Virus record (IMG/VR): IMGVR_UViG_3300028840_005860
Location: 62,001 to 126,000 of that record
Direction: 5' to 3' (one strand)
DNA length: 64,000 nt
Shown here: positions 1-64,000 of the stretch, piece after piece
Layout of the letters: every line of letters starts with the position of its first letter
Numbering within the stretch: position 1 is the stretch's first letter
The notes under the pieces: model-generated
Told to the model about the DNA's origin: nothing
Database searches by the model: none
The model's input: only the letters and a program-made list of their open reading frames with translations
Program-made: the position numbers and the translations under genes

Positions 1-171
1 TCTCGGCGAAGGGGAACGACGGGCGCCCGTGCAGGATCACGTAGAAGCGGTCTTCCCCCCACTCGATCTTCGTCGCCGCGCCGCCGAAGTAGTTCCGCAG
101 GAGGGACTCGATCTCCTCCCTCGTCGGGGGCGTCGCGCCCTCCTCGAAGTGGATGAACCGGTCCGCGGCCA

Positions 172-330
172 TCAGTTCTTCTTCTTCTCAAGCTCGTCGA
201 GAAGCCTGGCGAGCTCGGTCACGTGTTCGTGCGTCTTCCGGTTGTGCCTACGGATCTTGGTCATCATGACGAGGGAGTAGACGAGCATCGCCAGGATGAG
301 GACGTCGAGGATGAGTCCCAGGGTCTGCAT
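172..330 (-). CDS. small membrane protein with coiled tail
   Basis: Real start is likely ATG at 330 (MQTLGLILDVLILAMLVYSLVMM...); hydrophobic N-terminal helix; the upstream part of the ORF-track call is low-complexity. Confidence 0.6.
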   Translation of the reverse strand: MQTLGLILDVLILAMLVYSLVMMTKIRRHNRKTHEHVTELARLLDELEKKKN

Positions 331-412
331 GGCTTCACCTTTCGGGGTCAGGAGGGCGGGTCGTCGGTCGGCTCGTCGCGCTTCATCGTCTCCTCTTCTT
401 TCGTCGTGCTGT

Positions 413-874
413 TCACGGCGACGTCTCCTCATGGGCGGAGAGCCACGCGCAGACGACCGCGAGGACGGCGTGCTCTCCGGTTCGGAAATGGATCGTCGCG
501 CCTTCCGTCCGGAGGATTCTCGAGACCTCGGACAGGTCCGCGTCGGGACGGAAGGCCGCGGCGGTCCAGTGCTCCCTCCCGTCGGGGTACCGGTGGAGGG
601 AGACGTTGCCGACGAGGTCGGGGCCGTGGTGGACGTCCCAGACCCAGCCGGTCCGGGCGTCCTCCGCGACGCGGATCGGGGACAGTTCCGGGCCGGGATC
701 CTCGACGGTCTCGTCCGGGGGATCATACGGGCTCTCGTCCGGCGCAAGGTAGTGCGGGGGGCTCAGCAGGACGAGCCTCCGGGGCGCCTTCACCTTCAGC
801 ACGGTGTCGTCGTGCCTCGTCCAACCCCTGCCCCGAAGCTCATCGATCAGCTCCTTCGTCTCGGTTTCAGACAT
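413..874 (-). CDS. hypothetical protein
   Basis: C-terminal part of ORF 413..1534 from MSETETKEL..., with normal composition. Confidence 0.6.
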   Translation of the reverse strand: MSETETKELIDELRGRGWTRHDDTVLKVKAPRRLVLLSPPHYLAPDESPYDPPDETVEDPGPELSPIRVAEDARTGWVWDVHHGPDLVGNVSLHRYPDGREHWTAAAFRPDADLSEVSRILRTEGATIHFRTGEHAVLAVVCAWLSAHEETSP

Positions 875-1004
875 CGCTCGAACTCCTCGCTTCTTCGCGA
901 CGACTCGTTCCTCGCCGGTCGCACGTGGAGATGAAGCAACTCGATCGCCATCGCCACGGTCCAGTGAGTCTCCACGGTCATGCTTCCTCCTTCGTCTGAC
1001 TCTT

Positions 1005-1850
1005 CTACCCCTCGACGACCCACCTGCCGTCGATGAGCTTCGGGACGGCGGGCTCGACGCCGTCCCCGAGCGGGAACCTCCAGCGGGGGCCCTCCTCGAT
1101 GATCCTGAACTTGGCGGCGAGCTCCTCGTCGAACATCTTGCCCTCCCGCATCTGCTGGCGGCGCCTCTCCTCCGCGTCCTCGATGCCGTGCTTCTCGGCC
1201 AGCTCGGGGAAGACTCGTCTCCTGGCCTCGCACCGTCTCCTGTAGAGGTCGGCCTCCTCGGGGGGACCGGGGTGCCACACGTGCATCCCGCCGAGGACGA
1301 TGCGGATCGTGCACAGGGAGGCGAGGTTCCGCAGGGACGTCTCGTCGCAGGCGGACTCGATCTGGAAAAATGGGCCCTTGAGCGAGGTGCGGATCTCCTC
1401 GCAAATCGTGTCGGGGAGGAGGATGTCCACCCTCTCGATCCCGCGTCGGGCCTCCCTCGCGACGGCCGCCATCTCGTCCCTAGCCGCGCGGAGGCGGCTC
1501 TCGAGGGCCTCGGCTCTCGGCCGGTGCTCGACATTGCGGGCCGCCCACCGCAGGGCGCTCCGGAACGCCTCGGGGTCCTGGTCGAACTCGTCGGCGAGCT
1601 CCCGGACCGCCTCGCCCCACTCGGCCAGCTCGGCGAGCAGCTGCGAGACGGGGAACCTCGTGCCCGGGCAGCACGGCTGGCCTCCGCGAAGATCGGGATC
1701 GACGGTCGCCTCCGCGACCTCGGCCGGTGCGGGGGCGCGCTGCCGGTCGTCTCGCAGGCGCGCTATCTCGGCGGCGGCCTCGCGGCAGAGCGAGGCGCGG
1801 CGTCCGGTCGCGGGGTCCTCCGCCATCAGCCTGTCGAGGAGGTCCTTCAC
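1005..1850 (-). CDS. DUF433 domain-containing protein
   Basis: ATVDPDLRGGQPCCPGTRFPVSQLLAELAEWGEAVRELADEF...FRSALRWAA matches the DUF433 pattern (DP..GG.P...GTR.PV..LL); GTG start inferred. Confidence 0.7.
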   Translation of the reverse strand: MKDLLDRLMAEDPATGRRASLCREAAAEIARLRDDRQRAPAPAEVAEATVDPDLRGGQPCCPGTRFPVSQLLAELAEWGEAVRELADEFDQDPEAFRSALRWAARNVEHRPRAEALESRLRAARDEMAAVAREARRGIERVDILLPDTICEEIRTSLKGPFFQIESACDETSLRNLASLCTIRIVLGGMHVWHPGPPEEADLYRRRCEARRRVFPELAEKHGIEDAEERRRQQMREGKMFDEELAAKFRIIEEGPRWRFPLGDGVEPAVPKLIDGRWVVEG

Positions 1851-2164
1851 GGCCGCGCTCCCGGGCGTCGCAGGTTCGTGTCGAAGACGAGCATCGAGGT
1901 GATCCTGCCGTCCACGGTTTCCATGGCCACGTCGATGCCGACGTAGTAGCGGTTCTCGGTGTCGCCCGGGTGGGCCATGAGGGCGTTCACGCGGTAGGTC
2001 TTGCCGACGTACCTGCGATAGTCCTCCTCCCGCACGTTCCACGGTGCCAGGCTGCCCTCCTGGTTGTCCCAGACGACCTGCTCGCCAATCTCGTAGAGCC
2101 GCTTGCCCGTCTGGAAACAGTGAGGGCAGCGGTCTCCTCGGCACTTGGGACATCGTTCGGTCAT
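1847..2164 (-). CDS. hypothetical protein with N-terminal CxxC...CxxC
   Basis: MTERCPKCRGDRCPHC; 4-nt overlap with the next gene. Confidence 0.6.
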   Translation of the reverse strand: MTERCPKCRGDRCPHCFQTGKRLYEIGEQVVWDNQEGSLAPWNVREEDYRRYVGKTYRVNALMAHPGDTENRYYVGIDVAMETVDGRITSMLVFDTNLRRPGARP

Positions 2165-2564
2165 CGGCTGATCTTCCTTCCCGCCGTCCATTCTACTCCG
2201 TTCGTGAATTCTCGGGCGATGCCTCGACATGGAAACGTCCTTCGGTCAGCTCCTCTCGCTTCTCGGGCCCGCGCGGATCTTGAGCTCGTCGCGGGCGTCG
2301 AGCCGCCATCCTTCTCATCCGCCGGGGCGCTCCCTGTTCATGGGGCGCCACGCGAGACCCGCGATCTTGGCGTCGATGGGATCCGGCATGGTCAGTCCTT
2401 TCGATCGAAGGGTGCGTCGCAGGTGGAGATGACGACGGCCAGTTCGCCGCCCGCGTAGGCGGCGAGGATGCCGAACGCGTACGGCAGCCACTGGTCGATC
2501 ATCAGTCCGGCCCCGACCGCGATCAGGACGGAGAGGGCCAGGAAGGCCTGTCGCGCGAGCGGGG

Positions 2565-3092
2565 TCACGGGGTCGCCGTCTCCTCGTCCGTGAGGGGGCG
2601 TCGGAGCTCCTCCTGGAGCGCCTCGTACCAGGCGGCGGTGTCCCGGTGGTCGGCTTTCCAGACGCGGTATCGCCAGTTCGACTCGTCCTGGGGGATGGTG
2701 TCGCCGTCGCGGCCGAGGACGTCGTTCACGATGTTCTGGGGGCCGCTCATGAAGGCGGCGTGGAGGAGCGCGGCGGCGTGGTACATCCTGACGTGGGCGT
2801 CGTCTCCGAGGACCCTGCGAGCGAGGGGCACGGCCTTCTGTGCGAGGAGGGACAGCAGGAGCGCCTGGTCGCTCACGTACTTGAGGAGCATGCACGTCCC
2901 CTCCTCGTCGAGCTGGAGGGACCAGAACTCCTCGTCGGGATCCTTGAACGTCACGCCGGTCTCTATGCCGAGCTTGAAGGGGTCCGTCTCGACGTGTTCG
3001 ACCAGCAGTGCGGGTTCGGCGGGGCCGAGGGGTCGGAAGTAGTCGCCGACGTCGAGCTCGGAGGCGAAGCGCTTGATCCACTCGTACTTCAC
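2565..3092 (-). CDS. hypothetical protein
   Basis: VKYEWIKRF...; globular composition; overlapping start/stop chain. Confidence 0.6.
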   Translation of the reverse strand: MKYEWIKRFASELDVGDYFRPLGPAEPALLVEHVETDPFKLGIETGVTFKDPDEEFWSLQLDEEGTCMLLKYVSDQALLLSLLAQKAVPLARRVLGDDAHVRMYHAAALLHAAFMSGPQNIVNDVLGRDGDTIPQDESNWRYRVWKADHRDTAAWYEALQEELRRPLTDEETATP

Positions 3093-3721
3093 GGGATCTT
3101 CTCCGTCGAGGGACTGGTTTCCGCGTAGGAGCATCGCCGGTTGGTGAGATCGACGCCGGTCTTGCCGAAGCCGTGGACGTTGGTCCACTCCCAGTGGTGG
3201 TCGCTGGTCTTGAGGTCGGTTCCCCGGTCGATGAGGAGGACTTCGTTCTCGAGGTCCGTGCACATGATCTCGTAGTGCGTGGGCGGCGGGTCGGGCAACA
3301 GCGCGACGAGCCCGCAGAGAACTCCGACGAACGCCAGGATCAGGGCGGGAAACGGGTGGAGCCTGTAGGCGACCTCGGTGACCTTCTCGGTGTCGTCGTA
3401 GAGGTCTCTGAGCATCCATCTCGGTCGACAGATCAGGGGAAGCCTCGCGTGGAACCCCTCCTTCGTACGGGTGACGCGGACGGAGCCGGGAGACATGCGA
3501 CAGGTCAGGGGGTGCTCTTTCTTGACGAACAGGTGCCCGGTCTTGCTGAGCATGAGGCCCCAGTTGTCGATCCAGGCGGATTCGCCGATCTCGAGGTTCT
3601 TGACGAGCTTCTCCCGCAGGCGCAGCGGCGCGTTCACGGGCTCGGCCGGCTCGTCTTCGTTCTCGGACATGAGGCGTCTCATGGGGTCGTTGTTCTCGGC
3701 GGTTGTCGCGTCGTCAGTCAT
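3089..3721 (-). CDS. hypothetical membrane protein
   Basis: MTDDATTAENN...; one TM segment (ALILAFVGVLCGLVALL). Confidence 0.6.
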   Translation of the reverse strand: MTDDATTAENNDPMRRLMSENEDEPAEPVNAPLRLREKLVKNLEIGESAWIDNWGLMLSKTGHLFVKKEHPLTCRMSPGSVRVTRTKEGFHARLPLICRPRWMLRDLYDDTEKVTEVAYRLHPFPALILAFVGVLCGLVALLPDPPPTHYEIMCTDLENEVLLIDRGTDLKTSDHHWEWTNVHGFGKTGVDLTNRRCSYAETSPSTEKIP

Positions 3722-3929
3722 CGGGCATCTCTTCTTCGAGCAGGCGTCCGAGTGCGAGGAGCTCGACACCCTTCAGGTTGCCGACCCTCTCGAGTACCCG
3801 GAGCGTGAGCCGCTCCAGCCTCAGTGACTTGAGAATCAGCGACGAGTCGGTCGAGGCCCCCACCTCCAACCACGGGTCGGAAATCGGCCCCACGATGGTG
3901 ACGTTCGTTCCGTTCGCTACGGTCTGCAT
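3714..3929 (-). CDS. hypothetical protein
   Basis: ORF track; overlapping chain on the minus strand. Confidence 0.55.
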   Translation of the reverse strand: MQTVANGTNVTIVGPISDPWLEVGASTDSSLILKSLRLERLTLRVLERVGNLKGVELLALGRLLEEEMPDD

Positions 3930-4147
3930 TTCAGCGTCCCTCTAATCCTCCCATCTTCGCGGCCCTTGTACACGATGGTCACCGGTGCGCAGAACTGTTC
4001 GGCGTAGAGTTGTGCGGCGAGCACGGCCGCCTGCGCGATGTCGTCGGTCGTGAGTCTCGAGTCCATCAGGAGATTCAGCATCACCTCGACGGCCGCTCTG
4101 TAGTGGGGGTCTTCTTCGTACTTCTCGCGCGGGAGCATGGCGTCCAT
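3917..4147 (-). CDS. hypothetical protein
   Basis: ORF track; preceded by a TAGAAT -10-like box on the minus strand. Confidence 0.6.
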   Translation of the reverse strand: MDAMLPREKYEEDPHYRAAVEVMLNLLMDSRLTTDDIAQAAVLAAQLYAEQFCAPVTIVYKGREDGRIRGTLKCRP

Positions 4148-4230
4148 TCTACTCCCTCGGCGATTTTCACGAACTACGTGGGCACGGGCGCCCGGGCGCG
4201 TGATCCCCCTCGGAGCCGGGCGCGCGTATC

Positions 4231-4542
4231 ATGGACAAGATGGAGCGGGGTTTGCACAAGTACAAGATCGAGGAGGTCGACGGGCGTGCGATGACGGTCT
4301 CGACCGGGGATCACGTCCCCTATGCGGACCAGTGCATCCTGGTCGATACCGAGAAGCACCCCGAGTTCTCGAATCCCGAGCTCGTGGCCCCGAAGTGGCG
4401 GGTGACGCAGGTCGAGGAGCTAGGCGTCGGGAGATACCGGCTTGAGCTGACTCCGATCACGTCCGACGAGCTAGGAACCGCGGAGCAGTGTGACGAGCTG
4501 GTGTTCCGCGATCTCGACCGGATCGCGCAAGAAGGAGCCTAG
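4231..4542 (+). CDS. hypothetical protein
   Basis: ORF track; normal composition. Confidence 0.65.
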   Translation: MDKMERGLHKYKIEEVDGRAMTVSTGDHVPYADQCILVDTEKHPEFSNPELVAPKWRVTQVEELGVGRYRLELTPITSDELGTAEQCDELVFRDLDRIAQEGA

Positions 4543-4757
4543 TCGGCCAGCTCGAGGGCGTTCAGCTGCTGGAGCGCCTCCTCGAGGGCGGCCCTCACGA
4601 AGGCAGGGTCGCCCTCGATCTCGATGATGTCATCCCTGACCTGGGGCCACCCGCGCGGTCCCTTGAGGCAGTGGATGGTGACGGTCACCGGGCTGTCGGG
4701 GCCGGAGTCCCCCGCGACCACGGTGCACGCGGTGTTGATCTCGTGGACTATCCTCAT
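4539..4757 (-). CDS. hypothetical protein
   Basis: ORF track. Confidence 0.55.
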   Translation of the reverse strand: MRIVHEINTACTVVAGDSGPDSPVTVTIHCLKGPRGWPQVRDDIIEIEGDPAFVRAALEEALQQLNALELAD

Positions 4758-4975
4758 GGTTTCATCTCCCGAGTCTTCTGGAGAGCCCTGTTCAGGTGCT
4801 GCTGGATTTCAAACAGGGACGGGTTCGGGCCTCGCTTCATGCGCCACATCTCCCCGCACTCGTCGCACCGCCAGTTGAGCTGGCCCCCGCCGGGGTCATC
4901 CCACAGGTTCGGTCCCCCGTGCGCGCCGCAGAACGGGCAGTAGGGGCACGCGAGGAAGTAGCGGTCTCCGGGCAT
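4754..4975 (-). CDS. zinc-ribbon hypothetical protein
   Basis: CPYCPFC...CDECG motifs. Confidence 0.55.
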   Translation of the reverse strand: MPGDRYFLACPYCPFCGAHGGPNLWDDPGGGQLNWRCDECGEMWRMKRGPNPSLFEIQQHLNRALQKTREMKP

Positions 4976-5153
4976 CAAGGACCTTTCTTCTCTCCGTAGC
5001 AGAGTTCGCCCCGGATGGGGTCCCATTGCCCCTTCTGCGGATAGCAGCGGGCACACGACCGCAAGTTCATGACCGCGAGGCCGAGCAGCGCTATCGCAAA
5101 CAGGGTCGTGACGACGGTCGTGAACGTCTTCTGTCCTGTCGTTTCGTACATGT

Positions 5154-5558
5154 TCAGAATGCTCCCGTCCACGACGTGTCGAAGGTGATGCGGAGGTTGT
5201 CGGCGTGGACCCGCTCCCAGACGGAGCCGTCCTTGGCGACGTTGCCGTAGTCGTCCAGGAGGAGCTGCTCGGCGTAGTTGAACATGCGCCAACCCTCTTC
5301 CGTCTCGGCCGGTGCTCTCCATGCGAGGGACCACGCCGGACGCTGGACCACGTGGTCGTCCTCGAGGACGGCGAGCACGGTGTTGCGACGCATCACGATC
5401 ACGCCCCCGGTGTGTGAGGCTGCCTCCATGAAGTTCTCCACCTTCGTCGTGCGCACGCTGGGCATCGTCATCAGGCAGCGTGGGCACGGGCCGGGAGGGC
5501 GTTCGCCTTCCCCGTACCAGAGGATGGTTTTCTTGCAGACGGGACAGGGATCGCTCAC
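5154..5558 (-). CDS. hypothetical protein with N-terminal zinc ribbon
   Basis: CPVCKK...CPRC. Confidence 0.6.
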   Translation of the reverse strand: MSDPCPVCKKTILWYGEGERPPGPCPRCLMTMPSVRTTKVENFMEAASHTGGVIVMRRNTVLAVLEDDHVVQRPAWSLAWRAPAETEEGWRMFNYAEQLLLDDYGNVAKDGSVWERVHADNLRITFDTSWTGAF

Positions 5559-5896
5559 GTGATCACCTCATCAGCGTCGAGGTCTTTCGCGGCCTTCTTG
5601 TAGGTGGGGACCTCGGCGAGCTGCGCTTCGAGCCGGTCGCACAGGTGCCAGTCTCGGTAGTCCCCGGCCGACCGGAGGGCGGAGCTTAGGTCCTTTCGTT
5701 TGTAGTAGATCGTCCTGGCCTTCTCGTCGGGCAGGCACAGGGACGGATCGTCGTCGCGGATCCAGACGAGGCCCGGTCCGTCGTGTAGGCGCCAGCCCTT
5801 CTCCACGAGATCCCTCGCGTGTGCGGGGGCCCACGCCTTCATGACCTCCTGGAGGCGGCGCTCGGGATCGAATGCTTCTGTCCTATACGGGGTCAT
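5555..5896 (-). CDS. hypothetical protein
   Basis: ORF track; 4-nt overlap chain. Confidence 0.6.
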   Translation of the reverse strand: MTPYRTEAFDPERRLQEVMKAWAPAHARDLVEKGWRLHDGPGLVWIRDDDPSLCLPDEKARTIYYKRKDLSSALRSAGDYRDWHLCDRLEAQLAEVPTYKKAAKDLDADEVIT

Positions 5897-6161
5897 CGGG
5901 ACACTCCTCCTCGGCCGCCCATCGGGCCACGATGTCGTCGGTCTTCTCGCGGATGTCTCGATCCGACGCGCCCGGGCCGTTGGCTTCGTCGTATCGAGCG
6001 ACGGCTCCGACGTGGTAGTCCATCCGAAACTCGGCGACCATCTTCAGCAGCATCGCCGCAATCTCCCGCTCCTCTAGGCTCGTCGCCAGGTGGTGCAGGT
6101 CCATCGTCCTCCGCGCGACGTCCGCTCGCTCCTCTCGGCGTCCTCTCTCGTAGTCGGTCAC
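5883..6161 (-). CDS. hypothetical protein
   Basis: ORF track. Confidence 0.55.
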   Translation of the reverse strand: MTDYERGRREERADVARRTMDLHHLATSLEEREIAAMLLKMVAEFRMDYHVGAVARYDEANGPGASDRDIREKTDDIVARWAAEEECPDDPV

Positions 6162-6400
6162 CAGTCGTACTTCCTGCGGGTTCGGGCCCGCGTCCAGTCG
6201 GCCATCTCGTCATCGTGGACCCAGGTCGGTTCTTTACGGAGCCGCCGGAACAGGCGTCGCCACCAGACGTTGACGAAATCCTGCAGGGTGTCCCGGAAGT
6301 AGAAGTCCTGCCACGCCCGCGCCTGAGCCTCCTGACGCTCGGGATCGTCCTTGAGCGGAGGGGGTAGTCGAACGGGTGGGAGCGGGTGGATGCCGCGCAT
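6158..6400 (-). CDS. hypothetical protein
   Basis: ORF track. Confidence 0.5.
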   Translation of the reverse strand: MRGIHPLPPVRLPPPLKDDPERQEAQARAWQDFYFRDTLQDFVNVWWRRLFRRLRKEPTWVHDDEMADWTRARTRRKYDW

Positions 6401-6411
6401 CGTGTACCTCG

Positions 6412-6624
6412 CTATCCTCGGATTCGGAACAGGCCTCCGGGTTCGTCGAGGAAGATCTCATCATCACCCGACCGGCGGACCATGACGTCGTAGATCCGCG
6501 CGAGGTCGAGGACCTCTCTGGGGGAGAACTGCGCGCACCACTTGTCGTGTACCAGCATCGCCCTCGGGTGCGGTCGCCGGGAGGGGTGGTGCCAGTGCCG
6601 GATGACGTAGGTGGTCTTGTCCAT
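6412..6624 (-). CDS. hypothetical protein
   Basis: MDKTTYVIRHW..., preceded by GGAGAG. Confidence 0.55.
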   Translation of the reverse strand: MDKTTYVIRHWHHPSRRPHPRAMLVHDKWCAQFSPREVLDLARIYDVMVRRSGDDEIFLDEPGGLFRIRG

Positions 6625-6864
6625 CTCTCCTTCTACGGAAGCGAGGGCCCGGTGTGTTTCATGGCTGGAGTCAGTGATCCTGGTCAGCGTCCTGGGGTCT
6701 CCCCAGGCACCATTCACCAGGCCCTCGCGGGCACCGTACCGACGGGGCGCGCCCCCACGGGACGGAGGCTGCCCTCGTGAGAGTTTTCCGAAACGCGGGG
6801 CCGAGACGTGTTTTCGGAAAAATCGCCGCGCGGGTGCGTGCACGAGAAAATGAAATGGGGTTTT

Positions 6865-7329
6865 TCAGGGCTCCAGAAAATAGTCTATGAGGTCTACGAT
6901 GGCTCCTGCGGGATCGCCTTCCTCGGCACGGTGTCGGATAGCCATCAGCCTCTTCCTGCGCTCCTCTTTTCGGCTCGCTTGCACTTTTTCCCTTTCTCGA
7001 CGCTTGCTAAGATCTGGCGGCGGTTGGTGAGCCTTCCGCTTGGTGACCTCGGACTTCAGGATGCCTCGTTTCTCTGCGATGAAACCGAGGGCGCTCTTGG
7101 CTTTGCGCCACCAATCCTCGTCGGAGCGGCCCCTTGCCTCCAACTGTGATTGGATGAGGGCCGCAGAACCCTTGACCTCGGCATTGAGGGCCCAGAGTTC
7201 AGAGTCTCGCATGCCGACGACACGACGCGTGAACTCCTCGATGCCGCAGACTTGCCACCAAGGACGTCCTTGCTGGTCTCTGGGAATTTCAGGGACGTAA
7301 CGACCGGTATAGGAGGAAGGGTGGGACAT
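6865..7329 (-). CDS. hypothetical coiled-coil protein
   Basis: ORF track. Confidence 0.6.
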   Translation of the reverse strand: MSHPSSYTGRYVPEIPRDQQGRPWWQVCGIEEFTRRVVGMRDSELWALNAEVKGSAALIQSQLEARGRSDEDWWRKAKSALGFIAEKRGILKSEVTKRKAHQPPPDLSKRREREKVQASRKEERRKRLMAIRHRAEEGDPAGAIVDLIDYFLEP

Positions 7330-7360
7330 GTTCCTTATACACCCACCGGTGCTCCCGGTA

Positions 7361-7759
7361 TCAGTCTTCCTCGTCCTCGAGGCCCTCGATCTTTTCGACG
7401 AGGTTGGAGGGGACCATCACGGTGTATTTGTCCGGGTCCTCCTCGTTGCCCTCCATCCGGTAGTAGGTCTCCCCTTCGTTCCTGAGTGCGGCCTGGGAGA
7501 GCGTGCATTCCCAGTAGAGGTGGTGGCACTCGCACTTGCAGTCGGTCTCGCTTCGGTACCCCACGGGCGCGGGGTTCATGGCGTTCTCGTCGTGGACGGG
7601 CTCGTCGTACCCGTGCTGCCTCGCCCAACACCAGTCCTCCCACGTGTCGAGGCAGTCCTCGCAGATGTGGTCCTTGGGGTCGTGGCCCTCGTGCTTGCGA
7701 GCCAGCTCGCGCTGCTCGTCCGAGAGGGTCACGACCTGGTCGGTGGGGGCGAACTTCAT
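7361..7759 (-). CDS. Cys/His-rich hypothetical protein
   Basis: MKFAPTDQ...HICEDC...CKCECHH. Confidence 0.6.
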   Translation of the reverse strand: MKFAPTDQVVTLSDEQRELARKHEGHDPKDHICEDCLDTWEDWCWARQHGYDEPVHDENAMNPAPVGYRSETDCKCECHHLYWECTLSQAALRNEGETYYRMEGNEEDPDKYTVMVPSNLVEKIEGLEDEED

Positions 7760-7833
7760 GGGATCGTCTATTCTACCGCCCCAGCGCCTGCCCCGGAAAC
7801 GGCGGGCCTGATCGTCCTCGCGTCGAGTTGAGT

Positions 7834-8511
7834 TCACGTGGAGCTGTCCTCTTCCAGACGCCTCGCGATCCACCGCGCCTTTTCGAGCTCCTCCTCGCAC
7901 AGCTCGGGAGGTCCACTCGGGAGGCAGCGCGCGCTGTCGACCGAGAGCCCGACGATGCGGCAGAGGTTCTCGAGGACCTCGGTGTCCGAGCGCTGTTCGG
8001 GCTCGTGGGCCACGTAGAAGGTCCCCTCCGGGAACGACCTCTCCAGGTCGTTCAGGAATTTCCGCGCGACGTCGACCTCGCCCCTGTCGAGGAGCCACTT
8101 GACCTGCTTGAGCGATTCGAGGACGACGAGCGGGGGTGCTTCAGACTCGGTCGAGGACTTGGGCGTTCCGGCCCCGTCGCGCAGGAGAAGCGGGTCGTCG
8201 CCCTCGTCGGTCCCCCCACGCGTCGGGCACTCGCCGCTCTCCTCCCCGTGCCTGTGTCCTAAGGCATAGTAGAGCTCCGCCTTCGTCCAGACGTGCTCGC
8301 AACCGTACATGGGACACTCGAGCCCGTAGGGGTCGACGTAGTGGGGAGAGTACCTCTGCCCGCATTCGGGGCACTTCAGCTGTCCCTCCTCGGCCCGCTC
8401 GGCTTGTTGCGCCCGTTCGGAGGAGACGCGCTGGTCTCTGTCCCTCCTCATCTCGTCGGCCACCTTTCTGATCGCGGTGGCTATCTCGTTCAGGCCCTTC
8501 CAGTCGCTCAT
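7834..8511 (-). CDS. hypothetical protein with zinc ribbon
   Basis: MSDWKGLNE...CPECG...CPMYGC. Confidence 0.6.
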   Translation of the reverse strand: MSDWKGLNEIATAIRKVADEMRRDRDQRVSSERAQQAERAEEGQLKCPECGQRYSPHYVDPYGLECPMYGCEHVWTKAELYYALGHRHGEESGECPTRGGTDEGDDPLLLRDGAGTPKSSTESEAPPLVVLESLKQVKWLLDRGEVDVARKFLNDLERSFPEGTFYVAHEPEQRSDTEVLENLCRIVGLSVDSARCLPSGPPELCEEELEKARWIARRLEEDSST

Positions 8512-8653
8512 CGCGGTCCTCGCTTCCTCCGTGGTCCGTCGTGATCGAATACGGCGATGCAGACGGCCGCCGTCCACAGGACCTCGCTGAACCAGGGCTC
8601 GCCACGATGCCAGGCCCACGTACCGAAGACGAGGAGTATCCACAGCAGCGGCA

Positions 8654-8959
8654 TCACGGATCTTCCTGGGGCATGTCGCGTGTGAACATCTCGTACGTCC
8701 TAAGCGCCTCCCGGGGACTGCCCGTGCCCTCGCTGTACAGCACGTCGGAATTCCTGAGAGCGTTCTTGAGCACCTCCGCCATCTCCTGTGCTTGAGCACG
8801 CACGTGGTCGTGACGCCGCATCGTATCTAGTGCTTCGTTGAACCGCTTCGCGGCCACGTCAGCCAGGCCGTCGGCGTGCTTCATCCAGGCGCGCAGGGCC
8901 GCCTCGACGTCCTCGGTCGCGGCGGCTCCGTCCGGCGGCAGGGGATAGCGCTGGCTCAT
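8654..8959 (-). CDS. hypothetical protein
   Basis: MSQRYPLPP...; overlaps the upstream stop. Confidence 0.55.
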   Translation of the reverse strand: MSQRYPLPPDGAAATEDVEAALRAWMKHADGLADVAAKRFNEALDTMRRHDHVRAQAQEMAEVLKNALRNSDVLYSEGTGSPREALRTYEMFTRDMPQEDP

Positions 8960-9759
8960 GGATCGTCGCCTCGGATCTCGGCCCTGACCTCGAGATACTC
9001 GGCGTATCGGTCGGGTGCCCTGCGAATGAGGCGGCGCACGTCCTTGCTGTTCCAGCCCATCTTGTGGGCATACCACGTCAGGAAGTGTTCGTTCTCCTGC
9101 CACGGCGGGCCGACGCCGGGACCGAGGGATCGTCGGCGCTGATCCTCGTTGGTCGTGAGGATCTCTTCGACCGTCTTGAAGGCACCCCACGTGTCTGACT
9201 GCGCCGCGAAGTGTCTCCGGGTCCAGGTGTCGTTCTGCCTGCGGTCCGTGAGTTCTCCGTCTCTCAGGTGCAGGGAGAGGTTCTGGTGGACCATGAGGTG
9301 GCGAAGCGCCTTCGCGAGCCTGTGGTACAGGACGGCATCGGTTCGCTCCTCCTGGCGCTGGGCGCCCTGTCGCTCGAGGACGAGCGCGCCTTCGGCTTGT
9401 CGGGCGCGAGCGTCGCTCTCGAAGTGTTCGCGTCGCATCACCTCGCAGGTTAGCTGGGCGACCTTGAAATCACATCCGAGTGCCTGGAGCTCGCTGCACC
9501 AGCACGGCTGGTGCGTCTCGTCGCTGTGCGTGTCGAAGCGCATGCGCATCCAGTCGCAGCCGGCGATGAAGCCCTGCTGAGCCACCAGACGCTCGTCATC
9601 TTGAGGCCACTGGCTCGCGTACTCCTGGGCCGCCTCCTTTTCGTCGGGGCTGGCCGGTCCGTGGTAGAGGATGCAGCCGCTCTCGCGAAGGGTCCTGCGC
9701 GTGAGTTCCTCAAGGCCGTCTCTGAACATGTCGATCAGGTCGTCGAGTGGGGCCGTCAT
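8956..9759 (-). CDS. hypothetical protein
   Basis: ORF track, 267 aa. Confidence 0.65.
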   Translation of the reverse strand: MTAPLDDLIDMFRDGLEELTRRTLRESGCILYHGPASPDEKEAAQEYASQWPQDDERLVAQQGFIAGCDWMRMRFDTHSDETHQPCWCSELQALGCDFKVAQLTCEVMRREHFESDARARQAEGALVLERQGAQRQEERTDAVLYHRLAKALRHLMVHQNLSLHLRDGELTDRRQNDTWTRRHFAAQSDTWGAFKTVEEILTTNEDQRRRSLGPGVGPPWQENEHFLTWYAHKMGWNSKDVRRLIRRAPDRYAEYLEVRAEIRGDDP

Positions 9760-9838
9760 TGGTGCTCCTCGCGCGGACCGCGCTTCGTGAAGCCGTGCTC
9801 AGGGATGCTTCATCGGGTATACCTCCACGAGAGGACCG

Positions 9839-10177
9839 GTGAAACTCATGAGCGACACGCACGCGAGACTGGCGGTCCGGTGGGGCGACGAGGAAATCGA
9901 GCTGGAACGTCACTATCCGATCCAGAAGGACCTGAGGGAAGACGCGATAGCGCTCGCGGCCATGTGCGTCCCCGACTACATGCAGAAGTTCCGTCCACCG
10001 AAGGACCTTGAACCGCAGCCGTGGATGCTGATGATCCTGCGAGCCATCGGCGAGCTGCGAAACGACGGCAGGCGCGATAGGGCGTTCGAGGACGACGCCA
10101 TGCAGCAGATCATCAGGAACCTCGGGATCCTCGGTCTCGGGCAGCTGTTCGGTGCCGACATGACCGGACTCGTGTAG
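9839..10177 (+). CDS. hypothetical protein
   Basis: ORF track. Confidence 0.6.
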   Translation: MKLMSDTHARLAVRWGDEEIELERHYPIQKDLREDAIALAAMCVPDYMQKFRPPKDLEPQPWMLMILRAIGELRNDGRRDRAFEDDAMQQIIRNLGILGLGQLFGADMTGLV

Positions 10178-10447
10178 AACGAACGGAGGTCCTCCATGAT
10201 CAGAGGGCCCGATGTACTGTTCCACCGGAACCTGGCCGCCCCTCGTGAAGGGCCATGCACTGGTTCTGGCAACGCAGGTTCTCGATGAACCGTGCGCGGG
10301 TCTCCTCGGCGGTGGTCATGGTAAGGGTTGTACCCCGGAAAGGATGAAGGGCCATCCTCCGGGGTGAGTCGGAGGGGCCCTTCATGGCTGTCCGTGACCC
10401 GGCGGGCTCAGGACATCGAGAAACCCTACCGCCGAGTTCCAGCTCGG

Positions 10448-10768
10448 TCAAGGCTCGTCGCCGAGGAGGCCGTCGTTCAGGGAGGCCATCTGGAGGGCGA
10501 CGCGCAGCTGGCTGCCGCTCGGGAGTGCCGCCATCGCGTCGTCGACGGCGTGACGCACCGCGGCGACCCCGACCTGGAGGCTCTCCACCACGGCGTCGAA
10601 GTCGCCTTCCCTGTAGAACGCCTGGATGAGGGGGACGTCCTCGGGTTTGGGCTCCTCGACGGCCTCGAGCTCCGCCTGGATCTCGTTGTCCGTGAGGTTG
10701 GGGTAGAACGTCTCGAGTAGCTGGCGGACGCGCTCGACCCCGTACCTGTAGCTTCTCTCGGCCATCAC
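10448..10768 (-). CDS. hypothetical protein
   Basis: ORF track. Confidence 0.6.
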   Translation of the reverse strand: MMAERSYRYGVERVRQLLETFYPNLTDNEIQAELEAVEEPKPEDVPLIQAFYREGDFDAVVESLQVGVAAVRHAVDDAMAALPSGSQLRVALQMASLNDGLLGDEP

Positions 10769-10790
10769 CTACGTTCCGTTCATCGAAGCG

Positions 10791-11150
10791 CTAGCGGCCG
10801 TGTTCCTCTCCTTTCGACACGACGAACGCCCGACACGCGAGGTCCTCGCCGAGGACGACGAACTTGGTTTCGTCCACGAGGACGATCTTCGCGCCCCAGA
10901 GGTGGCCTTCCGGCATCCCCTCGAGCAGCTCGGGGAGGGCGGAGTACTCGAGCAGCCACTCCCAGATCTTCCTGCACGCGACGAGCCACCGCGGACGGGT
11001 CCCGTTGCTCTCGATCCACGCGAAGGCGTTGGCTAGCGTGGAGCCCGAGGGATCGCCCTCTTCGACCTGGTCCCTCCCGGTGAGCGGCCGATTCGCCGCC
11101 TCCAGCAACTCCTTCTCCGTGGGCTCCGAAACCTCGTTGGGTTCGCTCAT
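10791..11150 (-). CDS. hypothetical protein
   Basis: ORF track. Confidence 0.6.
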   Translation of the reverse strand: MSEPNEVSEPTEKELLEAANRPLTGRDQVEEGDPSGSTLANAFAWIESNGTRPRWLVACRKIWEWLLEYSALPELLEGMPEGHLWGAKIVLVDETKFVVLGEDLACRAFVVSKGEEHGR

Positions 11151-11284
11151 GGAGAGACCCTACCGCGTCCTTCCTTGCCTCCGAGCCTGGGTCCCGCTAG
11201 GATCAGGCTAGCGGCGATCTGTAGGCGGATCGAACGCTGAGGCGGTGGCCCCGCCGGTTCCTCACGGTAGCCGGCGGGGCCCTA

Positions 11285-11316
11285 TTTTCACGAACCCTCC
11301 TCGATGGGGTACAAGG
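11285..11316 (+). promoter_or_regulatory. sigma70-like promoter candidate (TTCACG-17-TACAAG)
   Basis: TTTTCACGAA motif with a 17-nt spacer to TACAAG, followed by an SD-like GGGAGG upstream of ORF 11330. Confidence 0.45.
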
Positions 11317-11329
11317 GAGGAGTTTCACG

Positions 11330-11518
11330 ATGGAGAAGCCGCCCCTCACCCAGGCCCCTCTTGGATGGCTCAGGGCCGTCACGAACGACTGCACGGACGA
11401 GCCCGACGAGCACGAGGTCGAGTTTCGGATCCGGTCCGCGGAGGACCGGGAGTGGTACAAGTTCATGTTCAACCTCGGAGAGATTCGCGCCGAGCTCGGC
11501 AGGCGCATGGCCAACTGA
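11330..11518 (+). CDS. hypothetical protein
   Basis: ORF track; SD-like sequence upstream. Confidence 0.6.
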   Translation: MEKPPLTQAPLGWLRAVTNDCTDEPDEHEVEFRIRSAEDREWYKFMFNLGEIRAELGRRMAN

Positions 11519-11534
11519 CTGAAGGGAGACGTCG

Positions 11535-11825
11535 ATGACGAAGCACACGCAGGTGGGGCCTCCGGCCATGGTCGGCAACTACAGGGTCCGCGTCGTGTCG
11601 GACTCGGAGAACCCAGACTTCCTGTCCAAGGCCACGTGGGAGAACCCGCTAGACCGCGCGGGCCCCGTGTCGATCCGCATGAGCGGCCCCCCGGACGTTC
11701 AGACGGTCATCGTGGGAAAGCGCGAGGTCCTGTTGGAGCACGAAGGGAAGACCCGGAGGATTCCGGTCGACGCGCTCGAGGCTGTACTCAAAGTGGCCGG
11801 GTGGAAGGCATGGTATCCGCGATGA
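11535..11825 (+). CDS. hypothetical protein
   Basis: ORF track. Confidence 0.6.
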   Translation: MTKHTQVGPPAMVGNYRVRVVSDSENPDFLSKATWENPLDRAGPVSIRMSGPPDVQTVIVGKREVLLEHEGKTRRIPVDALEAVLKVAGWKAWYPR

Positions 11826-12070
11826 AGGTCCTCGCGCATGCTCTCCGGTTCGTCCTCTTCGTGCTCGTCGCCTCCGGCGCGCTCTACTCGATCTGCCGGT
11901 TCGCCGAAGGGTTGACCCAGAGCGACCGGGAGCCCGGGCAGCAGGAGCCGTGTCGGGACACCTACTACGACGGCGACTACTATCGCGAGGTCACGTGCAA
12001 GCATTCAAAGCACCGGCTCGTCATCGAGGATTCCGTCGTGAGGTGCCTGTGCGAGAGAAACGACAGATGA
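11822..12070 (+). CDS. membrane-anchored Cys-containing protein
   Basis: MKVLAHALRFVLFVLVASGALYSIC...; ATGA overlap. Confidence 0.6.
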   Translation: MKVLAHALRFVLFVLVASGALYSICRFAEGLTQSDREPGQQEPCRDTYYDGDYYREVTCKHSKHRLVIEDSVVRCLCERNDR

Positions 12071-12369
12071 CCGACGACGGCCCGTGGCGCACGGTCCTGT
12101 CGACGCGACGTGCCGAGCTGCCGGGCGGCGTCGAGCTCGAGTACACCCTCGACGACGTCGACCAAGACCCGGACACTCCGAGGGGAGCGGCCCACGCGAA
12201 GGTGGTCATGGACGTCGGCCCGCATGAGATCGTGGTGACGCGCGACCTGGTGGCATTTAGGGACGCGTACTCGTGGGGGAAGAAGGTCGCGGTGATGGTG
12301 CGGCAGCTAGGGGCCGATCTGGAACGCCTGCGCTTCGACGAGGGAGAAGATTATGACGGAGACAGATGA
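12067..12369 (+). CDS. hypothetical protein
   Basis: MTDDGPWR...; ATGA overlap. Confidence 0.6.
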   Translation: MTDDGPWRTVLSTRRAELPGGVELEYTLDDVDQDPDTPRGAAHAKVVMDVGPHEIVVTRDLVAFRDAYSWGKKVAVMVRQLGADLERLRFDEGEDYDGDR

Positions 12370-12712
12370 TCGTGAGAAGGTGTGGGAGAAAATCGTCGAG
12401 CAGACGGCTCCCGAGATCGGCGACGCCGTCATGGGCTGCCCCGGCTGCGAGAAACTGGTCCGCGCCCTGAGGCGCGAGCGGGCTCGCGTGTCGGAGCTCG
12501 AGAGCGTGGGTCACCTGAGGGCGCCGTCGTGGGGAGACCTCAGAAGGGTCCGTCCTCGGGCCTGGGTCGGCGTGGCGCTGTTCCTCGGGTTGCTCTTCTT
12601 CTACCCTCTGATCCCCGGGTACGAGCCTTTCAGCCTGTGGGACCTCGCGGCGACTCCCGTCGCGGTCCTGTCGATCTGGCTGATGCTGCACAGCGGAAAG
12701 GGGAAACGATGA
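12353..12712 (+). CDS. hypothetical membrane protein
   Basis: Two C-terminal TM segments. Confidence 0.6.
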   Translation: MTETDDREKVWEKIVEQTAPEIGDAVMGCPGCEKLVRALRRERARVSELESVGHLRAPSWGDLRRVRPRAWVGVALFLGLLFFYPLIPGYEPFSLWDLAATPVAVLSIWLMLHSGKGKR

Positions 12713-13194
12713 CGGAGAGTTCGATCTCCATCTTGGAGGCGAGGTTGGAACGCTGCGAAGTGAAGGCTCGCGAGATGCTGCACCGGCTTGAAGAGGCCCT
12801 GGTCCGCTGCGGCTACCTCCGCGACGGGACGTACAGCAACAGGCGGGCAGACGGTCCACAACAGCCGTACTCCTGTACGATCCTCTGGCGCGACGGGAAG
12901 ATCGCGCTCGGTCGTGGACTCCAGAAGAAGTACACTGGCAAACTCGTGAGGGACTCAAGAGGGCGTCCAGTACCCGAGGCCCCGCTTCCCGTCGACGAGA
13001 TGACGAGTCGCGACCTCATTCGCGTCGCCCACAACCTCGCGCCGTTCTTCGACTCGCTTGAGAACGGAGTGAGGCACCAGATCAGGGAGCTCGAGAGGGC
13101 GGCCGAGATCGTGCGGGCGTTCCTCGAGCGCATCGAGGCCGACCCGCAGCCGTCCGACGAGCCCGCGCGGACGACGGAGGATCTCGGTGCCTAG
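12709..13194 (+). CDS. hypothetical protein
   Basis: MTESSISILEARLE...; ATGA overlap. Confidence 0.6.
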   Translation: MTESSISILEARLERCEVKAREMLHRLEEALVRCGYLRDGTYSNRRADGPQQPYSCTILWRDGKIALGRGLQKKYTGKLVRDSRGRPVPEAPLPVDEMTSRDLIRVAHNLAPFFDSLENGVRHQIRELERAAEIVRAFLERIEADPQPSDEPARTTEDLGA

Positions 13195-13372
13195 GGAGGG
13201 CATCGAGGTGGCACTCCTGGACCTGAAGGAGATTCGGCGTCGGGCGCAAGCGGCGCTGGACTGGGACGGCGGCTGTGCGCTTCCTCCCGACGTGCCCGCC
13301 GAGGTGATCCTCGCGCTCCTGGACGAGATCGAGCGACTGCGAGACGTCCTCCGAGACGTTCGTAACCCCTGA
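13187..13372 (+). CDS. hypothetical protein
   Basis: ORF track; VILALLDEIERLR is typical of small phage proteins. Confidence 0.55.
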   Translation: MPREGIEVALLDLKEIRRRAQAALDWDGGCALPPDVPAEVILALLDEIERLRDVLRDVRNP

Positions 13373-13398
13373 GGAACAGAAGAGCGAAGGAGAAGTTC

Positions 13399-13584
13399 AT
13401 GGACATCGCACTTGTGACGCTCTGCGTCACCATCATCGTGTTCTTGCTAGGCTTCGCCGCCGTCAAGATGCGCCTCGTCCTTCGCGGAGGGGCTGCGTCG
13501 CAGCTGATCCTGGTCGCGCTGCCGCTCGGCCTGTGCGTGCCTCTCGCGTGGTGGGCATGGCGGCTCCTCGGGGGTTCCTCGTGA
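13399..13584 (+). CDS. small 2-TM membrane protein
   Basis: Two hydrophobic helices. Confidence 0.55.
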   Translation: MDIALVTLCVTIIVFLLGFAAVKMRLVLRGGAASQLILVALPLGLCVPLAWWAWRLLGGSS

Positions 13585-13895
13585 AGCGTGACCCCCTCCC
13601 CCAGGATCTCGCGGACCGGTGGGCCCTTCCGTCGACGGACAGACACTTCACCAAGATGCTGTTCTGCGGCGCGGGTCCGCTGACCGTCGCCATGGTCGAG
13701 CACCTCCACGCGCGACTCGACGAGGCCCTCAGGCGCCTCAATGGTCGGCAGCAACCTCCGCACTGGCAGGTCCAACCCACGCAGGAGATGCTCGACGCCG
13801 AGGAGGCGAGCGTCCGCGAGGCCGACCTGGTGTGCGAGCAGGTCGCTAGGGACGTGGCGATGGCCCTGACAGGAAAGGACATCACGTTCTGGTAG
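13581..13895 (+). CDS. hypothetical protein
   Basis: GTGA overlap. Confidence 0.55.
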   Translation: MKRDPLPQDLADRWALPSTDRHFTKMLFCGAGPLTVAMVEHLHARLDEALRRLNGRQQPPHWQVQPTQEMLDAEEASVREADLVCEQVARDVAMALTGKDITFW

Positions 13896-14334
13896 GCCGG
13901 TCGCGGGAAGACGGGCCGTCTTTTCCACCGGCTCTCGGACGTGTTTCACGGACCCCGCGTGCTGACTTGGTCAGTCGCCTCCCTGCCCACGGAAGATGGC
14001 CGGTCGTTCCGGGATCTCCCCGGACACCATGCGCCCGAGCACGATCATGCTACCCTCGCGGGAGTACAAGGATGGTGAGGGGGTTCTTCTCGGCCTACGG
14101 CTGCTGCTTCCGATGCGGACAGGTGGTTTCCTGTCGGGCGAGGACGACCGAAGCCGCGGCCGGAGCAAGACCATACCGCCACAAGTGGTGGTACTACCCG
14201 GGTGGATGGTGCGACGGGCATCTTTATCCGGCCCTCCACTTCACCGAGTCGCCCGACCGCAAGACGGTCGCCCATCTCCTTGAGCTCGAGCAAGAGTGGG
14301 CGGACGAGGTCGCGAGGCGACGACGCGACGCCTG

Positions 14335-14742
14335 ATGCAGACGTTCCTGCCGTGCCCTGACTTCGCCGAGTCTGCCGGGATCCTCGATCATAGGCGCCTG
14401 GGGAAGCAGCGGCTCGAGGCGGCACAGATCCTCGCGACGCTGGGAAGCGGAGGCGCATGGAGGCACCATCCGGCTGTGCTCATGTGGGCGGCACACGAGC
14501 CTGCCCTGCGACATTACATGAATGCGATGATCTTCGAGTGGGTCGCCCGGGGCTTCCGCAATACGATGAAGATGGCCCGGACTGGCGGCCGCGCCAAGAT
14601 GCCGCCCTGGCTCGGGGATCACGCCCTTCACGCCTCGCACAGGTCGAACCTGCTGCGGAAGGATCCCGAATTCTACGGCCAGTACGGCTGGACCGAGGGA
14701 CCAGACCTGCCGTACGTGTGGCCCGTGCGTCGAGGGGCGTAA
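14335..14742 (+). CDS. MSMEG_6728-family / pyrimidine-dimer DNA glycosylase (endonuclease V-like)
   Basis: MQTFLP..DF..SA..LD.RRLGKQRLEA.QIL...HPAVLMW...PPWLG...HASHRSNLLRKDPEFY is the family signature. Confidence 0.85.
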   Translation: MQTFLPCPDFAESAGILDHRRLGKQRLEAAQILATLGSGGAWRHHPAVLMWAAHEPALRHYMNAMIFEWVARGFRNTMKMARTGGRAKMPPWLGDHALHASHRSNLLRKDPEFYGQYGWTEGPDLPYVWPVRRGA

Positions 14743-14995
14743 AACGAGGGAAAGACGGATCGGTACCCTTGGAATGGGGCGCTCTCGTCATCGGTACAGA
14801 AAAGGGAAATCATGCGTTTCGTCTGGGATACCCTCCTTTCGGCAGTGTGTCTGTTGGCCGCCCTGGCCCTCGTCACGTGGCTTTCGGGCCGTGACTACCT
14901 GACGTGGACCTGGTTCGGTGTCCTGTTGGGGATCCTGATGGTGTCCGACGCCTTCAAGATTCTCTGGCGCCGACGCAGAGGGAGGCGGTGAGAGC

Positions 14996-16078
14996 GTGAT
15001 TCTGTTCGGACTACTCGCGATGCCCTTCGTGGTGGGAGCAGCCGCGTACCTCATCACGAAGACGACGATCACGTGGAAGGAGTACCTCCTGATGACCGTG
15101 ATCTCGGCGGCCATGGCCCTCGGCGGCTATCAGCTCGCCAAGTGGGGCGCGATGCACGACTTCGAGAACTGGAACGGCCGCATCACGAAGAAGGACCACG
15201 GCACACAGGGATGCTGTCACTGCCGGGAGGTCTGCGACAGCCGGGACAAGGACGGCAACTGCACGTCGAGTCACACCGAGTGCGACCACATCATGGACTA
15301 CTGGTGGAGCGCGGACGTCAGCACGGGCGACACGCTGACCGACGGCTGCAACGGGTGGGACATCACGCCCGAGTGGTGGGAGAAGGCGTACGTGGGCGAA
15401 CCCGCGGCGGTCGAGCACGGCTATCAGAACTACCTCAGGGCGGATCCTGACAGCCTGATGACGCCCGCTGCCGAGCAGTACATGGACCAGGTGCCCGAGC
15501 GCCCGAAGGTGACCGGCTGGTACCACGTCAGGCGGGTGATCGCTCATCAGGGCTCTAGCGTGGGGATCCCGACGATCTGGCAGAAGGAGCTCGACGAGAT
15601 GAACGCGGACCTGGGGAGGAAGCACCAGGTCGATGTGCTCCTGCTCCTGACCGCGCTGAAGGACCCGAAGTTCGCGGAGGCAGTCAAGGCCAAGTGGCTG
15701 TACGGGGCGAAGAACGGCGTCACCGTGGTCCTCGGCGTGCCGGACGGCCAGACGATCGAGTGGGCTCGGGTGGTCACGCTTTCCGACGTGGAAACCCTCA
15801 AGATCGAGATCAGGGACGAATTGCCCGGCAAGCGGCTTGATGATCCCGCGATTCTCCCGTTCATCCGTAAGGAAATCGAGATGCAGTTCACGCGCACGCC
15901 GATGGCCGAGTACGAGTACCTGGCGTCGGCCGTGAAGCCGTCGTTCTGGGCGACCGTCGGGCTGTATCTCGGAAACCTCGTCGTCATCGTCGGCCTCGCC
16001 TTCTGGATGCACAGGGCGGACGTGTTCGGGGACGAGGCCTGGAGCTCGAGGCTCGGTTTTCGTCACCGTCGCTGGTGA
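14996..16078 (+). CDS. membrane protein with Cys-rich extracytoplasmic part and TPM-like domain
   Basis: N- and C-terminal TM helices; CCHC...C cluster; alpha/beta segment (DVLLLLT...KWLYGAKNGVTVVLGV). Confidence 0.7.
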   Translation: MILFGLLAMPFVVGAAAYLITKTTITWKEYLLMTVISAAMALGGYQLAKWGAMHDFENWNGRITKKDHGTQGCCHCREVCDSRDKDGNCTSSHTECDHIMDYWWSADVSTGDTLTDGCNGWDITPEWWEKAYVGEPAAVEHGYQNYLRADPDSLMTPAAEQYMDQVPERPKVTGWYHVRRVIAHQGSSVGIPTIWQKELDEMNADLGRKHQVDVLLLLTALKDPKFAEAVKAKWLYGAKNGVTVVLGVPDGQTIEWARVVTLSDVETLKIEIRDELPGKRLDDPAILPFIRKEIEMQFTRTPMAEYEYLASAVKPSFWATVGLYLGNLVVIVGLAFWMHRADVFGDEAWSSRLGFRHRRW

Positions 16079-16098
16079 CTCACACGGAGGAGACGACC

Positions 16099-16716
16099 AT
16101 GAAGAAACCCGGAATCATCGCGCTTGCAGGGTTTGTCCTGCTCGTGCTGTTCGTCGCCATGGCGGCGATGGACTTCTACAACGACGCCGTCAAGCTCGAG
16201 AACTCGACCAAGGCCCAGTGGGGCCAGAACCAGAACAACTACGACAAGTTCTGGAAGTCGATTTCCGAGATGGCGCAGATCCCCGACAAGTACAAGGAGG
16301 ACTTCAAGGACGTGCTCGTCGGGAACATGGAGGCCCGGTACGGCGAGGGCGGCTCGAAGGCGCAGTGGCAGTGGATCCAGGAGCACAGCGTCGACTTCGA
16401 CGCCTCCATGTACAAGAAGCTCATGACGGCGATCGAGGCCGGACGCGAGAGTTTCGAGTCCAACCAGACGCTCCTGCTCGACAAGCAGCGGCGCTACCGC
16501 GATCACATCGAGTCGGTCGGCGGCGCGTTCTGGCGCAACTTCATGGACTTTCCGCGGGAGGTCATGGGAGAGATGGCGCCGCCGAGGGACCTCGACGGGG
16601 ACGCCCTCCTGACGGTGCTCGACTACCCGATCGTCACGTCCAAGAAGACCAAGGCGGCGTTCGCCGAGGGCGAGGACGAGGCGCTCGACGTGTTCGGCAA
16701 GAAGCAGTCCGGCTGA
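16099..16716 (+). CDS. LemA-like membrane-anchored helical protein
   Basis: N-terminal TM, then YNDAVKLE...AQW.QNQNNYDK (LemA-like YN.LV.....V..AW pattern); GGAGG SD. Confidence 0.6.
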   Translation: MKKPGIIALAGFVLLVLFVAMAAMDFYNDAVKLENSTKAQWGQNQNNYDKFWKSISEMAQIPDKYKEDFKDVLVGNMEARYGEGGSKAQWQWIQEHSVDFDASMYKKLMTAIEAGRESFESNQTLLLDKQRRYRDHIESVGGAFWRNFMDFPREVMGEMAPPRDLDGDALLTVLDYPIVTSKKTKAAFAEGEDEALDVFGKKQSG

Positions 16717-16926
16717 CGCAGCACGTCGGTAGGGTTTCCCTGCTCGGCGCATGGTGTCCGGGGAGATCCCGGAACGGCCAGGGTCTACGTGGGCGGAGGG
16801 CCCGGACTCGATGAACGTCCTCAGCGGTCCATGAAACACGTCGAGACGCCGGTGGAGGGATGGCCCGTTTCTCGCGACCGGCCTTCGTGAAAAGTCGGCG
16901 CGTAGAAGGAACACGGAGGTCTTCGC

Positions 16927-17346
16927 ATGAGACGACGCAGGTTCCTGACCACCCTCGGACTCGGCACGGCGGCCACGGCCACCGGAGCCCTCAAGGCCAG
17001 TGCCGAAGAGGTGAAGCACGACATTCACTGGGCTCGAAGGATGACGGAGGAGGGCCATCGGGTGCGCCTCGTGTCCTGGCGCACGCCCATCGCGGACCGT
17101 CCCAAGCGGGACAATCCGCAGTGCCTGACGGTCCAGATGGGGGGGTTGCGAGGGGTCGAGTCGGTGGACGACCTCGCGCTCACGTCGGAGATGCTCGAAG
17201 GCCCGTGGGAGATCGTGACGCCCGAGGATCTGGTAGAGCCAGAATCCGCCGTCGTGGTCGGTCCGGTGCAGGGGGTACCGTCACGCTCACCGCCGGTTAC
17301 GGGGGGCCTCGGAAGGGCGTCCGTTTCGACTGAGGTGTGCCCGTGA
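16927..17346 (+). CDS. Tat signal-bearing hypothetical protein
   Basis: MRRRRFLTTLGLGTAATATGALKASA twin-arginine motif with an ASA cleavage site. Confidence 0.6.
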   Translation: MRRRRFLTTLGLGTAATATGALKASAEEVKHDIHWARRMTEEGHRVRLVSWRTPIADRPKRDNPQCLTVQMGGLRGVESVDDLALTSEMLEGPWEIVTPEDLVEPESAVVVGPVQGVPSRSPPVTGGLGRASVSTEVCP

Positions 17347-17807
17347 ACGAGTCGAAGATCCAGACGTACTTCCACGTCGCCGCCCTCGTCGTCATCGTGG
17401 TGACGGCGATGGGCGCCGGTTCTCTGACCCTGTGGGAGGCCCTCGCGGTGGCCACCGCGCTCCTGCTTCTCCCGTGGTTCGTGGGGCGGCTCCTTCTCCT
17501 CTTCCGCAAGCCTTCCCCCGAGCCGCTCGACGGCGGCGACGTGGTGCTCAGGCCCGGAAGACCGGGCCCCGGCGGAAAGCCCGGGCAGATCCGCTTCGAG
17601 CACTACGCGGCCGAGGACTATCCCTTCCTGTGCTTCAGGAACGTAGACTACGGTCTCGACCTTCAGATGTTCATGGGGACGGGTCCCCCGGACCCCGAGT
17701 CCCTGGCAGCGCCCGGATCAGTATACGTGCTGCTCGGCACCGAGCCCGCGCTCTACGTGAAGCAGAAGTCTATCGGCGGCTGGGTGCCGATGCTCGGCGT
17801 TCGCTAG
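17337..17807 (+). CDS. hypothetical membrane protein
   Basis: Two N-terminal TM segments. Confidence 0.6.
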   Translation: MPVNESKIQTYFHVAALVVIVVTAMGAGSLTLWEALAVATALLLLPWFVGRLLLLFRKPSPEPLDGGDVVLRPGRPGPGGKPGQIRFEHYAAEDYPFLCFRNVDYGLDLQMFMGTGPPDPESLAAPGSVYVLLGTEPALYVKQKSIGGWVPMLGVR

Positions 17808-18115
17808 CCCTCCTTCGGCGCCAGAGCCTGAAGTTTGATGTCTTTTCCGGGACTGAAGTCTCGGATGTTCACGTACTCGGGTTCCAGGCCGAGCATGTAG
17901 ATGATCTCGCGCGCCGTCCCCTCGGCGACGCCCCTCATGCCGTACGCGAGGGCATCCTCGTCGGCGCCCACGCGAGCCTGTTTTCGGAGCTCGATTCCCA
18001 TCCGCATGGCGGTCAGGATGCGGTCCTGGAGCCACGCCTCGTGGTCGCAGCCGACCTTCCTGCGCGGGGGTTCAACGCTGTCGAAGTCCATCCGTTCAGC
18101 CTTCTTGTCGCACAT
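17804..18115 (-). CDS. hypothetical protein
   Basis: MCDKKAER..., SD GGAGG upstream. Confidence 0.55.
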   Translation of the reverse strand: MCDKKAERMDFDSVEPPRRKVGCDHEAWLQDRILTAMRMGIELRKQARVGADEDALAYGMRGVAEGTAREIIYMLGLEPEYVNIRDFSPGKDIKLQALAPKEG

Positions 18116-18337
18116 GTTCGCCTCCTCATGCCCAGGAGAGGACCTTGAAAGCTCCCCCCGGGTGGTAGTCCGCGCACCAACCCTCGTCTCCGATCTCGAA
18201 CCACACGCCTCCTTCATGGCCCGGATAATCGTCGGGGAGGGACCGGTGCTTCAGCTCGTGCCGCCGCAACCACGCAAGGAGGGTCTCGCGGCGCCGCATC
18301 GCGGTCAGAAACTCATCGAGGTGATCGAGGTTCACGG

Positions 18338-18616
18338 TCACGTCTTCCCTCCCCGGATGACCTCGAACCGGCGCTGGCTCGGGAGCTCCTTGGCCGTGTA
18401 GGTGACGGACGCCCCCCACGTCTCCACGGTGAGCTTGATGCCGCCCCTGCCGACGACCTCGTCCATCTCGCCCGAGATCTTACCGTACGCCACGCCCGCG
18501 TTCAGGCCCGTCTCGAGTCCGTGCTGGACTCCCAGGAGAACGCCCTGGTAGAACATGACGAGGGGGATGACGAGGGCCGTGACGACGAGCACTGCGAGCC
18601 ATCCGACGGTGGTCAT
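18338..18616 (-). CDS. membrane-anchored hypothetical protein
   Basis: ORF track; N-terminal TM. Confidence 0.55.
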   Translation of the reverse strand: MTTVGWLAVLVVTALVIPLVMFYQGVLLGVQHGLETGLNAGVAYGKISGEMDEVVGRGGIKLTVETWGASVTYTAKELPSQRRFEVIRGGKT

Positions 18617-18825
18617 GGGGGATCATACCGGCACAAGGATTGTCTACCGGGGCCCTTGGGGTAGACAACCCTTGTGCACCCCCGTAAGGAGAACACGGAA
18701 CGGGCCGACGTCCCGGAACCCCGCCGAACCGAGGCTCCGCGGGGCCTACGCGAGCTCCGAGCCGCCGGCCCTCACGACTCTACCGGCCGCGCGCTTCGTG
18801 AAAATCCGGGGTACAAGGAGTGCCG

Positions 18826-19116
18826 ATGATCATGGTGGACGAACTCAAAGACTACCTGCCTGCGCCCGGCAGGATGTCCGGGCGCTGGTGTCACCTGACC
18901 ACCGACGGCAATCTCGAGGACCTCCACGAGTTCGCTCAGGGCATCGGCCTGAAGCGCGAGTGGTTCCAGGACCATCCCCGCGTTCCGCATTACGACCTTC
19001 GCCCGAGCAAACGGGCCAGGGCGCTGGAGGCCGGCGCCGTGTTCGTGTCGGCGCGGGAGCAGGCGCTTCGTCGTCGGGCTCGGCGCGTCGAGGAGGGAGA
19101 TGGTCATGACGCCTGA
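18826..19116 (+). CDS. DUF4031 family protein
   Basis: WCHL..D...E.LHEFA..IGLKREWFQ....PHYDL...KRARAL.AGA signature. Confidence 0.85.
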   Translation: MIMVDELKDYLPAPGRMSGRWCHLTTDGNLEDLHEFAQGIGLKREWFQDHPRVPHYDLRPSKRARALEAGAVFVSAREQALRRRARRVEEGDGHDA

Positions 19117-19561
19117 CGAGGAGCGCCGACGGACTATCTTGTGCGACATGGTCCACGGCACGATGAAAGCCGCCTACCACAAGGCCGAGAAGGCCGGAAT
19201 GCCGGACGACGTATGGCAGGCATGCCTGGAGGGCGCGATGCTGGCCATGCGAATCGAGGCCGACTACCAGGTCGACCGGAGGGATCGCCCGAGGCTGCGA
19301 CTTGGCCAACTCGTCGACATGCCGGACGGCTCGTGGAGGGTGCGGCGGTTCTGCGACGAGCCGAACACGGGCCTCGTCGAGATGGAACCCGTCGAGCCCC
19401 TCCGCGGCGTGAACGTCGTGGCCCCCATCGAGTGGGTGCTGCCGTTCTGCCGCGCCCGTCCCGTCGGCGCCCTCGCGGACAGAATCGCGCGCGGCATCGA
19501 TGACGTCGTCCGAGCGTCGCTCGGAGAGGCCCGGGACGCGGACCATCCTGGGAGTGGATGA
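19106..19561 (+). CDS. hypothetical protein
   Basis: ORF track. Confidence 0.6.
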   Translation: MTPDEERRRTILCDMVHGTMKAAYHKAEKAGMPDDVWQACLEGAMLAMRIEADYQVDRRDRPRLRLGQLVDMPDGSWRVRRFCDEPNTGLVEMEPVEPLRGVNVVAPIEWVLPFCRARPVGALADRIARGIDDVVRASLGEARDADHPGSG

Positions 19562-19592
19562 ATTGTAAGATTGCCGGAAGGAAGACGAAGTC

Positions 19593-19961
19593 GTGCCTAG
19601 CAGCGACCGTGACACTCTGGAGAAGGCGCGCCACCACCTCGCGTGCCTCGTTTGGTTCGAGAAGCCTCCTGAACGTTGGCACGAGCCCGTACAGAGCGTG
19701 ATCGACCTGATCGATGCCCACCTGAAGAAGTCCGATGCCCCACCGTCGGCCCGCGAGAGGAAGGCGCTTTCCTGGCGCAGCGTCTTCTGGATCTTCTTCT
19801 ACGGGTGGATCGCCGCCGGCTACACCTACCTCGCGAATGTCGAGGGGATGACGGGCGTCTTCGAGGCCGTCGGCTTCACGGCCGTCGTCGCGGTCGTCGT
19901 GGCCGTGCTGTACGCGCTGATCACCGTCGTCTGGAACGTGGTGGAAAAGGAGCAGCGATGA
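19593..19961 (+). CDS. hypothetical membrane protein
   Basis: Two TM segments. Confidence 0.55.
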   Translation: MPSSDRDTLEKARHHLACLVWFEKPPERWHEPVQSVIDLIDAHLKKSDAPPSARERKALSWRSVFWIFFYGWIAAGYTYLANVEGMTGVFEAVGFTAVVAVVVAVLYALITVVWNVVEKEQR

Positions 19962-20197
19962 GAGGTCACTTCCGATACGTCGTGTCCGAGATCCGGTGTC
20001 TGTCTAGGAAGGACGCCGACGCCGACGTGCTGACGATCTGGAGCCGAGGAGAGTTCGCTGGACACCTTCGGTTACGGAAAGGAGATGGCGACGCGGTCCT
20101 GGAGTACCTGCTCGGGCTCGGCGTGGGCGACCACGAGGGAACATCCAGCGGGCTTCAGTCCGAGTGGGCGTGGTCGCCCGGAGATCTGAGGGACTAG
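19958..20197 (+). CDS. hypothetical protein
   Basis: ATGA overlap. Confidence 0.5.
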   Translation: MRGHFRYVVSEIRCLSRKDADADVLTIWSRGEFAGHLRLRKGDGDAVLEYLLGLGVGDHEGTSSGLQSEWAWSPGDLRD

Positions 20198-20200
20198 GGC

Positions 20201-20437
20201 GTGATCAAGGCCATCTCCGAGACCCCGGACGGCTCCTTCATCCTCCTCGGCCTGTCCGAGGAGAACCTGCGCCGTCTTCGTGAGGGCAAGCCGCTCCTAG
20301 TTCAGATGTCGGAGCTCGGGCACGAGGGACGCGTCGTCATCGTCTACGGGGAGACGGAAGAGGCGATAGTCAGGATGCTCCGGGAGGAAGGACTCCTGGA
20401 TTCCTCCACGAAGGTTCGCGGCGGTGCCGACGCGTGA
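20201..20437 (+). CDS. hypothetical protein
   Basis: ORF track. Confidence 0.6.
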   Translation: MIKAISETPDGSFILLGLSEENLRRLREGKPLLVQMSELGHEGRVVIVYGETEEAIVRMLREEGLLDSSTKVRGGADA

Positions 20438-21209
20438 CGACTGGAAGGTCGTCCCCCTGAGTCCGGGACAGCTCCTCGACGTGAATCCCGATCACGTGCT
20501 CGAGAACGGCCTGTTCCGCCTGTGCGACACCTACAAGGGTGGCGGAGGCTACGACAGCTTTCCGAGGCTCGCGAGGTCCCGCTTCGGAGAGGGCGACTAC
20601 GGGCTCCAGTTCGTCGTCCAGCTGCGCGGCTGCACCCTCGACTGCCCGTTCTGCTACGTGACGCGCGAGGGCGTCTGGGGCGACGCGGCTTCGCTCTCCT
20701 CGGGCGATCTCGTGGCCGCCTTCAACCAGACCCGGGCTCTCGTGTTCCACCTGATGGGAGGCGCCCCGGCCCTGTACCTTGACCGCTGGCCGGAACTCCT
20801 CGACAAGCTGTGGCACGCGGGCAAGCCGGGTTGGGTATTCACGAGCGACCTGATGCTTACGGAGTTCAAGTACGAGGCCGACCTCGTCCGGCAGATCGCA
20901 CGGCCACGGTGCCTCTACGCCGTCGGCCTCAAGGGGATCACGTCGGGCACGTTCAAGACAAACACGCGCCGAGAGCTGCCGGGCACCCTACTCTGGGAGA
21001 ACCTGGCTCGCCTCGAACGCGCCCTGCTCCCCTACTACGTGACGTTCACGAACGTGCCTCCGAAGGAGCGCGAGATGTTCTGGAGGTGCTTCGAGGGAGA
21101 GTTCGGCGCCACGACGGCCGTACGTCGCCGTAGCGAGGAGCTCGTCATCGACCTCGTGCAGTACGGGGCTCTGCCCCATGTCGACGCGTTCCCGTGGGGC
21201 GGCGCGTAG
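20424..21209 (+). CDS. radical SAM protein
   Basis: QLRGCTLDCPFCYV CxxxCxxC motif; later LMGGAP. Confidence 0.8.
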   Translation: MPTRDDWKVVPLSPGQLLDVNPDHVLENGLFRLCDTYKGGGGYDSFPRLARSRFGEGDYGLQFVVQLRGCTLDCPFCYVTREGVWGDAASLSSGDLVAAFNQTRALVFHLMGGAPALYLDRWPELLDKLWHAGKPGWVFTSDLMLTEFKYEADLVRQIARPRCLYAVGLKGITSGTFKTNTRRELPGTLLWENLARLERALLPYYVTFTNVPPKEREMFWRCFEGEFGATTAVRRRSEELVIDLVQYGALPHVDAFPWGGA

Positions 21210-21376
21210 TCGCTTCGTGAAAATACGACGCCCGTCGTGGCCGATGGGCAGCCTCGACGGGCGAAGGGGGCTGTAGACGCGGGTTTTCCAACGTCTAGCC
21301 GGTTCCACCACCCTCCTGGGAGGAGGGATTCCCAGGGTAGCGACGTGGCTCGCGTCGTCAAGGGGTACAACGAAAG

Positions 21377-21631
21377 ATGTTCCACCTCACCTACACGACT
21401 CCCTACGAGGGCCCGGTCGAGACCCTTCGGTTCAGGCGCGATCCGCGACGAGGGGGCCTCGGCGTCTACGAGGACGCCGAGGGCGTGCGCTGGGACGTTC
21501 ACGCGATCTTCGGCAGGCGCATCTGCGCTCGTCGCGTGGACGAGCATCCTCGCTATTACTCGACCGGGATCGACGGAACCCAGAACGGCCATCACGAGTG
21601 GCTTCCCTACGACGTGGAGATCGTCCCGTGA
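21377..21631 (+). CDS. hypothetical protein
   Basis: ORF track. Confidence 0.6.
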   Translation: MFHLTYTTPYEGPVETLRFRRDPRRGGLGVYEDAEGVRWDVHAIFGRRICARRVDEHPRYYSTGIDGTQNGHHEWLPYDVEIVP

Positions 21632-21839
21632 AGGTTTTGAGCGACTCGAGCAACCCCGTGATCGTTCTGGACCATGAGGAGGTCGTCACGTTGGTGGCAG
21701 CTGGTCATCCGTACCGTCTTCAGGTCGACAAGGACAGGCTCCTGGTAAGTGCCTCGGCCCGTTCGCCTGACGACCGCGTGGCCGTCGTCTCTGCTCTGCA
21801 CGACCAAATTGGGCTCGCCCTTGAACCCAAGGAGTAGAG

Positions 21840-22085
21840 ATGCACGAGCTAGTCAAGACCGTCGAGAGTTGGAAGTGCTATCGCAGAGACCCTCGCGACG
21901 AGAGACCCTCCGGCGGCCAGAGGTGGGCGGTGAGGGGCAGCTCGCGCGTCGAGCACCTCGAGCGAAACTCTCCCGGAGTGCTGATCACCCTGACCGCGAC
22001 GTGGCCCGCGGAGGACGCGGTTGCCGCCATCCCGCTAGAGGTCATAGAGTTCGTGGCACGGGATGAGGAGGAATCCTCGGAGTGA
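21840..22085 (+). CDS. hypothetical protein
   Basis: ORF track. Confidence 0.5.
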   Translation: MHELVKTVESWKCYRRDPRDERPSGGQRWAVRGSSRVEHLERNSPGVLITLTATWPAEDAVAAIPLEVIEFVARDEEESSE

Positions 22086-22714
22086 CGTCACCTACCCTGA
22101 GGCAGCAGGCCGAGGAGCGTGCGGTCTTGTGCACCCGGATCGCGAGGGCCCTTTTGCCAGGCGCGGGGGCAGGCGCCCTCGAGACTAGGGCCCTCGAGCT
22201 GATGGACCTCGACGACGAGCGGCTGCGGAGACTCCTCGAGAACTTCGACCTCGTCGCGAACGGCAGCGAGCAGCCAGACACGAGGAGCGAGCCGGGACGA
22301 CTACCGCTGGCCGAGGCGACGAGGCTCGCCGAGCTGATGGTGCTCGCGGGCCGCGACGGTGCACGACTCAGGATCGTCGAGGAGTTCGACCCGCTGCAGC
22401 GCAGGGAGGTCGAGAGCCTCTCCAAGAACCCGTGCAAGACCTGCGGGACGTACCGGCTCCAGGAGAAGTGGGTGGGCTCGGCCTACTGCTCGCTCGAGTG
22501 CTGTCTGAACGAGCTGGACCAGCCCGAGTACGCGGAGAGCATGCTGCGGCACTACGAGGCCCACAACGGCGTGCGGGTGTGTCGCAACTGCGGGAACGAG
22601 CAGGATGTGGGCGAGACGATGACCGGATTCCTGCGGGGTCCCCTCGAGCACACGGACGGCACGACGCGCTGGCCTCAGCACGAGTGTCCGAAGTGCGGAG
22701 AGACGACTCCGTGA
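22082..22714 (+). CDS. Cys-rich hypothetical protein
   Basis: CKTC, CSLEC, CRNC and CPKC motifs. Confidence 0.6.
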   Translation: MTSPTLRQQAEERAVLCTRIARALLPGAGAGALETRALELMDLDDERLRRLLENFDLVANGSEQPDTRSEPGRLPLAEATRLAELMVLAGRDGARLRIVEEFDPLQRREVESLSKNPCKTCGTYRLQEKWVGSAYCSLECCLNELDQPEYAESMLRHYEAHNGVRVCRNCGNEQDVGETMTGFLRGPLEHTDGTTRWPQHECPKCGETTP

Positions 22715-22942
22715 GGTACTGTCACACCAGGCGGGACGCGGCGTTCAAGCTGAGCTGCGAGGTTCAGGTCCTCATGCGTCTGTCCGCCAAGCCGCCGGAC
22801 CCAGAGGCCGAGAAGAAGGTCGTCCAGGAGATCTACGGCGCCCTTGAGGACTACGAGAGCGCGAGCTATCGCGAGGCCCGGAGGTACCGGCGTCCTAAGC
22901 CGATCTGAGGCGCTTTTCCGCCTATCCACGTCCGCCTAGCAG

Positions 22943-24349
22943 ATGGATCCCCGCGCGTTCAGGGTCGCCGAGGCGTTCGTTCGAGAGCACCTGCGTCGAG
23001 CTCGGTACGCGCCCGAGTTCATGGAGTGGACGCAGGGCCGCACCTTCAGGAACCCCGACACGGGGAACGAGGTCCTCTTCGTCTCGCTGCCAGATCCCGA
23101 GCAGGCGAAGATCTACAGGCAGTGGGCGGCGCACAGGATCGGGCCTCCCGACGAGGAGCGTGCCCGGACGCGCAGCCCCGAGGAGGTGGACCGGCGCAAC
23201 GCCGAGATCGGGTTGGACGGCGAGGTCGTCGAGTCCGAGATCCTCTCGCCCGGCGGCGAGCCCGGCGCCTACAACCAGAGCGAGATCGTGAAGCTCCGCC
23301 ACGGCGGGGAGGAGCAGGTCTTCATTCGCAAGCCCGCCGAGGGCGAGGAGAAGAACATCCGGGTCGGCATTCCCGCGGGGGCCTACCACGCGCGCGAGGC
23401 CGGGACCTACGGCCTCGACCGTCTCGTCGGAGGCCGTCCCATCGTCCCCGTGACGGTCACTCGTGGGAACGACGACGGCAGCTATCAGGTCTGGGTCCAA
23501 GGGGCCCGACCCATGTACGACGATGCCCTAGACGACCTCGTCGGGAAGGTCAAGCCCGAGGAGCTGCACCGGAGTCCGGATTTCCACCGTCTCAACGCCC
23601 TCGACCTCGTGATGGGACACGAGGACCGCCACGCCGGGAACCTGCTCTACTGGTTCGAGGGCGACGAGGAGACGCCCGAGAATCTCCGGTTTGTCGCCAT
23701 CGACAACGGCCTCACCGCCGCGGTGCCGAGCGAGACAGCCTCCCACCGCGTCTACTTCCATCCCTTCAAGTGGATGTGGATCGACGACGAGACCAAGACC
23801 GACAAGGAGCGTCAGGAGGCGGCCGACGACGCCATGCGTCGGGGGAACAGGGCCGTCGCAGACAGCCTCTCCCGCATCGGGCCCGAGCTGCACGAGCAGC
23901 TGAAGCAGGTGGACCTGGCGGACGCGGCGAAGACCCTGACCAGCTCGGGCGTCGCCGAGGAGGGGGCGATCAGGGCCCTGCTCGTGCGCCTCGCCGCCGT
24001 GCAGGAGAACCCGCGGATCTTCGAGGACTTCCTCGAGCGCAGCGGCGGCGACCTCGAAAAGGCGTGGCAGGAGTTCCAACACGCGTCCGGGCAGCGGGAC
24101 GACCTGCTCAGGCGCGCGGGCGCCATGACGCGACGGAAGGAGATCGACGAGGCGGTCGAGGCCGCGCGCCCGGAGGGCGGCTGGACCGAGCCTCAGGGGA
24201 TCGAGAACATGTTCCGAGATCTCGAGAAGGAGCTCGACGGGTTCGATTCCTGGGGGATCTTCGAGGTCGAAGGCGCCGAGGCCGAGACGAGGCGCGGGTC
24301 GACCGAGACCTTCACCACGATATGGTGGCTCACGAGGCCTGGACGCTGA
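22943..24349 (+). CDS. PI3/PI4-kinase- or HipA-like atypical kinase
   Basis: FIRKP (lysine), ARE, catalytic DLVMGHEDRHAGNLL and AIDNG motifs. Confidence 0.8.
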   Translation: MDPRAFRVAEAFVREHLRRARYAPEFMEWTQGRTFRNPDTGNEVLFVSLPDPEQAKIYRQWAAHRIGPPDEERARTRSPEEVDRRNAEIGLDGEVVESEILSPGGEPGAYNQSEIVKLRHGGEEQVFIRKPAEGEEKNIRVGIPAGAYHAREAGTYGLDRLVGGRPIVPVTVTRGNDDGSYQVWVQGARPMYDDALDDLVGKVKPEELHRSPDFHRLNALDLVMGHEDRHAGNLLYWFEGDEETPENLRFVAIDNGLTAAVPSETASHRVYFHPFKWMWIDDETKTDKERQEAADDAMRRGNRAVADSLSRIGPELHEQLKQVDLADAAKTLTSSGVAEEGAIRALLVRLAAVQENPRIFEDFLERSGGDLEKAWQEFQHASGQRDDLLRRAGAMTRRKEIDEAVEAARPEGGWTEPQGIENMFRDLEKELDGFDSWGIFEVEGAEAETRRGSTETFTTIWWLTRPGR

Positions 24350-24590
24350 GGAGCGAGCTCGAGCGGTAGGCCTTCTCGAGCGCGTTCATGAATCGGGGGC
24401 CGTCCTTCGGACGGAACACGCGGCCGCCCAGACGGACGCCACGTCGCACGTCCTGGCGGAACCGGAAGTCCCTGTACTGCTCCGAGACGTGGCCGCTCCG
24501 GTCTATCGTGAACCTGGCCAGTTCGACGTCCCTCCTGGTTCTGGGGTCGTGTCGCATAACGGTCAGGGTGCTCTTCTTCACGGTCCTCAA
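24330..24590 (-). CDS. hypothetical protein
   Basis: ORF track. Confidence 0.5.
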   Translation of the reverse strand: MRTVKKSTLTVMRHDPRTRRDVELARFTIDRSGHVSEQYRDFRFRQDVRRGVRLGGRVFRPKDGPRFMNALEKAYRSSSLLSVQAS

Positions 24591-24621
24591 CGACGGGCGG
24601 CCGAGAGGACGATCACCGACC

Positions 24622-25092
24622 CTAGTCGGCCTTCAGTGCCATCGACTTGATCGTGACGCGGACGCCGTCCGGCTTGATCGTCACCGCGCCTTTCACCGGG
24701 ACGCGCGGCAACTTCTCGATGACCTCCTCCTTCAGCCGCTTCTCGAGGCCGGCCACGCCGGTCTCGTCGAGCAGCTTCTTCTGAGCGTCCTTGCCCAGGT
24801 CGAGCGCCTCCGTCATGACCTCGCGGAAGACGGCGAGCGCCCTGTCGCGGTCGTCGGGCTGGAAGCGCTTGAGCAGCAGCGCGCAGGTCGCCAGGAGGGG
24901 GACGCTGCACGTCGCGGCCTTGTCGGTGTCCGGGGCCACCCGCATCTCGTCGACCTCGACGGTCAGATCCATCCTGAGGTTCTCGTAGACGCCGGGCTTG
25001 GTCTCGTCGCGGGCCACCTTCGCGTCGACGCCCTTCTTGACGGCGTGGGTCAGGGCGAGCGCGAACTGAGGGTCGATGTTGGCTGTGCTCAT
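24622..25092 (-). CDS. hypothetical protein (paralog of 25265..25717)
   Basis: ORF track; shared pattern with the neighbouring gene. Confidence 0.7.
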   Translation of the reverse strand: MSTANIDPQFALALTHAVKKGVDAKVARDETKPGVYENLRMDLTVEVDEMRVAPDTDKAATCSVPLLATCALLLKRFQPDDRDRALAVFREVMTEALDLGKDAQKKLLDETGVAGLEKRLKEEVIEKLPRVPVKGAVTIKPDGVRVTIKSMALKAD

Positions 25093-25264
25093 GGGTGCCT
25101 CTTCGTTCCTTGGTCCCTCCGCGGGACTCGGGGTTGGGGTCTGTCCCTTATACGCCAGATACGTCTCCCAGACTCGTCGCCCGGCCAGGTCCCCGCGGGC
25201 GCGATCCCACGCGAGCGAAGGCCGAGAGGCGACTCGTCGCCTCTCGGCCGAGGAAGGGAGGAGG

Positions 25265-25717
25265 CTACGCGGCCTCGCTGGTGGGGTCGGGCATCCCGAT
25301 GGTGCCCGCGATCTTCACGGCGCCCTTGCGATCCTGGCGCGTCGGCTCCTTCAGGGCGGCCATCTCGGCGTCCGCCTTCTTCTGGGCCTTCTTGGCCAGC
25401 TTGTCGTCGACCTTCTCGGCCATCTCGACGAGGGCCTTGAGGTCGAGTCCGGCCTCGCCCGCGGCGTCGCGGTAGGTGTTGACGAGCGTCATGAGGACGT
25501 GGATGATGGCCCACGGTCGGGCCTTCTGGGGCGTGCTCACGTCCTTCTGGTCCTCGAGGACCTTCACCTCGGCCTCGATGGCCAGGGTCAGGACGGCCTC
25601 CACCTCGTGGACGCCGACCTCGAGGTTCTCCCGGTTCCCCTTCGCGGCGTCGGCTGCCAGCTTGGCGAGGGCGGCGAGGGTGGCGGGAGGGAGGGAATTG
25701 AGGTTCGTGGTCTTCAT
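25265..25717 (-). CDS. hypothetical protein (paralog of 24622..25092)
   Basis: MKTTNLNSLPP..., SD AAGGAG. Confidence 0.7.
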   Translation of the reverse strand: MKTTNLNSLPPATLAALAKLAADAAKGNRENLEVGVHEVEAVLTLAIEAEVKVLEDQKDVSTPQKARPWAIIHVLMTLVNTYRDAAGEAGLDLKALVEMAEKVDDKLAKKAQKKADAEMAALKEPTRQDRKGAVKIAGTIGMPDPTSEAA

Positions 25718-25893
25718 GGCTTGCTCCTTGGCTCTCTGAGCTCCGGCTATCTGTGCCTTCATGGGGTGGACGCCCCTTCGGAAAAAGTTACATCGGCCGC
25801 GTGGTCTGGTTCAGATCAAGACCCCGCGCGATTCGCGCGCATTCCGGCTCCAGAAATGTAAGGATTTCGCCTCCTCCGTCCACCAGACGAACC

Positions 25894-26099
25894 ATGTCAT
25901 CCCGCAAGCACCAGACGCTCAGGATCGCGCCCTCGGCCGCCGAGCTGCTCGCGTGGCAGCGGCACGCCGACTGGCAGCTCGCGCAGGAGCAGGGCCGCAA
26001 CCGAAACGGGCGCGCCTACCTCCGCGGAGGGCCGCAGGGGTCGACCAAGACCAGGCGGGCTCGTCTCAGGAAGGCGTGCCGCGGGAAGGTGCGAGGCTG

Positions 26100-26103
<4 letters not shown>
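25894..26103 (+). CDS. small basic protein
   Basis: MSSRKHQTLR...; GTGA overlap with the next gene. Confidence 0.5.
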
Positions 26104-26498
<395 letters not shown>

Positions 26499-26572
26499 GG
26501 GCGCGCCGCTTCGTCAAAATCATCGTCCGTCCGCGTCGGTAGGGTGGTCGCGAGCGCCGGAGACAACCTCCG

Positions 26573-27775
26573 GTGCACGAACACTCGCCTCGGGATCCGT
26601 CCCGGGCTCACAGGAGACAGACAGTGCACACGACACACGACGACCCTCGTCCGTCGACCCACCTCAGGACCGTACAAGACTTCCTCGAGCAGCTCGGCCA
26701 GCTGAAGACGGAAGGACTCGGAGCACGGGAACGACTCGACTTCATCCGCAAGCAGGGGAGTTCCCTCCTTGAAGGGGACGAGCTCCAGCTGGAGGACGCC
26801 TTCGACGTGGAGAACCGCGTCCGCTCCCAGCACCTCGACAAGCTCCGCGGCATCGACCACGCGCTCGAGAGCCTCGCCGCACTCTGGGCCCAGGGCCCCT
26901 TCTCCGAGGAGGTCAGGGAGGCCGGGCAGGCGCTCCTCGGTCACGCCGAGGGGTTCGTCGTCGAGGCCAAGCGGAGGGAGGAGGCGTCCGCGACCGAGAT
27001 GCTCGGACTCCTCTGGGAGCGGGCGCCCGCCGACCTTCGATGGCTGTATCCCTGGCTCAACGCATGGGACGGCCCCGTCAAGGCGCCGAGTCAGGAGGCC
27101 GTGCAGATGTACGGGGTCCCGGCTACCCACTACGAGGGGTTCGAGGCGCCGCCGGAGCCCCAGGTACCCGTCTCCTACGAAGAGGAGCGAGAACACGAGA
27201 GGCGCCTGCCGACGGAGCACCTCGAGGGGATCGAGCAGCTCGAAAAGCAGGCAGTCGAGAAGGCGGAGACGCCCGAACCTGTGAAGATCGAGGTGCCCGA
27301 GCCCGAGACGCGCGGTTTCCCCGTCACGAGGATCGACGAGGCCGTCTCGGTGGTCGAGGAGGGGCGCGTGGTGGCCAAGGTGGGGGAGAAGGCGACGACC
27401 GACGAGGCACCCGATCCCGACAAGCTGCGGGAGCGCGTCTGGACCCAGGCGCTGCGAGACGTGACGCTCGAGAGATGGCAGCTGCGCGTCCAGGCGCACG
27501 GACACATCGGCGGTGTCGGGATGGGCACGGCCCTGATCTGGCAGAACGAGGAGAAGTCCGCGCACGAGGCCAGGCTCGAGATGATCGACCTGCTCAAGTC
27601 CGCGAGCGGGATCGAGGCGGAGCCGAGCGAGGATGCGAAGTTCGAGGTGAGGCTGTACGTCGACAGCCCGAAGCTCGGGCGCCGGAGCCTGTCCAAGACC
27701 ATGACGCGCAAGGAACTCGACGAGCTGCACCTGGACCCGGCTCCCTTCGTCGAGGAGGCATTCAAGGACAAGTAG
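26573..27775 (+). CDS. hypothetical protein
   Basis: 400-aa acidic ORF; start uncertain. Confidence 0.7.
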   Translation: MHEHSPRDPSRAHRRQTVHTTHDDPRPSTHLRTVQDFLEQLGQLKTEGLGARERLDFIRKQGSSLLEGDELQLEDAFDVENRVRSQHLDKLRGIDHALESLAALWAQGPFSEEVREAGQALLGHAEGFVVEAKRREEASATEMLGLLWERAPADLRWLYPWLNAWDGPVKAPSQEAVQMYGVPATHYEGFEAPPEPQVPVSYEEEREHERRLPTEHLEGIEQLEKQAVEKAETPEPVKIEVPEPETRGFPVTRIDEAVSVVEEGRVVAKVGEKATTDEAPDPDKLRERVWTQALRDVTLERWQLRVQAHGHIGGVGMGTALIWQNEEKSAHEARLEMIDLLKSASGIEAEPSEDAKFEVRLYVDSPKLGRRSLSKTMTRKELDELHLDPAPFVEEAFKDK

Positions 27776-27819
27776 CCGCCCTTGAGCTGTCTCGGCGCGA
27801 GACACGCACCCGCAAGGGC

Positions 27820-28008
27820 ATGAGACGCCAGTTTTGGTGCCGAGATTGCGGAAGCCCGCTCCGAGGGGGCGTGGTGGTCTGCTGTGCTGGCTGCCACGGC
27901 CATGCTGCCGCGACGATCGAGGACGTCTGGATCAGAGACCTTGATCGGGAGTATGATGACGATGGCCCCGAAGGGGCCGCAACACCCGAGGCCGAGGCCA
28001 GACGGTGA
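27820..28008 (+). CDS. small zinc-finger protein
   Basis: CRDCG...CCAGC. Confidence 0.45.
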   Translation: MRRQFWCRDCGSPLRGGVVVCCAGCHGHAAATIEDVWIRDLDREYDDDGPEGAATPEAEARR

Positions 28009-29330
28009 CGAAATCGAAGGACACAAAGCGGCAGCGTGCCGAGCTGCTGGGCATGTCGTACGGCACCGCGGAGAGGAAGCTCCGAAAGACGGTGATCCAC
28101 GAGCTTGCCCGTCAGACCGGGAAGAACGTCTGCATCGACTGTGGTCGCGAGATAGAGTCTCCCGACGACCTCGCCCTCGTTCACGTGGAGGACTGGCAGG
28201 AAGACCCTGACCAGTTCTTCGAGCTCACCAACGTCGCCTTCAGCCACGCCTCGTGCAAAGCATCGAGGGTCGGCAGGAGGCAGGAGGAAGAGAACGAGAT
28301 GAGGAGAGTAGAAGTAACCGTAGAAGACGCCGAGGGGCGAGCCCTCCCCGGCGTCAGCCACCAGGGCACCGTCTACGTGGCGGGAGAGAGGGACAAGCGG
28401 TATCAGATCAGGGTCCGCAACACCACCAACCGGCGGCTGCTCGTGGTCACCACCGTGGACGGCCGCAACGTGAACACGGGCAAGCCGGGGGACGTGAGCG
28501 ACAGCGGCCACGTCCTCGACCCCTGGCAAGAGTGGACCTTCGAGGGTTGGCGCCAGAGCGACGACCGGGTCGCCGCCTTCCGGTTCGGGGCGAAGAAGGA
28601 GGCCTACTCGAGCCAGATGGGCAGCCCGGAGAACGTCGGCGTCATCGGCGTCGCCGTGTTCGAGGAGCAGGAGCCCGAGCGGCGCATCGTCACGATCAGG
28701 GAGCGCGAGTACGTCCCGTACCCGGTGCCGAGGCCCTATCCGTGGCCGCGGCCGTGGGTGGATCCGTGGAGGCCGTGGGTTCAGCCCTACTGGTCGATCA
28801 GCACGGACAGCGTGACCCACGGCGGCGGCGGCGGCACGTTCACGTCGTCCGGGATGGTCACGTCGTCCGGGATGGTCGGGTCGGCCGGAGGAGCGGGGTC
28901 CTCGGCTGGCGGTTCCGGCGCCTCGAGCGTGCTCTCCGTGAGTTGCTCGAGTCCGGAAGCGTCCCCGAGCGGGGTCGGTGGGACGGGCATGGAGCTCAGC
29001 AACGACCTCGACCTCGACGACCACGTCTCCCTTGAGTACGGCTCAGGTAAGGGCAAGCACAAGGGGCTCCAGACGCAGCAACTCGGGACCGAGTACGGGG
29101 AGTCGGTCGTGTCTCAGGTGAGGAACACGAGCTTCAAGCGGGCCAGCGACGATCCGGTCGAGGTCCACGAGATCCGGTACGACAGCATGAAGGCGCTGCG
29201 GGCCAGGGGGATCATGGGACGAAGGCCCTCTCAGAAGCGCCGCCGGAAGCCACAGGCGTTTCCCAAGAGCCCGGCGGTGCAGGGAGGCTACTGTCCCCCG
29301 CCGCCCCACAGGAGGGCGTACAAGACCTGA
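28005..29330 (+). CDS. HNH-like N-terminal segment fused to a conserved beta-rich domain of unknown function
   Basis: CIDC...H..W...N.AFSH..C at the N-terminus; GWRQS..RVAAFRF...NVGVIGVAVFEE domain; possible internal start at 28299. Confidence 0.7.
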   Translation: MTKSKDTKRQRAELLGMSYGTAERKLRKTVIHELARQTGKNVCIDCGREIESPDDLALVHVEDWQEDPDQFFELTNVAFSHASCKASRVGRRQEEENEMRRVEVTVEDAEGRALPGVSHQGTVYVAGERDKRYQIRVRNTTNRRLLVVTTVDGRNVNTGKPGDVSDSGHVLDPWQEWTFEGWRQSDDRVAAFRFGAKKEAYSSQMGSPENVGVIGVAVFEEQEPERRIVTIREREYVPYPVPRPYPWPRPWVDPWRPWVQPYWSISTDSVTHGGGGGTFTSSGMVTSSGMVGSAGGAGSSAGGSGASSVLSVSCSSPEASPSGVGGTGMELSNDLDLDDHVSLEYGSGKGKHKGLQTQQLGTEYGESVVSQVRNTSFKRASDDPVEVHEIRYDSMKALRARGIMGRRPSQKRRRKPQAFPKSPAVQGGYCPPPPHRRAYKT

Positions 29331-29419
29331 GGGAGGGTCCGAGAACGGTCGGCCCCGACGAGCGTCTCCGGGGAACTTGGTGCCCCGGAGACGCTCCTTT
29401 TTCGGGCGTATAAGAGAAG

Positions 29420-29908
29420 ATGTCGGAGAACTGGTGGCATCGTCTCTACCTGGGGCCCGAATCGGCCTGGCTTGAGCGCCACTGCTGGCTTTCGACGGGC
29501 ACGTACTGGTACGAGCTGAAGCCGCGGCGGCCGGGGAAGTTCGTCTGGCACAACAGGCTCGTGGAGGAGATCAACTATCCATCTTGGCCCCGACAGCATG
29601 CCATTGCTCGTCGGCTCGCGGACACCACGCTCGCGAGGCAATGCGACGTCGATCCCGAGACCGGCCTCTCCAAGTGCGCCACCGGACTCCTCCTGCTGGC
29701 GTCGCACATCGAGGGCCGGGACGTCCGGTGCAGAGTGATGCAGGGCTGCGGCGCCTACCTGGCGTTCCACGCGGACGACGTCACGGGCCCCAGAGCGGAA
29801 GACACGGTGGGGCGTGTGCTCGAGATACTTCGTCTATTGGATGCGCGTCTAGGACGTTCTTCCGGCACCATCGCTGCCCTTGAGCCTGAATCGAGAATCT
29901 ACAGATGA
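29420..29908 (+). CDS. hypothetical protein
   Basis: ORF track. Confidence 0.6.
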   Translation: MSENWWHRLYLGPESAWLERHCWLSTGTYWYELKPRRPGKFVWHNRLVEEINYPSWPRQHAIARRLADTTLARQCDVDPETGLSKCATGLLLLASHIEGRDVRCRVMQGCGAYLAFHADDVTGPRAEDTVGRVLEILRLLDARLGRSSGTIAALEPESRIYR

Positions 29909-30189
29909 GCGAAGAGAAGCGCGCGGAGTCCCAGAAGAAGCGGCGAGGCAGCTGGGCCGAGGTCAAGACGTGGCAGGATCCGGACAGCAAGGTCTCGCTG
30001 ATCCTGTCCGAGCGAATCCGGGGGAAGCACGCGTACTCCCTCCAGATCGTGCACGAGGACGCGATGGGCATGAACAGGTACGTTCCCGTGCGTCCCGACG
30101 GGGCGCGACACGAGATCGAGCACATCGTGTTCTCCCTCGTCAGGGAGGCGCGCCAGTTCGTCGCGGAGCGCGAGAAGCAGCGTTCCTAG
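29905..30189 (+). CDS. hypothetical protein
   Basis: ORF track; ATGA overlap. Confidence 0.6.
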   Translation: MSEEKRAESQKKRRGSWAEVKTWQDPDSKVSLILSERIRGKHAYSLQIVHEDAMGMNRYVPVRPDGARHEIEHIVFSLVREARQFVAEREKQRS

Positions 30190-30785
30190 CTCTGCGGTAG
30201 CGGAGGGACGACCCCGTCCGAGCACGCCTTGCTCATGTAACTCAGGACGGCGACCTCGCCCTCGGTCATCGACAGTCCGTGCGCCTCCTTGAGTCCAATC
30301 CAGGCGGCGATGTAGGCGCACCGGAGCTCGGGAGAGGGAGGAAGCCACTCGTCGGGACCCTTGGCACCCTTGGACCTGTTCGTGGTCCGCGAGGTCGCCT
30401 TCAGGTTGTCCAGGTCGTTGGCGAACCCGCGCTTCCTGGCCTTGTCCCACTCCCAGCCGCCCGACTCGTGGGCGTCCCGGAGGGCGACGACGTGGTCGAC
30501 GTCGACCGTCGACGGGTCCTCGACCACGCTGCCATCGTACGGATCCATCCACCGACCTGAGGCGACCCTGCACTGCTTCTCGTCGGTGAACGCGACCGGG
30601 ACCTCCGAGTCGCGGACGAGCACCTCCTGCCTCGTGTCCTGGCAGTCGCCGTCGGCGTCGGCCCAGCGGCCCCAGTCGCTCCGGTCGTACTCGGGGACTG
30701 TCTCCTCCGGGCACGCGAGAGGGGGATCAGCGGCCACGGCGCAGGTCGCGAGGCCGAGGAGGGTTAGGGAGATCCAGCGGCTCAT
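30186..30785 (-). CDS. secreted DUF1524/HNH-family endonuclease
   Basis: Signal peptide; YDRSDW..W.D.DGDC.DTR.EVL.RD; VDVDHVV; FAND..NL...S...NRSKG.KGP..WLPP. Confidence 0.85.
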   Translation of the reverse strand: MSRWISLTLLGLATCAVAADPPLACPEETVPEYDRSDWGRWADADGDCQDTRQEVLVRDSEVPVAFTDEKQCRVASGRWMDPYDGSVVEDPSTVDVDHVVALRDAHESGGWEWDKARKRGFANDLDNLKATSRTTNRSKGAKGPDEWLPPSPELRCAYIAAWIGLKEAHGLSMTEGEVAVLSYMSKACSDGVVPPLPQS

Positions 30786-30823
30786 TTCCCCAATTCTACC
30801 CCGAAGCGCGTAAAACCAGGGAG

Positions 30824-31042
30824 ATGGCAGACCTGGGGCACGAACCGAAGGAGCACAAGGGTCGGAAGGTTTACGGAAGAGCCACGTCGTTCACCGACGG
30901 CTTCGACGTTCTCGACGGTCTCGACGGTCCTCCCAATTTCCTGTTCAACGCCTGCCGCCACTGTGGCGTCCTGTACGTGCCTACCGACGGTGCCGTCTGT
31001 CCGACGAGGCTGTACGAGTTCCTGAAGGAGAGATTGCTATGA
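30824..31042 (+). CDS. hypothetical protein
   Basis: ORF track. Confidence 0.55.
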   Translation: MADLGHEPKEHKGRKVYGRATSFTDGFDVLDGLDGPPNFLFNACRHCGVLYVPTDGAVCPTRLYEFLKERLL

Positions 31043-31467
31043 GTAGCTTGCCGCCGCCTCCGGGCGTCACGCTCATGACCGCAGGTGACGCCCGTCGAGA
31101 ATTCCCGGACAAGGAGATCGGGCCCGCGTTGCCAGCCTGGGGAGGCTCTCCCGCGCTGCCGCCGGCGCCCGACGACTCGTGGTGCTGGGTGCTAGACGCA
31201 GGTGCGGAGGTCAGGTCGCGGTTCAAGACGCGAGAAGAGGCCCTGATGGACTCGTGGAGAACCTTGTGGTGGATCTGCGAGAGCTACGCCTACACGTCGC
31301 CCGAGCAGAAGCGTCAGATGAGGGACGCGAAGATCGCGTTCCTCATGGAGCAGGGTTGGGGGTTCCCGGACGACTACAAGCGGAGGCGGCGCGAGCACGA
31401 TGCGATCGAGAGGTCTCGCCGTCAGTGGATCGAACAGGAGCGGGCTACGGAGTTCACGGGGAAATGA
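31039..31467 (+). CDS. hypothetical protein
   Basis: ORF track. Confidence 0.6.
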   Translation: MSSLPPPPGVTLMTAGDARREFPDKEIGPALPAWGGSPALPPAPDDSWCWVLDAGAEVRSRFKTREEALMDSWRTLWWICESYAYTSPEQKRQMRDAKIAFLMEQGWGFPDDYKRRRREHDAIERSRRQWIEQERATEFTGK

Positions 31468-32297
31468 GAATCTTCCTGGTACGTCACGGGCAGTCGAGGG
31501 CCAACCTCGACTGGGAGGAGAACAGGCGCGTGGCCGACCACGCCATCGCGCTCTCGGAGGAGGGCAGGAAGCAGGCGCGGGCGGCCGGAGACTTCCTGGC
31601 CCGGTACTTCTTCGACCGGCTCACCGTGGGCCAGCCCTGGAGGACGCCGCCGATCCGGCTGTGGCACAGCCCCTACCTGCGGTGTCGGCAGACCGCGGCC
31701 GAGATCGAGGGCGCCTGCCGCCTCCCACTGGTCGACTCCGACTTCGACCACGACGACCGCACAACGTGGCAGATCGGCCCCGTCTACGGCGCGGCCGCGA
31801 ACGAGCCCCGCGTCTACCCCGACCGGCGGGACGGCGACCCGTGGTTCCTCGACGCGCGCGAGCACCTGCTCTTGGCCGAGCAGCAGTTCGGGATCTTCGA
31901 TGGCCTCTCCGACGACGAGCGCCGCGAGCGATACCCCGACATGCAGGCGTACTACGAGAAGTGCAAGAAGTTCGAGGGCAAGCTCTGGCCGAAGATGCCG
32001 CTTGGAGAATCTCGCTTCGAGGTCTGCCAGCGCGTCCACCAGGCGTTCGGCACGTTCCACCGCGACGCCCAGAAGCACGGGATCGAGAACGTCGTGATCG
32101 TCGGACACGGGACGACGAACCGCGCGTTCGTCATGATGTGGCTACACCTGCGGTACGAGTGGATGCACGAGGAACCCAACCCGAGAAACTGCTCCATACG
32201 GCTGCTCGAAGACGGTGAGGACAGGGGGTACATCTTCGAGGGTTTCGAGCACGCCGAGGGGTACAACCACGAGGCCAACCGAGAGACCGAGGAGTAG
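31464..32297 (+). CDS. histidine phosphatase (phosphoglycerate mutase superfamily)
   Basis: MRIFLVRHGQS; SPYLRC.QTA; EQQFG; GES; VGHG; NCS. Confidence 0.9.
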   Translation: MRIFLVRHGQSRANLDWEENRRVADHAIALSEEGRKQARAAGDFLARYFFDRLTVGQPWRTPPIRLWHSPYLRCRQTAAEIEGACRLPLVDSDFDHDDRTTWQIGPVYGAAANEPRVYPDRRDGDPWFLDAREHLLLAEQQFGIFDGLSDDERRERYPDMQAYYEKCKKFEGKLWPKMPLGESRFEVCQRVHQAFGTFHRDAQKHGIENVVIVGHGTTNRAFVMMWLHLRYEWMHEEPNPRNCSIRLLEDGEDRGYIFEGFEHAEGYNHEANRETEE

Positions 32298-32300
32298 GAC

Positions 32301-32612
32301 GTGCTGGAACCACCGAAGCCCACCGGGAAGCCTCCCACGACCGTCGCGCTCGTCGGCAAGGTGATGCCGTGGATGCGGGGACAACCCGTGCTGCTGGAGA
32401 TGCCGGCGAGCATCTGGCGATACCTTCCCCTGTTCGACTCGCCCGAGGGCCTCTCCGTCTTCCTGACGAAGGCCGAGGTCGAGTGGGAGTCCATCAAACA
32501 GGTGGACGACGTGTCCGAGTTCCTGTCGAGCTTGGACGGCACCGACATCAAGGTCATCTGCGACCCGAGGTTCACGGACACCGGACGAGTCCGGTTCCAT
32601 CAGATTCAGTAG
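32301..32612 (+). CDS. hypothetical protein
   Basis: ORF track. Confidence 0.55.
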   Translation: MLEPPKPTGKPPTTVALVGKVMPWMRGQPVLLEMPASIWRYLPLFDSPEGLSVFLTKAEVEWESIKQVDDVSEFLSSLDGTDIKVICDPRFTDTGRVRFHQIQ

Positions 32613-32641
32613 GCCATGGCCAAGGCGAGGGGCATCCAGGA

Positions 32642-32986
32642 ATGAAGTACAGCACGCACGAGATCTCCCGGCCCCCGGGCGAGATGAAGTGCGCCTGCGG
32701 GGGTTTTCTCTGTGAGGTGCGCACGATCGTGCTGCCCGAGTCCGAGCCCCCGCATCACCGAAAGAAGCGCATCAGGAAGAAGTGGCGCAAGAGGTGGGAG
32801 CGAGACGAGGCGGTCGTCAGGGGCGTCAGCGCGATGGCGGGTCTGATGCAGCGCCCCTTCTACCGATGCGAGAAGTGCGGGAAGTCGGAGAGCTTCTACT
32901 CGGCCGTGGGTCGGAACCTCATCGAGATCCAGCCGCTTCCCTCGGGAGCACCCCCCTTCATCTACGACTGGGAGGCCGAGGACTAG
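32642..32986 (+). CDS. zinc-ribbon hypothetical protein
   Basis: CACG...CEKCG. Confidence 0.55.
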   Translation: MKYSTHEISRPPGEMKCACGGFLCEVRTIVLPESEPPHHRKKRIRKKWRKRWERDEAVVRGVSAMAGLMQRPFYRCEKCGKSESFYSAVGRNLIEIQPLPSGAPPFIYDWEAED

Positions 32987-32989
32987 CGC

Positions 32990-33196
32990 ATGAACGTGAA
33001 GCTGATCGTTCCGGCCGTGGTGCGGGAGAGGAGACCCGAACCCTCCGACAACTCGACCGAGTACCCGGATTCCGTACGCGCCGAGTACCAGGCGACGGGC
33101 CGCCAGATCGCTGACCTGGAGGAGCGCCTGCGTGAGCTCGAGGGCAGGCGAGTTCAATTGGTCACGGAGCTTGCCTTCAGGAGAACCGAGGTTTGA
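32990..33196 (+). CDS. small coiled-coil protein
   Basis: ORF track. Confidence 0.5.
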   Translation: MNVKLIVPAVVRERRPEPSDNSTEYPDSVRAEYQATGRQIADLEERLRELEGRRVQLVTELAFRRTEV

Positions 33197-33492
33197 CCAC
33201 GACGAAGGAGGCCGACATGTTTCTCATCACCCGATGCAAGTCTTGCGGGGGTCCCCACGTGCCTCAAAACTGGGGCGACGACTGGTGCGAGGACTGCATG
33301 ACGCTCCCGCGCGCCGGGTTCACCGACTGGGAGACGGACCACGTCACGGCCCGGGGTTACCAGGCACAGCCCTGCTTCGGAACGAGCTGGCCGGTCGTCC
33401 ACGGGCGTCACGTTCCCGTCCTCTTCTTCCCGAGCATCGAGCAGCGAGACGAGGCGCTCGCCCTGCTGCGAGGTCACTTCAGGCAGTCATGA
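33193..33492 (+). CDS. hypothetical protein
   Basis: CKSCG...CEDC. Confidence 0.55.
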   Translation: MTTTKEADMFLITRCKSCGGPHVPQNWGDDWCEDCMTLPRAGFTDWETDHVTARGYQAQPCFGTSWPVVHGRHVPVLFFPSIEQRDEALALLRGHFRQS

Positions 33493-33869
33493 CCGAGAGG
33501 AACTGGCTCCAGGAGATGTGGCGCTCCGGCTACTGCCGCGACGCCGTGCACATGGCGGCCGGAACGAACCTCGACGCCGAGGGCGCCGAGGAACGCCTCC
33601 TGTGGATGCAGGAGCACCTCCCGACCTGCCAGGAGTGCAAGTTCGCCAACCTCCTGAAGGCCATGGAGGCGTCGGTAGCCAAGGAGCTCGACTTCTCCGA
33701 GCAGTTCGAGAACGGAGGGGACGTCTCGAAGCAGCTTGGGTACCGCGAGGTCCTGGATCGGCACCTGAGGATCGGCATGCGACTCGGGTTGATTGACGCC
33801 TCGGTCGTGGGTTGGATGGCTCGAGTGGTTGAACGACAGCGGACCCCGTGGCCCGGCGCCACCCACTGA
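33489..33869 (+). CDS. hypothetical protein with zf-HC2-like H..C..C
   Basis: EHLPTCQEC. Confidence 0.6.
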   Translation: MTERNWLQEMWRSGYCRDAVHMAAGTNLDAEGAEERLLWMQEHLPTCQECKFANLLKAMEASVAKELDFSEQFENGGDVSKQLGYREVLDRHLRIGMRLGLIDASVVGWMARVVERQRTPWPGATH

Positions 33870-33897
33870 TCTCGGCACCCGGAAGTGAAGATCGGAC

Positions 33898-33926
33898 TTG
33901 ACTTCGCGTCCAACCTGACGTATCTC
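33898..33926 (+). promoter_or_regulatory. sigma70-type promoter upstream of the first tRNA cluster
   Basis: TTGACT-17 nt-TATCTC; near-identical to 59357..59385. Confidence 0.65.
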
Positions 33927-34027
33927 TCCCTGAGAGGCTTCAGATGGCCAGGATCATGCAGCACGCGTCGAGCACTCGCACCCTCCCACTCGGTGGGCAG
34001 GGGCGGCTCCCCCTGCCTGCGTACCTA

Positions 34028-34122
34028 GGCCGTCGCCCGCGACTGCCCGGTGTCCCATCTCCCTAGCGGGAGCACATACGAGGACACCGGGCGAGGGCGG
34101 ACAGAGGGTTCGCCCTCGGTCG
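34028..34122 (+). ncRNA. candidate structured leader/ncRNA
   Basis: Perfect 11-bp stem 34045-55/34082-92, outer cgccc/gggcg, inner ctccc-tagc-gggag, and a UUCG hairpin at 34104-117. Confidence 0.4.
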
Positions 34123-34144
34123 TTTAAGCCCCAGACACCGACTT

Positions 34145-34219
34145 CGGGCGGTGGCGCAGTCTGGCTAGCGCGCCTGCTTTGGGTGCAGGATGTCGCCGGT
34201 TCGAATCCGGCTCGCCCGA
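34145..34219 (+). tRNA. tRNA-Pro(TGG)
   Basis: Cloverleaf; cctgc-tt tgg gt-gcagg; GTTCGAATC. Confidence 0.9.
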
Positions 34220-34259
34220 CGAACAGAAGGAGCACGTCAAGCGAACGAAGAACACACAC

Positions 34260-34335
34260 GCCCCCGTAGCTCAGCGGAAGAGCATCGGTCTACGGAACCG
34301 AGCTGTCGGGAGTTCGAATCTCTCCGGGGGTGCCA
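34260..34335 (+). tRNA. tRNA-Arg(ACG)
   Basis: tcggt-ct acg ga-accga; encoded CCA. Confidence 0.9.
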
Positions 34336-34340
34336 TGCAC

Positions 34341-34417
34341 GTCCTCCGTAGCTCAATGGACAGAGCGTCCACCCCTGAGGGGTGGGAGGTTGCAGGTTCG
34401 ACTCCCGCGGGAGGGCG
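34341..34417 (+). tRNA. atypical tRNA: Arg-type body with enlarged anticodon arm (6-bp stem, cc TGA gg loop)
   Basis: Acceptor gtcctcc/ggagggc, D and T arms normal; anticodon arm 2 nt too long and lacks U33. Confidence 0.65.
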
Positions 34418-34427
34418 TGCAGCAGCT

Positions 34428-34502
34428 GTTCCCGTAGCTCAGCGGAAGAGCGTCGGTCTCCGGAACCGAAGGACGTGGGTTCGAGTCCCCCCGGGAATGC
34501 CA
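34428..34502 (+). tRNA. tRNA-Arg(CCG)
   Basis: tcggt-ct ccg ga-accga; CCA. Confidence 0.9.
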
Positions 34503-34503
34503 A

Positions 34504-34578
34504 CGGGATGTGGCGCAGTCTGGCTAGCGCGCGTCGTTCGGGTCGACGAGGCCGTGGGTTCAAATCCCACCATCCCGA
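34504..34578 (+). tRNA. tRNA-Pro(CGG)
   Basis: cgtcg-tt cgg gt-cgacg. Confidence 0.9.
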
Positions 34579-34812
34579 CTGAAAGAGAAACCATCATGGC
34601 GGACATCATCACGTGGACGACGCGGAGGCGGCTTTATCCGCATCGTGGAGTGGGCCCGCGAGGGCAGCCACGAGGCCGAGGTGGACGAGTTCCTCGCCCG
34701 GCAGAGGGCCGAGTGCGAGCGAGCTGAACGGAACAACCCCGTCCTGAGGGCGCGACGACGAAAGGAGAAACAACGAGAGAGGGCTGCACGACGCGCAGCC
34801 AAGAAAAAGCAA

Positions 34813-34887
34813 CGGGATATGGCGCAGTCTGGCTAGCGCACTTGACTGGGGGTCAAGGGGCCGCAGGTTCAAATCCTGCTATCCCGA
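34813..34887 (+). tRNA. tRNA-Pro(GGG)
   Basis: cttga-ct ggg gg-tcaag. Confidence 0.9.
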
Positions 34888-34922
34888 CGATGAGCGAGAA
34901 TCACGAAGAGACTACAAGCAAC

Positions 34923-35002
34923 GGATTTAGGGTCCCGTGTATGTCGGTTCGAATCCGGCCCTCGCCACCACGCGGCGAGGTAGGCGAATTGGAACAGCCG
35001 CG
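34923..35002 (+). tRNA. candidate circularly permuted tRNA-Leu(TAG): 3' half 34923-34970, 5' half 34974-35002
   Basis: 3' half ends cctcgcc-A-CCA; downstream 5' half starts ggcgagg with a Leu-type D arm; the joined halves give a perfect cggga/tcccg anticodon stem. Confidence 0.7.
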
Positions 35003-35040
35003 TAGCAACACCCATCCCTTCAACTCTCTCGCTCACAACT

Positions 35041-35116
35041 GCCGCGGTGGCCAAGCTGGTAAAGGCGCCTGATTAAGGATCAGGAGATTTTGTCGGTTCG
35101 ACTCCGACCCGCGGTA
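35041..35116 (+). tRNA. tRNA-Leu(AAG) with short variable region
   Basis: cctga-tt aag ga-tcagg; gccgcgg/ccgcggt; A73. Confidence 0.8.
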
Positions 35117-35145
35117 CAGTGTGCTGATGGAGGACGAAAAACCCC

Positions 35146-35679
35146 ATGAGCACAAAAGTCCCAACCTGCAAGGTGTGTGGAGAGACGGACCCAGCGAAAC
35201 TGGTGAAAATCTCCAGAAATAGACGCCCTTACTACAGAGGATGGTGCGTTCCCTGTTACAGCGCATACCGGAAAGAGTGGAACAGACGAAATCCAGAACG
35301 AGCGAAGGCGACGTGGGCTCGAGCCCACGAGCGTCAGAAGAAGAAACGGAGGCAAGGACAGGACACCGCCCGGTTTATCTGGGTCGATTCACGAAGATCC
35401 GACAAGAAACGAGGATTCAAAAACGACCTGACCAAAGAGTTCATCGCGGAGCAGATCACCAAAGGTTGCTCGTACTGCGGGGAGAAAACGATCCGCATGA
35501 CGCTCGACCGCATCGACAACGAACGAGGACACACGACGGACAACGTCGTGCCCGCGTGCATCCGGTGCAACCACATCCGTGGGAACATGCCCTACGAAGC
35601 ATGGCTCTGTTTTAGGGCAGCGTTGCGGCGGGCGCGACGGGAGGGGTTATTCGGGAACTGGACTGGAAGAACTAGATAA
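35146..35679 (+). mobile_element. free-standing HNH-type homing endonuclease
   Basis: CKVC...CVPC; CSYCGE...LDRIDN..GH...NVVPACIRCN; lower GC; lies between Leu tRNAs. Confidence 0.85.
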
Positions 35680-35764
35680 GCCCAGGTGGCGGAATTGGTA
35701 GACGCGGTCGGTTCAGGACCGGCTGTCTTACGGCGTGCGAGTTCAAATCTCGCCCTGGGCACCA
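35680..35764 (+). tRNA. tRNA-Leu(CAG)
   Basis: gtcgg-tt cag ga-ccggc; long variable arm; CCA. Confidence 0.92.
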
Positions 35765-35774
35765 GGAGCAGAAC

Positions 35775-36062
35775 ATGAAGTCTTTTGAGAAGCAGCTGGC
35801 CGAGAGCCTGACCTTCAAGCCTTTCCGGGCCCGGAAGGAGAGGGACGAGTTCGGTCTCGAGACGTGGACGGACGAGACCCGGGACCAGATCCGGCCCGGG
35901 ACCGTGATCCGTTTCAATGACGGCGTCGTGCAGATCGTCGGGCACTGCAACGAGATCTTCGGAGTCTGCGACGACTGCACGGAGTATGGCTACGACGACG
36001 TCGAGGCGGTTGCCCACGTCGAGCAGCTCCTCAAGAGCAAAAAGTCGAGACGGAAGGACTAA
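35775..36062 (+). CDS. hypothetical protein
   Basis: ORF track; SD AGGAG. Confidence 0.65.
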   Translation: MKSFEKQLAESLTFKPFRARKERDEFGLETWTDETRDQIRPGTVIRFNDGVVQIVGHCNEIFGVCDDCTEYGYDDVEAVAHVEQLLKSKKSRRKD

Positions 36063-36070
36063 GGCTGCTC

Positions 36071-36676
36071 CTAGAGCCGCTCGTACCCGTACCGGTCGAA
36101 CAGGGGGTCGAACCTGGCGTTCACGGCGTCGAGGGACTCTCGGTCGTAGTACTCGCGCCAGGGTCGTTTGTCCGGCGTCACGTTGCTGCGTGGGATCTCC
36201 ACGGGCTCCAGTCCGACGTCCGCCAGCGCCGCGTTCAGGTCGTCGTCGAGGTGCTCGTATCGGAGAACCCGGCTCCCCTGCCTGACGAGGTAGTCGAGCT
36301 CGGCGAAGCGTTGGTCCTCCAGTTCGGTGATGAACGCCGTCAGCGTGGAGAATCCGTACCGGTCCAAGGCCCACCAGGTGGCGACGAGGTCGTAGGGGTT
36401 CCTCATGGTCGACATGACCGTCTCTCGCCTCGTGTAGAGGGAGGGCGGAAGCAGGAACGTCTTCGCGTCTCGCTCTGCCTTGAACAGGGTCTTGAATTCG
36501 TCTCCTCGACGCACCTTCACGAGCCGGAAATCGCCGGCCTCGATCTCGGGGAGCCCGACGTGCTTGTAGTCGAGGACCACGGCGCCCTCGATCTTCTCGA
36601 GAGCCTGGGTGGTCGCGTAACTCGCCGTGTGTGGGGTGCAGAGGTAGAGCAGCTTGCCGGGGAAAAGGACGGCCAC
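36071..36676 (-). CDS. sulfotransferase family 2-like protein
   Basis: LLYLCTPHTASYA (degenerate H.PKTAG 5'-PSB), MRNPYD (3'-PB), RYEHLDDDL. Confidence 0.6.
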   Translation of the reverse strand: MAVLFPGKLLYLCTPHTASYATTQALEKIEGAVVLDYKHVGLPEIEAGDFRLVKVRRGDEFKTLFKAERDAKTFLLPPSLYTRRETVMSTMRNPYDLVATWWALDRYGFSTLTAFITELEDQRFAELDYLVRQGSRVLRYEHLDDDLNAALADVGLEPVEIPRSNVTPDKRPWREYYDRESLDAVNARFDPLFDRYGYERL

Positions 36677-36956
36677 GGCCCATCCTACCCCGCCTGTAAC
36701 GCCGTCGGACTAGAAGGTGGGGGACCCTGTCCGGCCCTCCGACATCCCTCAGGAGACGCCATGACCAGGAAACGAATCGCGCCGCTCAGGTGGATCGTAG
36801 GCGAGAAGAACGACGAGTACGGGAGGATCGTTGAAATCCTCGAGTGCGGCCACGAGCAACCCCGGAAGGAAGACATCTACGGGCCCACGAACGCCCTCAG
36901 GCGGAGATGCCGGAGATGTCTTCAAGAACGTGAGGATTCGACGGAGTAGAAGGGAC

Positions 36957-37502
36957 ATGCGCGTCCTCATCTCCAGCGTGTGCTCGTTCTGGCTCTCTCG
37001 GCAGGCCGTCCTGCGGGCCCGGGAACTGGGCGCTGCATGGGCGGTACCCGAGGAGATCGCCCTGCTCGGGGAGGAGCAGCACCATGAATTCGGTCCCGAC
37101 TGGCGCGACCTCGTGCGCTCGGAGGAGGGCAGGTACAGCCGTTTCCATGGAGACGAGGAGGAGTTCCTCCGCTGGGAGGACTGCCACTACAACCTCCCGA
37201 GCGAGGTGCCGCGCCACGATCCCGTCCTGCTTCAAGTCTTCGACGAGATGGGCGGGGAGGCGATGGAGGGCTCGATGCGCGAGCATCCCGATGACCCGCC
37301 CGAGTATGAGGACCGGATCGAGTGCGTCGAGGTCCCCGACGACGTGACCTACTCCATCGAGAGCTACCTCGGGGAATGGGTTGCGGAACGGCACCGAGTG
37401 TGGTCTACTGACGACGGCCCCGAGGGACACCTCCCGGGCTGGCAGTACTTCACGAAGGACAGCACCTACCAACCCCGGCGAAAGGAGAGCAGCGATGGAT
37501 GA
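36957..37502 (+). CDS. conserved phage hypothetical protein
   Basis: RHDPVLLQVFDEMG...VEVPDDV.YSIE.Y.GEWVAERHRVW pattern common in large phages. Confidence 0.7.
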   Translation: MRVLISSVCSFWLSRQAVLRARELGAAWAVPEEIALLGEEQHHEFGPDWRDLVRSEEGRYSRFHGDEEEFLRWEDCHYNLPSEVPRHDPVLLQVFDEMGGEAMEGSMREHPDDPPEYEDRIECVEVPDDVTYSIESYLGEWVAERHRVWSTDDGPEGHLPGWQYFTKDSTYQPRRKESSDG

Positions 37503-37537
37503 CGACAACTATGCGTATTCCAGCATGACGCGCTCTT

Positions 37538-37611
37538 CCGCAGGGGACCCGAGTAGGTCGGGTACGGGGTTGTAAACTCCGCGGTAGCAGGTTCGACTCC
37601 TGTCCTGCGGT
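37538..37611 (+). tRNA. atypical tRNA-Tyr(GTA): short variable loop, C1:G72, U73, no U8
   Basis: ccgcagg/cctgcgg; accc/gggt D stem; cgggg-tt gta aa-ctccg; gcagg-ttcgact-cctgt. Confidence 0.7.
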
Positions 37612-37615
37612 CGAA

Positions 37616-37692
37616 GGCGACCGCCGTCTCCCCAGCGCCCCGGCGCGGGCGAAAACCCGGCTCGGCCGAGGCCGTGTGGGACGGCGAGCGCC
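37616..37692 (+). ncRNA. multibranch structured RNA candidate between the two Tyr tRNAs
   Basis: Closing stem cgccgtc/gacggcg plus three internal hairpins. Confidence 0.35.
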
Positions 37693-37697
37693 ACCCT

Positions 37698-37784
37698 CGG
37701 TGGGTATGCAAGAGGCTAAAGCAATCGGACTGTAAATCCGCCGCGCACCGCGCTTCGGAGGTTCAAATCCTCCCCCACCGGCCA
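37698..37784 (+). tRNA. tRNA-Tyr(GTA), long variable arm, C1:G72, G73
   Basis: cggtggg/cccaccg; cgga-ct gta aa-tccg; CCA. Confidence 0.8.
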
Positions 37785-37836
37785 CGCCCTTCGCGGGCTG
37801 ACGGCTCGGAAAGACGAGTAGAAACGAGAAGGAACC

Positions 37837-39003
37837 ATGACGAAGGAGCACATGAACGTAGGCACGATCGGCCACGTCGATCACGGAAAGACCACCCTCA
37901 CGGCGGCGATCACGAAGCTCGCGGCCGCCCTGCATGGCGGGGAGGCCAAGGACTTCGATCAGATCGACAACGCGAAGGAGGAGCGCGAGCGTGGCGTCAC
38001 GATCAACGCGTCTCACGTGGAGTACGAGTCCGCGCGGCGCCACTACGCCCACATCGACTGCCCCGGGCACGCCGACTACATCAAGAACATGATCGTCGGC
38101 GCGTCCCAGATGGAGGGTGCGATCCTGCTGGTGGACGCCTCCCAGGGGCCGCAGAAGCAGACGGTGGAGCACGTCCTCCTGGCGAACCAGGTCGGCGTCT
38201 CGAGCGTCGTGGTCTTCGTGAACAAGGTGGACGTGGCCGATCCCGACCTCCTCGAGCTCGTCGAGGTCGAGGTCGCGGAGCAGCTGGAGCGCTTCGGTTA
38301 CGCACCCGTCTTCGTGCGGGGATCAGCCCTCAAGGCCCTTCAGGCCCTGGAGACTGGGGACGCGGAGTCCGAGGACGTCGCCTGCATCCGCGAGCTCCTC
38401 GACGCCATGGACGCCCACTTCAAAGCTCCCGACCGGGACATGGACTCTCCGTTCCTGCTCCCGATCGAGCACGTCTACACGATCCCAGGCCGGGGCACCG
38501 TCGTGACCGGCCGCGTCGAGCGCGGCCGCGTCAGGGTCGGCGACAGGGTCGAGATCGCCGGTCGCCGGGATGATGGCCGGGAGGTCGTGGTCACCGGCAC
38601 GCAGGCGTTCCACCGGGACATCCCGGAGGCCCACGCGGGCCTGAACGTCGGCCTGCTCCTGCGGGGCGTCGCTCGAGACGAGGTCGAGCGCGGCCAGGTG
38701 ATCGTGGCGCCGGGCTCTATCCGGTCGCACACCTCGGGGAGCGCCGAGATCTTCGTGCTCACGAAGGAGGAGGGCGGACGTCACACGCCGTTCGGCAGCG
38801 GCTACACCCCGCAGCTGTTCTTCGGGGCCTCGGACGTGTCCGCGACCCTGAGGACCGACGAGGACGCGGCCGTCGAGCCCGGCGACAGGGCGACCGTCGC
38901 GTTCACCCTCGACAAGCCGACCGCCTTCGAGCCCGGGATGCGCTTCGCCATCCGCGAGGGCGGGAAGACGGTGGGTGCCGGCGTCGTGCTCGACGCGGGC
39001 TAG
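37837..39003 (+). CDS. tuf: elongation factor Tu (divergent)
   Basis: [18 protein letters not shown]; ERERGVTI; [15 protein letters not shown]; NKVD; GSALKAL; [14 protein letters not shown]; [13 protein letters not shown]. Confidence 0.95.
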
Positions 39004-39016
39004 GGGGATCACCGGG

Positions 39017-39042
39017 CCCCGGGGAAGCCTGAGACCCCGGGG
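39017..39042 (+). terminator. inverted repeat downstream of tuf
   Basis: ccccgggg...ccccgggg arms; no U tract, so termination is uncertain. Confidence 0.3.
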
Positions 39043-39114
39043 CCCTCTCTCGTGGCCGGACGCGGGGACCGTTTGAGGGCAGGCGCTTTTCGCGTAGAAT
39101 GGACGGCTGCCCTC

Positions 39115-39582
39115 ATGTCACGGGATCCACGAAAGACGTTCTGGTTCCGGGTGGCCCGGAACGTCGACAACCCCCCGATCCCGGGCCAGTGCCACTACGT
39201 GTACCCCGACGGCCGCTCCCGTTGCGGGCAGGCGCTCTCCGAGAAGCACGGCGACGGTAAGTGGTGCTGGGCCCACAGGGGCGTGCGTCCCGACGGCAGG
39301 CGGTGCACGGGCCCGAGAGGTACGCCCGAAAAGCAGACCATGGATGCCAAAGCAGAAATCAAGCTTCAGTATCGCGTTCGCAAGATCCAGAACGAGCGCG
39401 TGCTCAGGCACCTCACCGACGCGGCCCACGCCGTCTCGCCGTGTCCCGACGACAGCAGCGTGCGCCCCGACTACGTCGAACTCGCATCGGGCTTCCGGGC
39501 GGAGCGCAAGCGGTGGCCTCTCTGGTGGGAGATGGCGAAGGCGATCCAGGAGGACGGAACACGCGGAGACCGAGGGGGCTGA
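39115..39582 (+). CDS. Cys/His zinc-finger protein (paralog of 39853..40557)
   Basis: GQCHYVY...RC...KHGDGKWCWAH. Confidence 0.7.
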   Translation: MSRDPRKTFWFRVARNVDNPPIPGQCHYVYPDGRSRCGQALSEKHGDGKWCWAHRGVRPDGRRCTGPRGTPEKQTMDAKAEIKLQYRVRKIQNERVLRHLTDAAHAVSPCPDDSSVRPDYVELASGFRAERKRWPLWWEMAKAIQEDGTRGDRGG

Positions 39583-39583
39583 C

Positions 39584-39856
39584 ATGGACGCGAACAAGCT
39601 CAAGGTGCTCCAGGAAATTGGGTACACGATCGTGCCCTCCTGTGCGACGTGTCAGCACTCCGACCTCTCGAGGGACGGGTGGGGCTACTGCAACGCCCAC
39701 GAGTACGAGCACCTCAAGCACAGCGAGGAGACGAGTCGGCTGAGCGTGCATCAGCTCGGGCACTGCGACTCGTGGATTCGTGATGCGTACAAGGTCGCCG
39801 CCCTTGGTCTGCATGCGTTCAAGAGTTTTTGCACGGGCACGACAGAAGAACCATGA
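39584..39856 (+). CDS. Cys-rich hypothetical protein
   Basis: CATCQH...YC...HC. Confidence 0.6.
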   Translation: MDANKLKVLQEIGYTIVPSCATCQHSDLSRDGWGYCNAHEYEHLKHSEETSRLSVHQLGHCDSWIRDAYKVAALGLHAFKSFCTGTTEEP

Positions 39857-40557
39857 CTCGAACATTCCGGTTTCGGACAACTCGAAGCGTGCAGCAAGGG
39901 CCCCCAATTGAGGGGCAGTGCCATTACATGTACGAGAGCGGCGTCCGGTGTTCCCAAGCGGCCTCGAAGAAGCACGGTGACGGCGAATGGTGCTGGTCTC
40001 ATCGGATTCTGAACGCGGATGGTACTCGGGGCGCTGGCCCACGACGCAAAAGGAAGGGCATGAAGCCGAAGAACAACAACTCTCGGTCGATCGAGAAAGC
40101 GAAGGATCAGTACGATCCCGACCACTGGGCCTACGACATGCGCCGCTGCCCGATGGCGGGATGTCTCGGCGTAGTGGACGACGAGTTGCATCCCCCGAGG
40201 TGCTGTGCCTGCGAGACGAAACTGCCGGACGGCCCCGGAGTGATGGCCCTCCCTGCTCCGTCAGGGCGGAAGTTCCAGAACGAGTGGCGCCGCAGTCCTC
40301 CTGACCGCCGTCCTCCGAACGTCATGTCGCTCGAGCGGTGTCCGTTCTGCGGTGCTAGGGAGGTCGAGACCGACATGGGCCCGCACCGGTTCGTGATCAT
40401 GCACGACGGCCGGAAGTGGTCCGACAGGCTCCGCTATCCGGCTTTCCATTGCCTCTCCTGCGACCAGGGCTGGACCGATCACCGGGCCGAGAGCGTCCGG
40501 GACGACGCGGCCAGGAGGGGTCGGGCCAAGATGACGCAGGACGAGGTGTTCCCGTGA
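39853..40557 (+). CDS. multi-zinc-finger protein
   Basis: GQCHYMY...RC...KHGDGEWCWSH; CPMAGC; CPFCG; CLSC. Confidence 0.7.
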   Translation: MTRTFRFRTTRSVQQGPPIEGQCHYMYESGVRCSQAASKKHGDGEWCWSHRILNADGTRGAGPRRKRKGMKPKNNNSRSIEKAKDQYDPDHWAYDMRRCPMAGCLGVVDDELHPPRCCACETKLPDGPGVMALPAPSGRKFQNEWRRSPPDRRPPNVMSLERCPFCGAREVETDMGPHRFVIMHDGRKWSDRLRYPAFHCLSCDQGWTDHRAESVRDDAARRGRAKMTQDEVFP

Positions 40558-41030
40558 ACGAGCGTTCCGACAAGCCGCCCAGGGGTTACATGCCCTTCCT
40601 CGTGGAGTACCAGTGCGAGTGCAGGTGGGCCTGCGCGACGCCGCACTGCGACTCCGCCGAGGACCTCGTGTACGAGGTCGAGGACGACGAGACCTTCGAA
40701 CGGATCGACATCCTGGAGTGGAGGGGGGAAATTCACGATCAGCGAGAAAGGATCCTGCGCCTGTTCGAGACCCGCGAGGGGGCGGTCGAGGCGTGCTGGA
40801 ACCACGCGCGCAGGTGGTGGGACGGCGAGCCCCCGGCCGTTCCCGGGATTCCCGACTACGACGTGCTTCCGGACGGATACGCGATCTTCGTGGAGGTCGA
40901 GCAGCGCCGCGTGTGGCTGCGATACCCGGACGGCAACACCTGGGGGGGAGTTCAGCGGGATCAGCCTGTCCTCGGGCCTCCGCTCCTACGAGGCCGACGC
41001 CCGAGCCCACGCCGAGAAAGTCCTCGGTAG
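40554..41030 (+). CDS. hypothetical protein
   Basis: GTGA overlap. Confidence 0.55.
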   Translation: MNERSDKPPRGYMPFLVEYQCECRWACATPHCDSAEDLVYEVEDDETFERIDILEWRGEIHDQRERILRLFETREGAVEACWNHARRWWDGEPPAVPGIPDYDVLPDGYAIFVEVEQRRVWLRYPDGNTWGGVQRDQPVLGPPLLRGRRPSPRRESPR

Positions 41031-41033
41031 TGG

Positions 41034-41336
41034 TTGATCGTGCGCGGCATCACCGTGAACCTGCCGCCGGGGTGGAGGAGCAGCGATCCCGGGCTCCCCG
41101 AGATGCTGCCCGTAGCGCCCGACGAGCGCGAGGGCTACGAGGGCGTGGCGTGGCGGGCCACGAAGGGGTCCTGGCAGCTCGAGGTCCGGTGGCGAGGGGA
41201 CCATGGTCTGTTCGTCTGCCGGGCGGTCAAGGATGGGGCCGAGGAGAATCCGATGGAGCACCGGACCTTCCCATATCCGCACGAGGTGGTCGAGTGGTTG
41301 GGAATCTGGTTCGCCCAGCTCGTCAAGGCCCGCTAG
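41034..41336 (+). CDS. hypothetical protein
   Basis: ORF track. Confidence 0.6.
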   Translation: MIVRGITVNLPPGWRSSDPGLPEMLPVAPDEREGYEGVAWRATKGSWQLEVRWRGDHGLFVCRAVKDGAEENPMEHRTFPYPHEVVEWLGIWFAQLVKAR

Positions 41337-41515
41337 GCGTAGCCGTCCTTCGCCCAGCCTGAGCCGACTAGCTCGAAGTTGCAGGGCGCGAGCGTGCGCT
41401 CGAGGGTCCCCTCGGCGTCGCACTCGGGGCAGCGCGGCGGGGGAGGATCGTCCATCTTCTGGAGCTCCTCGACCTCGCGCTTGCAGGCCCGGCAGCGGTA
41501 GGTGTAGACTGGCAT
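41333..41515 (-). CDS. FmdB-family zinc ribbon regulatory protein
   Basis: MPVYTYRC..C...E.LQKM.D.....CPEC...F.L.GSGW..DGY. Confidence 0.9.
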   Translation of the reverse strand: MPVYTYRCRACKREVEELQKMDDPPPPRCPECDAEGTLERTLAPCNFELVGSGWAKDGYA

Positions 41516-41589
41516 CGCGATGGCACTCTACCTGCCGCACGACACTCGATTGCGCCGCTCCTTACGCTAGGAGACGGAGACGCTCTCGT

Positions 41590-41666
41590 GCGTGCGTAGC
41601 CCAAATGGTAGAGGCGCTGGCTTCAAATCCCAGGAGTTGGAGGTTCGAGTCCTCCCGCGCGCACCA
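41590..41666 (+). tRNA. tRNA-Leu(CAA) with short variable loop
   Basis: ctggc-tt caa at-cccag (C31:C39 mismatch); 5-nt variable loop; A73, CCA. Confidence 0.75.
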
Positions 41667-41667
41667 C

Positions 41668-41748
41668 GGCCCCGTGGCGGAAATGGTCTACGCGGCGGAC
41701 TTAAACTCCGCGCCTCCGGGCGTCTCGGTTCGAATCCGAGCGGGGCCA
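41668..41748 (+). tRNA. tRNA-Leu(TAA)
   Basis: gcgga-ct taa ac-tccgc; long variable arm. Confidence 0.9.
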
Positions 41749-41749
41749 C

Positions 41750-41908
41750 CTAGTCGGCGGAGAACCAGTTGCCCTGGCTGTCCTGGAGCACCCTGCGGCC
41801 GCACACGCCGCACCGGCTGCTGAACGAGCATCCGTCGAAGTCGAGCCGAGCTCCGCGACCGTCGTGCCAGCCGAGCACGTCGTGGGCGAACCACCGCAGG
41901 AACCGCAT
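41750..41908 (-). CDS. small Cys-containing protein
   Basis: MRFLRWFAHDVLGWH...CGVCG. Confidence 0.5.
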   Translation of the reverse strand: MRFLRWFAHDVLGWHDGRGARLDFDGCSFSSRCGVCGRRVLQDSQGNWFSAD

Positions 41909-43080
41909 CACTCGTCGTCTCCGTGAAAGAGGATCCTGTCCTCGGTGGTCTCGACCTTCCAGTCGGCGGCCATCTTGGGGGTCTTCGTCTCGATGCGCTG
42001 GACCGAGACCTTTAGGCCGTCGCCGTCTCCTTCGGTGACGACGGGCTTCGTCCTCTCGTGAACCGCGTAGCCGAAGTCGGGAACCATGAAGTCCCCCTCC
42101 TGGTACGAGTAGAACAGGCCGTCCTGCATGCGGAACCTCCGCACCCTCTCGGGCATGAAGAGTCCGGCTAGGGTCCGCGTCGCGGGTCGCTTCTCCTTGT
42201 AGTCCACGACGGCGACGTTGGTCGGAAAGTTCTGCACGTACCGCGGGCCCTCCGGCTGGACGCGGAACAGGTCGGGGAGCCAGCCCGAGATCTCCGTCTG
42301 ACTGCCTGAGCCGCAGCGTTCGAGGCTGAACATGGCGCGCCACCAGGTAGCATCGACGAGGCGAGCGACGCACTCGTCGAGAGTCCGCTGCACGCGCTCC
42401 ATCCAGGGGGCCGCGGCGCCGAACAGCGGCACGAGCTTGCGCCACTGTGCGGCGACGAGATGCCAGTCGTCGCGCGTGCCCTGGACCGAGATCGCCGGGA
42501 ACCCGCACGCGTACATGCCGTACTCGTAGTAGGGCGAGCACAGGTCGCAGAACGAGGCGTACATGGCGTGTCGCGACCGCTCGGAGGTGGTCGAGAACTG
42601 CGGCAGGAACAGGCTCGCTTCCGTCGGGACGGCCCCCCGGAGGGCCTGCACGAGCCGGTTCAGGGGCATCACGATCTCCTCCGCGGCCTCGACCCAGATC
42701 TCCTGTTTCTCGTGGCTCCTCGTGAACAGGTGCCGGTACGGTTCGGGGCTCTCCTTGACGACGCCGACGAGCTCGGAGAGGACCGTGAACCACAGGACGT
42801 CGGGCGTGATCACGATGCCCAGGTGGTCGGCCCAGCACTTCTCGAGGTACTCGAGGTAGTTCCGATGGTAGATCGAGCCGTCCTTGGGCATCCCGACGTG
42901 ACGCAGGAACAGGCTCTGCGTCGTGGCACCAGTGCGCCAGTCCTTCTCGCGGTCGTGTAGCCGGTCGAGGAATGCGTCGCAGGGGTCGAGGTCTTCGGCC
43001 TGGCTCGTCTCGTTGTTGAACGAGCGTGGGACGCGCGGAGTCCCCACCTTCACGTCGGACAGCTTGAACTCGGTCGTCAT
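41908..43080 (-). CDS. DUF4419 family protein
   Basis: H..LVITPD.LW..VL; FSTT; YYEY....CGFPAI.V.GT.DDW. Confidence 0.8.
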   Translation of the reverse strand: MTTEFKLSDVKVGTPRVPRSFNNETSQAEDLDPCDAFLDRLHDREKDWRTGATTQSLFLRHVGMPKDGSIYHRNYLEYLEKCWADHLGIVITPDVLWFTVLSELVGVVKESPEPYRHLFTRSHEKQEIWVEAAEEIVMPLNRLVQALRGAVPTEASLFLPQFSTTSERSRHAMYASFCDLCSPYYEYGMYACGFPAISVQGTRDDWHLVAAQWRKLVPLFGAAAPWMERVQRTLDECVARLVDATWWRAMFSLERCGSGSQTEISGWLPDLFRVQPEGPRYVQNFPTNVAVVDYKEKRPATRTLAGLFMPERVRRFRMQDGLFYSYQEGDFMVPDFGYAVHERTKPVVTEGDGDGLKVSVQRIETKTPKMAADWKVETTEDRILFHGDDE

Positions 43081-43091
43081 GGTCTCCTCCT

Positions 43092-43529
43092 CTATACCCC
43101 CTCGGAGGCCCAAGGGCAGCCCACGAGGGCGAAGGAGGGGTCGACGGCCCTCCCGCCCCGACGCACCTCCAGGTGCAGGTGAGGGCCCGTGGTGCGTCCT
43201 GAGCGGCCCATGTGGCCTATCTGATCCGCAGCCTCGACGCGCTGCCCGACGTGGACGGCAACGTCCTTCAGGTGAGCGAACATGACTCGGAGTCGCGCGG
43301 TGCGCATCACGACGTAGAGCCCGGCCCTCCGGGTTCGACGGATTTTCACGATGCGCCCAGGCCAGGGCGCGAGAACCTCCGTGCCGCGGGCATTGGCGAT
43401 GTCGACGCCGCCGTGCATGCGCCACCGACCCGTCACGGGATGCTGGCGTCGTCCGAATTCGGAGGAGACCCATCCGTCAGTCGGACAGACCGGCCAGACC
43501 TTGAGGAGGATCAGGAGCAGAACCACCAC
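43092..43529 (-). CDS. M23 family metallopeptidase
   Basis: SS.FG.R.HPV...HGGVDIA...; FAHL; G.TTGPHLHLEV. Confidence 0.9.
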   Translation of the reverse strand: MVVLLLILLKVWPVCPTDGWVSSEFGRRQHPVTGRWRMHGGVDIANARGTEVLAPWPGRIVKIRRTRRAGLYVVMRTARLRVMFAHLKDVAVHVGQRVEAADQIGHMGRSGRTTGPHLHLEVRRGGRAVDPSFALVGCPWASEGV

Positions 43530-43532
43530 GCC

Positions 43533-43964
43533 CTAGGGGGCAAGTATCGGAAGATCTTGGAGAGTGCGGGTGATGTCGAGCCAGTGGGTCTCGGCGTCGA
43601 ATCCTGCCTTGTCGTCGAGGAGGAGGTTGAAGTAGATCTTCCGGTCGTAGCAGCCGTAGCCCTCGCTTGCGACTTCGGGGTTCTCGTTGACGTAGTCGAA
43701 CTTGATCCCGTCGGCGCCGAACTTCTGAAGGTACGCCTCGACCTCCTTCGGCCACGAGCACGTGTACATGATGAGGACGACGTCGGGACGTTCCGACAAC
43801 ATGCGCATCGCCTCCAACGCGTGCGGATAGTAGTCGACCGGAAGCTCGTCGTCCCGGTAGTTCGGACGGATCAACGTCTCGTGGAGGTCCACGGCCCAGT
43901 ACGTGCGGTCCCACTTGCGGGCCACGGCGATCTTGAACTGCTTACGAATGGCTTGGGCGATCAC
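43533..43964 (-). CDS. HAD-superfamily (BT0820-like) protein
   Basis: AVDLHETLI motif I variant; MYTC; NENP; LLDDKA. Confidence 0.7.
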   Translation of the reverse strand: MIAQAIRKQFKIAVARKWDRTYWAVDLHETLIRPNYRDDELPVDYYPHALEAMRMLSERPDVVLIMYTCSWPKEVEAYLQKFGADGIKFDYVNENPEVASEGYGCYDRKIYFNLLLDDKAGFDAETHWLDITRTLQDLPILAP

Positions 43965-44711
43965 GCGGAACTCCTCTCATCTCCTGCACGGACTTCGGGA
44001 AGATTTTACACGCGCATGTCGCGCAGGCGCCTGGCCCGGTTACCGACGCGTGCGGTGAAGCCCGTAGGAGGTGGCCCAACCCGAGCCGGCTGCGAACGCG
44101 GTGAAGAGGAGCCAGTCGCGGACGTCCTCGAAACCGAGGCAGAGGCCCGCGAAGGCCCACAGCAGGACGAAGGGAACGGACATGAGAACGCGAAACTCCA
44201 TCCCTACTCTCCCTGGGCCGTCCTCGCTAGCTTGCGAACTCTCTGAAGGAACTCGTCTCCAAACCACACCACCTCCAGGGTGTTGCCGTGGCCCCGATCG
44301 ACGATCCAGATGCAGATCTGTTCCCACTCGTCGGCGTCTTCGGGATCGGTGTAGACGGTGACGACGATTTTGCCGTGAGTTTCCAGGTCTCGTTTCCAGG
44401 CCCACAGCAAGTCGTTCGTGGGGAGATTGTCAGGCCCGACTACCTCGGTGTAGAAGTCACCCATGCCGAGTTCGACTCGCTCCAAGCCGAGCTTGCGGAT
44501 CAACCCCGCGAGTGCTTCGCATCCCGCGTCGCGGATGTGTTCCCACCGACCCGTCCAGCGTTCGGCGTACAGGATCTCGTGGTTCCTGGGGCGCCTCACG
44601 GCGTGGCACGTCTCCTGAGCTGGGAGAGTCGCTCGTAGGTCGCTCTGGAGATGACCCATGACGGCACCTGACCGTCTTCGTGGTCGTAAGCCATGACGAT
44701 GACGCGCCTGG

Positions 44712-45467
44712 TCACAGCGGCTTCGTGATGTCGACCACGAGTTCGTCGTTCTCGATCTCGCAGGCGAACACGTCACCGTGGTTGAACTGCCCGGAGCCTG
44801 CCTTCGGGAACAGCACGCGGCCTCGGGTCTGGGACACGTCGTAGTCCACGGCGCCGGTCACCTGCTCGAGTGCCAGGACGGCCTTGTCGTAGTCGGGCTC
44901 GGGTCCCTCGAAGCGTACCCAGACCTTGTCACCCGCGCGGAACGGACGGCCGAGTGCGTGGAGCAGGCCCTCGAGCGCGGCTCGAGGGACGCAGAGGCGG
45001 TGGTCGGCGTGGACCGTCGCCTTCATGTCGGCCGGGGACGGCGGCTTCGCCGGGACCTGGGCGTTCGGCTGGATGGGGTGCTCCTGGGGCATCTGGGTCA
45101 GGCCCGCACCCGGCTTCGGGATGTCGAGTTCGAACGGGAAGTCCTCGGCCTCGTCCTGCTCCGCCGCGTAGGTGAAGACGGGCTGGCCCGCGGGCGTGCG
45201 CCCTAGCCCGACGCAGGTGCGCGTGACCTGGACCGCGGGCGTCCCGTTGTAGACGATCTGCCCGTTGTAGAAGAGGTCCTGGCACTTCTCGCCGATCCAC
45301 TCCTGCTTGAACACGAACTCGGGCCGGTAGACCCGGAGGATGGTGGTGACGTGCCCGGACGTGAACGGCTGTCCGAGCTGCGTAGTGGCCTCGATGAAGT
45401 CCTCGACGGCCTGTTGCCAGTCGGCCGATCTCTCGACGGCCGCCTTGAGCACCTGTTCGTTCTGCAT
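44712..45467 (-). CDS. hypothetical protein, possibly with a C-terminal AbrB/SpoVT-like barrel
   Basis: ATVHADHRLCVPR motif; same strand as the PARP. Confidence 0.65.
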   Translation of the reverse strand: MQNEQVLKAAVERSADWQQAVEDFIEATTQLGQPFTSGHVTTILRVYRPEFVFKQEWIGEKCQDLFYNGQIVYNGTPAVQVTRTCVGLGRTPAGQPVFTYAAEQDEAEDFPFELDIPKPGAGLTQMPQEHPIQPNAQVPAKPPSPADMKATVHADHRLCVPRAALEGLLHALGRPFRAGDKVWVRFEGPEPDYDKAVLALEQVTGAVDYDVSQTRGRVLFPKAGSGQFNHGDVFACEIENDELVVDITKPL

Positions 45468-45585
45468 GGTTCGTTTTCTCCTCGTTGCCTTGGTCGCCTG
45501 ACTCGGGCGGTGGGTTCTGCTCGTTGTAAGTCCAGGCTGCTTTACCTTGGATATGGGTTATACTTCACGATAGACGCGTCCTGAC

Positions 45586-46836
45586 TTGGATGAGGTCTTG
45601 GAGCGGCGTTTACCGAAGGATCGCCCCGGTTCTTTTGTCGGCCGTCGCTTCGGTAAACTTGTCGTGATTGCGGAGTTCGCGGGCAAGAAGTATGCGTTTG
45701 CTCCGCAGTGTCTGTGTCGGTGTGACTGCGGGAAAGAGCACTGGGTCGTTCGGGGCAACCTCGTGCGTACAAAGAGCTGTGGGTGTGGACGCCGTCCCAA
45801 TCTCGTGGGACGTAGGTTTGGAAACCTCGTTGTCGGGCGCCCCATGCCGCGCAGAACAAAGTCGGGACGCAAGCAGACGGCCTACGCTTGTCGCTGTGAC
45901 TGCGGAAAGGAGACGACCGTGTATCCCGGCGCGTTGCGGTCTGGAGAGACGGTCAGCTGTGGTTGCGTGCGAGAGATGCGATGGGCAGCTTCTCGGATTC
46001 CTACCGGGCGGCGGTTCGGTCGCCTTGAAGTGCTGGAACGTGTGCGCCGGGACGGACATCCCGGGTGGTTCTATCGATGTCGCTGTGACTGTGGAAAACA
46101 GACTATCGTCGACGGCGTCGCGCTGAAGAGAGGCGCCACGCGGAGCTGCGGGTGTCTTCGAGACGAGGTCGCTAGCCTTCCTGACGGAGAGGCCATGCGT
46201 AACGCGATCTTTTCGGGATACCGCAAGAACGCCCGAAAGAGGAACCTGCGGTTTGAGTTGGGCTTGGAGGAGGCTGGGTCTTTGTTTCAGGGGACCTGTC
46301 ACTACTGTGGCAGCCCTCCTCAGATGCGTAGCCATGCAACGGTGCGTGGAGGATACGCGGCGAACGGGATTGATCGTCCTGATAACTCCTCGGGTTACAT
46401 TCCGGGAAACATGGTTTCGTGCTGCACGATCTGTAACTTGGCAAAGGGCACGAAATCCGTGGAAGGTTTCCTGCGATGGGTTCGTCGTGTCGCGTATTTC
46501 GCGGCGACGTCGCCCATTCTCGTGCACGGAAAGCGCGAGACAGCGAAAGACCGACGCAGATTGTCGAAATACAAGGAAGGCGCTCGTGGGCGACGACTTG
46601 CCTTTGAGCTGACAGACGACCTTGCGATCGTGCTCCTGCATTCGCCCTGCACGTACTGTGGTCGGATGCCTGGTAACGGAATCGATAGGATCGATAACTC
46701 GAGAGGTTACGAGCCCGACAACGTTGTGCCATGCTGCGCGGTCTGCAATCGGGCGAAGATCTCGCTTTCCGTAGAGTGCTTCTTCGCTTGGGCTCGGCGT
46801 CTCGTAGCGCATCAGACGGAGATCTCCAACAGATAG
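45586..46836 (+). mobile_element. homing endonuclease with four G.RFG.L.V...C.CDCG repeats and two tandem HNH-like domains
   Basis: Repeats visible in the translation; CHYCG...GIDRPDN..GY...N.V.CC.ICN and CTYCG...GIDRIDN..GY...NVVPCC.VCN; lower GC; antisense to its neighbours. Confidence 0.85.
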
Positions 46837-48455
46837 CGCAACCTGTGGCTCGGCCCCTTCGTGGTTCCGAAGACCACGTGCTCGTCGTTGACGAGGGAGG
46901 CACAGTGACGGTTCGTCGCGTAAATGCTGTCGAACCCCCTCGGGCAGCCATAGAGGCTCCACGCCTTCTTAGCCATGTAGGGTTTGCCGAGCACGACGTC
47001 TCCCATGAACATGAAGGCTCCCCGCCCTCGTATGGCTCCCGCGCCGGAAGAGTACAGTCCCGAACCTATCGAGCAGTAGTTCGCGGCCTTGCGAAAGTCC
47101 GACGCCCAGTAGATTCCGTGCCCGAACGCCGCCCCCGTGATGTGGACGCCCTTCAAAGACTTGGGGAGACGCAGGTCGGTCTGCAGGATCGGAGCCACGT
47201 TCACCGAGCGCGTTCCGTGGAACAGGAGAGCCATGTTCGCTCGCTCGTAGAGATCTGCGATGTCCGAGACGTCGTGTCGCTCGTCCGGCTGCATGTCGGC
47301 CTGCTCGTGATTCCCTTTGCGGACCGACGCGACGTGCTTGGCCCCCGCGACGAAGAGGTCGTCCACTCGAGAACGCCGAATGACGAACGCATTGAGGACG
47401 CGCACGTCTCCGATGTTTCTGTGTCGGTCCTTGGACATCCTCGTGAAGGTCTCGACCACCCACTTCCCGCGCCCGCTCTTCATGTCGAGCCACTCGATCT
47501 CCGCCTTCAGCGCGGCGTTCGGATCGATCTGCTGCTCCTCCTGGACCTCGACCTCCCAGTCCTCGTTCTTCAGCGCGGCCTCGAACGCGTCGAGGTCCTG
47601 CTGCACGAGGAGGATGTTGGTCGAGTTCAGGATGACGGCGGACGGGTCTCCGCCACGAGGGATGGGTCTCGGCACGATGGTCGCGACGTAGGTCGAGAGC
47701 TCCTGGAGCTTCTTGTCCCTGAGCTGGCGGTCGTGGTCGTCACCGATCCGTTTGATCATCGCGAGGGCCTGCGGGATGAGGTCGTCGCGGACCTCGGTGA
47801 TCGCCTCCATGGTGGGGGTGACGCCCGACGCCCTGGAGGCCGCGCGGGCGTAGTCGGCGGTGCCTCCGACGAGCGACTTCGCGAGCGCGATGACCTGCGG
47901 CTGCGCGTCGATCTTCTTCTTGGAGGTCTTCTTCTTGGTGGCTTTCTTCTTGGCCTTCTTCTTCTCGACGCCGCTGTCGTCCTTGATCAGGCATGCGTCG
48001 GGGAGCCCGCGCTCGCGGGTCGCGAGGCGCTGGACGACGTATCCGTCCTTGCCGGACTTGCCGACCCAGATCTCCTTGCCGCCGACCTTCTTCTGCTGGA
48101 GCCGCTTGATGTTCTTGCTGCGGCACTGCTTCTCGAAGAACGTGCGGGCGTCATCCTCTCCGCTGCACGTGACGAACTGGAAGTCTTGCCCTCGGAAGGA
48201 GCCGTCCCAGGTCTTGCCTCCGCCGCTGACTCGTCCCCACTCGAGGTAGACGTACCAGGCTCCGTCCTGGCGCACGACCCCGGCGTGGTAGTACTTGTTG
48301 TTGTTCGCGTCCCCGAACTGGTTGACGCAGACCATGTCCGCGATCCCCACCTCGGATCCGAAGTCGTCCTGGTCGACCGCGGGGCGACCCTGGTACTTGA
48401 AGTCGTCCGCCGAGCAGCCCGACGGCATCTCTTTCCTGCCGAGTTTGACAGCCAT
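46812..48455 (-). CDS. poly(ADP-ribose) polymerase-like protein (WGR + helical + ART catalytic domain)
   Basis: NNNKYY...YLEWGRV (WGR); LLFHGT, FGHGIYWAS..KAANY, VVLGK and NDEHVVF give the H-Y-E triad. Confidence 0.9.
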   Translation of the reverse strand: MAVKLGRKEMPSGCSADDFKYQGRPAVDQDDFGSEVGIADMVCVNQFGDANNNKYYHAGVVRQDGAWYVYLEWGRVSGGGKTWDGSFRGQDFQFVTCSGEDDARTFFEKQCRSKNIKRLQQKKVGGKEIWVGKSGKDGYVVQRLATRERGLPDACLIKDDSGVEKKKAKKKATKKKTSKKKIDAQPQVIALAKSLVGGTADYARAASRASGVTPTMEAITEVRDDLIPQALAMIKRIGDDHDRQLRDKKLQELSTYVATIVPRPIPRGGDPSAVILNSTNILLVQQDLDAFEAALKNEDWEVEVQEEQQIDPNAALKAEIEWLDMKSGRGKWVVETFTRMSKDRHRNIGDVRVLNAFVIRRSRVDDLFVAGAKHVASVRKGNHEQADMQPDERHDVSDIADLYERANMALLFHGTRSVNVAPILQTDLRLPKSLKGVHITGAAFGHGIYWASDFRKAANYCSIGSGLYSSGAGAIRGRGAFMFMGDVVLGKPYMAKKAWSLYGCPRGFDSIYATNRHCASLVNDEHVVFGTTKGPSHRLRYLLEISV

Positions 48456-48623
48456 GTTTTCCTCCGGGTCCTCTGTCCGGGTCTGTGACTTGGAGCTGAC
48501 CGCTCACGGGTTATACTCCCTCGGGGCTCGGACCGAGGAGCCGTCGGCGTAGAACGAGAGAGGGTCCCCTCCTCCTCAGGAGGGGGTCGTTCGGACGCGC
48601 TGTTCGCGCGCAGGAGGATCACC

Positions 48624-49391
48624 ATGGCGGATCGCTGCCCAGAATGCTCGAACGTATTGCCCGACCACGCGAGCTGGTGTTCACGTTTCCCTGACGGCGT
48701 GCCGCATCCCGACGGTTTCGGAGGGTCCGACGAGGAGTCGCATTACATGTCACAGAAGCGCATCACGACCAAGGAAGAATTCGAGGCCGAGTACGGCGAC
48801 TTCGATCCGTCTCGCGAGCCCACGTTACTTCGCGAGCGTCTGGACGGTTCTCTTGCCCGCGTGATGTCGGAACGTCGAGGTCCGTCCAAGCTGGACGAGA
48901 TGATCGAGGCCGAGCGGGCCGTAGTGGGTCCCACCCCGGAGCAGGAGGCCGCGATGAAACGCGATGTGGAGCAACAGCTCGGGCCGAAACAGGTCCTCGT
49001 GGTGCGCACCGACCTCCAGATGCGCAAGGGCAAAATGGTCTCGCAGGGGGCTCACGCGAGCGGCAAGGTCTTCTTCGACACCATCCCCCGCGAGGCGCTT
49101 GAGGTCGGGTTCCCCGAAGGCTTCGAGCGCGTCAGGGTGACTCTCGAGCTGGACAGGTCGATGTTCATGTGGCTCGCCGGCATCTTCACGAAAATCTGTT
49201 GCCGCGTCGACTCCGAGGACGAGCTCCTCGAGATCTACGAGAAGGCCACGACGGCCGGGCTCCCGTGCGTCCTCATCGAGGACAGGGGCCTCACCGAGTT
49301 CGGCGGCGTCCCGACCAAGACGTGCTGCGCCATCGGGCCGGCACCGCCCGAGGAGGTCGACCCCATCACCGGACACCTCAAATTGCTGTAG
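48624..49391 (+). CDS. pth2: peptidyl-tRNA hydrolase, Pth2 type, with N-terminal extension
   Basis: KQVLVVRTDL.M.KGK...QGAHAS; KI...V.SE.EL; I.D.G.TE...T.TCCAIGP...EVD.ITG.LKLL. Confidence 0.9.
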   Translation: MADRCPECSNVLPDHASWCSRFPDGVPHPDGFGGSDEESHYMSQKRITTKEEFEAEYGDFDPSREPTLLRERLDGSLARVMSERRGPSKLDEMIEAERAVVGPTPEQEAAMKRDVEQQLGPKQVLVVRTDLQMRKGKMVSQGAHASGKVFFDTIPREALEVGFPEGFERVRVTLELDRSMFMWLAGIFTKICCRVDSEDELLEIYEKATTAGLPCVLIEDRGLTEFGGVPTKTCCAIGPAPPEEVDPITGHLKLL

Positions 49392-49401
49392 GAACGAAAC
49401 C

Positions 49402-49743
49402 ATGTCCGACAAGCCAGCCGTCGTCGCCCAACAGGTGGTCCCCCTGGCCAGGGCCTTTCGTACTCCGGCGCCGTGCGAGCGTCCCCGATCGAGACCCGTG
49501 GCCGAGGGCCGGGTGGAACTCCAACCCTTCGGGAACCGAACCGAGAAGGTTGCCTGGGTCGTCTGGGCTCGGGTGTTCGAGCCCGACGCCGCGCACCTCA
49601 AGGACCCCACCGTGTGGACGCGTCTCGCGGAGATCAAGGTCGAGTTCTCCGGGCGCGGTTTCAAGAGGCGCCTCGCCGAGGCGAAGGAGAAGGCGGTGAC
49701 CATCCTGCTCGCCCACGAGGGCGTGCCTCCCGAACAGTGGTAG
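49402..49743 (+). CDS. hypothetical protein
   Basis: ORF track. Confidence 0.6.
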   Translation: MSDKPAVVAQQVVPLARAFRTPAPCERPRSRPVAEGRVELQPFGNRTEKVAWVVWARVFEPDAAHLKDPTVWTRLAEIKVEFSGRGFKRRLAEAKEKAVTILLAHEGVPPEQW

Positions 49744-49755
49744 TCGAATCTGGCT

Positions 49756-49784
49756 TGACGACGCCTCGCGAGGCGTGTAGAGTA
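49756..49784 (+). promoter_or_regulatory. sigma70 promoter with palindromic spacer
   Basis: TTGACG-acgcctcgcgaggcgtg(17)-TAGAGT; the spacer contains a perfect 16-nt palindrome. Confidence 0.7.
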
Positions 49785-49802
49785 CCTCTCGTCGTGGCAC
49801 TC

Positions 49803-49940
49803 CTGCTCAATACAAACCCGCGCGGGCCCGCTCTCGTCGAACGAGAGCGCGAGGCTGAAGTTCGCCTGCGCGGGGATGACAACTGAGCAGTCCGAGGGCC
49901 CGAAGACCTCGACACCCCGCGCAGGAAGCCGAGAAGGCTC
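49803..49940 (+). ncRNA. structured leader RNA candidate upstream of the Glu/Asn tRNAs
   Basis: ctgctca/tgagcag, several hairpins and alternative pairings for 49865-75. Confidence 0.4.
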
Positions 49941-49944
49941 ATCT

Positions 49945-50021
49945 GCCGGAGTGGTCCAGTTGGTCAGGACATGGGACTTTCAATCCCAAGATCGCGGGTT
50001 CGAACCCCGTCTCCGGTGCCA
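49945..50021 (+). tRNA. tRNA-Glu(TTC)
   Basis: tggga-ct ttc aa-tccca; CCA. Confidence 0.9.
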
Positions 50022-50022
50022 C

Positions 50023-50100
50023 GCCCCGTTGGTCTAGCGGCCTAGGACGCCTGGTTCTCAGCCAGGAGATTCGTGGGTTCGAATCCCACACGGGGTACCA
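50023..50100 (+). tRNA. tRNA-Glu(CTC)
   Basis: cctgg-tt ctc ag-ccagg; CCA. Confidence 0.9.
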
Positions 50101-50105
50101 TACAT

Positions 50106-50178
50106 TCCGGGGTAGCTCAGTTGGTAGAGCGTTCGATTGTTAGTCGAGGGGTCGGGGGTTCGAGACCCTCCCCCGGAG
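50106..50178 (+). tRNA. tRNA-Asn(GTT)
   Basis: ttcga-tt gtt ag-tcgag. Confidence 0.9.
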
Positions 50179-50198
50179 CCGCTTTCAAGGAGATTCCC

Positions 50199-50420
50199 AT
50201 GGTCATCCGATCCAGCAAACGAGGCACGAGAAACCCGAACGCCAAGCTCGATCTCGAGAAGGTCCGGTACATCTTGGGCTCTGGTGAAAGCAACGCTGTG
50301 CTCGCTCGCAGACTGAGTGTCTCCCCTGCTGCCGTGTCCAACGTGCGGACCGGCAGGACTTGGTCCTGGATCGACGCCGACTGGGACGACGACGGCCTCG
50401 AGTACGAGAACGCCGCCTGA
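50199..50420 (+). CDS. stand-alone HTH resembling the C-terminal DNA-binding domain of HNH endonucleases
   Basis: GTRNPNAKL...V..I...ES..VLARRL.VS...VSNVRTGRTW. Confidence 0.7.
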   Translation: MVIRSSKRGTRNPNAKLDLEKVRYILGSGESNAVLARRLSVSPAAVSNVRTGRTWSWIDADWDDDGLEYENAA

Positions 50421-50712
50421 CGGCTTTCGTTCCACGCGTCCTCCTCGACAGAGAGGGCATGGACCTCGGAACCTTCATCGAGCGCCACCTCGACTGCCTG
50501 GAGGGCCTGCGCGACGCGCCTCCGTCGCTCGAGGCCCTCCCCGAGCCCGAGAGGGGCGCGGCCCTGACGTGGCTCGGTTCGCTCAAGGCTGCCCGCGGGA
50601 TCAACCCGTATGCGGAACGACCGCCCACGGCCGAGCTCCTGGACCGTGTTTTCACGAAGAACGTGCCCGAGGGGTAGAATGGGTGGTCCCGGAAACGAGA
50701 GCGGGGAGCGCG

Positions 50713-51513
50713 ATGACCGAAGTTGAGGTTCGCAGGGCAGAGAACGAGAGGCTGGGCTCCTTGGTCGAAGGACTGACCTCCGCTGAGAGGGAGGCGCTCC
50801 TGCAGTGTCGGGGCGGCTGGACGGAGCACCCGAAGCGGCTGCTCATGGCCGCGATCACCCTGACGACGAAGGGGTTTCTCGAGCCCCACCCTCGGCACGG
50901 TCGGCGTCTCACCGTCCTGGGTCACAGGGCCGTCGACTTGCTCCTTGGAGGGGACATGAACGAAGACAGGACTGTATCGGAACGCGAGCACCTTCAGGAG
51001 ATCGTGGGTTCCCCAGACTGGGACGGCTCGTGTCCGAAGTGCGGGAGCCCGAGCGTGTGGTACCACGAGGGCCCGCGACGGGCCGTGTTCGGGGTGAGGG
51101 AGGGAGAGGTCTTCGCCAACGTCCACGCCGAGATCCATCCGTACCTCCAGTGTTGCGAGTGTAACATCCAGTGGCCCGTTCCGAAGGGGCTCACGGTTCG
51201 CGTGGCGGGAGTGGAAGAGTGGGCACCGACTGCCGAGCCGCCCACACTCCGAGTGGGTCGGTTGGCGTTACAGTGGCGGGAGTGGGAGGCAGAGCAGAAG
51301 GCCCGCGCCGAACGACTGGCGGGGATGTTGCGGGGTGTGCTGGAGACGCCGAGATACCTGTTGCTCGCTCGCGCCCTGGCAATCAACGTCGACGACGCAC
51401 GAGCACTGTGCGACGAGTACGGCGTCCACCCGGAGCGGATTTCCGCCGACGAGCTTGGCATACCAGATGCCGCTATCACCACCTTTGAGCCCGAGGGAGG
51501 GCAGCGTGGCTGA
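50713..51513 (+). CDS. hypothetical protein
   Basis: MTEVEVRR...; CPKC...CCEC. Confidence 0.55.
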   Translation: MTEVEVRRAENERLGSLVEGLTSAEREALLQCRGGWTEHPKRLLMAAITLTTKGFLEPHPRHGRRLTVLGHRAVDLLLGGDMNEDRTVSEREHLQEIVGSPDWDGSCPKCGSPSVWYHEGPRRAVFGVREGEVFANVHAEIHPYLQCCECNIQWPVPKGLTVRVAGVEEWAPTAEPPTLRVGRLALQWREWEAEQKARAERLAGMLRGVLETPRYLLLARALAINVDDARALCDEYGVHPERISADELGIPDAAITTFEPEGGQRG

Positions 51514-51720
51514 CAGGTGCCCACGTGCGGGATTCGCCAAGCTGGCGCACGATCACTGGCTCGTGAACGTCTTCACGGAGGACGGCGCGACGGGGGGCGA
51601 AGGCAGGACGAAGCGGGAGGCCCTGGCGTCCCTCGGACTCGATCCGACGGAAGTCGATTACCTGATGCGGCCGGAGAACCACAGCATGGAGAACTTCGAG
51701 GCTCACTGAGGGGAAGTGGG

Positions 51721-51963
51721 ATGAGTAAGGAACGACTGCGCGAATGCCGAGAGGCCCTGCAAAGGTTGGACACCCGTCCTCCGCTCGATCGGCTCGCCGT
51801 GAGCAACAACCTGGCCACGATCGTGGCGGTTCTACTCGACGTAGTGGACGATTTGTTGGACGACGAGCATGGCCAAGAGCACGTTTGCACAGCAGAGGAT
51901 CCGTGCCTGGACTACGAAAACTGTCCACGGTGCAAAGACTTCCCGTCGGGGAGCGGAGGCTAG
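51721..51963 (+). CDS. hypothetical protein
   Basis: MSKERLRECRE... Confidence 0.5.
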   Translation: MSKERLRECREALQRLDTRPPLDRLAVSNNLATIVAVLLDVVDDLLDDEHGQEHVCTAEDPCLDYENCPRCKDFPSGSGG

Positions 51964-51965
51964 GG

Positions 51966-53021
51966 ATGACCGAAGTCGACGATCTCAAGGCGGAGAACGA
52001 GCGGCTCAAGCGCGAGTTCGAGCAACTGCAGGTTCGCCGCGAGTACGAGAGGGAGGGGCACGCGCTCTTGGTGGTCGACCACGAGCGTCTCAAGGCCCGT
52101 GCAGGCGAGTTCGCGGACTTCATCAACAAGGTCACGGTGACGCTCCCGCGCGACCACGCACTCGCGAACGAGGCGCGCGACCTACTTCGTGACGGGCTCT
52201 ATGGAGGGAAGATCGGCTTGCCGAAGGGTTGGGAGTGGTGGAAAGGGATCCCCCCCGAGGCGGAGGACGAGGACAGGCGCGTGCTCTGTGCCGCGAGCAG
52301 GGAGGGCTACACCGTCGAGGTCTGGAACGACGGCGAAGACTACCTGTGTGCGGACGGCGCGTCCTTCAGGGCGGTGGAGGCGGTGATCGCTCGTCGCAGA
52401 ACCGGGGCGGACGATGCCCGGCAGGCGCTTCGGCCGGATCGGAATGCCTCAGAGGAGCAGGAGGTGCCGACAGAGGTTTCCTTTGAGGAGGCTCTGGACC
52501 ATCTCCTGCTCGAGTGCCAGGCCGTCGAGGAGCTCGAGTGGGACTCCGAGGGGCTCACCCAGTACTGCGGCGAGCCGTTCGGGAAGAGCGAGTTCATCGA
52601 GGGATCGATGACCAAGATCTCCTTCGAGGTGGTCGAGGATCACTGCCGGAGGCTCCAGGCCCGGATGGGCGACGGGGGCGAGCGGCTGGCCATCAACTGG
52701 CGGCTGGTCGCGGAGGGGCGCCCGACCGAGACCAAGGAGAACATGGCTCAAGCGACGAGAGGTGGGGGGCCCGGTAAGCTCAGCGCCGAACGAGACCCTC
52801 TCCTTGAGGCGCTGCAGGAAGCGCGGGCTAAGGTGGAGGACGGCAGGACCGTGCTCGGCATCGCTGACGCGGCCTGGCGCAAGGACAATCCGCCGAAGCC
52901 CGACCCTCCTGGGGGCCTCGGACTCACGCAGCAACGCCGCATGGCGTGGAAGGGCGGCTTCGTCTACGGCTGGATCGCGTGTCTCGCCGAGCTCGGCGTC
53001 GAGATCAAGGAGGACGACTAG
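51966..53021 (+). CDS. hypothetical protein
   Basis: MTEVDDLKAENERL... Confidence 0.6.
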   Translation: MTEVDDLKAENERLKREFEQLQVRREYEREGHALLVVDHERLKARAGEFADFINKVTVTLPRDHALANEARDLLRDGLYGGKIGLPKGWEWWKGIPPEAEDEDRRVLCAASREGYTVEVWNDGEDYLCADGASFRAVEAVIARRRTGADDARQALRPDRNASEEQEVPTEVSFEEALDHLLLECQAVEELEWDSEGLTQYCGEPFGKSEFIEGSMTKISFEVVEDHCRRLQARMGDGGERLAINWRLVAEGRPTETKENMAQATRGGGPGKLSAERDPLLEALQEARAKVEDGRTVLGIADAAWRKDNPPKPDPPGGLGLTQQRRMAWKGGFVYGWIACLAELGVEIKEDD

Positions 53022-53023
53022 GG

Positions 53024-53266
53024 ATGACCTGCTACGAAGATGCAGTCGCCACGCACAAGCACGCCGCCAGGGAGGCGTGCCTGAACCTCACGGAGGCGCA
53101 GCTTGAGGGCGTGTGGGCCATCTGGGAACACCACAGCCGGAAGGCGAGCCGCGAGGAGCACGACTTCGCCGTGAGGAAGTACCTGACGCACGACTGCGGC
53201 GTCTCCGTGGAGGATGCCAAGAAGGTCGTCGCGGCCCTTCGCCAGTACGACCTGTGTCTTTTCTGA
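53024..53266 (+). CDS. hypothetical protein
   Basis: MTCYEDAV... Confidence 0.55.
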   Translation: MTCYEDAVATHKHAAREACLNLTEAQLEGVWAIWEHHSRKASREEHDFAVRKYLTHDCGVSVEDAKKVVAALRQYDLCLF

Positions 53267-53300
53267 AGCAAAGTAAACCAGTCGACGGAGGAGAGAGTTC

Positions 53301-54026
53301 ATGACACGAAGCAAGTTTCGCGAGAGACTCCAGAGTCTCATCAACGAGGAGAGCATGGAGGGCGGCTCCGACACGCCGGACTTCGTCCTGGCGACGTACC
53401 TCGACGGCGTGCTGAGCGCCTTCGAGGATGCGGTGCGCGGGCGCGAGAAGTGGTACGGCCGCGAGCCCGAGGAGACCGCGCCTCCCGAGGACGACGTGCG
53501 GCCGAAGTTCCTTCCATGCCAGTGTGGCCACTACATCGACCGGATCGCCAAGAGGCCCGACAAGGACGGGGAGACCTGGTGGTGGTGCGGAGCCTGCGGA
53601 CGCATGGCCACGGTGCGGGAGGAGGACGACTTCATCTCGACGTGGTGGGAACCCAACCACGCGCTCGAGGGCGTCTCTCGCGAGGACGAGATCGAAGAGG
53701 AGAGGCAGCTGCTCAGGAAAGATGACCTGGAGGTGGCCGTGAAGCGTCTGATGGAGACGGACTGCACGGACGACGCCTACGACCACCATGCTCGCCGCGT
53801 GTGGGGCCTGCTCGACTCGGGGGCGCGCGACACCCTCATAGGACTCGTGAGGAACGGTCCCGTCTGGGACGGCGACCTCCCCTGCAAGACGGGGAGGGAC
53901 ACGCTGATCCGGCTGGGGCTCGCCGCCAAGGCCGTGAAAGAGGGCAAGCAGGGATACCAGGTGGCGACCTACAAGGGCTGGGACGTCTGCAAGCACTGGG
54001 ACGGCAACGAGGAGAATTCGGGATGA
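53301..54026 (+). CDS. hypothetical multi-module phage protein
   Basis: LIN..SME.GS.TPDF.LA.YL module; CQCG...CGAC. Confidence 0.7.
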   Translation: MTRSKFRERLQSLINEESMEGGSDTPDFVLATYLDGVLSAFEDAVRGREKWYGREPEETAPPEDDVRPKFLPCQCGHYIDRIAKRPDKDGETWWWCGACGRMATVREEDDFISTWWEPNHALEGVSREDEIEEERQLLRKDDLEVAVKRLMETDCTDDAYDHHARRVWGLLDSGARDTLIGLVRNGPVWDGDLPCKTGRDTLIRLGLAAKAVKEGKQGYQVATYKGWDVCKHWDGNEENSG

Positions 54027-54286
54027 CCGACTGGCAGAAACTAAACCAGAACCTGGACCGCGCCGAGAGGCGCCCTTCCATCGAGCACAGAATCCTCGAC
54101 GCCATGGACTGCGCCGGGAAACGCGGACGGCGTGTGGCCCGCGTCGCCATGCACCCCAACGCCTGCCGGGCATGGAAGGCCACCGAGATTCCTGGTGGGG
54201 ACGACGAGTCCCTAGAGTGGGCTGGAATCCTGTTCACGAAGGACCACCGACTTCGGGGCGGCGAGCTTCGTGTCCGCACGGTCTGA
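54023..54286 (+). CDS. hypothetical protein
   Basis: ATGA overlap. Confidence 0.5.
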   Translation: MTDWQKLNQNLDRAERRPSIEHRILDAMDCAGKRGRRVARVAMHPNACRAWKATEIPGGDDESLEWAGILFTKDHRLRGGELRVRTV

Positions 54287-54294
54287 GGTAGCTG

Positions 54295-54567
54295 ATGTCC
54301 GAACTCGACGATGCTCGCTCCCGGCTCCTGGGTCTGCTACGCCATCTCACGACCGTGGGGTACTGGCTCCCTCGCCGTCGCCGGTACTACGACCCCGACG
54401 ACTGGCGGAACATGTTCAACCCGCTCCGCATGCGTCGGGACTACGACCCCTCCGGGCGCCGGACGGTCCTCGTCAACGTACTTCCGCCGTCGCCGATCCT
54501 GGTGGAACGCATCCCCGAAGACGACCAAGCCCTGCCGTTCTACGACCGTGAACCCGGCGAGGACTGA
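54295..54567 (+). CDS. hypothetical protein
   Basis: ORF track. Confidence 0.55.
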   Translation: MSELDDARSRLLGLLRHLTTVGYWLPRRRRYYDPDDWRNMFNPLRMRRDYDPSGRRTVLVNVLPPSPILVERIPEDDQALPFYDREPGED

Positions 54568-54572
54568 GTCCC

Positions 54573-54794
54573 GTGCACGACGTGAGCGTTCGAATCCGGT
54601 TCCATCCAGCCGGTGAGATCGAAAGGCTCGAGGACGGCTCTCTGCGGTTCCCCGAGGGGGGTTCCGTCGAGCTCGACGGAATCGAGCGTCGGGTGCGCGC
54701 CGGAGACGAGATCGCGGTCCGCCTCGAGGAGGACGGCGCCCTCACGCTCCTGATCAACGGACGCCCGGCGGACGAGATCCCGCTGGACTCCTGA
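54573..54794 (+). CDS. hypothetical protein
   Basis: ORF track. Confidence 0.55.
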   Translation: MHDVSVRIRFHPAGEIERLEDGSLRFPEGGSVELDGIERRVRAGDEIAVRLEEDGALTLLINGRPADEIPLDS

Positions 54795-54811
54795 CTCGGT
54801 AGGGTGCGTTC

Positions 54812-55420
54812 ATGCACCGCACCGGCTGTCGCTTTCCCACCCTTGGATTCCTGACTGGAGGTACCGGTCAGTCAGACCTCGGCATCCCGCCCCAGGAGTA
54901 CGAGACGTTCGCCTACGACAGTGCGCTCCTCGAGGCCGGGATCGAGAACTTCAACGTCGTCCCGTACACGAGCGTGCTGCCCGCGGCGCTGTACGGCAAC
55001 ATCTACGACGTGAACGAGGTTCGCTCCTCCTTCCACCACGGCGCCGTCTTGGAGGTCATCATGGCGGGCGTGGGGGCCACGCAGGACTTCGCGGCCATCG
55101 CCACGGGGCTCGGGCTCGTCTGGGCCCAGACTCAGAACGGCAAGTTCGTCGGAGGGTTCGCCGCCGAGTACGTCGAGAGGTTCACCTCCCAGATCGACGA
55201 CTCCATCGCGCGATCAACCTCACAGATGTGGCTCCGCAGGTCGCTCGAGCACGAGCTGCGGATCAGGAACCTGCGTCCCTACACGGGTCCCGACGACGAC
55301 AGGCCGCACATGGAGTTCTTCCACAACTACGTGAACCTCCAGCAGCGGTTCGGCTACTGCCTCACCGCGCTGGGGTTCCTCGAGTTCAAGTGGCTCGACC
55401 CCGTTCCGGGGCCGACCTGA
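54812..55420 (+). CDS. pdaD: pyruvoyl-dependent arginine decarboxylase
   Basis: FLT.G.G.S....AYDSALLEAGIENFNVVPYTSVLP (Thr-Ser self-cleavage site); GAVLEVIMA; GFAAEY. Confidence 0.85.
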   Translation: MHRTGCRFPTLGFLTGGTGQSDLGIPPQEYETFAYDSALLEAGIENFNVVPYTSVLPAALYGNIYDVNEVRSSFHHGAVLEVIMAGVGATQDFAAIATGLGLVWAQTQNGKFVGGFAAEYVERFTSQIDDSIARSTSQMWLRRSLEHELRIRNLRPYTGPDDDRPHMEFFHNYVNLQQRFGYCLTALGFLEFKWLDPVPGPT

Positions 55421-55423
55421 CGC

Positions 55424-56479
55424 TTACCAGACTCCGACCCGGACCTCGCCGGGATCTCCCTGAATCACGACGACGTTCTCGGGGTCGCAGGAGACGTTCT
55501 CGGGCAGGATGTTGAGCCCCTTCTGGAAGCCCATCTCGAGCACGCTCTTGAGATCAGCGAGTTTCTCGGTGCCGCCTAGGGCCTCGACGTCGTCGCGGTA
55601 GTGATCGAACCAGGGGTACTTGCTGTTCGTGTACGTCTCGGCAGTGATCGGCGTGGCCGGAGCCTCCTGGCCCGTGATGGCGCGCCACGCGAGCGAGTTC
55701 GCGAGGTGCACGAAGCAGCGTGCCCGCGCCGAGGTCTTCCACGCGTCGAGCCCGTGCGTGTCCTTGAAGATCTGCTGCTTCATCTTTCCGCCGGGCGCGA
55801 GGCCCATGTCGGCAGTGACGGCGTTGCAGCCGCGCATCATGTGTCTGCTGCGCCTGCTGGACAGCCGGATGCCGGCCATGCCTCGCCTCCCGCGTCCGGA
55901 GAAGTCGCGCTCGATCTTCGGGAACTTCTCGTCGAAGACCTTCGGGTCCATCGGAAAGACCTCGATCTGGAGTCCGCCGTGTTCGGCCTTCTCCGTGATC
56001 TGCTCCTCGGCCGTGAACCCCCACCCGAGAGGCGCGGCGATGAACTGTCGGATCTCGCCCTCCTTCACGACGTAGCCGTCGAGCCATGGCTGTGGCGGGA
56101 CTACGAGGTAGTCCTTCTCGGTCAGGCCCTCCTTCCACTCCTTGCCGGTGACGGCCGACACCTTGCCGGTGGCGACCTTGACCGCGAAGGGGTACCGGGT
56201 GTTGCGGTCGGAGATGTGGGGGGAGCGAAAGCTGATCCAGAGGGCTTCGCTCTGGTACATGGGCAGCATCACGCCCCCGTGTTCGACCCAGTTCGCCGGC
56301 ACGCGTTCACGGAACTCATCGATGAGTTTCATGGGGAAGTTCCCGAGTCCCGGAGGGAGCGGGTAGGTCTTGTCGTCGTCCGGGATCCGCAGGGTTCGCT
56401 GGAACGTGACCGATAGCGTCGCCTGCTCGTGGATCTCGGGGAAGCTGAAGTGCAGGGTGTCTCGTTCGAGTTTCAACAT
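55424..56479 (-). CDS. conserved hypothetical protein (bacterial/fungal family of unknown function)
   Basis: FQRTLRIPDD...LPPGLG.FP; LPMYQSEALWISF; QPWLDG; RQFIA.PLG.G.T.EEQIT; MGLA.GG...Q.I..D. Confidence 0.8.
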   Translation of the reverse strand: MLKLERDTLHFSFPEIHEQATLSVTFQRTLRIPDDDKTYPLPPGLGNFPMKLIDEFRERVPANWVEHGGVMLPMYQSEALWISFRSPHISDRNTRYPFAVKVATGKVSAVTGKEWKEGLTEKDYLVVPPQPWLDGYVVKEGEIRQFIAAPLGWGFTAEEQITEKAEHGGLQIEVFPMDPKVFDEKFPKIERDFSGRGRRGMAGIRLSSRRSRHMMRGCNAVTADMGLAPGGKMKQQIFKDTHGLDAWKTSARARCFVHLANSLAWRAITGQEAPATPITAETYTNSKYPWFDHYRDDVEALGGTEKLADLKSVLEMGFQKGLNILPENVSCDPENVVVIQGDPGEVRVGVW

Positions 56480-56513
56480 GGTTCTGTCCTCCTGTTCACA
56501 TCGGGTTTGGGTT

Positions 56514-56870
56514 TCACCAGTCGCCGTCTCGGACTTCCTGGGCGACACGGTCGAAGGTCTCGGTCGGCTTGCCGCCGAGCGCCTCGATGACCTTCGCGAA
56601 TGCCTCCGGCTGCTCGATGATCAGGTCGAGCAGCTCCGACCGGACCTTGCCCGCGAGGGCGAGGAGCCTGTCTGGATCCTCACCTAGTTCATGAGCGAGT
56701 TTCACGATGTTCTCCTCACTCGGCAAAGCGTCCCCTTTGCCGGTCTCGATCCGGCTGAGAAACGTCGGGGAGATCCCGACCCGCTGAGCGACTCTCCGCA
56801 GCCCGAATTCTGGGTCCTGCGCCGCCTTGGCCTCGCGAAGAGCGCGAACGCGCTGTCCGAACGCCGACAT
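56514..56870 (-). CDS. XRE-family HTH transcriptional regulator
   Basis: FGQRVRALR...LRRVAQRVGISPTFLSRIETG...PS. Confidence 0.9.
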   Translation of the reverse strand: MSAFGQRVRALREAKAAQDPEFGLRRVAQRVGISPTFLSRIETGKGDALPSEENIVKLAHELGEDPDRLLALAGKVRSELLDLIIEQPEAFAKVIEALGGKPTETFDRVAQEVRDGDW

Positions 56871-56967
56871 GGTGTTGACTGTTTACCACCCACGCAACAG
56901 AAGGTCAAGCACTTGAATCCCGGCGCGTTTCTCGCTCTATCGACCCCCAGCTTGAAGGAGGTCACGT

Positions 56968-57177
56968 ATGCGCACATTGCTCATCTCCGCAGCGGCACTG
57001 CTGCTCATCTCCGGCTGCCCCGAGGCCGAGGAGGCCAAGGAGGTCAAGAAGGAGGAGGACAAGGCGGCCGAGGCGAAGGAGCCTGAGGCCAAGAAGGCCG
57101 AGGAAAAGAAGGCCGAGGAGAAGAAGGCCCCTGAGGCGAAGGCCGAGGAGAAGAAGGCCCCCGAGACGAAGAAGTAG
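56968..57177 (+). CDS. small lipoprotein with AEEKK repeats
   Basis: Lipobox LISG-C; K/E/A-rich repeats. Confidence 0.75.
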   Translation: MRTLLISAAALLLISGCPEAEEAKEVKKEEDKAAEAKEPEAKKAEEKKAEEKKAPEAKAEEKKAPETKK

Positions 57178-57180
57178 TCG

Positions 57181-58068
57181 TCAGCTCGCGGAGGCCAGGA
57201 GCCAACGTCGCGCGACCCGTCGTGTCATCTCGTGCCCGAGGTCGAGCTCGAGGCTCAGCAGCGTGCGCTCCTCGCCGCCCTCGGCCATGTGCTCCTTGGC
57301 CCCCGTCGTCCCGGGCTGTGACGGACGGGTCGGCCTGCCGGCGCTCATCCACTGGCGGAACCGCCTGCGGACGAGCTCGGCGAACCGGGGGTCGCTCTTG
57401 ATCAGGTAGTCGGCCCTGACGGTCGGATGCTGGTCGCGGCTCTCAGCGTTCGTGTTGGGGACCTGCTTCGCGCCGCCGTCGAACATGACGTCCATGAACT
57501 TGTCCCACGTGCGCTCGGCCTTCGCCTCTTCGATGTAGTGCGGGTGGAACTGGAAGCCCTCCTCCTCGGCGGCCCGCTGGAAGTCGCGGAGGTGCGACTC
57601 GCGGTCCTCGTAGAAGTGGATCTTCCTCGCGTGAGGGGTCTCGTCCATGATCCGCTTCATCTCGCGGATCTTGTAGGGCCTCGTCTGCTCCTTCTTCTGC
57701 TTGAGGACGAGCTCGTCGGGCTCGCCCACCTGGGAGAGCAGCTCGAGGATCTTGTCGCGGAAGGGTTCGGACCGGCCCGTGATGACGACCACCTTGGCGC
57801 GCGGGTTCTTCTTCGCCTTGCGGTATTCGTCGATGACGCGCTGGACGTACCAGTTCTGGTTTGGGTCAGACGGGACCAGAGGGTCGGCGAGCGATTGCGG
57901 ATCGTGCCAGAAGCTCCCGTGCTGGCTCTTCGGGACGTCGGGAGGAGGCCCTGGACTGTGGAAGATCGTGTGATCGAAGTCGAAGAAGTGCACCTCGGTC
58001 TTCGGCCCGGTCTCCTGGCGCTCGCGCTTCTTCCTGGTGGGCGCGCGTCTGGCAGATCGCAGGAACAT
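57181..58068 (-). CDS. Swiss-Army-Knife RNA-repair-like HAD phosphatase
   Basis: FFDFDHTIFHSP; VVITGRSE; LVLK...T..YK; FYEDRESH. Confidence 0.7.
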   Translation of the reverse strand: MFLRSARRAPTRKKRERQETGPKTEVHFFDFDHTIFHSPGPPPDVPKSQHGSFWHDPQSLADPLVPSDPNQNWYVQRVIDEYRKAKKNPRAKVVVITGRSEPFRDKILELLSQVGEPDELVLKQKKEQTRPYKIREMKRIMDETPHARKIHFYEDRESHLRDFQRAAEEEGFQFHPHYIEEAKAERTWDKFMDVMFDGGAKQVPNTNAESRDQHPTVRADYLIKSDPRFAELVRRRFRQWMSAGRPTRPSQPGTTGAKEHMAEGGEERTLLSLELDLGHEMTRRVARRWLLASAS

Positions 58069-58171
58069 GCCTCACCGGACGCCGCACGATAGGTGAATTA
58101 CCGCTCCCGCCAGACGCGCGGACCCCCGAGCAGGGTTCGCCGGGGGTCCGTCACGTCGAGTTGAGCCCGAG

Positions 58172-58447
58172 CTAGGCTGCCTTGCGCGTCCGCGAGGGCA
58201 CCTTCCTGGTGGCCGGCTTCTTCCTGGCCGTGGCCTTCTTCTTCGGCGTGGTCTTGCGCGCCTTGGTCCGGTTGATCTTCTTCCTGGCCGTCGGCTTCTT
58301 GGCGGTCTTCTTCCTGGCCGTCGGCTTCTTGGCGGTCTTCTTCTTGGCGCGCGAGCTCGACGCCTTCTTCTTCGCGCGGGGCTTTGGGGTCTTCTTGGCC
58401 GTCGGCTTCTTCCCCGTCGGCTTCTTCGTCTTCGATCCGGTTGGCAT
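58172..58447 (-). CDS. histone H1-like (Hc2/AlgP-like) basic protein
   Basis: K/A/T/R/P-rich with repeated KKTAKKPTAR. Confidence 0.75.
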   Translation of the reverse strand: MPTGSKTKKPTGKKPTAKKTPKPRAKKKASSSRAKKKTAKKPTARKKTAKKPTARKKINRTKARKTTPKKKATARKKPATRKVPSRTRKAA

Positions 58448-58634
58448 GTGTTTCTCCGTCTTCGCAAAGAGGATGATGCGGCGGCGCCGCATCGTGAAAA
58501 TACTACCCGCGACGAGCCGGATCGTCTCGGCCGGTATGGTGGAAATTCGGCGGCTCGGTGACCGAGCTATCCGAGTACACGAGGCGAGGGGTCGTACAGC
58601 GCGGCCCCGCCACAGACGACAGGAGACAGGACAC

Positions 58635-59192
58635 ATGACCGACACGAAACAGACCTCGAGGCTGCCGGGCGACGAGGAGACGGCCACGGAGTCGTCGATC
58701 CAGCCCGATCCGAAGGAGGAGGGGCCGCGGCCCGTCGTCCAGATCAAGGGGAACGACGAGCTCTACCGCCTGCACCGGGAAGGGAGGCTCGGCCAGGGGG
58801 CCCGTCGTCCCGATCCGACCGACCCGACCCGAGGATTCGACGTGAGGCCCAGGGAGTACACCGTCGAGCGCGACGACAACCTTCCCCTGCGGTTCACGGG
58901 TCGCCTGGTCGGCTGGAACGAGGTCGACCCCTCGGTCCCTCGAGGGACGAGGGTGACGATCTTCGTCACCCGCTCCACCCGGATCGTGACCGCGGTGCAC
59001 CAGTGGCAGCGAGGCGAGAAGAGCGAACGCAGCCGCCACGACGCCGGAGTGCACGACAGACCCGACGAGGCCCTGGCGTGGCTCATCCGAGACGGCGGCA
59101 ATCAGCTCGGCCGCAGCTCGCGAGAGGCGTGGGAGATGGCCTGCCAGGTCTGGCCCGCCTTCAAGGGTCACGACGTCGAGGTCATCGACTAG
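58635..59192 (+). CDS. hypothetical protein
   Basis: MTDTKQTS..., SD AGGAG. Confidence 0.7.
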   Translation: MTDTKQTSRLPGDEETATESSIQPDPKEEGPRPVVQIKGNDELYRLHREGRLGQGARRPDPTDPTRGFDVRPREYTVERDDNLPLRFTGRLVGWNEVDPSVPRGTRVTIFVTRSTRIVTAVHQWQRGEKSERSRHDAGVHDRPDEALAWLIRDGGNQLGRSSREAWEMACQVWPAFKGHDVEVID

Positions 59193-59356
59193 CCCGGTGA
59201 CCGTCCGATGGTGCGCCGTCGGTGAGACGCGCCGGCCGGCGCCCGGAGGGTTCTCGGGATCCGACGACGCCCGAGTAGGAGAAGCGGGACAGCCCTCCTG
59301 GCCATGTCCTCCGGTCGGGGTTCGACTCCCCGGCGGCGCGCCGTGAAGATTCCGGC

Positions 59357-59385
59357 TTGACTTCGCGTCGAAACTCGCGTATCCC
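59357..59385 (+). promoter_or_regulatory. sigma70-type promoter upstream of the Arg/Ser tRNA cluster
   Basis: TTGACT-17-TATCCC; shares TTGACTTCGCGTC with 33898. Confidence 0.65.
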
Positions 59386-59560
59386 GTTGGAACGAGGTAC
59401 CAATCATGACTCTCCAGATCATCAACCGTCGAGCGTACTGTCCCGCTGCAGCACCACTCGCTGCCGCCGCGGCCGGTTCATGCTCCGGATCGTGGTCTGG
59501 GGCGGGTACCGAGCCCAGTAGCGGCGCTCTGTCCAGGCAGAGACGCCCCGTCTAGCACAC

Positions 59561-59636
59561 GGGGCACTAGCTCAACGGACAGAGCAGCGGCCTTCTAAGC
59601 CGCCGGTTGCAGGTTCAAGTCCTGCGTGCCCTGCCA
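59561..59636 (+). tRNA. tRNA-Arg(TCT)
   Basis: gcggc-ct tct aa-gccgc; CCA. Confidence 0.92.
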
Positions 59637-59678
59637 CTACTGGGCGGACCCGAAGGGCCTCCGTCCAGGGAGAAATCT

Positions 59679-59765
59679 GGAGCGGTGGCCGAGAGGCCGA
59701 AGGCGTCGTCCTGCTAAGGCGAAGTGCTCGAGAGGGCACCGTGGGTTCGAATCCCACCCGCTCCG
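59679..59765 (+). tRNA. tRNA-Ser(GCT)
   Basis: tcgtc-ct gct aa-ggcga; long variable arm. Confidence 0.9.
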
Positions 59766-59776
59766 CAACGCCACAC

Positions 59777-59861
59777 GGGGTCGCAGCAGCTCCTCGCGGG
59801 GACGCCCCGAAGGAGTTTGGTAGGCGGGACGACCGCCGGGTTCGAATCCCACTGCGCCCCT
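59777..59861 (+). ncRNA. tRNA-like RNA (9-bp acceptor, 3-bp T stem, no D/anticodon cloverleaf)
   Basis: ggggtcgcag/ctgcgcccc; ggg-ttcgaat-ccc; long 13-bp arm and 5-bp arm. Confidence 0.5.
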
Positions 59862-59865
59862 CTTT

Positions 59866-59952
59866 GGAAGGTAGGCGAATGTTGGTTCGTCGCGCTCGCC
59901 TGGAAAGCGAGTGGGCCACACGGTCCCGAGAGTTCGATTCTCTCACCTTCCG
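59866..59952 (+). tRNA. tRNA-Ser(GGA)
   Basis: ctcgc-ct gga aa-gcgag; long variable arm. Confidence 0.88.
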
Positions 59953-59960
59953 CCGGACAT

Positions 59961-60047
59961 GGAAGGCCAAGCAGATCGGCGACTGCATCCGGCTTGAACC
60001 CGGACGAGGCGTGACAGCCCTTGGGAGTTCGACTCTCCCGCCTTCCG
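59961..60047 (+). tRNA. tRNA-Ser(TGA)
   Basis: tccgg-ct tga ac-ccgga; long variable arm; C8. Confidence 0.85.
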
Positions 60048-60114
60048 CTGAGGACCGAAAAGGACCAACGCACCTGTTATTGACAAGCTCTAGCTACCTT
60101 TCTAACCTTTTCTC

Positions 60115-60780
60115 ATGAGGAAAAACCGAGCGCGAGCACGGATTGTGCTCAGCCAGATACCAAAACGAACCCTTCAAAAAATCGTCCGGGAGCACGCCAC
60201 TTTCGTCGGGGTGCTTCGACAACTGGACCTCAGTCCACGGAGCCGAACGACCGTTCAACTTCAAGACGTCCTCGATGAACGAGGGATCGATTACTCACAC
60301 ATCGAAAACCGTTCCCAGTTACGGTGGGAAAAAATCGCAGAGGTCATCGCATGTTCTCACTCTCACACGGAGGTCCTGACCAAACTCGGACTCAAAAACG
60401 CGGGCGGTAACCGAAAACACCTGATGAAGGAGATCGAGAAACGAGGGATCGACACATCTCATTTTCGTCGCAAAGCGTGGAACGAGGGCCGCCCCAGCCA
60501 CAATCGTGTCCCCGCACGAGAGATTTTGGTCCTACTGCCCGAGTCCGCGTACCGCACCCGACGAAGTCAACTACGCAGGGCCTTGCTGGAGATCGGGGTG
60601 GAGGAGGTCTGTCGGGAATGCGGTCAAGGGCCTGAATGGAACGGAAAGCCCCTGCGCTTGGACATCGATCACATCGACGGCAACTGGAGAAACAACAGGA
60701 GGAAAAATCTCAGGTTTCTGTGTCCGAACTGCCACACTCAAACACCCACATACGGAAATCGTGGAGGGTCAAGCCGATAG
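60115..60780 (+). mobile_element. HNH endonuclease with duplicated N-terminal RGID.SH repeat
   Basis: CRECG...WNGKPL.LDIDHIDG...NN...NLRFLCPNCH; the stop lies inside tRNA-Ser(CGA). Confidence 0.9.
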
Positions 60781-60855
60781 CTGGCGACGGCACCGGTTTC
60801 GAAAACCGGCGAGGTGTAACAGCCCTTCTGGGTTCGACCCCCAGGCCCTCCGCCA
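60763..60855 (+). tRNA. tRNA-Ser(CGA)
   Basis: ccggt-tt cga aa-accgg; long variable arm; CCA. Confidence 0.88.
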
Positions 60856-60856
60856 C

Positions 60857-60946
60857 GCGGATGTAGCTCAGCTGGCTAGACTGCAACCTTGAAAACCGGC
60901 ATGGGGCGACTCATCGGGGGTTTGAATCCCTCCTCCTCCGCTACCA
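60857..60946 (+). pseudogene. chimeric tRNA: Gly-type 5' end joined to a Ser(TGA)-type 3' half
   Basis: 5' part identical to the tRNA-Gly(GCC) start; 3' part cttgaaaaccgg...ggggg-tttgaat-ccctc-ctcctcc-g. Confidence 0.6.
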
Positions 60947-60963
60947 CGGAAAGATGACCGACG

Positions 60964-61188
60964 ATGCGAACAACAGATGGCGACTACCTTCTGCCCAACA
61001 TGACCCGAGAACAGGCTCTCCAGATTCGTGCCTGGCGCGAACGAGGAAGCTGGCGACAAGTCGCCACCCGGATCCATAACTCCATGTACCAAGGCGTCCC
61101 TGCCGAACACCAGAGCGCCGGTGAAGACATCTGCCGCCAAGCGGCCAACCTGCTCGGAGAAGACCCGGACCAAAGCCCCTGGAACTGA
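60964..61188 (+). CDS. hypothetical protein
   Basis: ORF track; lower GC; lies between 22-nt direct repeats. Confidence 0.55.
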   Translation: MRTTDGDYLLPNMTREQALQIRAWRERGSWRQVATRIHNSMYQGVPAEHQSAGEDICRQAANLLGEDPDQSPWN

Positions 61189-61194
61189 AAACAC

Positions 61195-61268
61195 GCGGAT
61201 GTAGCTCAGCTGGTCAGAGCGCGACGTTGCCAACGTCGATGTCGGGAGTTCGACTCTCCTCATCCGCT
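61195..61268 (+). tRNA. tRNA-Gly(GCC)
   Basis: cgacg-tt gcc aa-cgtcg. Confidence 0.92.
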
Positions 61269-61470
61269 CCGACGAACCCCAACAAGGAGAACGACACCAT
61301 CGATCATGACATCTTTCGCCCGGGCCTCTTGGAGGGCCTTTTTGGACCCGGACGCGCGCGGCGCCGGGGGCGACGAAAAGACCGCGAAGCCGTGGACCCG
61401 GAGCCTTCGCCGGCGCTCCGGTTCTCCTACCCGGTCGGGCAGCGCCGGGGCGCGGAAGCTGCCCAACCCT

Positions 61471-61541
61471 GCGCGTGAAGTGTTGTGGCTGCACACTTCC
61501 CTCCCTAGGAAGAAGCGAGGGTTCGATCCCCTCTACGCGCT
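61471..61541 (+). tRNA. tRNA-Gly(CCC)
   Basis: gcgcgtg/tacgcgc; cttcc-ct ccc ta-ggaag. Confidence 0.8.
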
Positions 61542-61557
61542 CCGCGAAAGGAAACCC

Positions 61558-61740
61558 ATGACACCGAGATACCATAAGCTCAGGGGCCACCTGGCGGCCA
61601 CGCATCACTGGTCGTGGTTCCCCGTCAGCAAGAACCGGCTCGCCCGTCGGGCGCGCCGGGCTCTCAAGCGGGCGACCCGCAGGGAGGTCAAGCGACACGG
61701 GCTAACCCTGATCGAGGAGGGGTTGAACGACAGGGGATGA
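61558..61740 (+). CDS. small basic protein
   Basis: MTPRYHKLRG...RRARRALKRATRRE. Confidence 0.5.
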   Translation: MTPRYHKLRGHLAATHHWSWFPVSKNRLARRARRALKRATRREVKRHGLTLIEEGLNDRG

Positions 61741-62086
61741 GAGGACCAGGTGGGCCCAGTGCCACCTCGAGCGCCGCACGGAGATCGGGACCGAGGAGAC
61801 GACGTCCTGGTTCCCGGTCCGACACGCGAGGGTCGGGAACTCGGTCGAGCTCAAAAGAGGCGACGGAGAGTGGACGACGGGCTGGATCGTGAGGCGGGCC
61901 CGGCCCGAGGTCGACGAACCCCCCGACTGGAGGAAGGCGATCAGACAGCACAGACACCGAACGGGAGACGACAGACCCAAGCAACGAAAGGAAGAGTGAA
62001 TTGGGAGCGGCAAACGAAAAGGAAGGGGCGGCAGGAACCTCGAGAACCTTCGCGTCTCGGGACACACCGAGGACGACCGTCCGGTC

Positions 62087-62329
62087 GTGTCGGGATGGTT
62101 CCCCCTCGTCAACTCCGAGGGCATCCCCCTCGACGTCCTGCTCGGTCAGTTCCAGCGCCGCGGCCTCGTGCCCGACTGGATCGACTTCGTCGAGAGCTGC
62201 CTCAGGTGCGACTGGAACGTTGGCTCCCTGAGGACCAAGATCGAGACCGCCGTGGGCGACGTTTACGGACCCGAACACAGAGGGGAGGTGATGAGGAGAT
62301 TCGACGACTACATGCGCATGCGGGAGTAG
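62087..62329 (+). CDS. small protein resembling an internal alanyl-tRNA synthetase segment
   Basis: SGWFPLVNSEGIPLDVLL..FQRRGLVPDWIDF resembles AlaRS G..AF.LYDT.GFPLDL.....ERGL.VD..GF; start uncertain. Confidence 0.45.
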   Translation: MSGWFPLVNSEGIPLDVLLGQFQRRGLVPDWIDFVESCLRCDWNVGSLRTKIETAVGDVYGPEHRGEVMRRFDDYMRMRE

Positions 62330-62392
62330 CTCAGCTGGCAGAGCGTCAGCCTTCCAAGCTGAATGTCGCGAGTTCGATTCTCGTCTCCCGCT
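62320..62392 (+). tRNA. tRNA-Gly(TCC)
   Basis: tcagc-ct tcc aa-gctga. Confidence 0.92.
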
Positions 62393-62396
62393 CAAT

Positions 62397-62472
62397 GGGG
62401 CCTTAGCTCAGATGGGAGAGCGCTGGTTTTGCACGCCGGAGGGCGTCGGTTCGAATCCGACAGGCTCCACCA
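62397..62472 (+). tRNA. tRNA-Ala(TGC)
   Basis: ctggt-tt tgc ac-gccgg; G3:U70; CCA. Confidence 0.88.
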
Positions 62473-62483
62473 GGAAGGACGAC

Positions 62484-62831
62484 ATGGCCAAGCCAATCGA
62501 AATAGACGGCATCCTCTACCGAAAACGCCGGGGGAGGCTCGTGAAGATCCCCGACGAGTGGGTGGGCCGCACGGTCGGTTCCCGGACGATCCGCAGGAGG
62601 CACTCCAAGACCAGAGCCAAGGCCATCTACGGCAAGGTGAACCGAGCCAAGGACAAGGCCGCGATGCGACGAGGCGAGGAGCCGCATCCGAAGAGCCGCA
62701 AGACGATAGGCTGCTGGCACCCGTTCTCGGGGCGCACCGACAGATACCGGAACAAGTACCGGACCCAACGATCGAGGAACACGAAACGACGAGACGACCA
62801 CCAAGGAGACGCAGGAGACGTGGGGCAGTAG
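62484..62831 (+). CDS. basic hypothetical protein
   Basis: MAKPIEIDGILYRKRRG...; SD AGGAAGGA. Confidence 0.6.
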   Translation: MAKPIEIDGILYRKRRGRLVKIPDEWVGRTVGSRTIRRRHSKTRAKAIYGKVNRAKDKAAMRRGEEPHPKSRKTIGCWHPFSGRTDRYRNKYRTQRSRNTKRRDDHQGDAGDVGQ

Positions 62832-62894
62832 CTCAGCTGGGAGAGCGCCACGTTCGCAACGTGGAAGTCGTGGGTTCGAATCCCACCTGCTCCA
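62822..62894 (+). tRNA. tRNA-Ala(CGC)
   Basis: ccacg-tt cgc aa-cgtgg. Confidence 0.9.
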
Positions 62895-62910
62895 CCGCAC
62901 CATGACACAC

Positions 62911-62983
62911 GGGGCCATAGCTCAACTGGGAGAGCACCACGCTGGCAGCGTGGGGGTTCGGAGTTCAAATCTCCGTGGCTCCA
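62911..62983 (+). tRNA. tRNA-Ala(GGC)
   Basis: ccacg-ct ggc ag-cgtgg. Confidence 0.9.
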
Positions 62984-63045
62984 CATCGCTCATCAACGTC
63001 GAAAGGAACCAGAGGAAACATGTAACAAACGAGGAGGTCGTCATC

Positions 63046-63261
63046 ATGCGCACCGTACACGCAGACATGAGCATGCGGAACCGAACCCGCGATTGGAAGA
63101 TCCCGCTCGGGGGCAACACCGCCTCCCTGAGGGCCATCGCCAAGCCGGGGACGGTGGTTCGCGTGACTGACGACGACATGGAAGTCGAGGCCCTGGTCGA
63201 GGTCAGCAACGGGATGCTCGTTGCTTCGCCGCGGTGGAAGACCCTGGCGTACGTCCACTGA
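63046..63261 (+). CDS. hypothetical protein
   Basis: MRTVHADM..., SD GAGGAGG. Confidence 0.55.
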   Translation: MRTVHADMSMRNRTRDWKIPLGGNTASLRAIAKPGTVVRVTDDDMEVEALVEVSNGMLVASPRWKTLAYVH

Positions 63262-63337
63262 CTCGGGTCCGACAAGCAAGGAGGGCATGCCTATGACACG
63301 TACAGAACGATGGCGAGGCTGTCGATGACAGCCTCCA

Positions 63338-63410
63338 AGGGCGTTAGCTCAGCTGGTAGAGCAGCGGTCTCCAAAACCGCAGGTCGGGGGTTCGAGACCC
63401 TCACGCCCTG
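63338..63410 (+). tRNA. tRNA-Trp(CCA)
   Basis: gcggt-ct cca aa-accgc. Confidence 0.92.
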
Positions 63411-63471
63411 CTGAGTCCAAGTCGAGAAGAGTACTCGTGGTCTCGCCTCCCGCAAGAGATGCAAAAGACCA

Positions 63472-63543
63472 GGCTGGATAGTCAAGTGGCAAGACGCTCG
63501 GCCGCAACCCGAGAGATCGTCGGTTCGATTCCGACTCCAGCCT
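63472..63543 (+). tRNA. tRNA-Cys(GCA)
   Basis: ctcgg-cc gca ac-ccgag; U73; C33 in place of U33. Confidence 0.85.
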
Positions 63544-63583
63544 CAGTTGATCGAACCCAGAAAGAGGGTTATGATGGGGTTCG

Positions 63584-64000
63584 ATGGGACACCCTCAACA
63601 GGTCAAACAACGGGCGCGGCGATTGCGTCGGAAAGGATTCTCGCTCAACGAAATTAGTGCCAAGCTCCATATCGCAAAATCAACGGCATCTCTGTGGCTA
63701 CGGGGAGTTGAGATTTCACGGCAGGGGCAACAAAGGCTTCACGCACGGGAGGAGAGAGGGCACGAGTACGGGTTACGTCGTGCCAAATCTCGGGTGCAGC
63801 GAAAATACCGAGCCGTGCGGCAGGAAGCCTATGAGGCAGGTAAAGCGTCACGTCTCACGAAACTCGACGCTTTGTGCGTGGGCCTCTATTGGGGAGAGGG
63901 TAACAAGTACGATCGACGGTGGGCTTTCTCGAACTCTGATCGGAAGACCGTGGAGTTGATGGTCAACTGGGCTGTGCGTGCTGGTCAGAGACCGGATCAG
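63584..64000 (+). mobile_element. HTH plus LAGLIDADG-like homing endonuclease, truncated by the window end
   Basis: Own translation: MGHPQQVKQRARRLRRKGFSLNEISAKLHIAKSTASLWLR...GLYWGEGNK...FSNSD; absent from the ORF track because no stop occurs in the window. Confidence 0.7.

What the first reader, a model, noticed from the sequence alone, without database searches (positions are those of the whole stretch)
59777..59861. D-armless tRNA-like RNA with 9/3 acceptor/T geometry inside the Ser cluster
It has a canonical T loop (TTCGAAT) on a 3-bp stem stacked on a 9-bp acceptor. The 12-bp total resembles the 9/3 allo-tRNA geometry described by Mukai et al. However, the D and anticodon arms are replaced by one long 13-bp hairpin plus a 5-bp variable-like arm. 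It could be a SerRS-chargeable non-decoding RNA, a T-loop decoy, or a new tRNA-like ncRNA class.
Basis: partly seen in the sequence, partly recalled or inferred. Interest (0 to 1): 0.6.

Follow-up and report, generated by a model that had tools for sequence, protein, structure and literature searches.

The report
Orphan anticodon-less tRNA-like phage gene
An 85-base stretch in a giant phage's row of tRNA genes folds like the top half of a tRNA but has no anticodon; it occurs in this phage alone, so it is most likely a reshaped leftover tRNA gene, not a new RNA class.

Summary
Window 59777-59861 (+) lies between tRNA-Ser(GCU) and tRNA-Ser(GGA) in a 230-kb, 65% GC huge-phage genome. It folds into a four-way junction: a 9-bp acceptor-like stem with one bulged U, a 12-bp hairpin ending in an ACG triloop, a 5-bp hairpin, and a 3-bp T stem with a canonical UUCGAAU loop. 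No fold gives a 7-nt anticodon loop, so it cannot decode. It is clearly derived from a tRNA gene. It fails the tests for canonical tRNA, tRNA-Sec, allo-tRNA, tmRNA and YrlA. It is a singleton. Four related phage arrays with the same gene order have Ser(GCU) and Ser(GGA) only 6-13 nt apart. Covariance and pattern searches found no homologue. Every copy recovered is identical, so covariation cannot be tested, and no RNA data exist. This part of the array has been remodelled: it holds an HNH endonuclease gene, a chimeric tRNA relic and swapped Ser genes. The best reading is a lineage-specific, rearranged tRNA-gene derivative. It is probably co-transcribed and processed like a tRNA and probably has no function. 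A decoy role is not excluded, because the same phages keep other conserved non-decoding tRNA-like RNAs.

The parts
59777..59861 (+). Whole 85-nt tRNA-like element (four-way junction, no anticodon loop)
   Evidence: Sequence. MFE fold -47.4 kcal/mol, z = -2.67. Ensemble probabilities. Significance controls.
59777..59786 (+). 5' strand of the acceptor-like stem (GGGG, bulged U at 59781, CGCAG)
   Evidence: Pairs with 59852-59860 at probability 0.96-1.00. A helix this good arises in 45 of 5000 shuffles.
59788..59817 (+). Long hairpin: 7 + 5 bp, 2x1 internal loop, ACG triloop. It stands where the D and anticodon arms would be.
   Evidence: the outer helix is essentially certain; the tip has alternative registers. 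No 7-nt loop with U33 and a purine at 37 can be drawn (checked by eye).
59818..59822 (+). Unpaired linker UGGUA. It resembles the G18-G19 part of a D loop and could dock on the T loop (inference only).
   Evidence: Unpaired in the MFE and centroid folds. The resemblance is judged from general tRNA knowledge and was not tested.
59823..59837 (+). Short hairpin GGCGG/GACGA/CCGCC, in the position of a variable arm
   Evidence: Pair probability 1.0.
59838..59850 (+). T arm: 3-bp stem GGG/CCC with canonical T loop TTCGAAT
   Evidence: Pair probability 0.93. The 15-mer GGGTTCGAATCCCAC is shared with three tRNAs of this phage.
59851..59861 (+). Unpaired A (59851), 3' strand of the acceptor-like stem (59852-59860), unpaired U (59861) in the discriminator position. 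No CCA is encoded.
59679..59766 (+). Upstream neighbour, tRNA-Ser(GCU). In relatives it directly abuts tRNA-Ser(GGA).
   Evidence: ARAGORN and Rfam. Relatives.
59866..59954 (+). Downstream neighbour, tRNA-Ser(GGA)
   Evidence: ARAGORN and Rfam.

Best explanation
The element is a lineage-specific derivative of a tRNA gene. It was created or acquired while this part of the phage's tRNA array was being remodelled. It keeps the 'top half' of a tRNA (acceptor stem plus T arm). The D and anticodon arms have been replaced by two GC-rich hairpins.

It lies in the same orientation as its neighbours, 10 nt after one tRNA and 4 nt before the next. It is therefore most likely transcribed as part of the polycistronic tRNA precursor. 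RNase P would cut it out at its 5' end. Its 3' end would be trimmed and possibly given a CCA tail; the phage encodes a protein of the CCA-adding-enzyme (PolyA_pol) family. The product would be a stable RNA of about 85-88 nt.

It has no anticodon loop, so it cannot take part in decoding. I judge it most likely a neutral passenger, that is, a non-decoding pseudo-tRNA, not an RNA with a selected function.

Shown: the fold, the tRNA ancestry of the T arm, the lack of an anticodon loop, the absence from relatives, and the remodelling around it. Inferred: transcription, processing, and lack of function.
For: Fold and significance.

tRNA ancestry: the T-loop 11-mer is confined to the tRNA arrays. Among 464 distinct tRNAs of this phage group, the closest acceptor-plus-T shell is the phage's own tRNA-Ala(CGC).

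Not a decoder: no ARAGORN call at default settings; no RF00005 match even at E <= 10; the forced cloverleaf is -21 against -47.4 kcal/mol.

Lineage-specific: the related arrays have the order Arg(UCU)-Ser(GCU)-Ser(GGA)-Ser(UGA)-...-Ser(CGA)-Gly(GCC). They are G001/G016, G013 and metagenome contig L063. In all of them Ser(GCU) and Ser(GGA) are only 6-13 nt apart. A covariance model of the element finds only tRNAs in 17 huge-phage records.

Remodelling within 1 kb in this phage only:
- An HNH endonuclease gene at 60115-60780, in the slot where G001/G016 and L063 carry a structured RNA.
- A chimeric relic at 60857-60940, made of the 5' half of tRNA-Gly(GCC) and the 3' half of the ancestral Ser(CGA).
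- A Ser(CGA) whose body matches the Ser(GGA) of L063.

Processing context: a CCA-adding-enzyme family gene is present in the genome.
Against: A simple decay product would be expected to have eroded stems. Here the acceptor (9 bp) and both interior hairpins are nearly perfect and very stable. Unlike the chimeric relic nearby, its two acceptor strands match each other.

The same phages keep other conserved, non-decoding tRNA-like RNAs (elements B, C and D). Such RNAs can therefore be under selection in this group.

The similarity to tRNA-Ala(CGC) is within the range of shuffled controls (best shuffle 67, observed 66), so the donor is not identified.

Transcription and processing are inferred only. 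No RNA data exist.
Confidence: 0.5

Rival explanations
1. It is a functional tRNA mimic. The RNA is processed and CCA-tailed like a tRNA. It acts as a decoy or sponge for something that recognises the acceptor/T-arm 'minihelix' or the T loop. Candidates are a host tRNA-targeting defence nuclease, a modification enzyme, an aminoacyl-tRNA synthetase, or EF-Tu (the phage encodes its own). It does this without entering decoding.
For: The fold is unusually stable and its helices are intact. The phage carries translation-related genes: a three-domain EF-Tu and a CCA-adding-enzyme family protein. The same arrays hold conserved non-decoding tRNA-like RNAs: B with 9 compensatory pairs in three phages; C and P with a YrlA-like permuted layout; and D, a cloverleaf whose 'anticodon' hairpin ends in a 3-nt or 5-nt loop. 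If T-stem numbering is kept canonical, G59777 pairs with C59860 like the G-1:C73 pair of bacterial tRNA-His (read; that this pair marks tRNA-His is established knowledge).
Against: There is no homologue and no conservation. It is absent from all four relatives at the syntenic site and from every collection searched. It is not a member of the B family (5.8 bits). A useful decoy would be expected to persist in related phages. There is no expression evidence.
Confidence: 0.3
2. It is a decoding tRNA of unusual shape: an allo-tRNA-like 9/3 serine acceptor, a degenerate tRNA-Ser(CGA), or a suppressor.
For: The acceptor branch adds up to 9 + 3 pairs. There is a variable-arm-like hairpin and a U in the discriminator position, as in many allo-tRNAs (PMC5389517). 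ARAGORN at 80% threshold forces a tRNA-Ser(CGA) model. There is a weak tRNA-Sec model match of 18.5 bits.
Against: There is no 7-nt anticodon loop in any competitive fold. The forced cloverleaf is 26 kcal/mol worse, has C at position 33 and has mismatched stems. There is no D stem with tetraloop. The tRNA-Sec score is far below the gathering score of 47, with E = 1.6. All four serine anticodons are already supplied by neighbouring genes.
Confidence: 0.04
3. It is not an RNA gene at all. It is a DNA-level or transcription signal (terminator, recombination site or homing-endonuclease site) or a chance set of GC-rich hairpins next to a stray T-arm fragment.
For: In DNA of 72% GC, hairpins are frequent. 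The whole-element z-score is modest (-2.67). An HNH endonuclease gene lies 250 nt downstream.
Against: No terminator-like or promoter-like site was found in 59000-61000. The T arm is followed at exactly the tRNA distance by a strand that pairs with the 5' end (45 of 5000 shuffles). No part of it is repeated elsewhere in the genome.
Confidence: 0.08

Closest known systems
tRNA pseudogenes and rearranged tRNA relics in phage tRNA arrays (for example the chimera at window 60857-60940)
   Same: It lies in a tRNA array on the tRNA strand, keeps a tRNA T arm and acceptor, is lineage-specific, and sits in a visibly remodelled stretch.
   Different: Its acceptor strands are fully complementary, and the interior is not eroded tRNA sequence but two new, very stable hairpins.
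allo-tRNAs with 9/3 acceptor branch (Mukai et al. 2017, PMC5389517)
   Same: Nine acceptor pairs plus three T-stem pairs, a hairpin in the variable-arm position, and U in the discriminator position.
   Different: It has no tRNA-Sec-like D stem with tetraloop and no anticodon arm or loop. The 12-bp stack is interrupted by a bulged U and an unpaired A. The tRNA-Sec model scores 18.5 bits against a gathering score of 47. Allo-tRNAs decode; this cannot.
tRNA-like processing or mimic elements built on acceptor plus T arm (mascRNA, plant mitochondrial t-elements, acceptor/T-arm minihelices)
   Same: It has an acceptor/T-arm module without a working anticodon arm. By established knowledge, this module is what RNase P and CCA-adding enzymes recognise.
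   Different: There is no sequence or model match at this site. The mascRNA model gave only a 17-bit match, and that was to the neighbouring element B, not to this one. Processing has not been shown here.
Phage T4 RNAC and RNAD, small stable RNAs of unknown function
   Same: They are non-tRNA small RNAs of a large phage with still unknown function (PMC9697503). That they are encoded beside the T4 tRNA genes is from my own knowledge.
   Different: No sequence relation was tested or is expected. The T4 RNAs are known to be expressed; this element is not.
YrlA (bacterial and phage Y RNA-like, Rfam RF02553)
   Same: It is a tRNA mimic with a T arm, and YrlA-like elements do occur in these phage arrays (elements C and P).
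   Different: YrlA has a permuted layout: a closed acceptor-like hairpin between the T arm and the D arm, on a long terminal stem. Here the acceptor is formed by the two ends and there is no D arm. RF02553 gives no match at this site.

Membership tests
Canonical tRNA (Rfam RF00005 / ARAGORN) | Cloverleaf scoring at or above the family threshold (29 bits) | tested here: not met
   No RF00005 match at the site at the gathering score or at E <= 10. No ARAGORN call at default settings.
Canonical tRNA (Rfam RF00005 / ARAGORN) | Anticodon arm with a 7-nt loop (U33, purine at 37) | tested here: not met
   Every placement in nt 11-46 fails (checked). The forced ARAGORN model has C at position 33 and mismatches, and evaluates at -21 against -47.4 kcal/mol.
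Canonical tRNA (Rfam RF00005 / ARAGORN) | T arm with the consensus T loop, adjacent to the acceptor stem | tested here: met
   GGG/TTCGAAT/CCC followed by the 3' acceptor strand. The T stem has only 3 bp.
allo-tRNA (9/3), PMC5389517 | 12-bp acceptor branch split 9/3 | tested here: inconclusive
   There are 9 + 3 pairs, but a bulged U5 and an unpaired A75 lie between the stems.
allo-tRNA (9/3), PMC5389517 | tRNA-Sec-like D stem-loop (long stem, tetraloop) and a long anticodon stem with anticodon loop | tested here: not met
   A single 12-bp hairpin with a triloop takes their place. The feature is defined.
allo-tRNA (9/3), PMC5389517 | Long variable arm and a G73 or U73 discriminator | tested here: met
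   A 5-bp hairpin precedes the T arm, and U59861 is unpaired after the acceptor.
allo-tRNA (9/3), PMC5389517 | [quoted passage not shown] | tested here: not met
   RF01852 scores 18.5 bits, E = 1.6, against a gathering score of 47.
tmRNA | tRNA-Ala-like ends with G3:U70, plus a tag reading frame | tested here: not met
   ARAGORN finds no tmRNA. Position 3 pairs as G:C. At 85 nt there is no room for a tag frame.
YrlA (RF02553) | Permuted tRNA-like module on a long terminal stem | tested here: not met
   No RF02553 match overlaps the element, and the topology differs.
Element B family of this phage group (model R2) | Match to the covariance model built from three orthologues | tested here: not met
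   Only the T loop matches: 5.8 bits, E = 8. Pairwise similarity is not above shuffles.
Serine-accepting tRNA (SerRS substrate) | Aminoacylation by SerRS through variable-arm orientation and acceptor determinants | not testable with these tools
   Needs an in vitro charging assay. The phage has no class II synthetase core (PF00587), so a host enzyme would be required.

The most novel reading that the evidence does not exclude
The element is one member of a wider, so far undescribed repertoire of non-decoding tRNA mimics in the tRNA arrays of EF-Tu-encoding huge phages. The repertoire would also include the conserved elements B and D and the YrlA-like element C. These RNAs would be cut out by RNase P, CCA-tailed and perhaps charged. 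They would act as decoys that protect the phage's translation supply from host tRNA-targeting defences, or that titrate host factors.
Probability: 0.15. Interest if true: 0.7.

Novelty: new member of a known kind. Interest (0 to 1): 0.3.

Why it matters
By itself the element matters little. It is a single-lineage, probably non-functional tRNA derivative, and it warns that a tRNA-shaped fold in a phage tRNA array is not evidence of a new RNA class.

The context is more interesting. Standard tRNA finders miss many elements with T loops in the arrays of these translation-gene-rich huge phages. At least one of them (B) shows clear compensatory changes in its helices, and C/P shows some, which points to selection on structure. 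If such tRNA mimics are functional, they bear on how large phages manage tRNA supply and evade host defences that target tRNA.

Tried and rejected
Searches for homologues, all negative:
- Exact 24-mer in IMG/VR.
- Two exact 23-mers in 185,579 species genomes.
- blastn against 50,697 phage records: only the flanking tRNAs matched.
- Single-sequence covariance model R1 against 17 EF-Tu-bearing huge-phage records. The one weak hit is a tRNA-Pro.

Searches for relatives of the array:
- A flanking protein and a large protein gave nothing useful.
- The phage EF-Tu gave 26 loci.
- A conserved 20-mer anchor gave G001/G016 in IMG/VR. In metagenomes it gave L062, L066 (identical to the window), L063 and L064.
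- A second anchor gave only G013.

Sequencing runs: there are no RNA holders.

Hypotheses rejected:
- A repeated or mobile hairpin inserted into a tRNA: no repeats in the genome.
- A paralogue of element B.
- An intrinsic terminator.
- Part of a YrlA-like unit.
- tRNA-Sec, tmRNA or tRNA-His. There is no UCA or GUG anticodon and no tag frame. The His-like G-1:C73 pairing is noted only as a curiosity.

Origin from tRNA-Ala(CGC) or tRNA-Arg(UCU) was considered. The Ala alignment is not above shuffled controls. The Arg resemblance was judged by eye only, and Arg(UCU) was not among the top-scoring tRNAs.

Not used: the large protein searches, structure prediction and complex prediction, because no protein claim depends on them. 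No alternative genetic code was invoked.

Full report
SETTING. The window is bases 62001-126000 of a 230,069-bp IMG/VR virus record, estimated about 90% complete, with roughly 65% GC. ARAGORN finds 36 tRNA genes in the genome and 28 in the window, almost all on the + strand in several arrays. The phage also encodes a full three-domain EF-Tu at window 37837-39003 and a protein of the CCA-adding-enzyme family outside the window. It has no class II aminoacyl-tRNA-synthetase core. It belongs to a loose group of huge phages (190-620 kb) that carry EF-Tu genes 57-69% identical to this one.

THE OBSERVATION. The 85 nt at 59777-59861 lie 10 nt after tRNA-Ser(GCU) (59679-59766) and 4 nt before tRNA-Ser(GGA) (59866-59954), on the same strand. 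The minimum-free-energy fold is -47.4 kcal/mol, z = -2.67. It is a four-way junction with these parts:
- A terminal helix of 9 bp with a bulged U at nt 5.
- A hairpin of 7 + 5 bp with a 2x1 internal loop and an ACG triloop.
- An unpaired UGGUA linker.
- A 5-bp hairpin with a GACGA loop.
- A 3-bp stem carrying the canonical T loop UUCGAAU.
- One unpaired A before the 3' strand of the terminal helix, and a final unpaired U.

In the ensemble, the acceptor, T and short arms have pair probabilities of 0.93-1.0.

IS IT MORE THAN CHANCE? Yes.
- The fold energy is in the top 0.4% of 85-nt windows sampled across the genome.
- The interior alone beats 492 of 500 dinucleotide shuffles.
- A terminal helix as good as the observed one forms in only 45 of 5000 shuffles.
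- The six copies of the 11-mer GGTTCGAATCC that the motif list shows away from this site all lie on the tRNA strand inside the arrays: five in called tRNAs and one in the tRNA-like element C.

The T arm is therefore of tRNA origin, and the pairing of the two ends at the tRNA distance from it is not accidental. The DNA is real. Identical copies are present in two JGI metagenome contigs and in Logan contigs of three runs from three studies, one of them a 151-nt contig that covers both junctions.

WHAT IT IS NOT. It is not a decoding tRNA.
- ARAGORN at default settings and Rfam RF00005 give nothing, even at E <= 10.
- At 80% threshold ARAGORN forces a tRNA-Ser(CGA) model with a mismatched acceptor, a 3-bp D stem, C at position 33 and a mismatched anticodon stem. 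That structure evaluates at -21 kcal/mol against -47.4 for the real fold.
- I tried every placement of a 7-nt loop with U at position 33 within nt 11-46, and none has a supporting stem.
- The only Rfam signal is tRNA-Sec at 18.5 bits, E = 1.6, gathering score 47.

Allo-tRNAs are defined by a 12-bp acceptor branch split 8/4 or 9/3, together with a tRNA-Sec-like D stem with tetraloop, longer anticodon and acceptor stems, a long variable arm and G73 or U73. They were found as high-scoring hits of the tRNA-Sec model (PMC5389517). This element shares the 9 + 3 count, a hairpin in the variable-arm position and a terminal U. It lacks the D arm, the anticodon arm and the model score. It is therefore not an allo-tRNA. 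It is also not a tmRNA (no ARAGORN call, G3:C and not G3:U, no room for a tag), not YrlA, and not a terminator.

RELATIVES. The closest genomes were reached in two ways. The phage EF-Tu gave 26 loci. A 20-mer conserved at the tRNA-Arg(UCU)/spacer junction gave further arrays. Four independent arrays keep the gene order Arg(UCU)-Ser(GCU)-Ser(GGA)-Ser(UGA)-...-Ser(CGA)-Gly(GCC)-...: G001 and G016 (nearly the same phage), G013, and metagenome contig L063. In all of them Ser(GCU) and Ser(GGA) are 6-13 nt apart. The element is simply not there.

G001/G016 is the most distant. It lacks the conserved upstream element B and aligns to the window over only about 100 nt upstream of the array. The most economical reading is therefore a gain in the lineage of this phage, although this rests on only four relatives and an unrooted comparison.

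Direct searches for a homologue also failed:
- A covariance model built from the element found only ordinary tRNAs in 17 huge-phage records.
- Exact 23-24-mers are absent from IMG/VR and from 185,579 species genomes.
- No part of the element is repeated in its own genome.

Every copy recovered is identical, so there is no material for a covariation test. No RNA-seq run holds the sequence.

A REMODELLED NEIGHBOURHOOD. In this phage only, the kilobase downstream has been rebuilt.
- An HNH endonuclease gene (60115-60780) fills the slot between Ser(UGA) and Ser(CGA), where G001/G016 and L063 carry a structured RNA.
- Directly after Ser(CGA) lies a chimera (60857-60940). Its 5' half copies tRNA-Gly(GCC). 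Its 3' half is the 3' half of the Ser(CGA) type seen in the relatives. RF00005 scores it at only 12.1 bits.
- The present Ser(CGA) has the body that carries a GGA anticodon in L063.

So recombination has been cutting and rejoining tRNA genes here. Among 464 distinct tRNAs of this phage group, the element's 5' end and its T-arm-plus-3' end are closest to the phage's own tRNA-Ala(CGC). That score is matched by the best of 200 shuffles, so the donor remains unidentified.

INTERPRETATION. The best-supported account is a tRNA-gene derivative that arose during this remodelling. It keeps the acceptor/T-arm half and carries a new interior. From its position and orientation it should be co-transcribed with its neighbours. 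By established knowledge, the acceptor/T-arm stack is the part of a tRNA that RNase P and CCA-adding enzymes read, so it should be excised and possibly CCA-tailed. It cannot decode. Because nothing like it is kept in any relative, I rate a neutral passenger as most likely (about 0.5).

The main rival is a functional tRNA mimic or decoy (about 0.3). It draws strength from three points: the helices are intact and very stable; unlike the nearby chimera, the two acceptor strands match; and this phage group clearly maintains other non-decoding tRNA-like RNAs (next section). A decoding tRNA of odd shape (about 0.04) and a non-RNA signal or chance (about 0.08) are poorly supported.

OTHER tRNA-LIKE RNAs SEEN ON THE WAY.
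- Element B (about 59228-59340) has an acceptor-like stem, a T arm and a branched arm. It is conserved in L063 and G013, with 9 of 37 pairs changed on both sides. The target does not match its model.
- Element C (about 34893-35035) is conserved in G013. Its counterpart P is found in G001 and L063. Both have the permuted layout of YrlA Y-RNA-like molecules: a long terminal stem, T arm, closed acceptor-like hairpin and D arm. Compensatory changes support the fold. The Rfam YrlA scores are below threshold and no higher than those given by junctions between adjacent tRNAs, so membership is not established. No Ro/TROVE protein gene is present.
- Element D (34341-34417) is called tRNA-Ser(UGA) by ARAGORN. 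It is a 77-nt cloverleaf whose 'anticodon' hairpin closes to a triloop here and to a 5-nt loop in G013.
- A census of T-loop motifs outside ARAGORN calls in about 800 kb of related loci found well over 50 further candidates. Some have recurring motifs. I did not analyse these further.

VERDICT. Novelty: a new member of a known kind (pseudo-tRNA or tRNA-like element in a phage tRNA array). Interest 0.3 for the element itself. The conserved neighbours B, C and D deserve a separate look.

Noticed in passing
window 59228-59340 (+); orthologues about L063:7120-7245 (-) and about L033:2170-2300 (-): Element B is a tRNA-like RNA of about 110 nt with an acceptor-like stem, a T arm (CGGGG/CCCCG here, CCAGG/CCTGG in the relatives) and a branched arm in place of the D and anticodon arms. 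It is conserved in three phages, with 9 of 37 predicted pairs changed on both sides. Model R2 finds it only in this phage, L063 and G013.
   Followed up: partly
window 59357-59556 (+): A conserved TTGAC promoter-like box is followed by GAGG, an ATG at 59407 and a 49-codon Cys-containing ORF that ends at TAG 59554-59556, just before tRNA-Arg(UCU). The block is conserved at the nucleotide level in L063 and G013. The generic sigma-70 scan did not call this promoter. It may mark the start of the transcription unit that contains the element.
   Followed up: no
window 34893-35035 (+); L059:644-796 (-); L029:1794-1973 (+); L063:6248-6416 (-): These are circularly permuted tRNA-like RNAs with a YrlA-like layout: a long terminal stem, T arm, closed acceptor-like hairpin, D arm and one further hairpin. 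They are conserved between phages, with compensatory changes. The Rfam YrlA score is sub-threshold (19.6-27.3 bits against 69) and no higher than that of junctions between adjacent tRNAs. No TROVE/Ro gene is present in this phage.
   Followed up: partly
window 34341-34417 (+); L059:1285-1375 (-): ARAGORN calls this gene tRNA-Ser(UGA). It is a 77-nt cloverleaf without a long variable arm. Its anticodon hairpin closes to a UGA triloop here and to a 5-nt loop in G013. Flanking bases extend the acceptor helix. It is probably another non-decoding tRNA-like RNA or a pseudogene.
   Followed up: partly
window 60857-60940 (+): This is a chimeric tRNA relic. Its 5' half is identical to the 5' half of tRNA-Gly(GCC) (61195-61270). 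Its 3' half is the 3' half of the Ser(CGA) type found in the relatives. RF00005 scores it at 12.1 bits.
   Followed up: yes
window 60115-60780 (+): An HNH endonuclease gene (PHROG 10822, E = 4e-57) is inserted between tRNA-Ser(UGA) and tRNA-Ser(CGA). A TTGACA box lies upstream of it. In G001/G016 and L063 this slot holds the permuted tRNA-like RNA P.
   Followed up: partly
window 37837-39003 (+): The phage encodes a three-domain EF-Tu (Pfam GTP_EFTU at 5e-56, plus domains 2 and 3), about 55% identical to bacterial EF-Tu. Homologues 57-69% identical occur in at least 17 huge-phage contigs of 190-620 kb.
   Followed up: partly
genome C1:207656-208114 (outside the window), locus L067: A PolyA_pol (CCA-adding enzyme family) domain lies inside a 925-aa open frame. 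Most of the phage tRNA genes read here do not encode CCA.
   Followed up: no
loci L003-L027 (related huge phages): Dozens of T-loop motifs lie near tRNA genes but outside ARAGORN calls. Some share recurring upstream motifs, such as GGACTACAT or CCTACAAGC, in L007, L008, L016, L017 and L019. Some appear to be real tRNAs that ARAGORN missed; others are tRNA-like RNAs.
   Followed up: no
window 59961-60048 and 60763-60855 (+): tRNA-Ser(UGA) and tRNA-Ser(CGA) score better with the tRNA-Sec model (43.9 and 36.9 bits, below the gathering score of 47) than with the general tRNA model. By eye they have an ordinary 7/5 acceptor branch with an unusual D arm.
   Followed up: no
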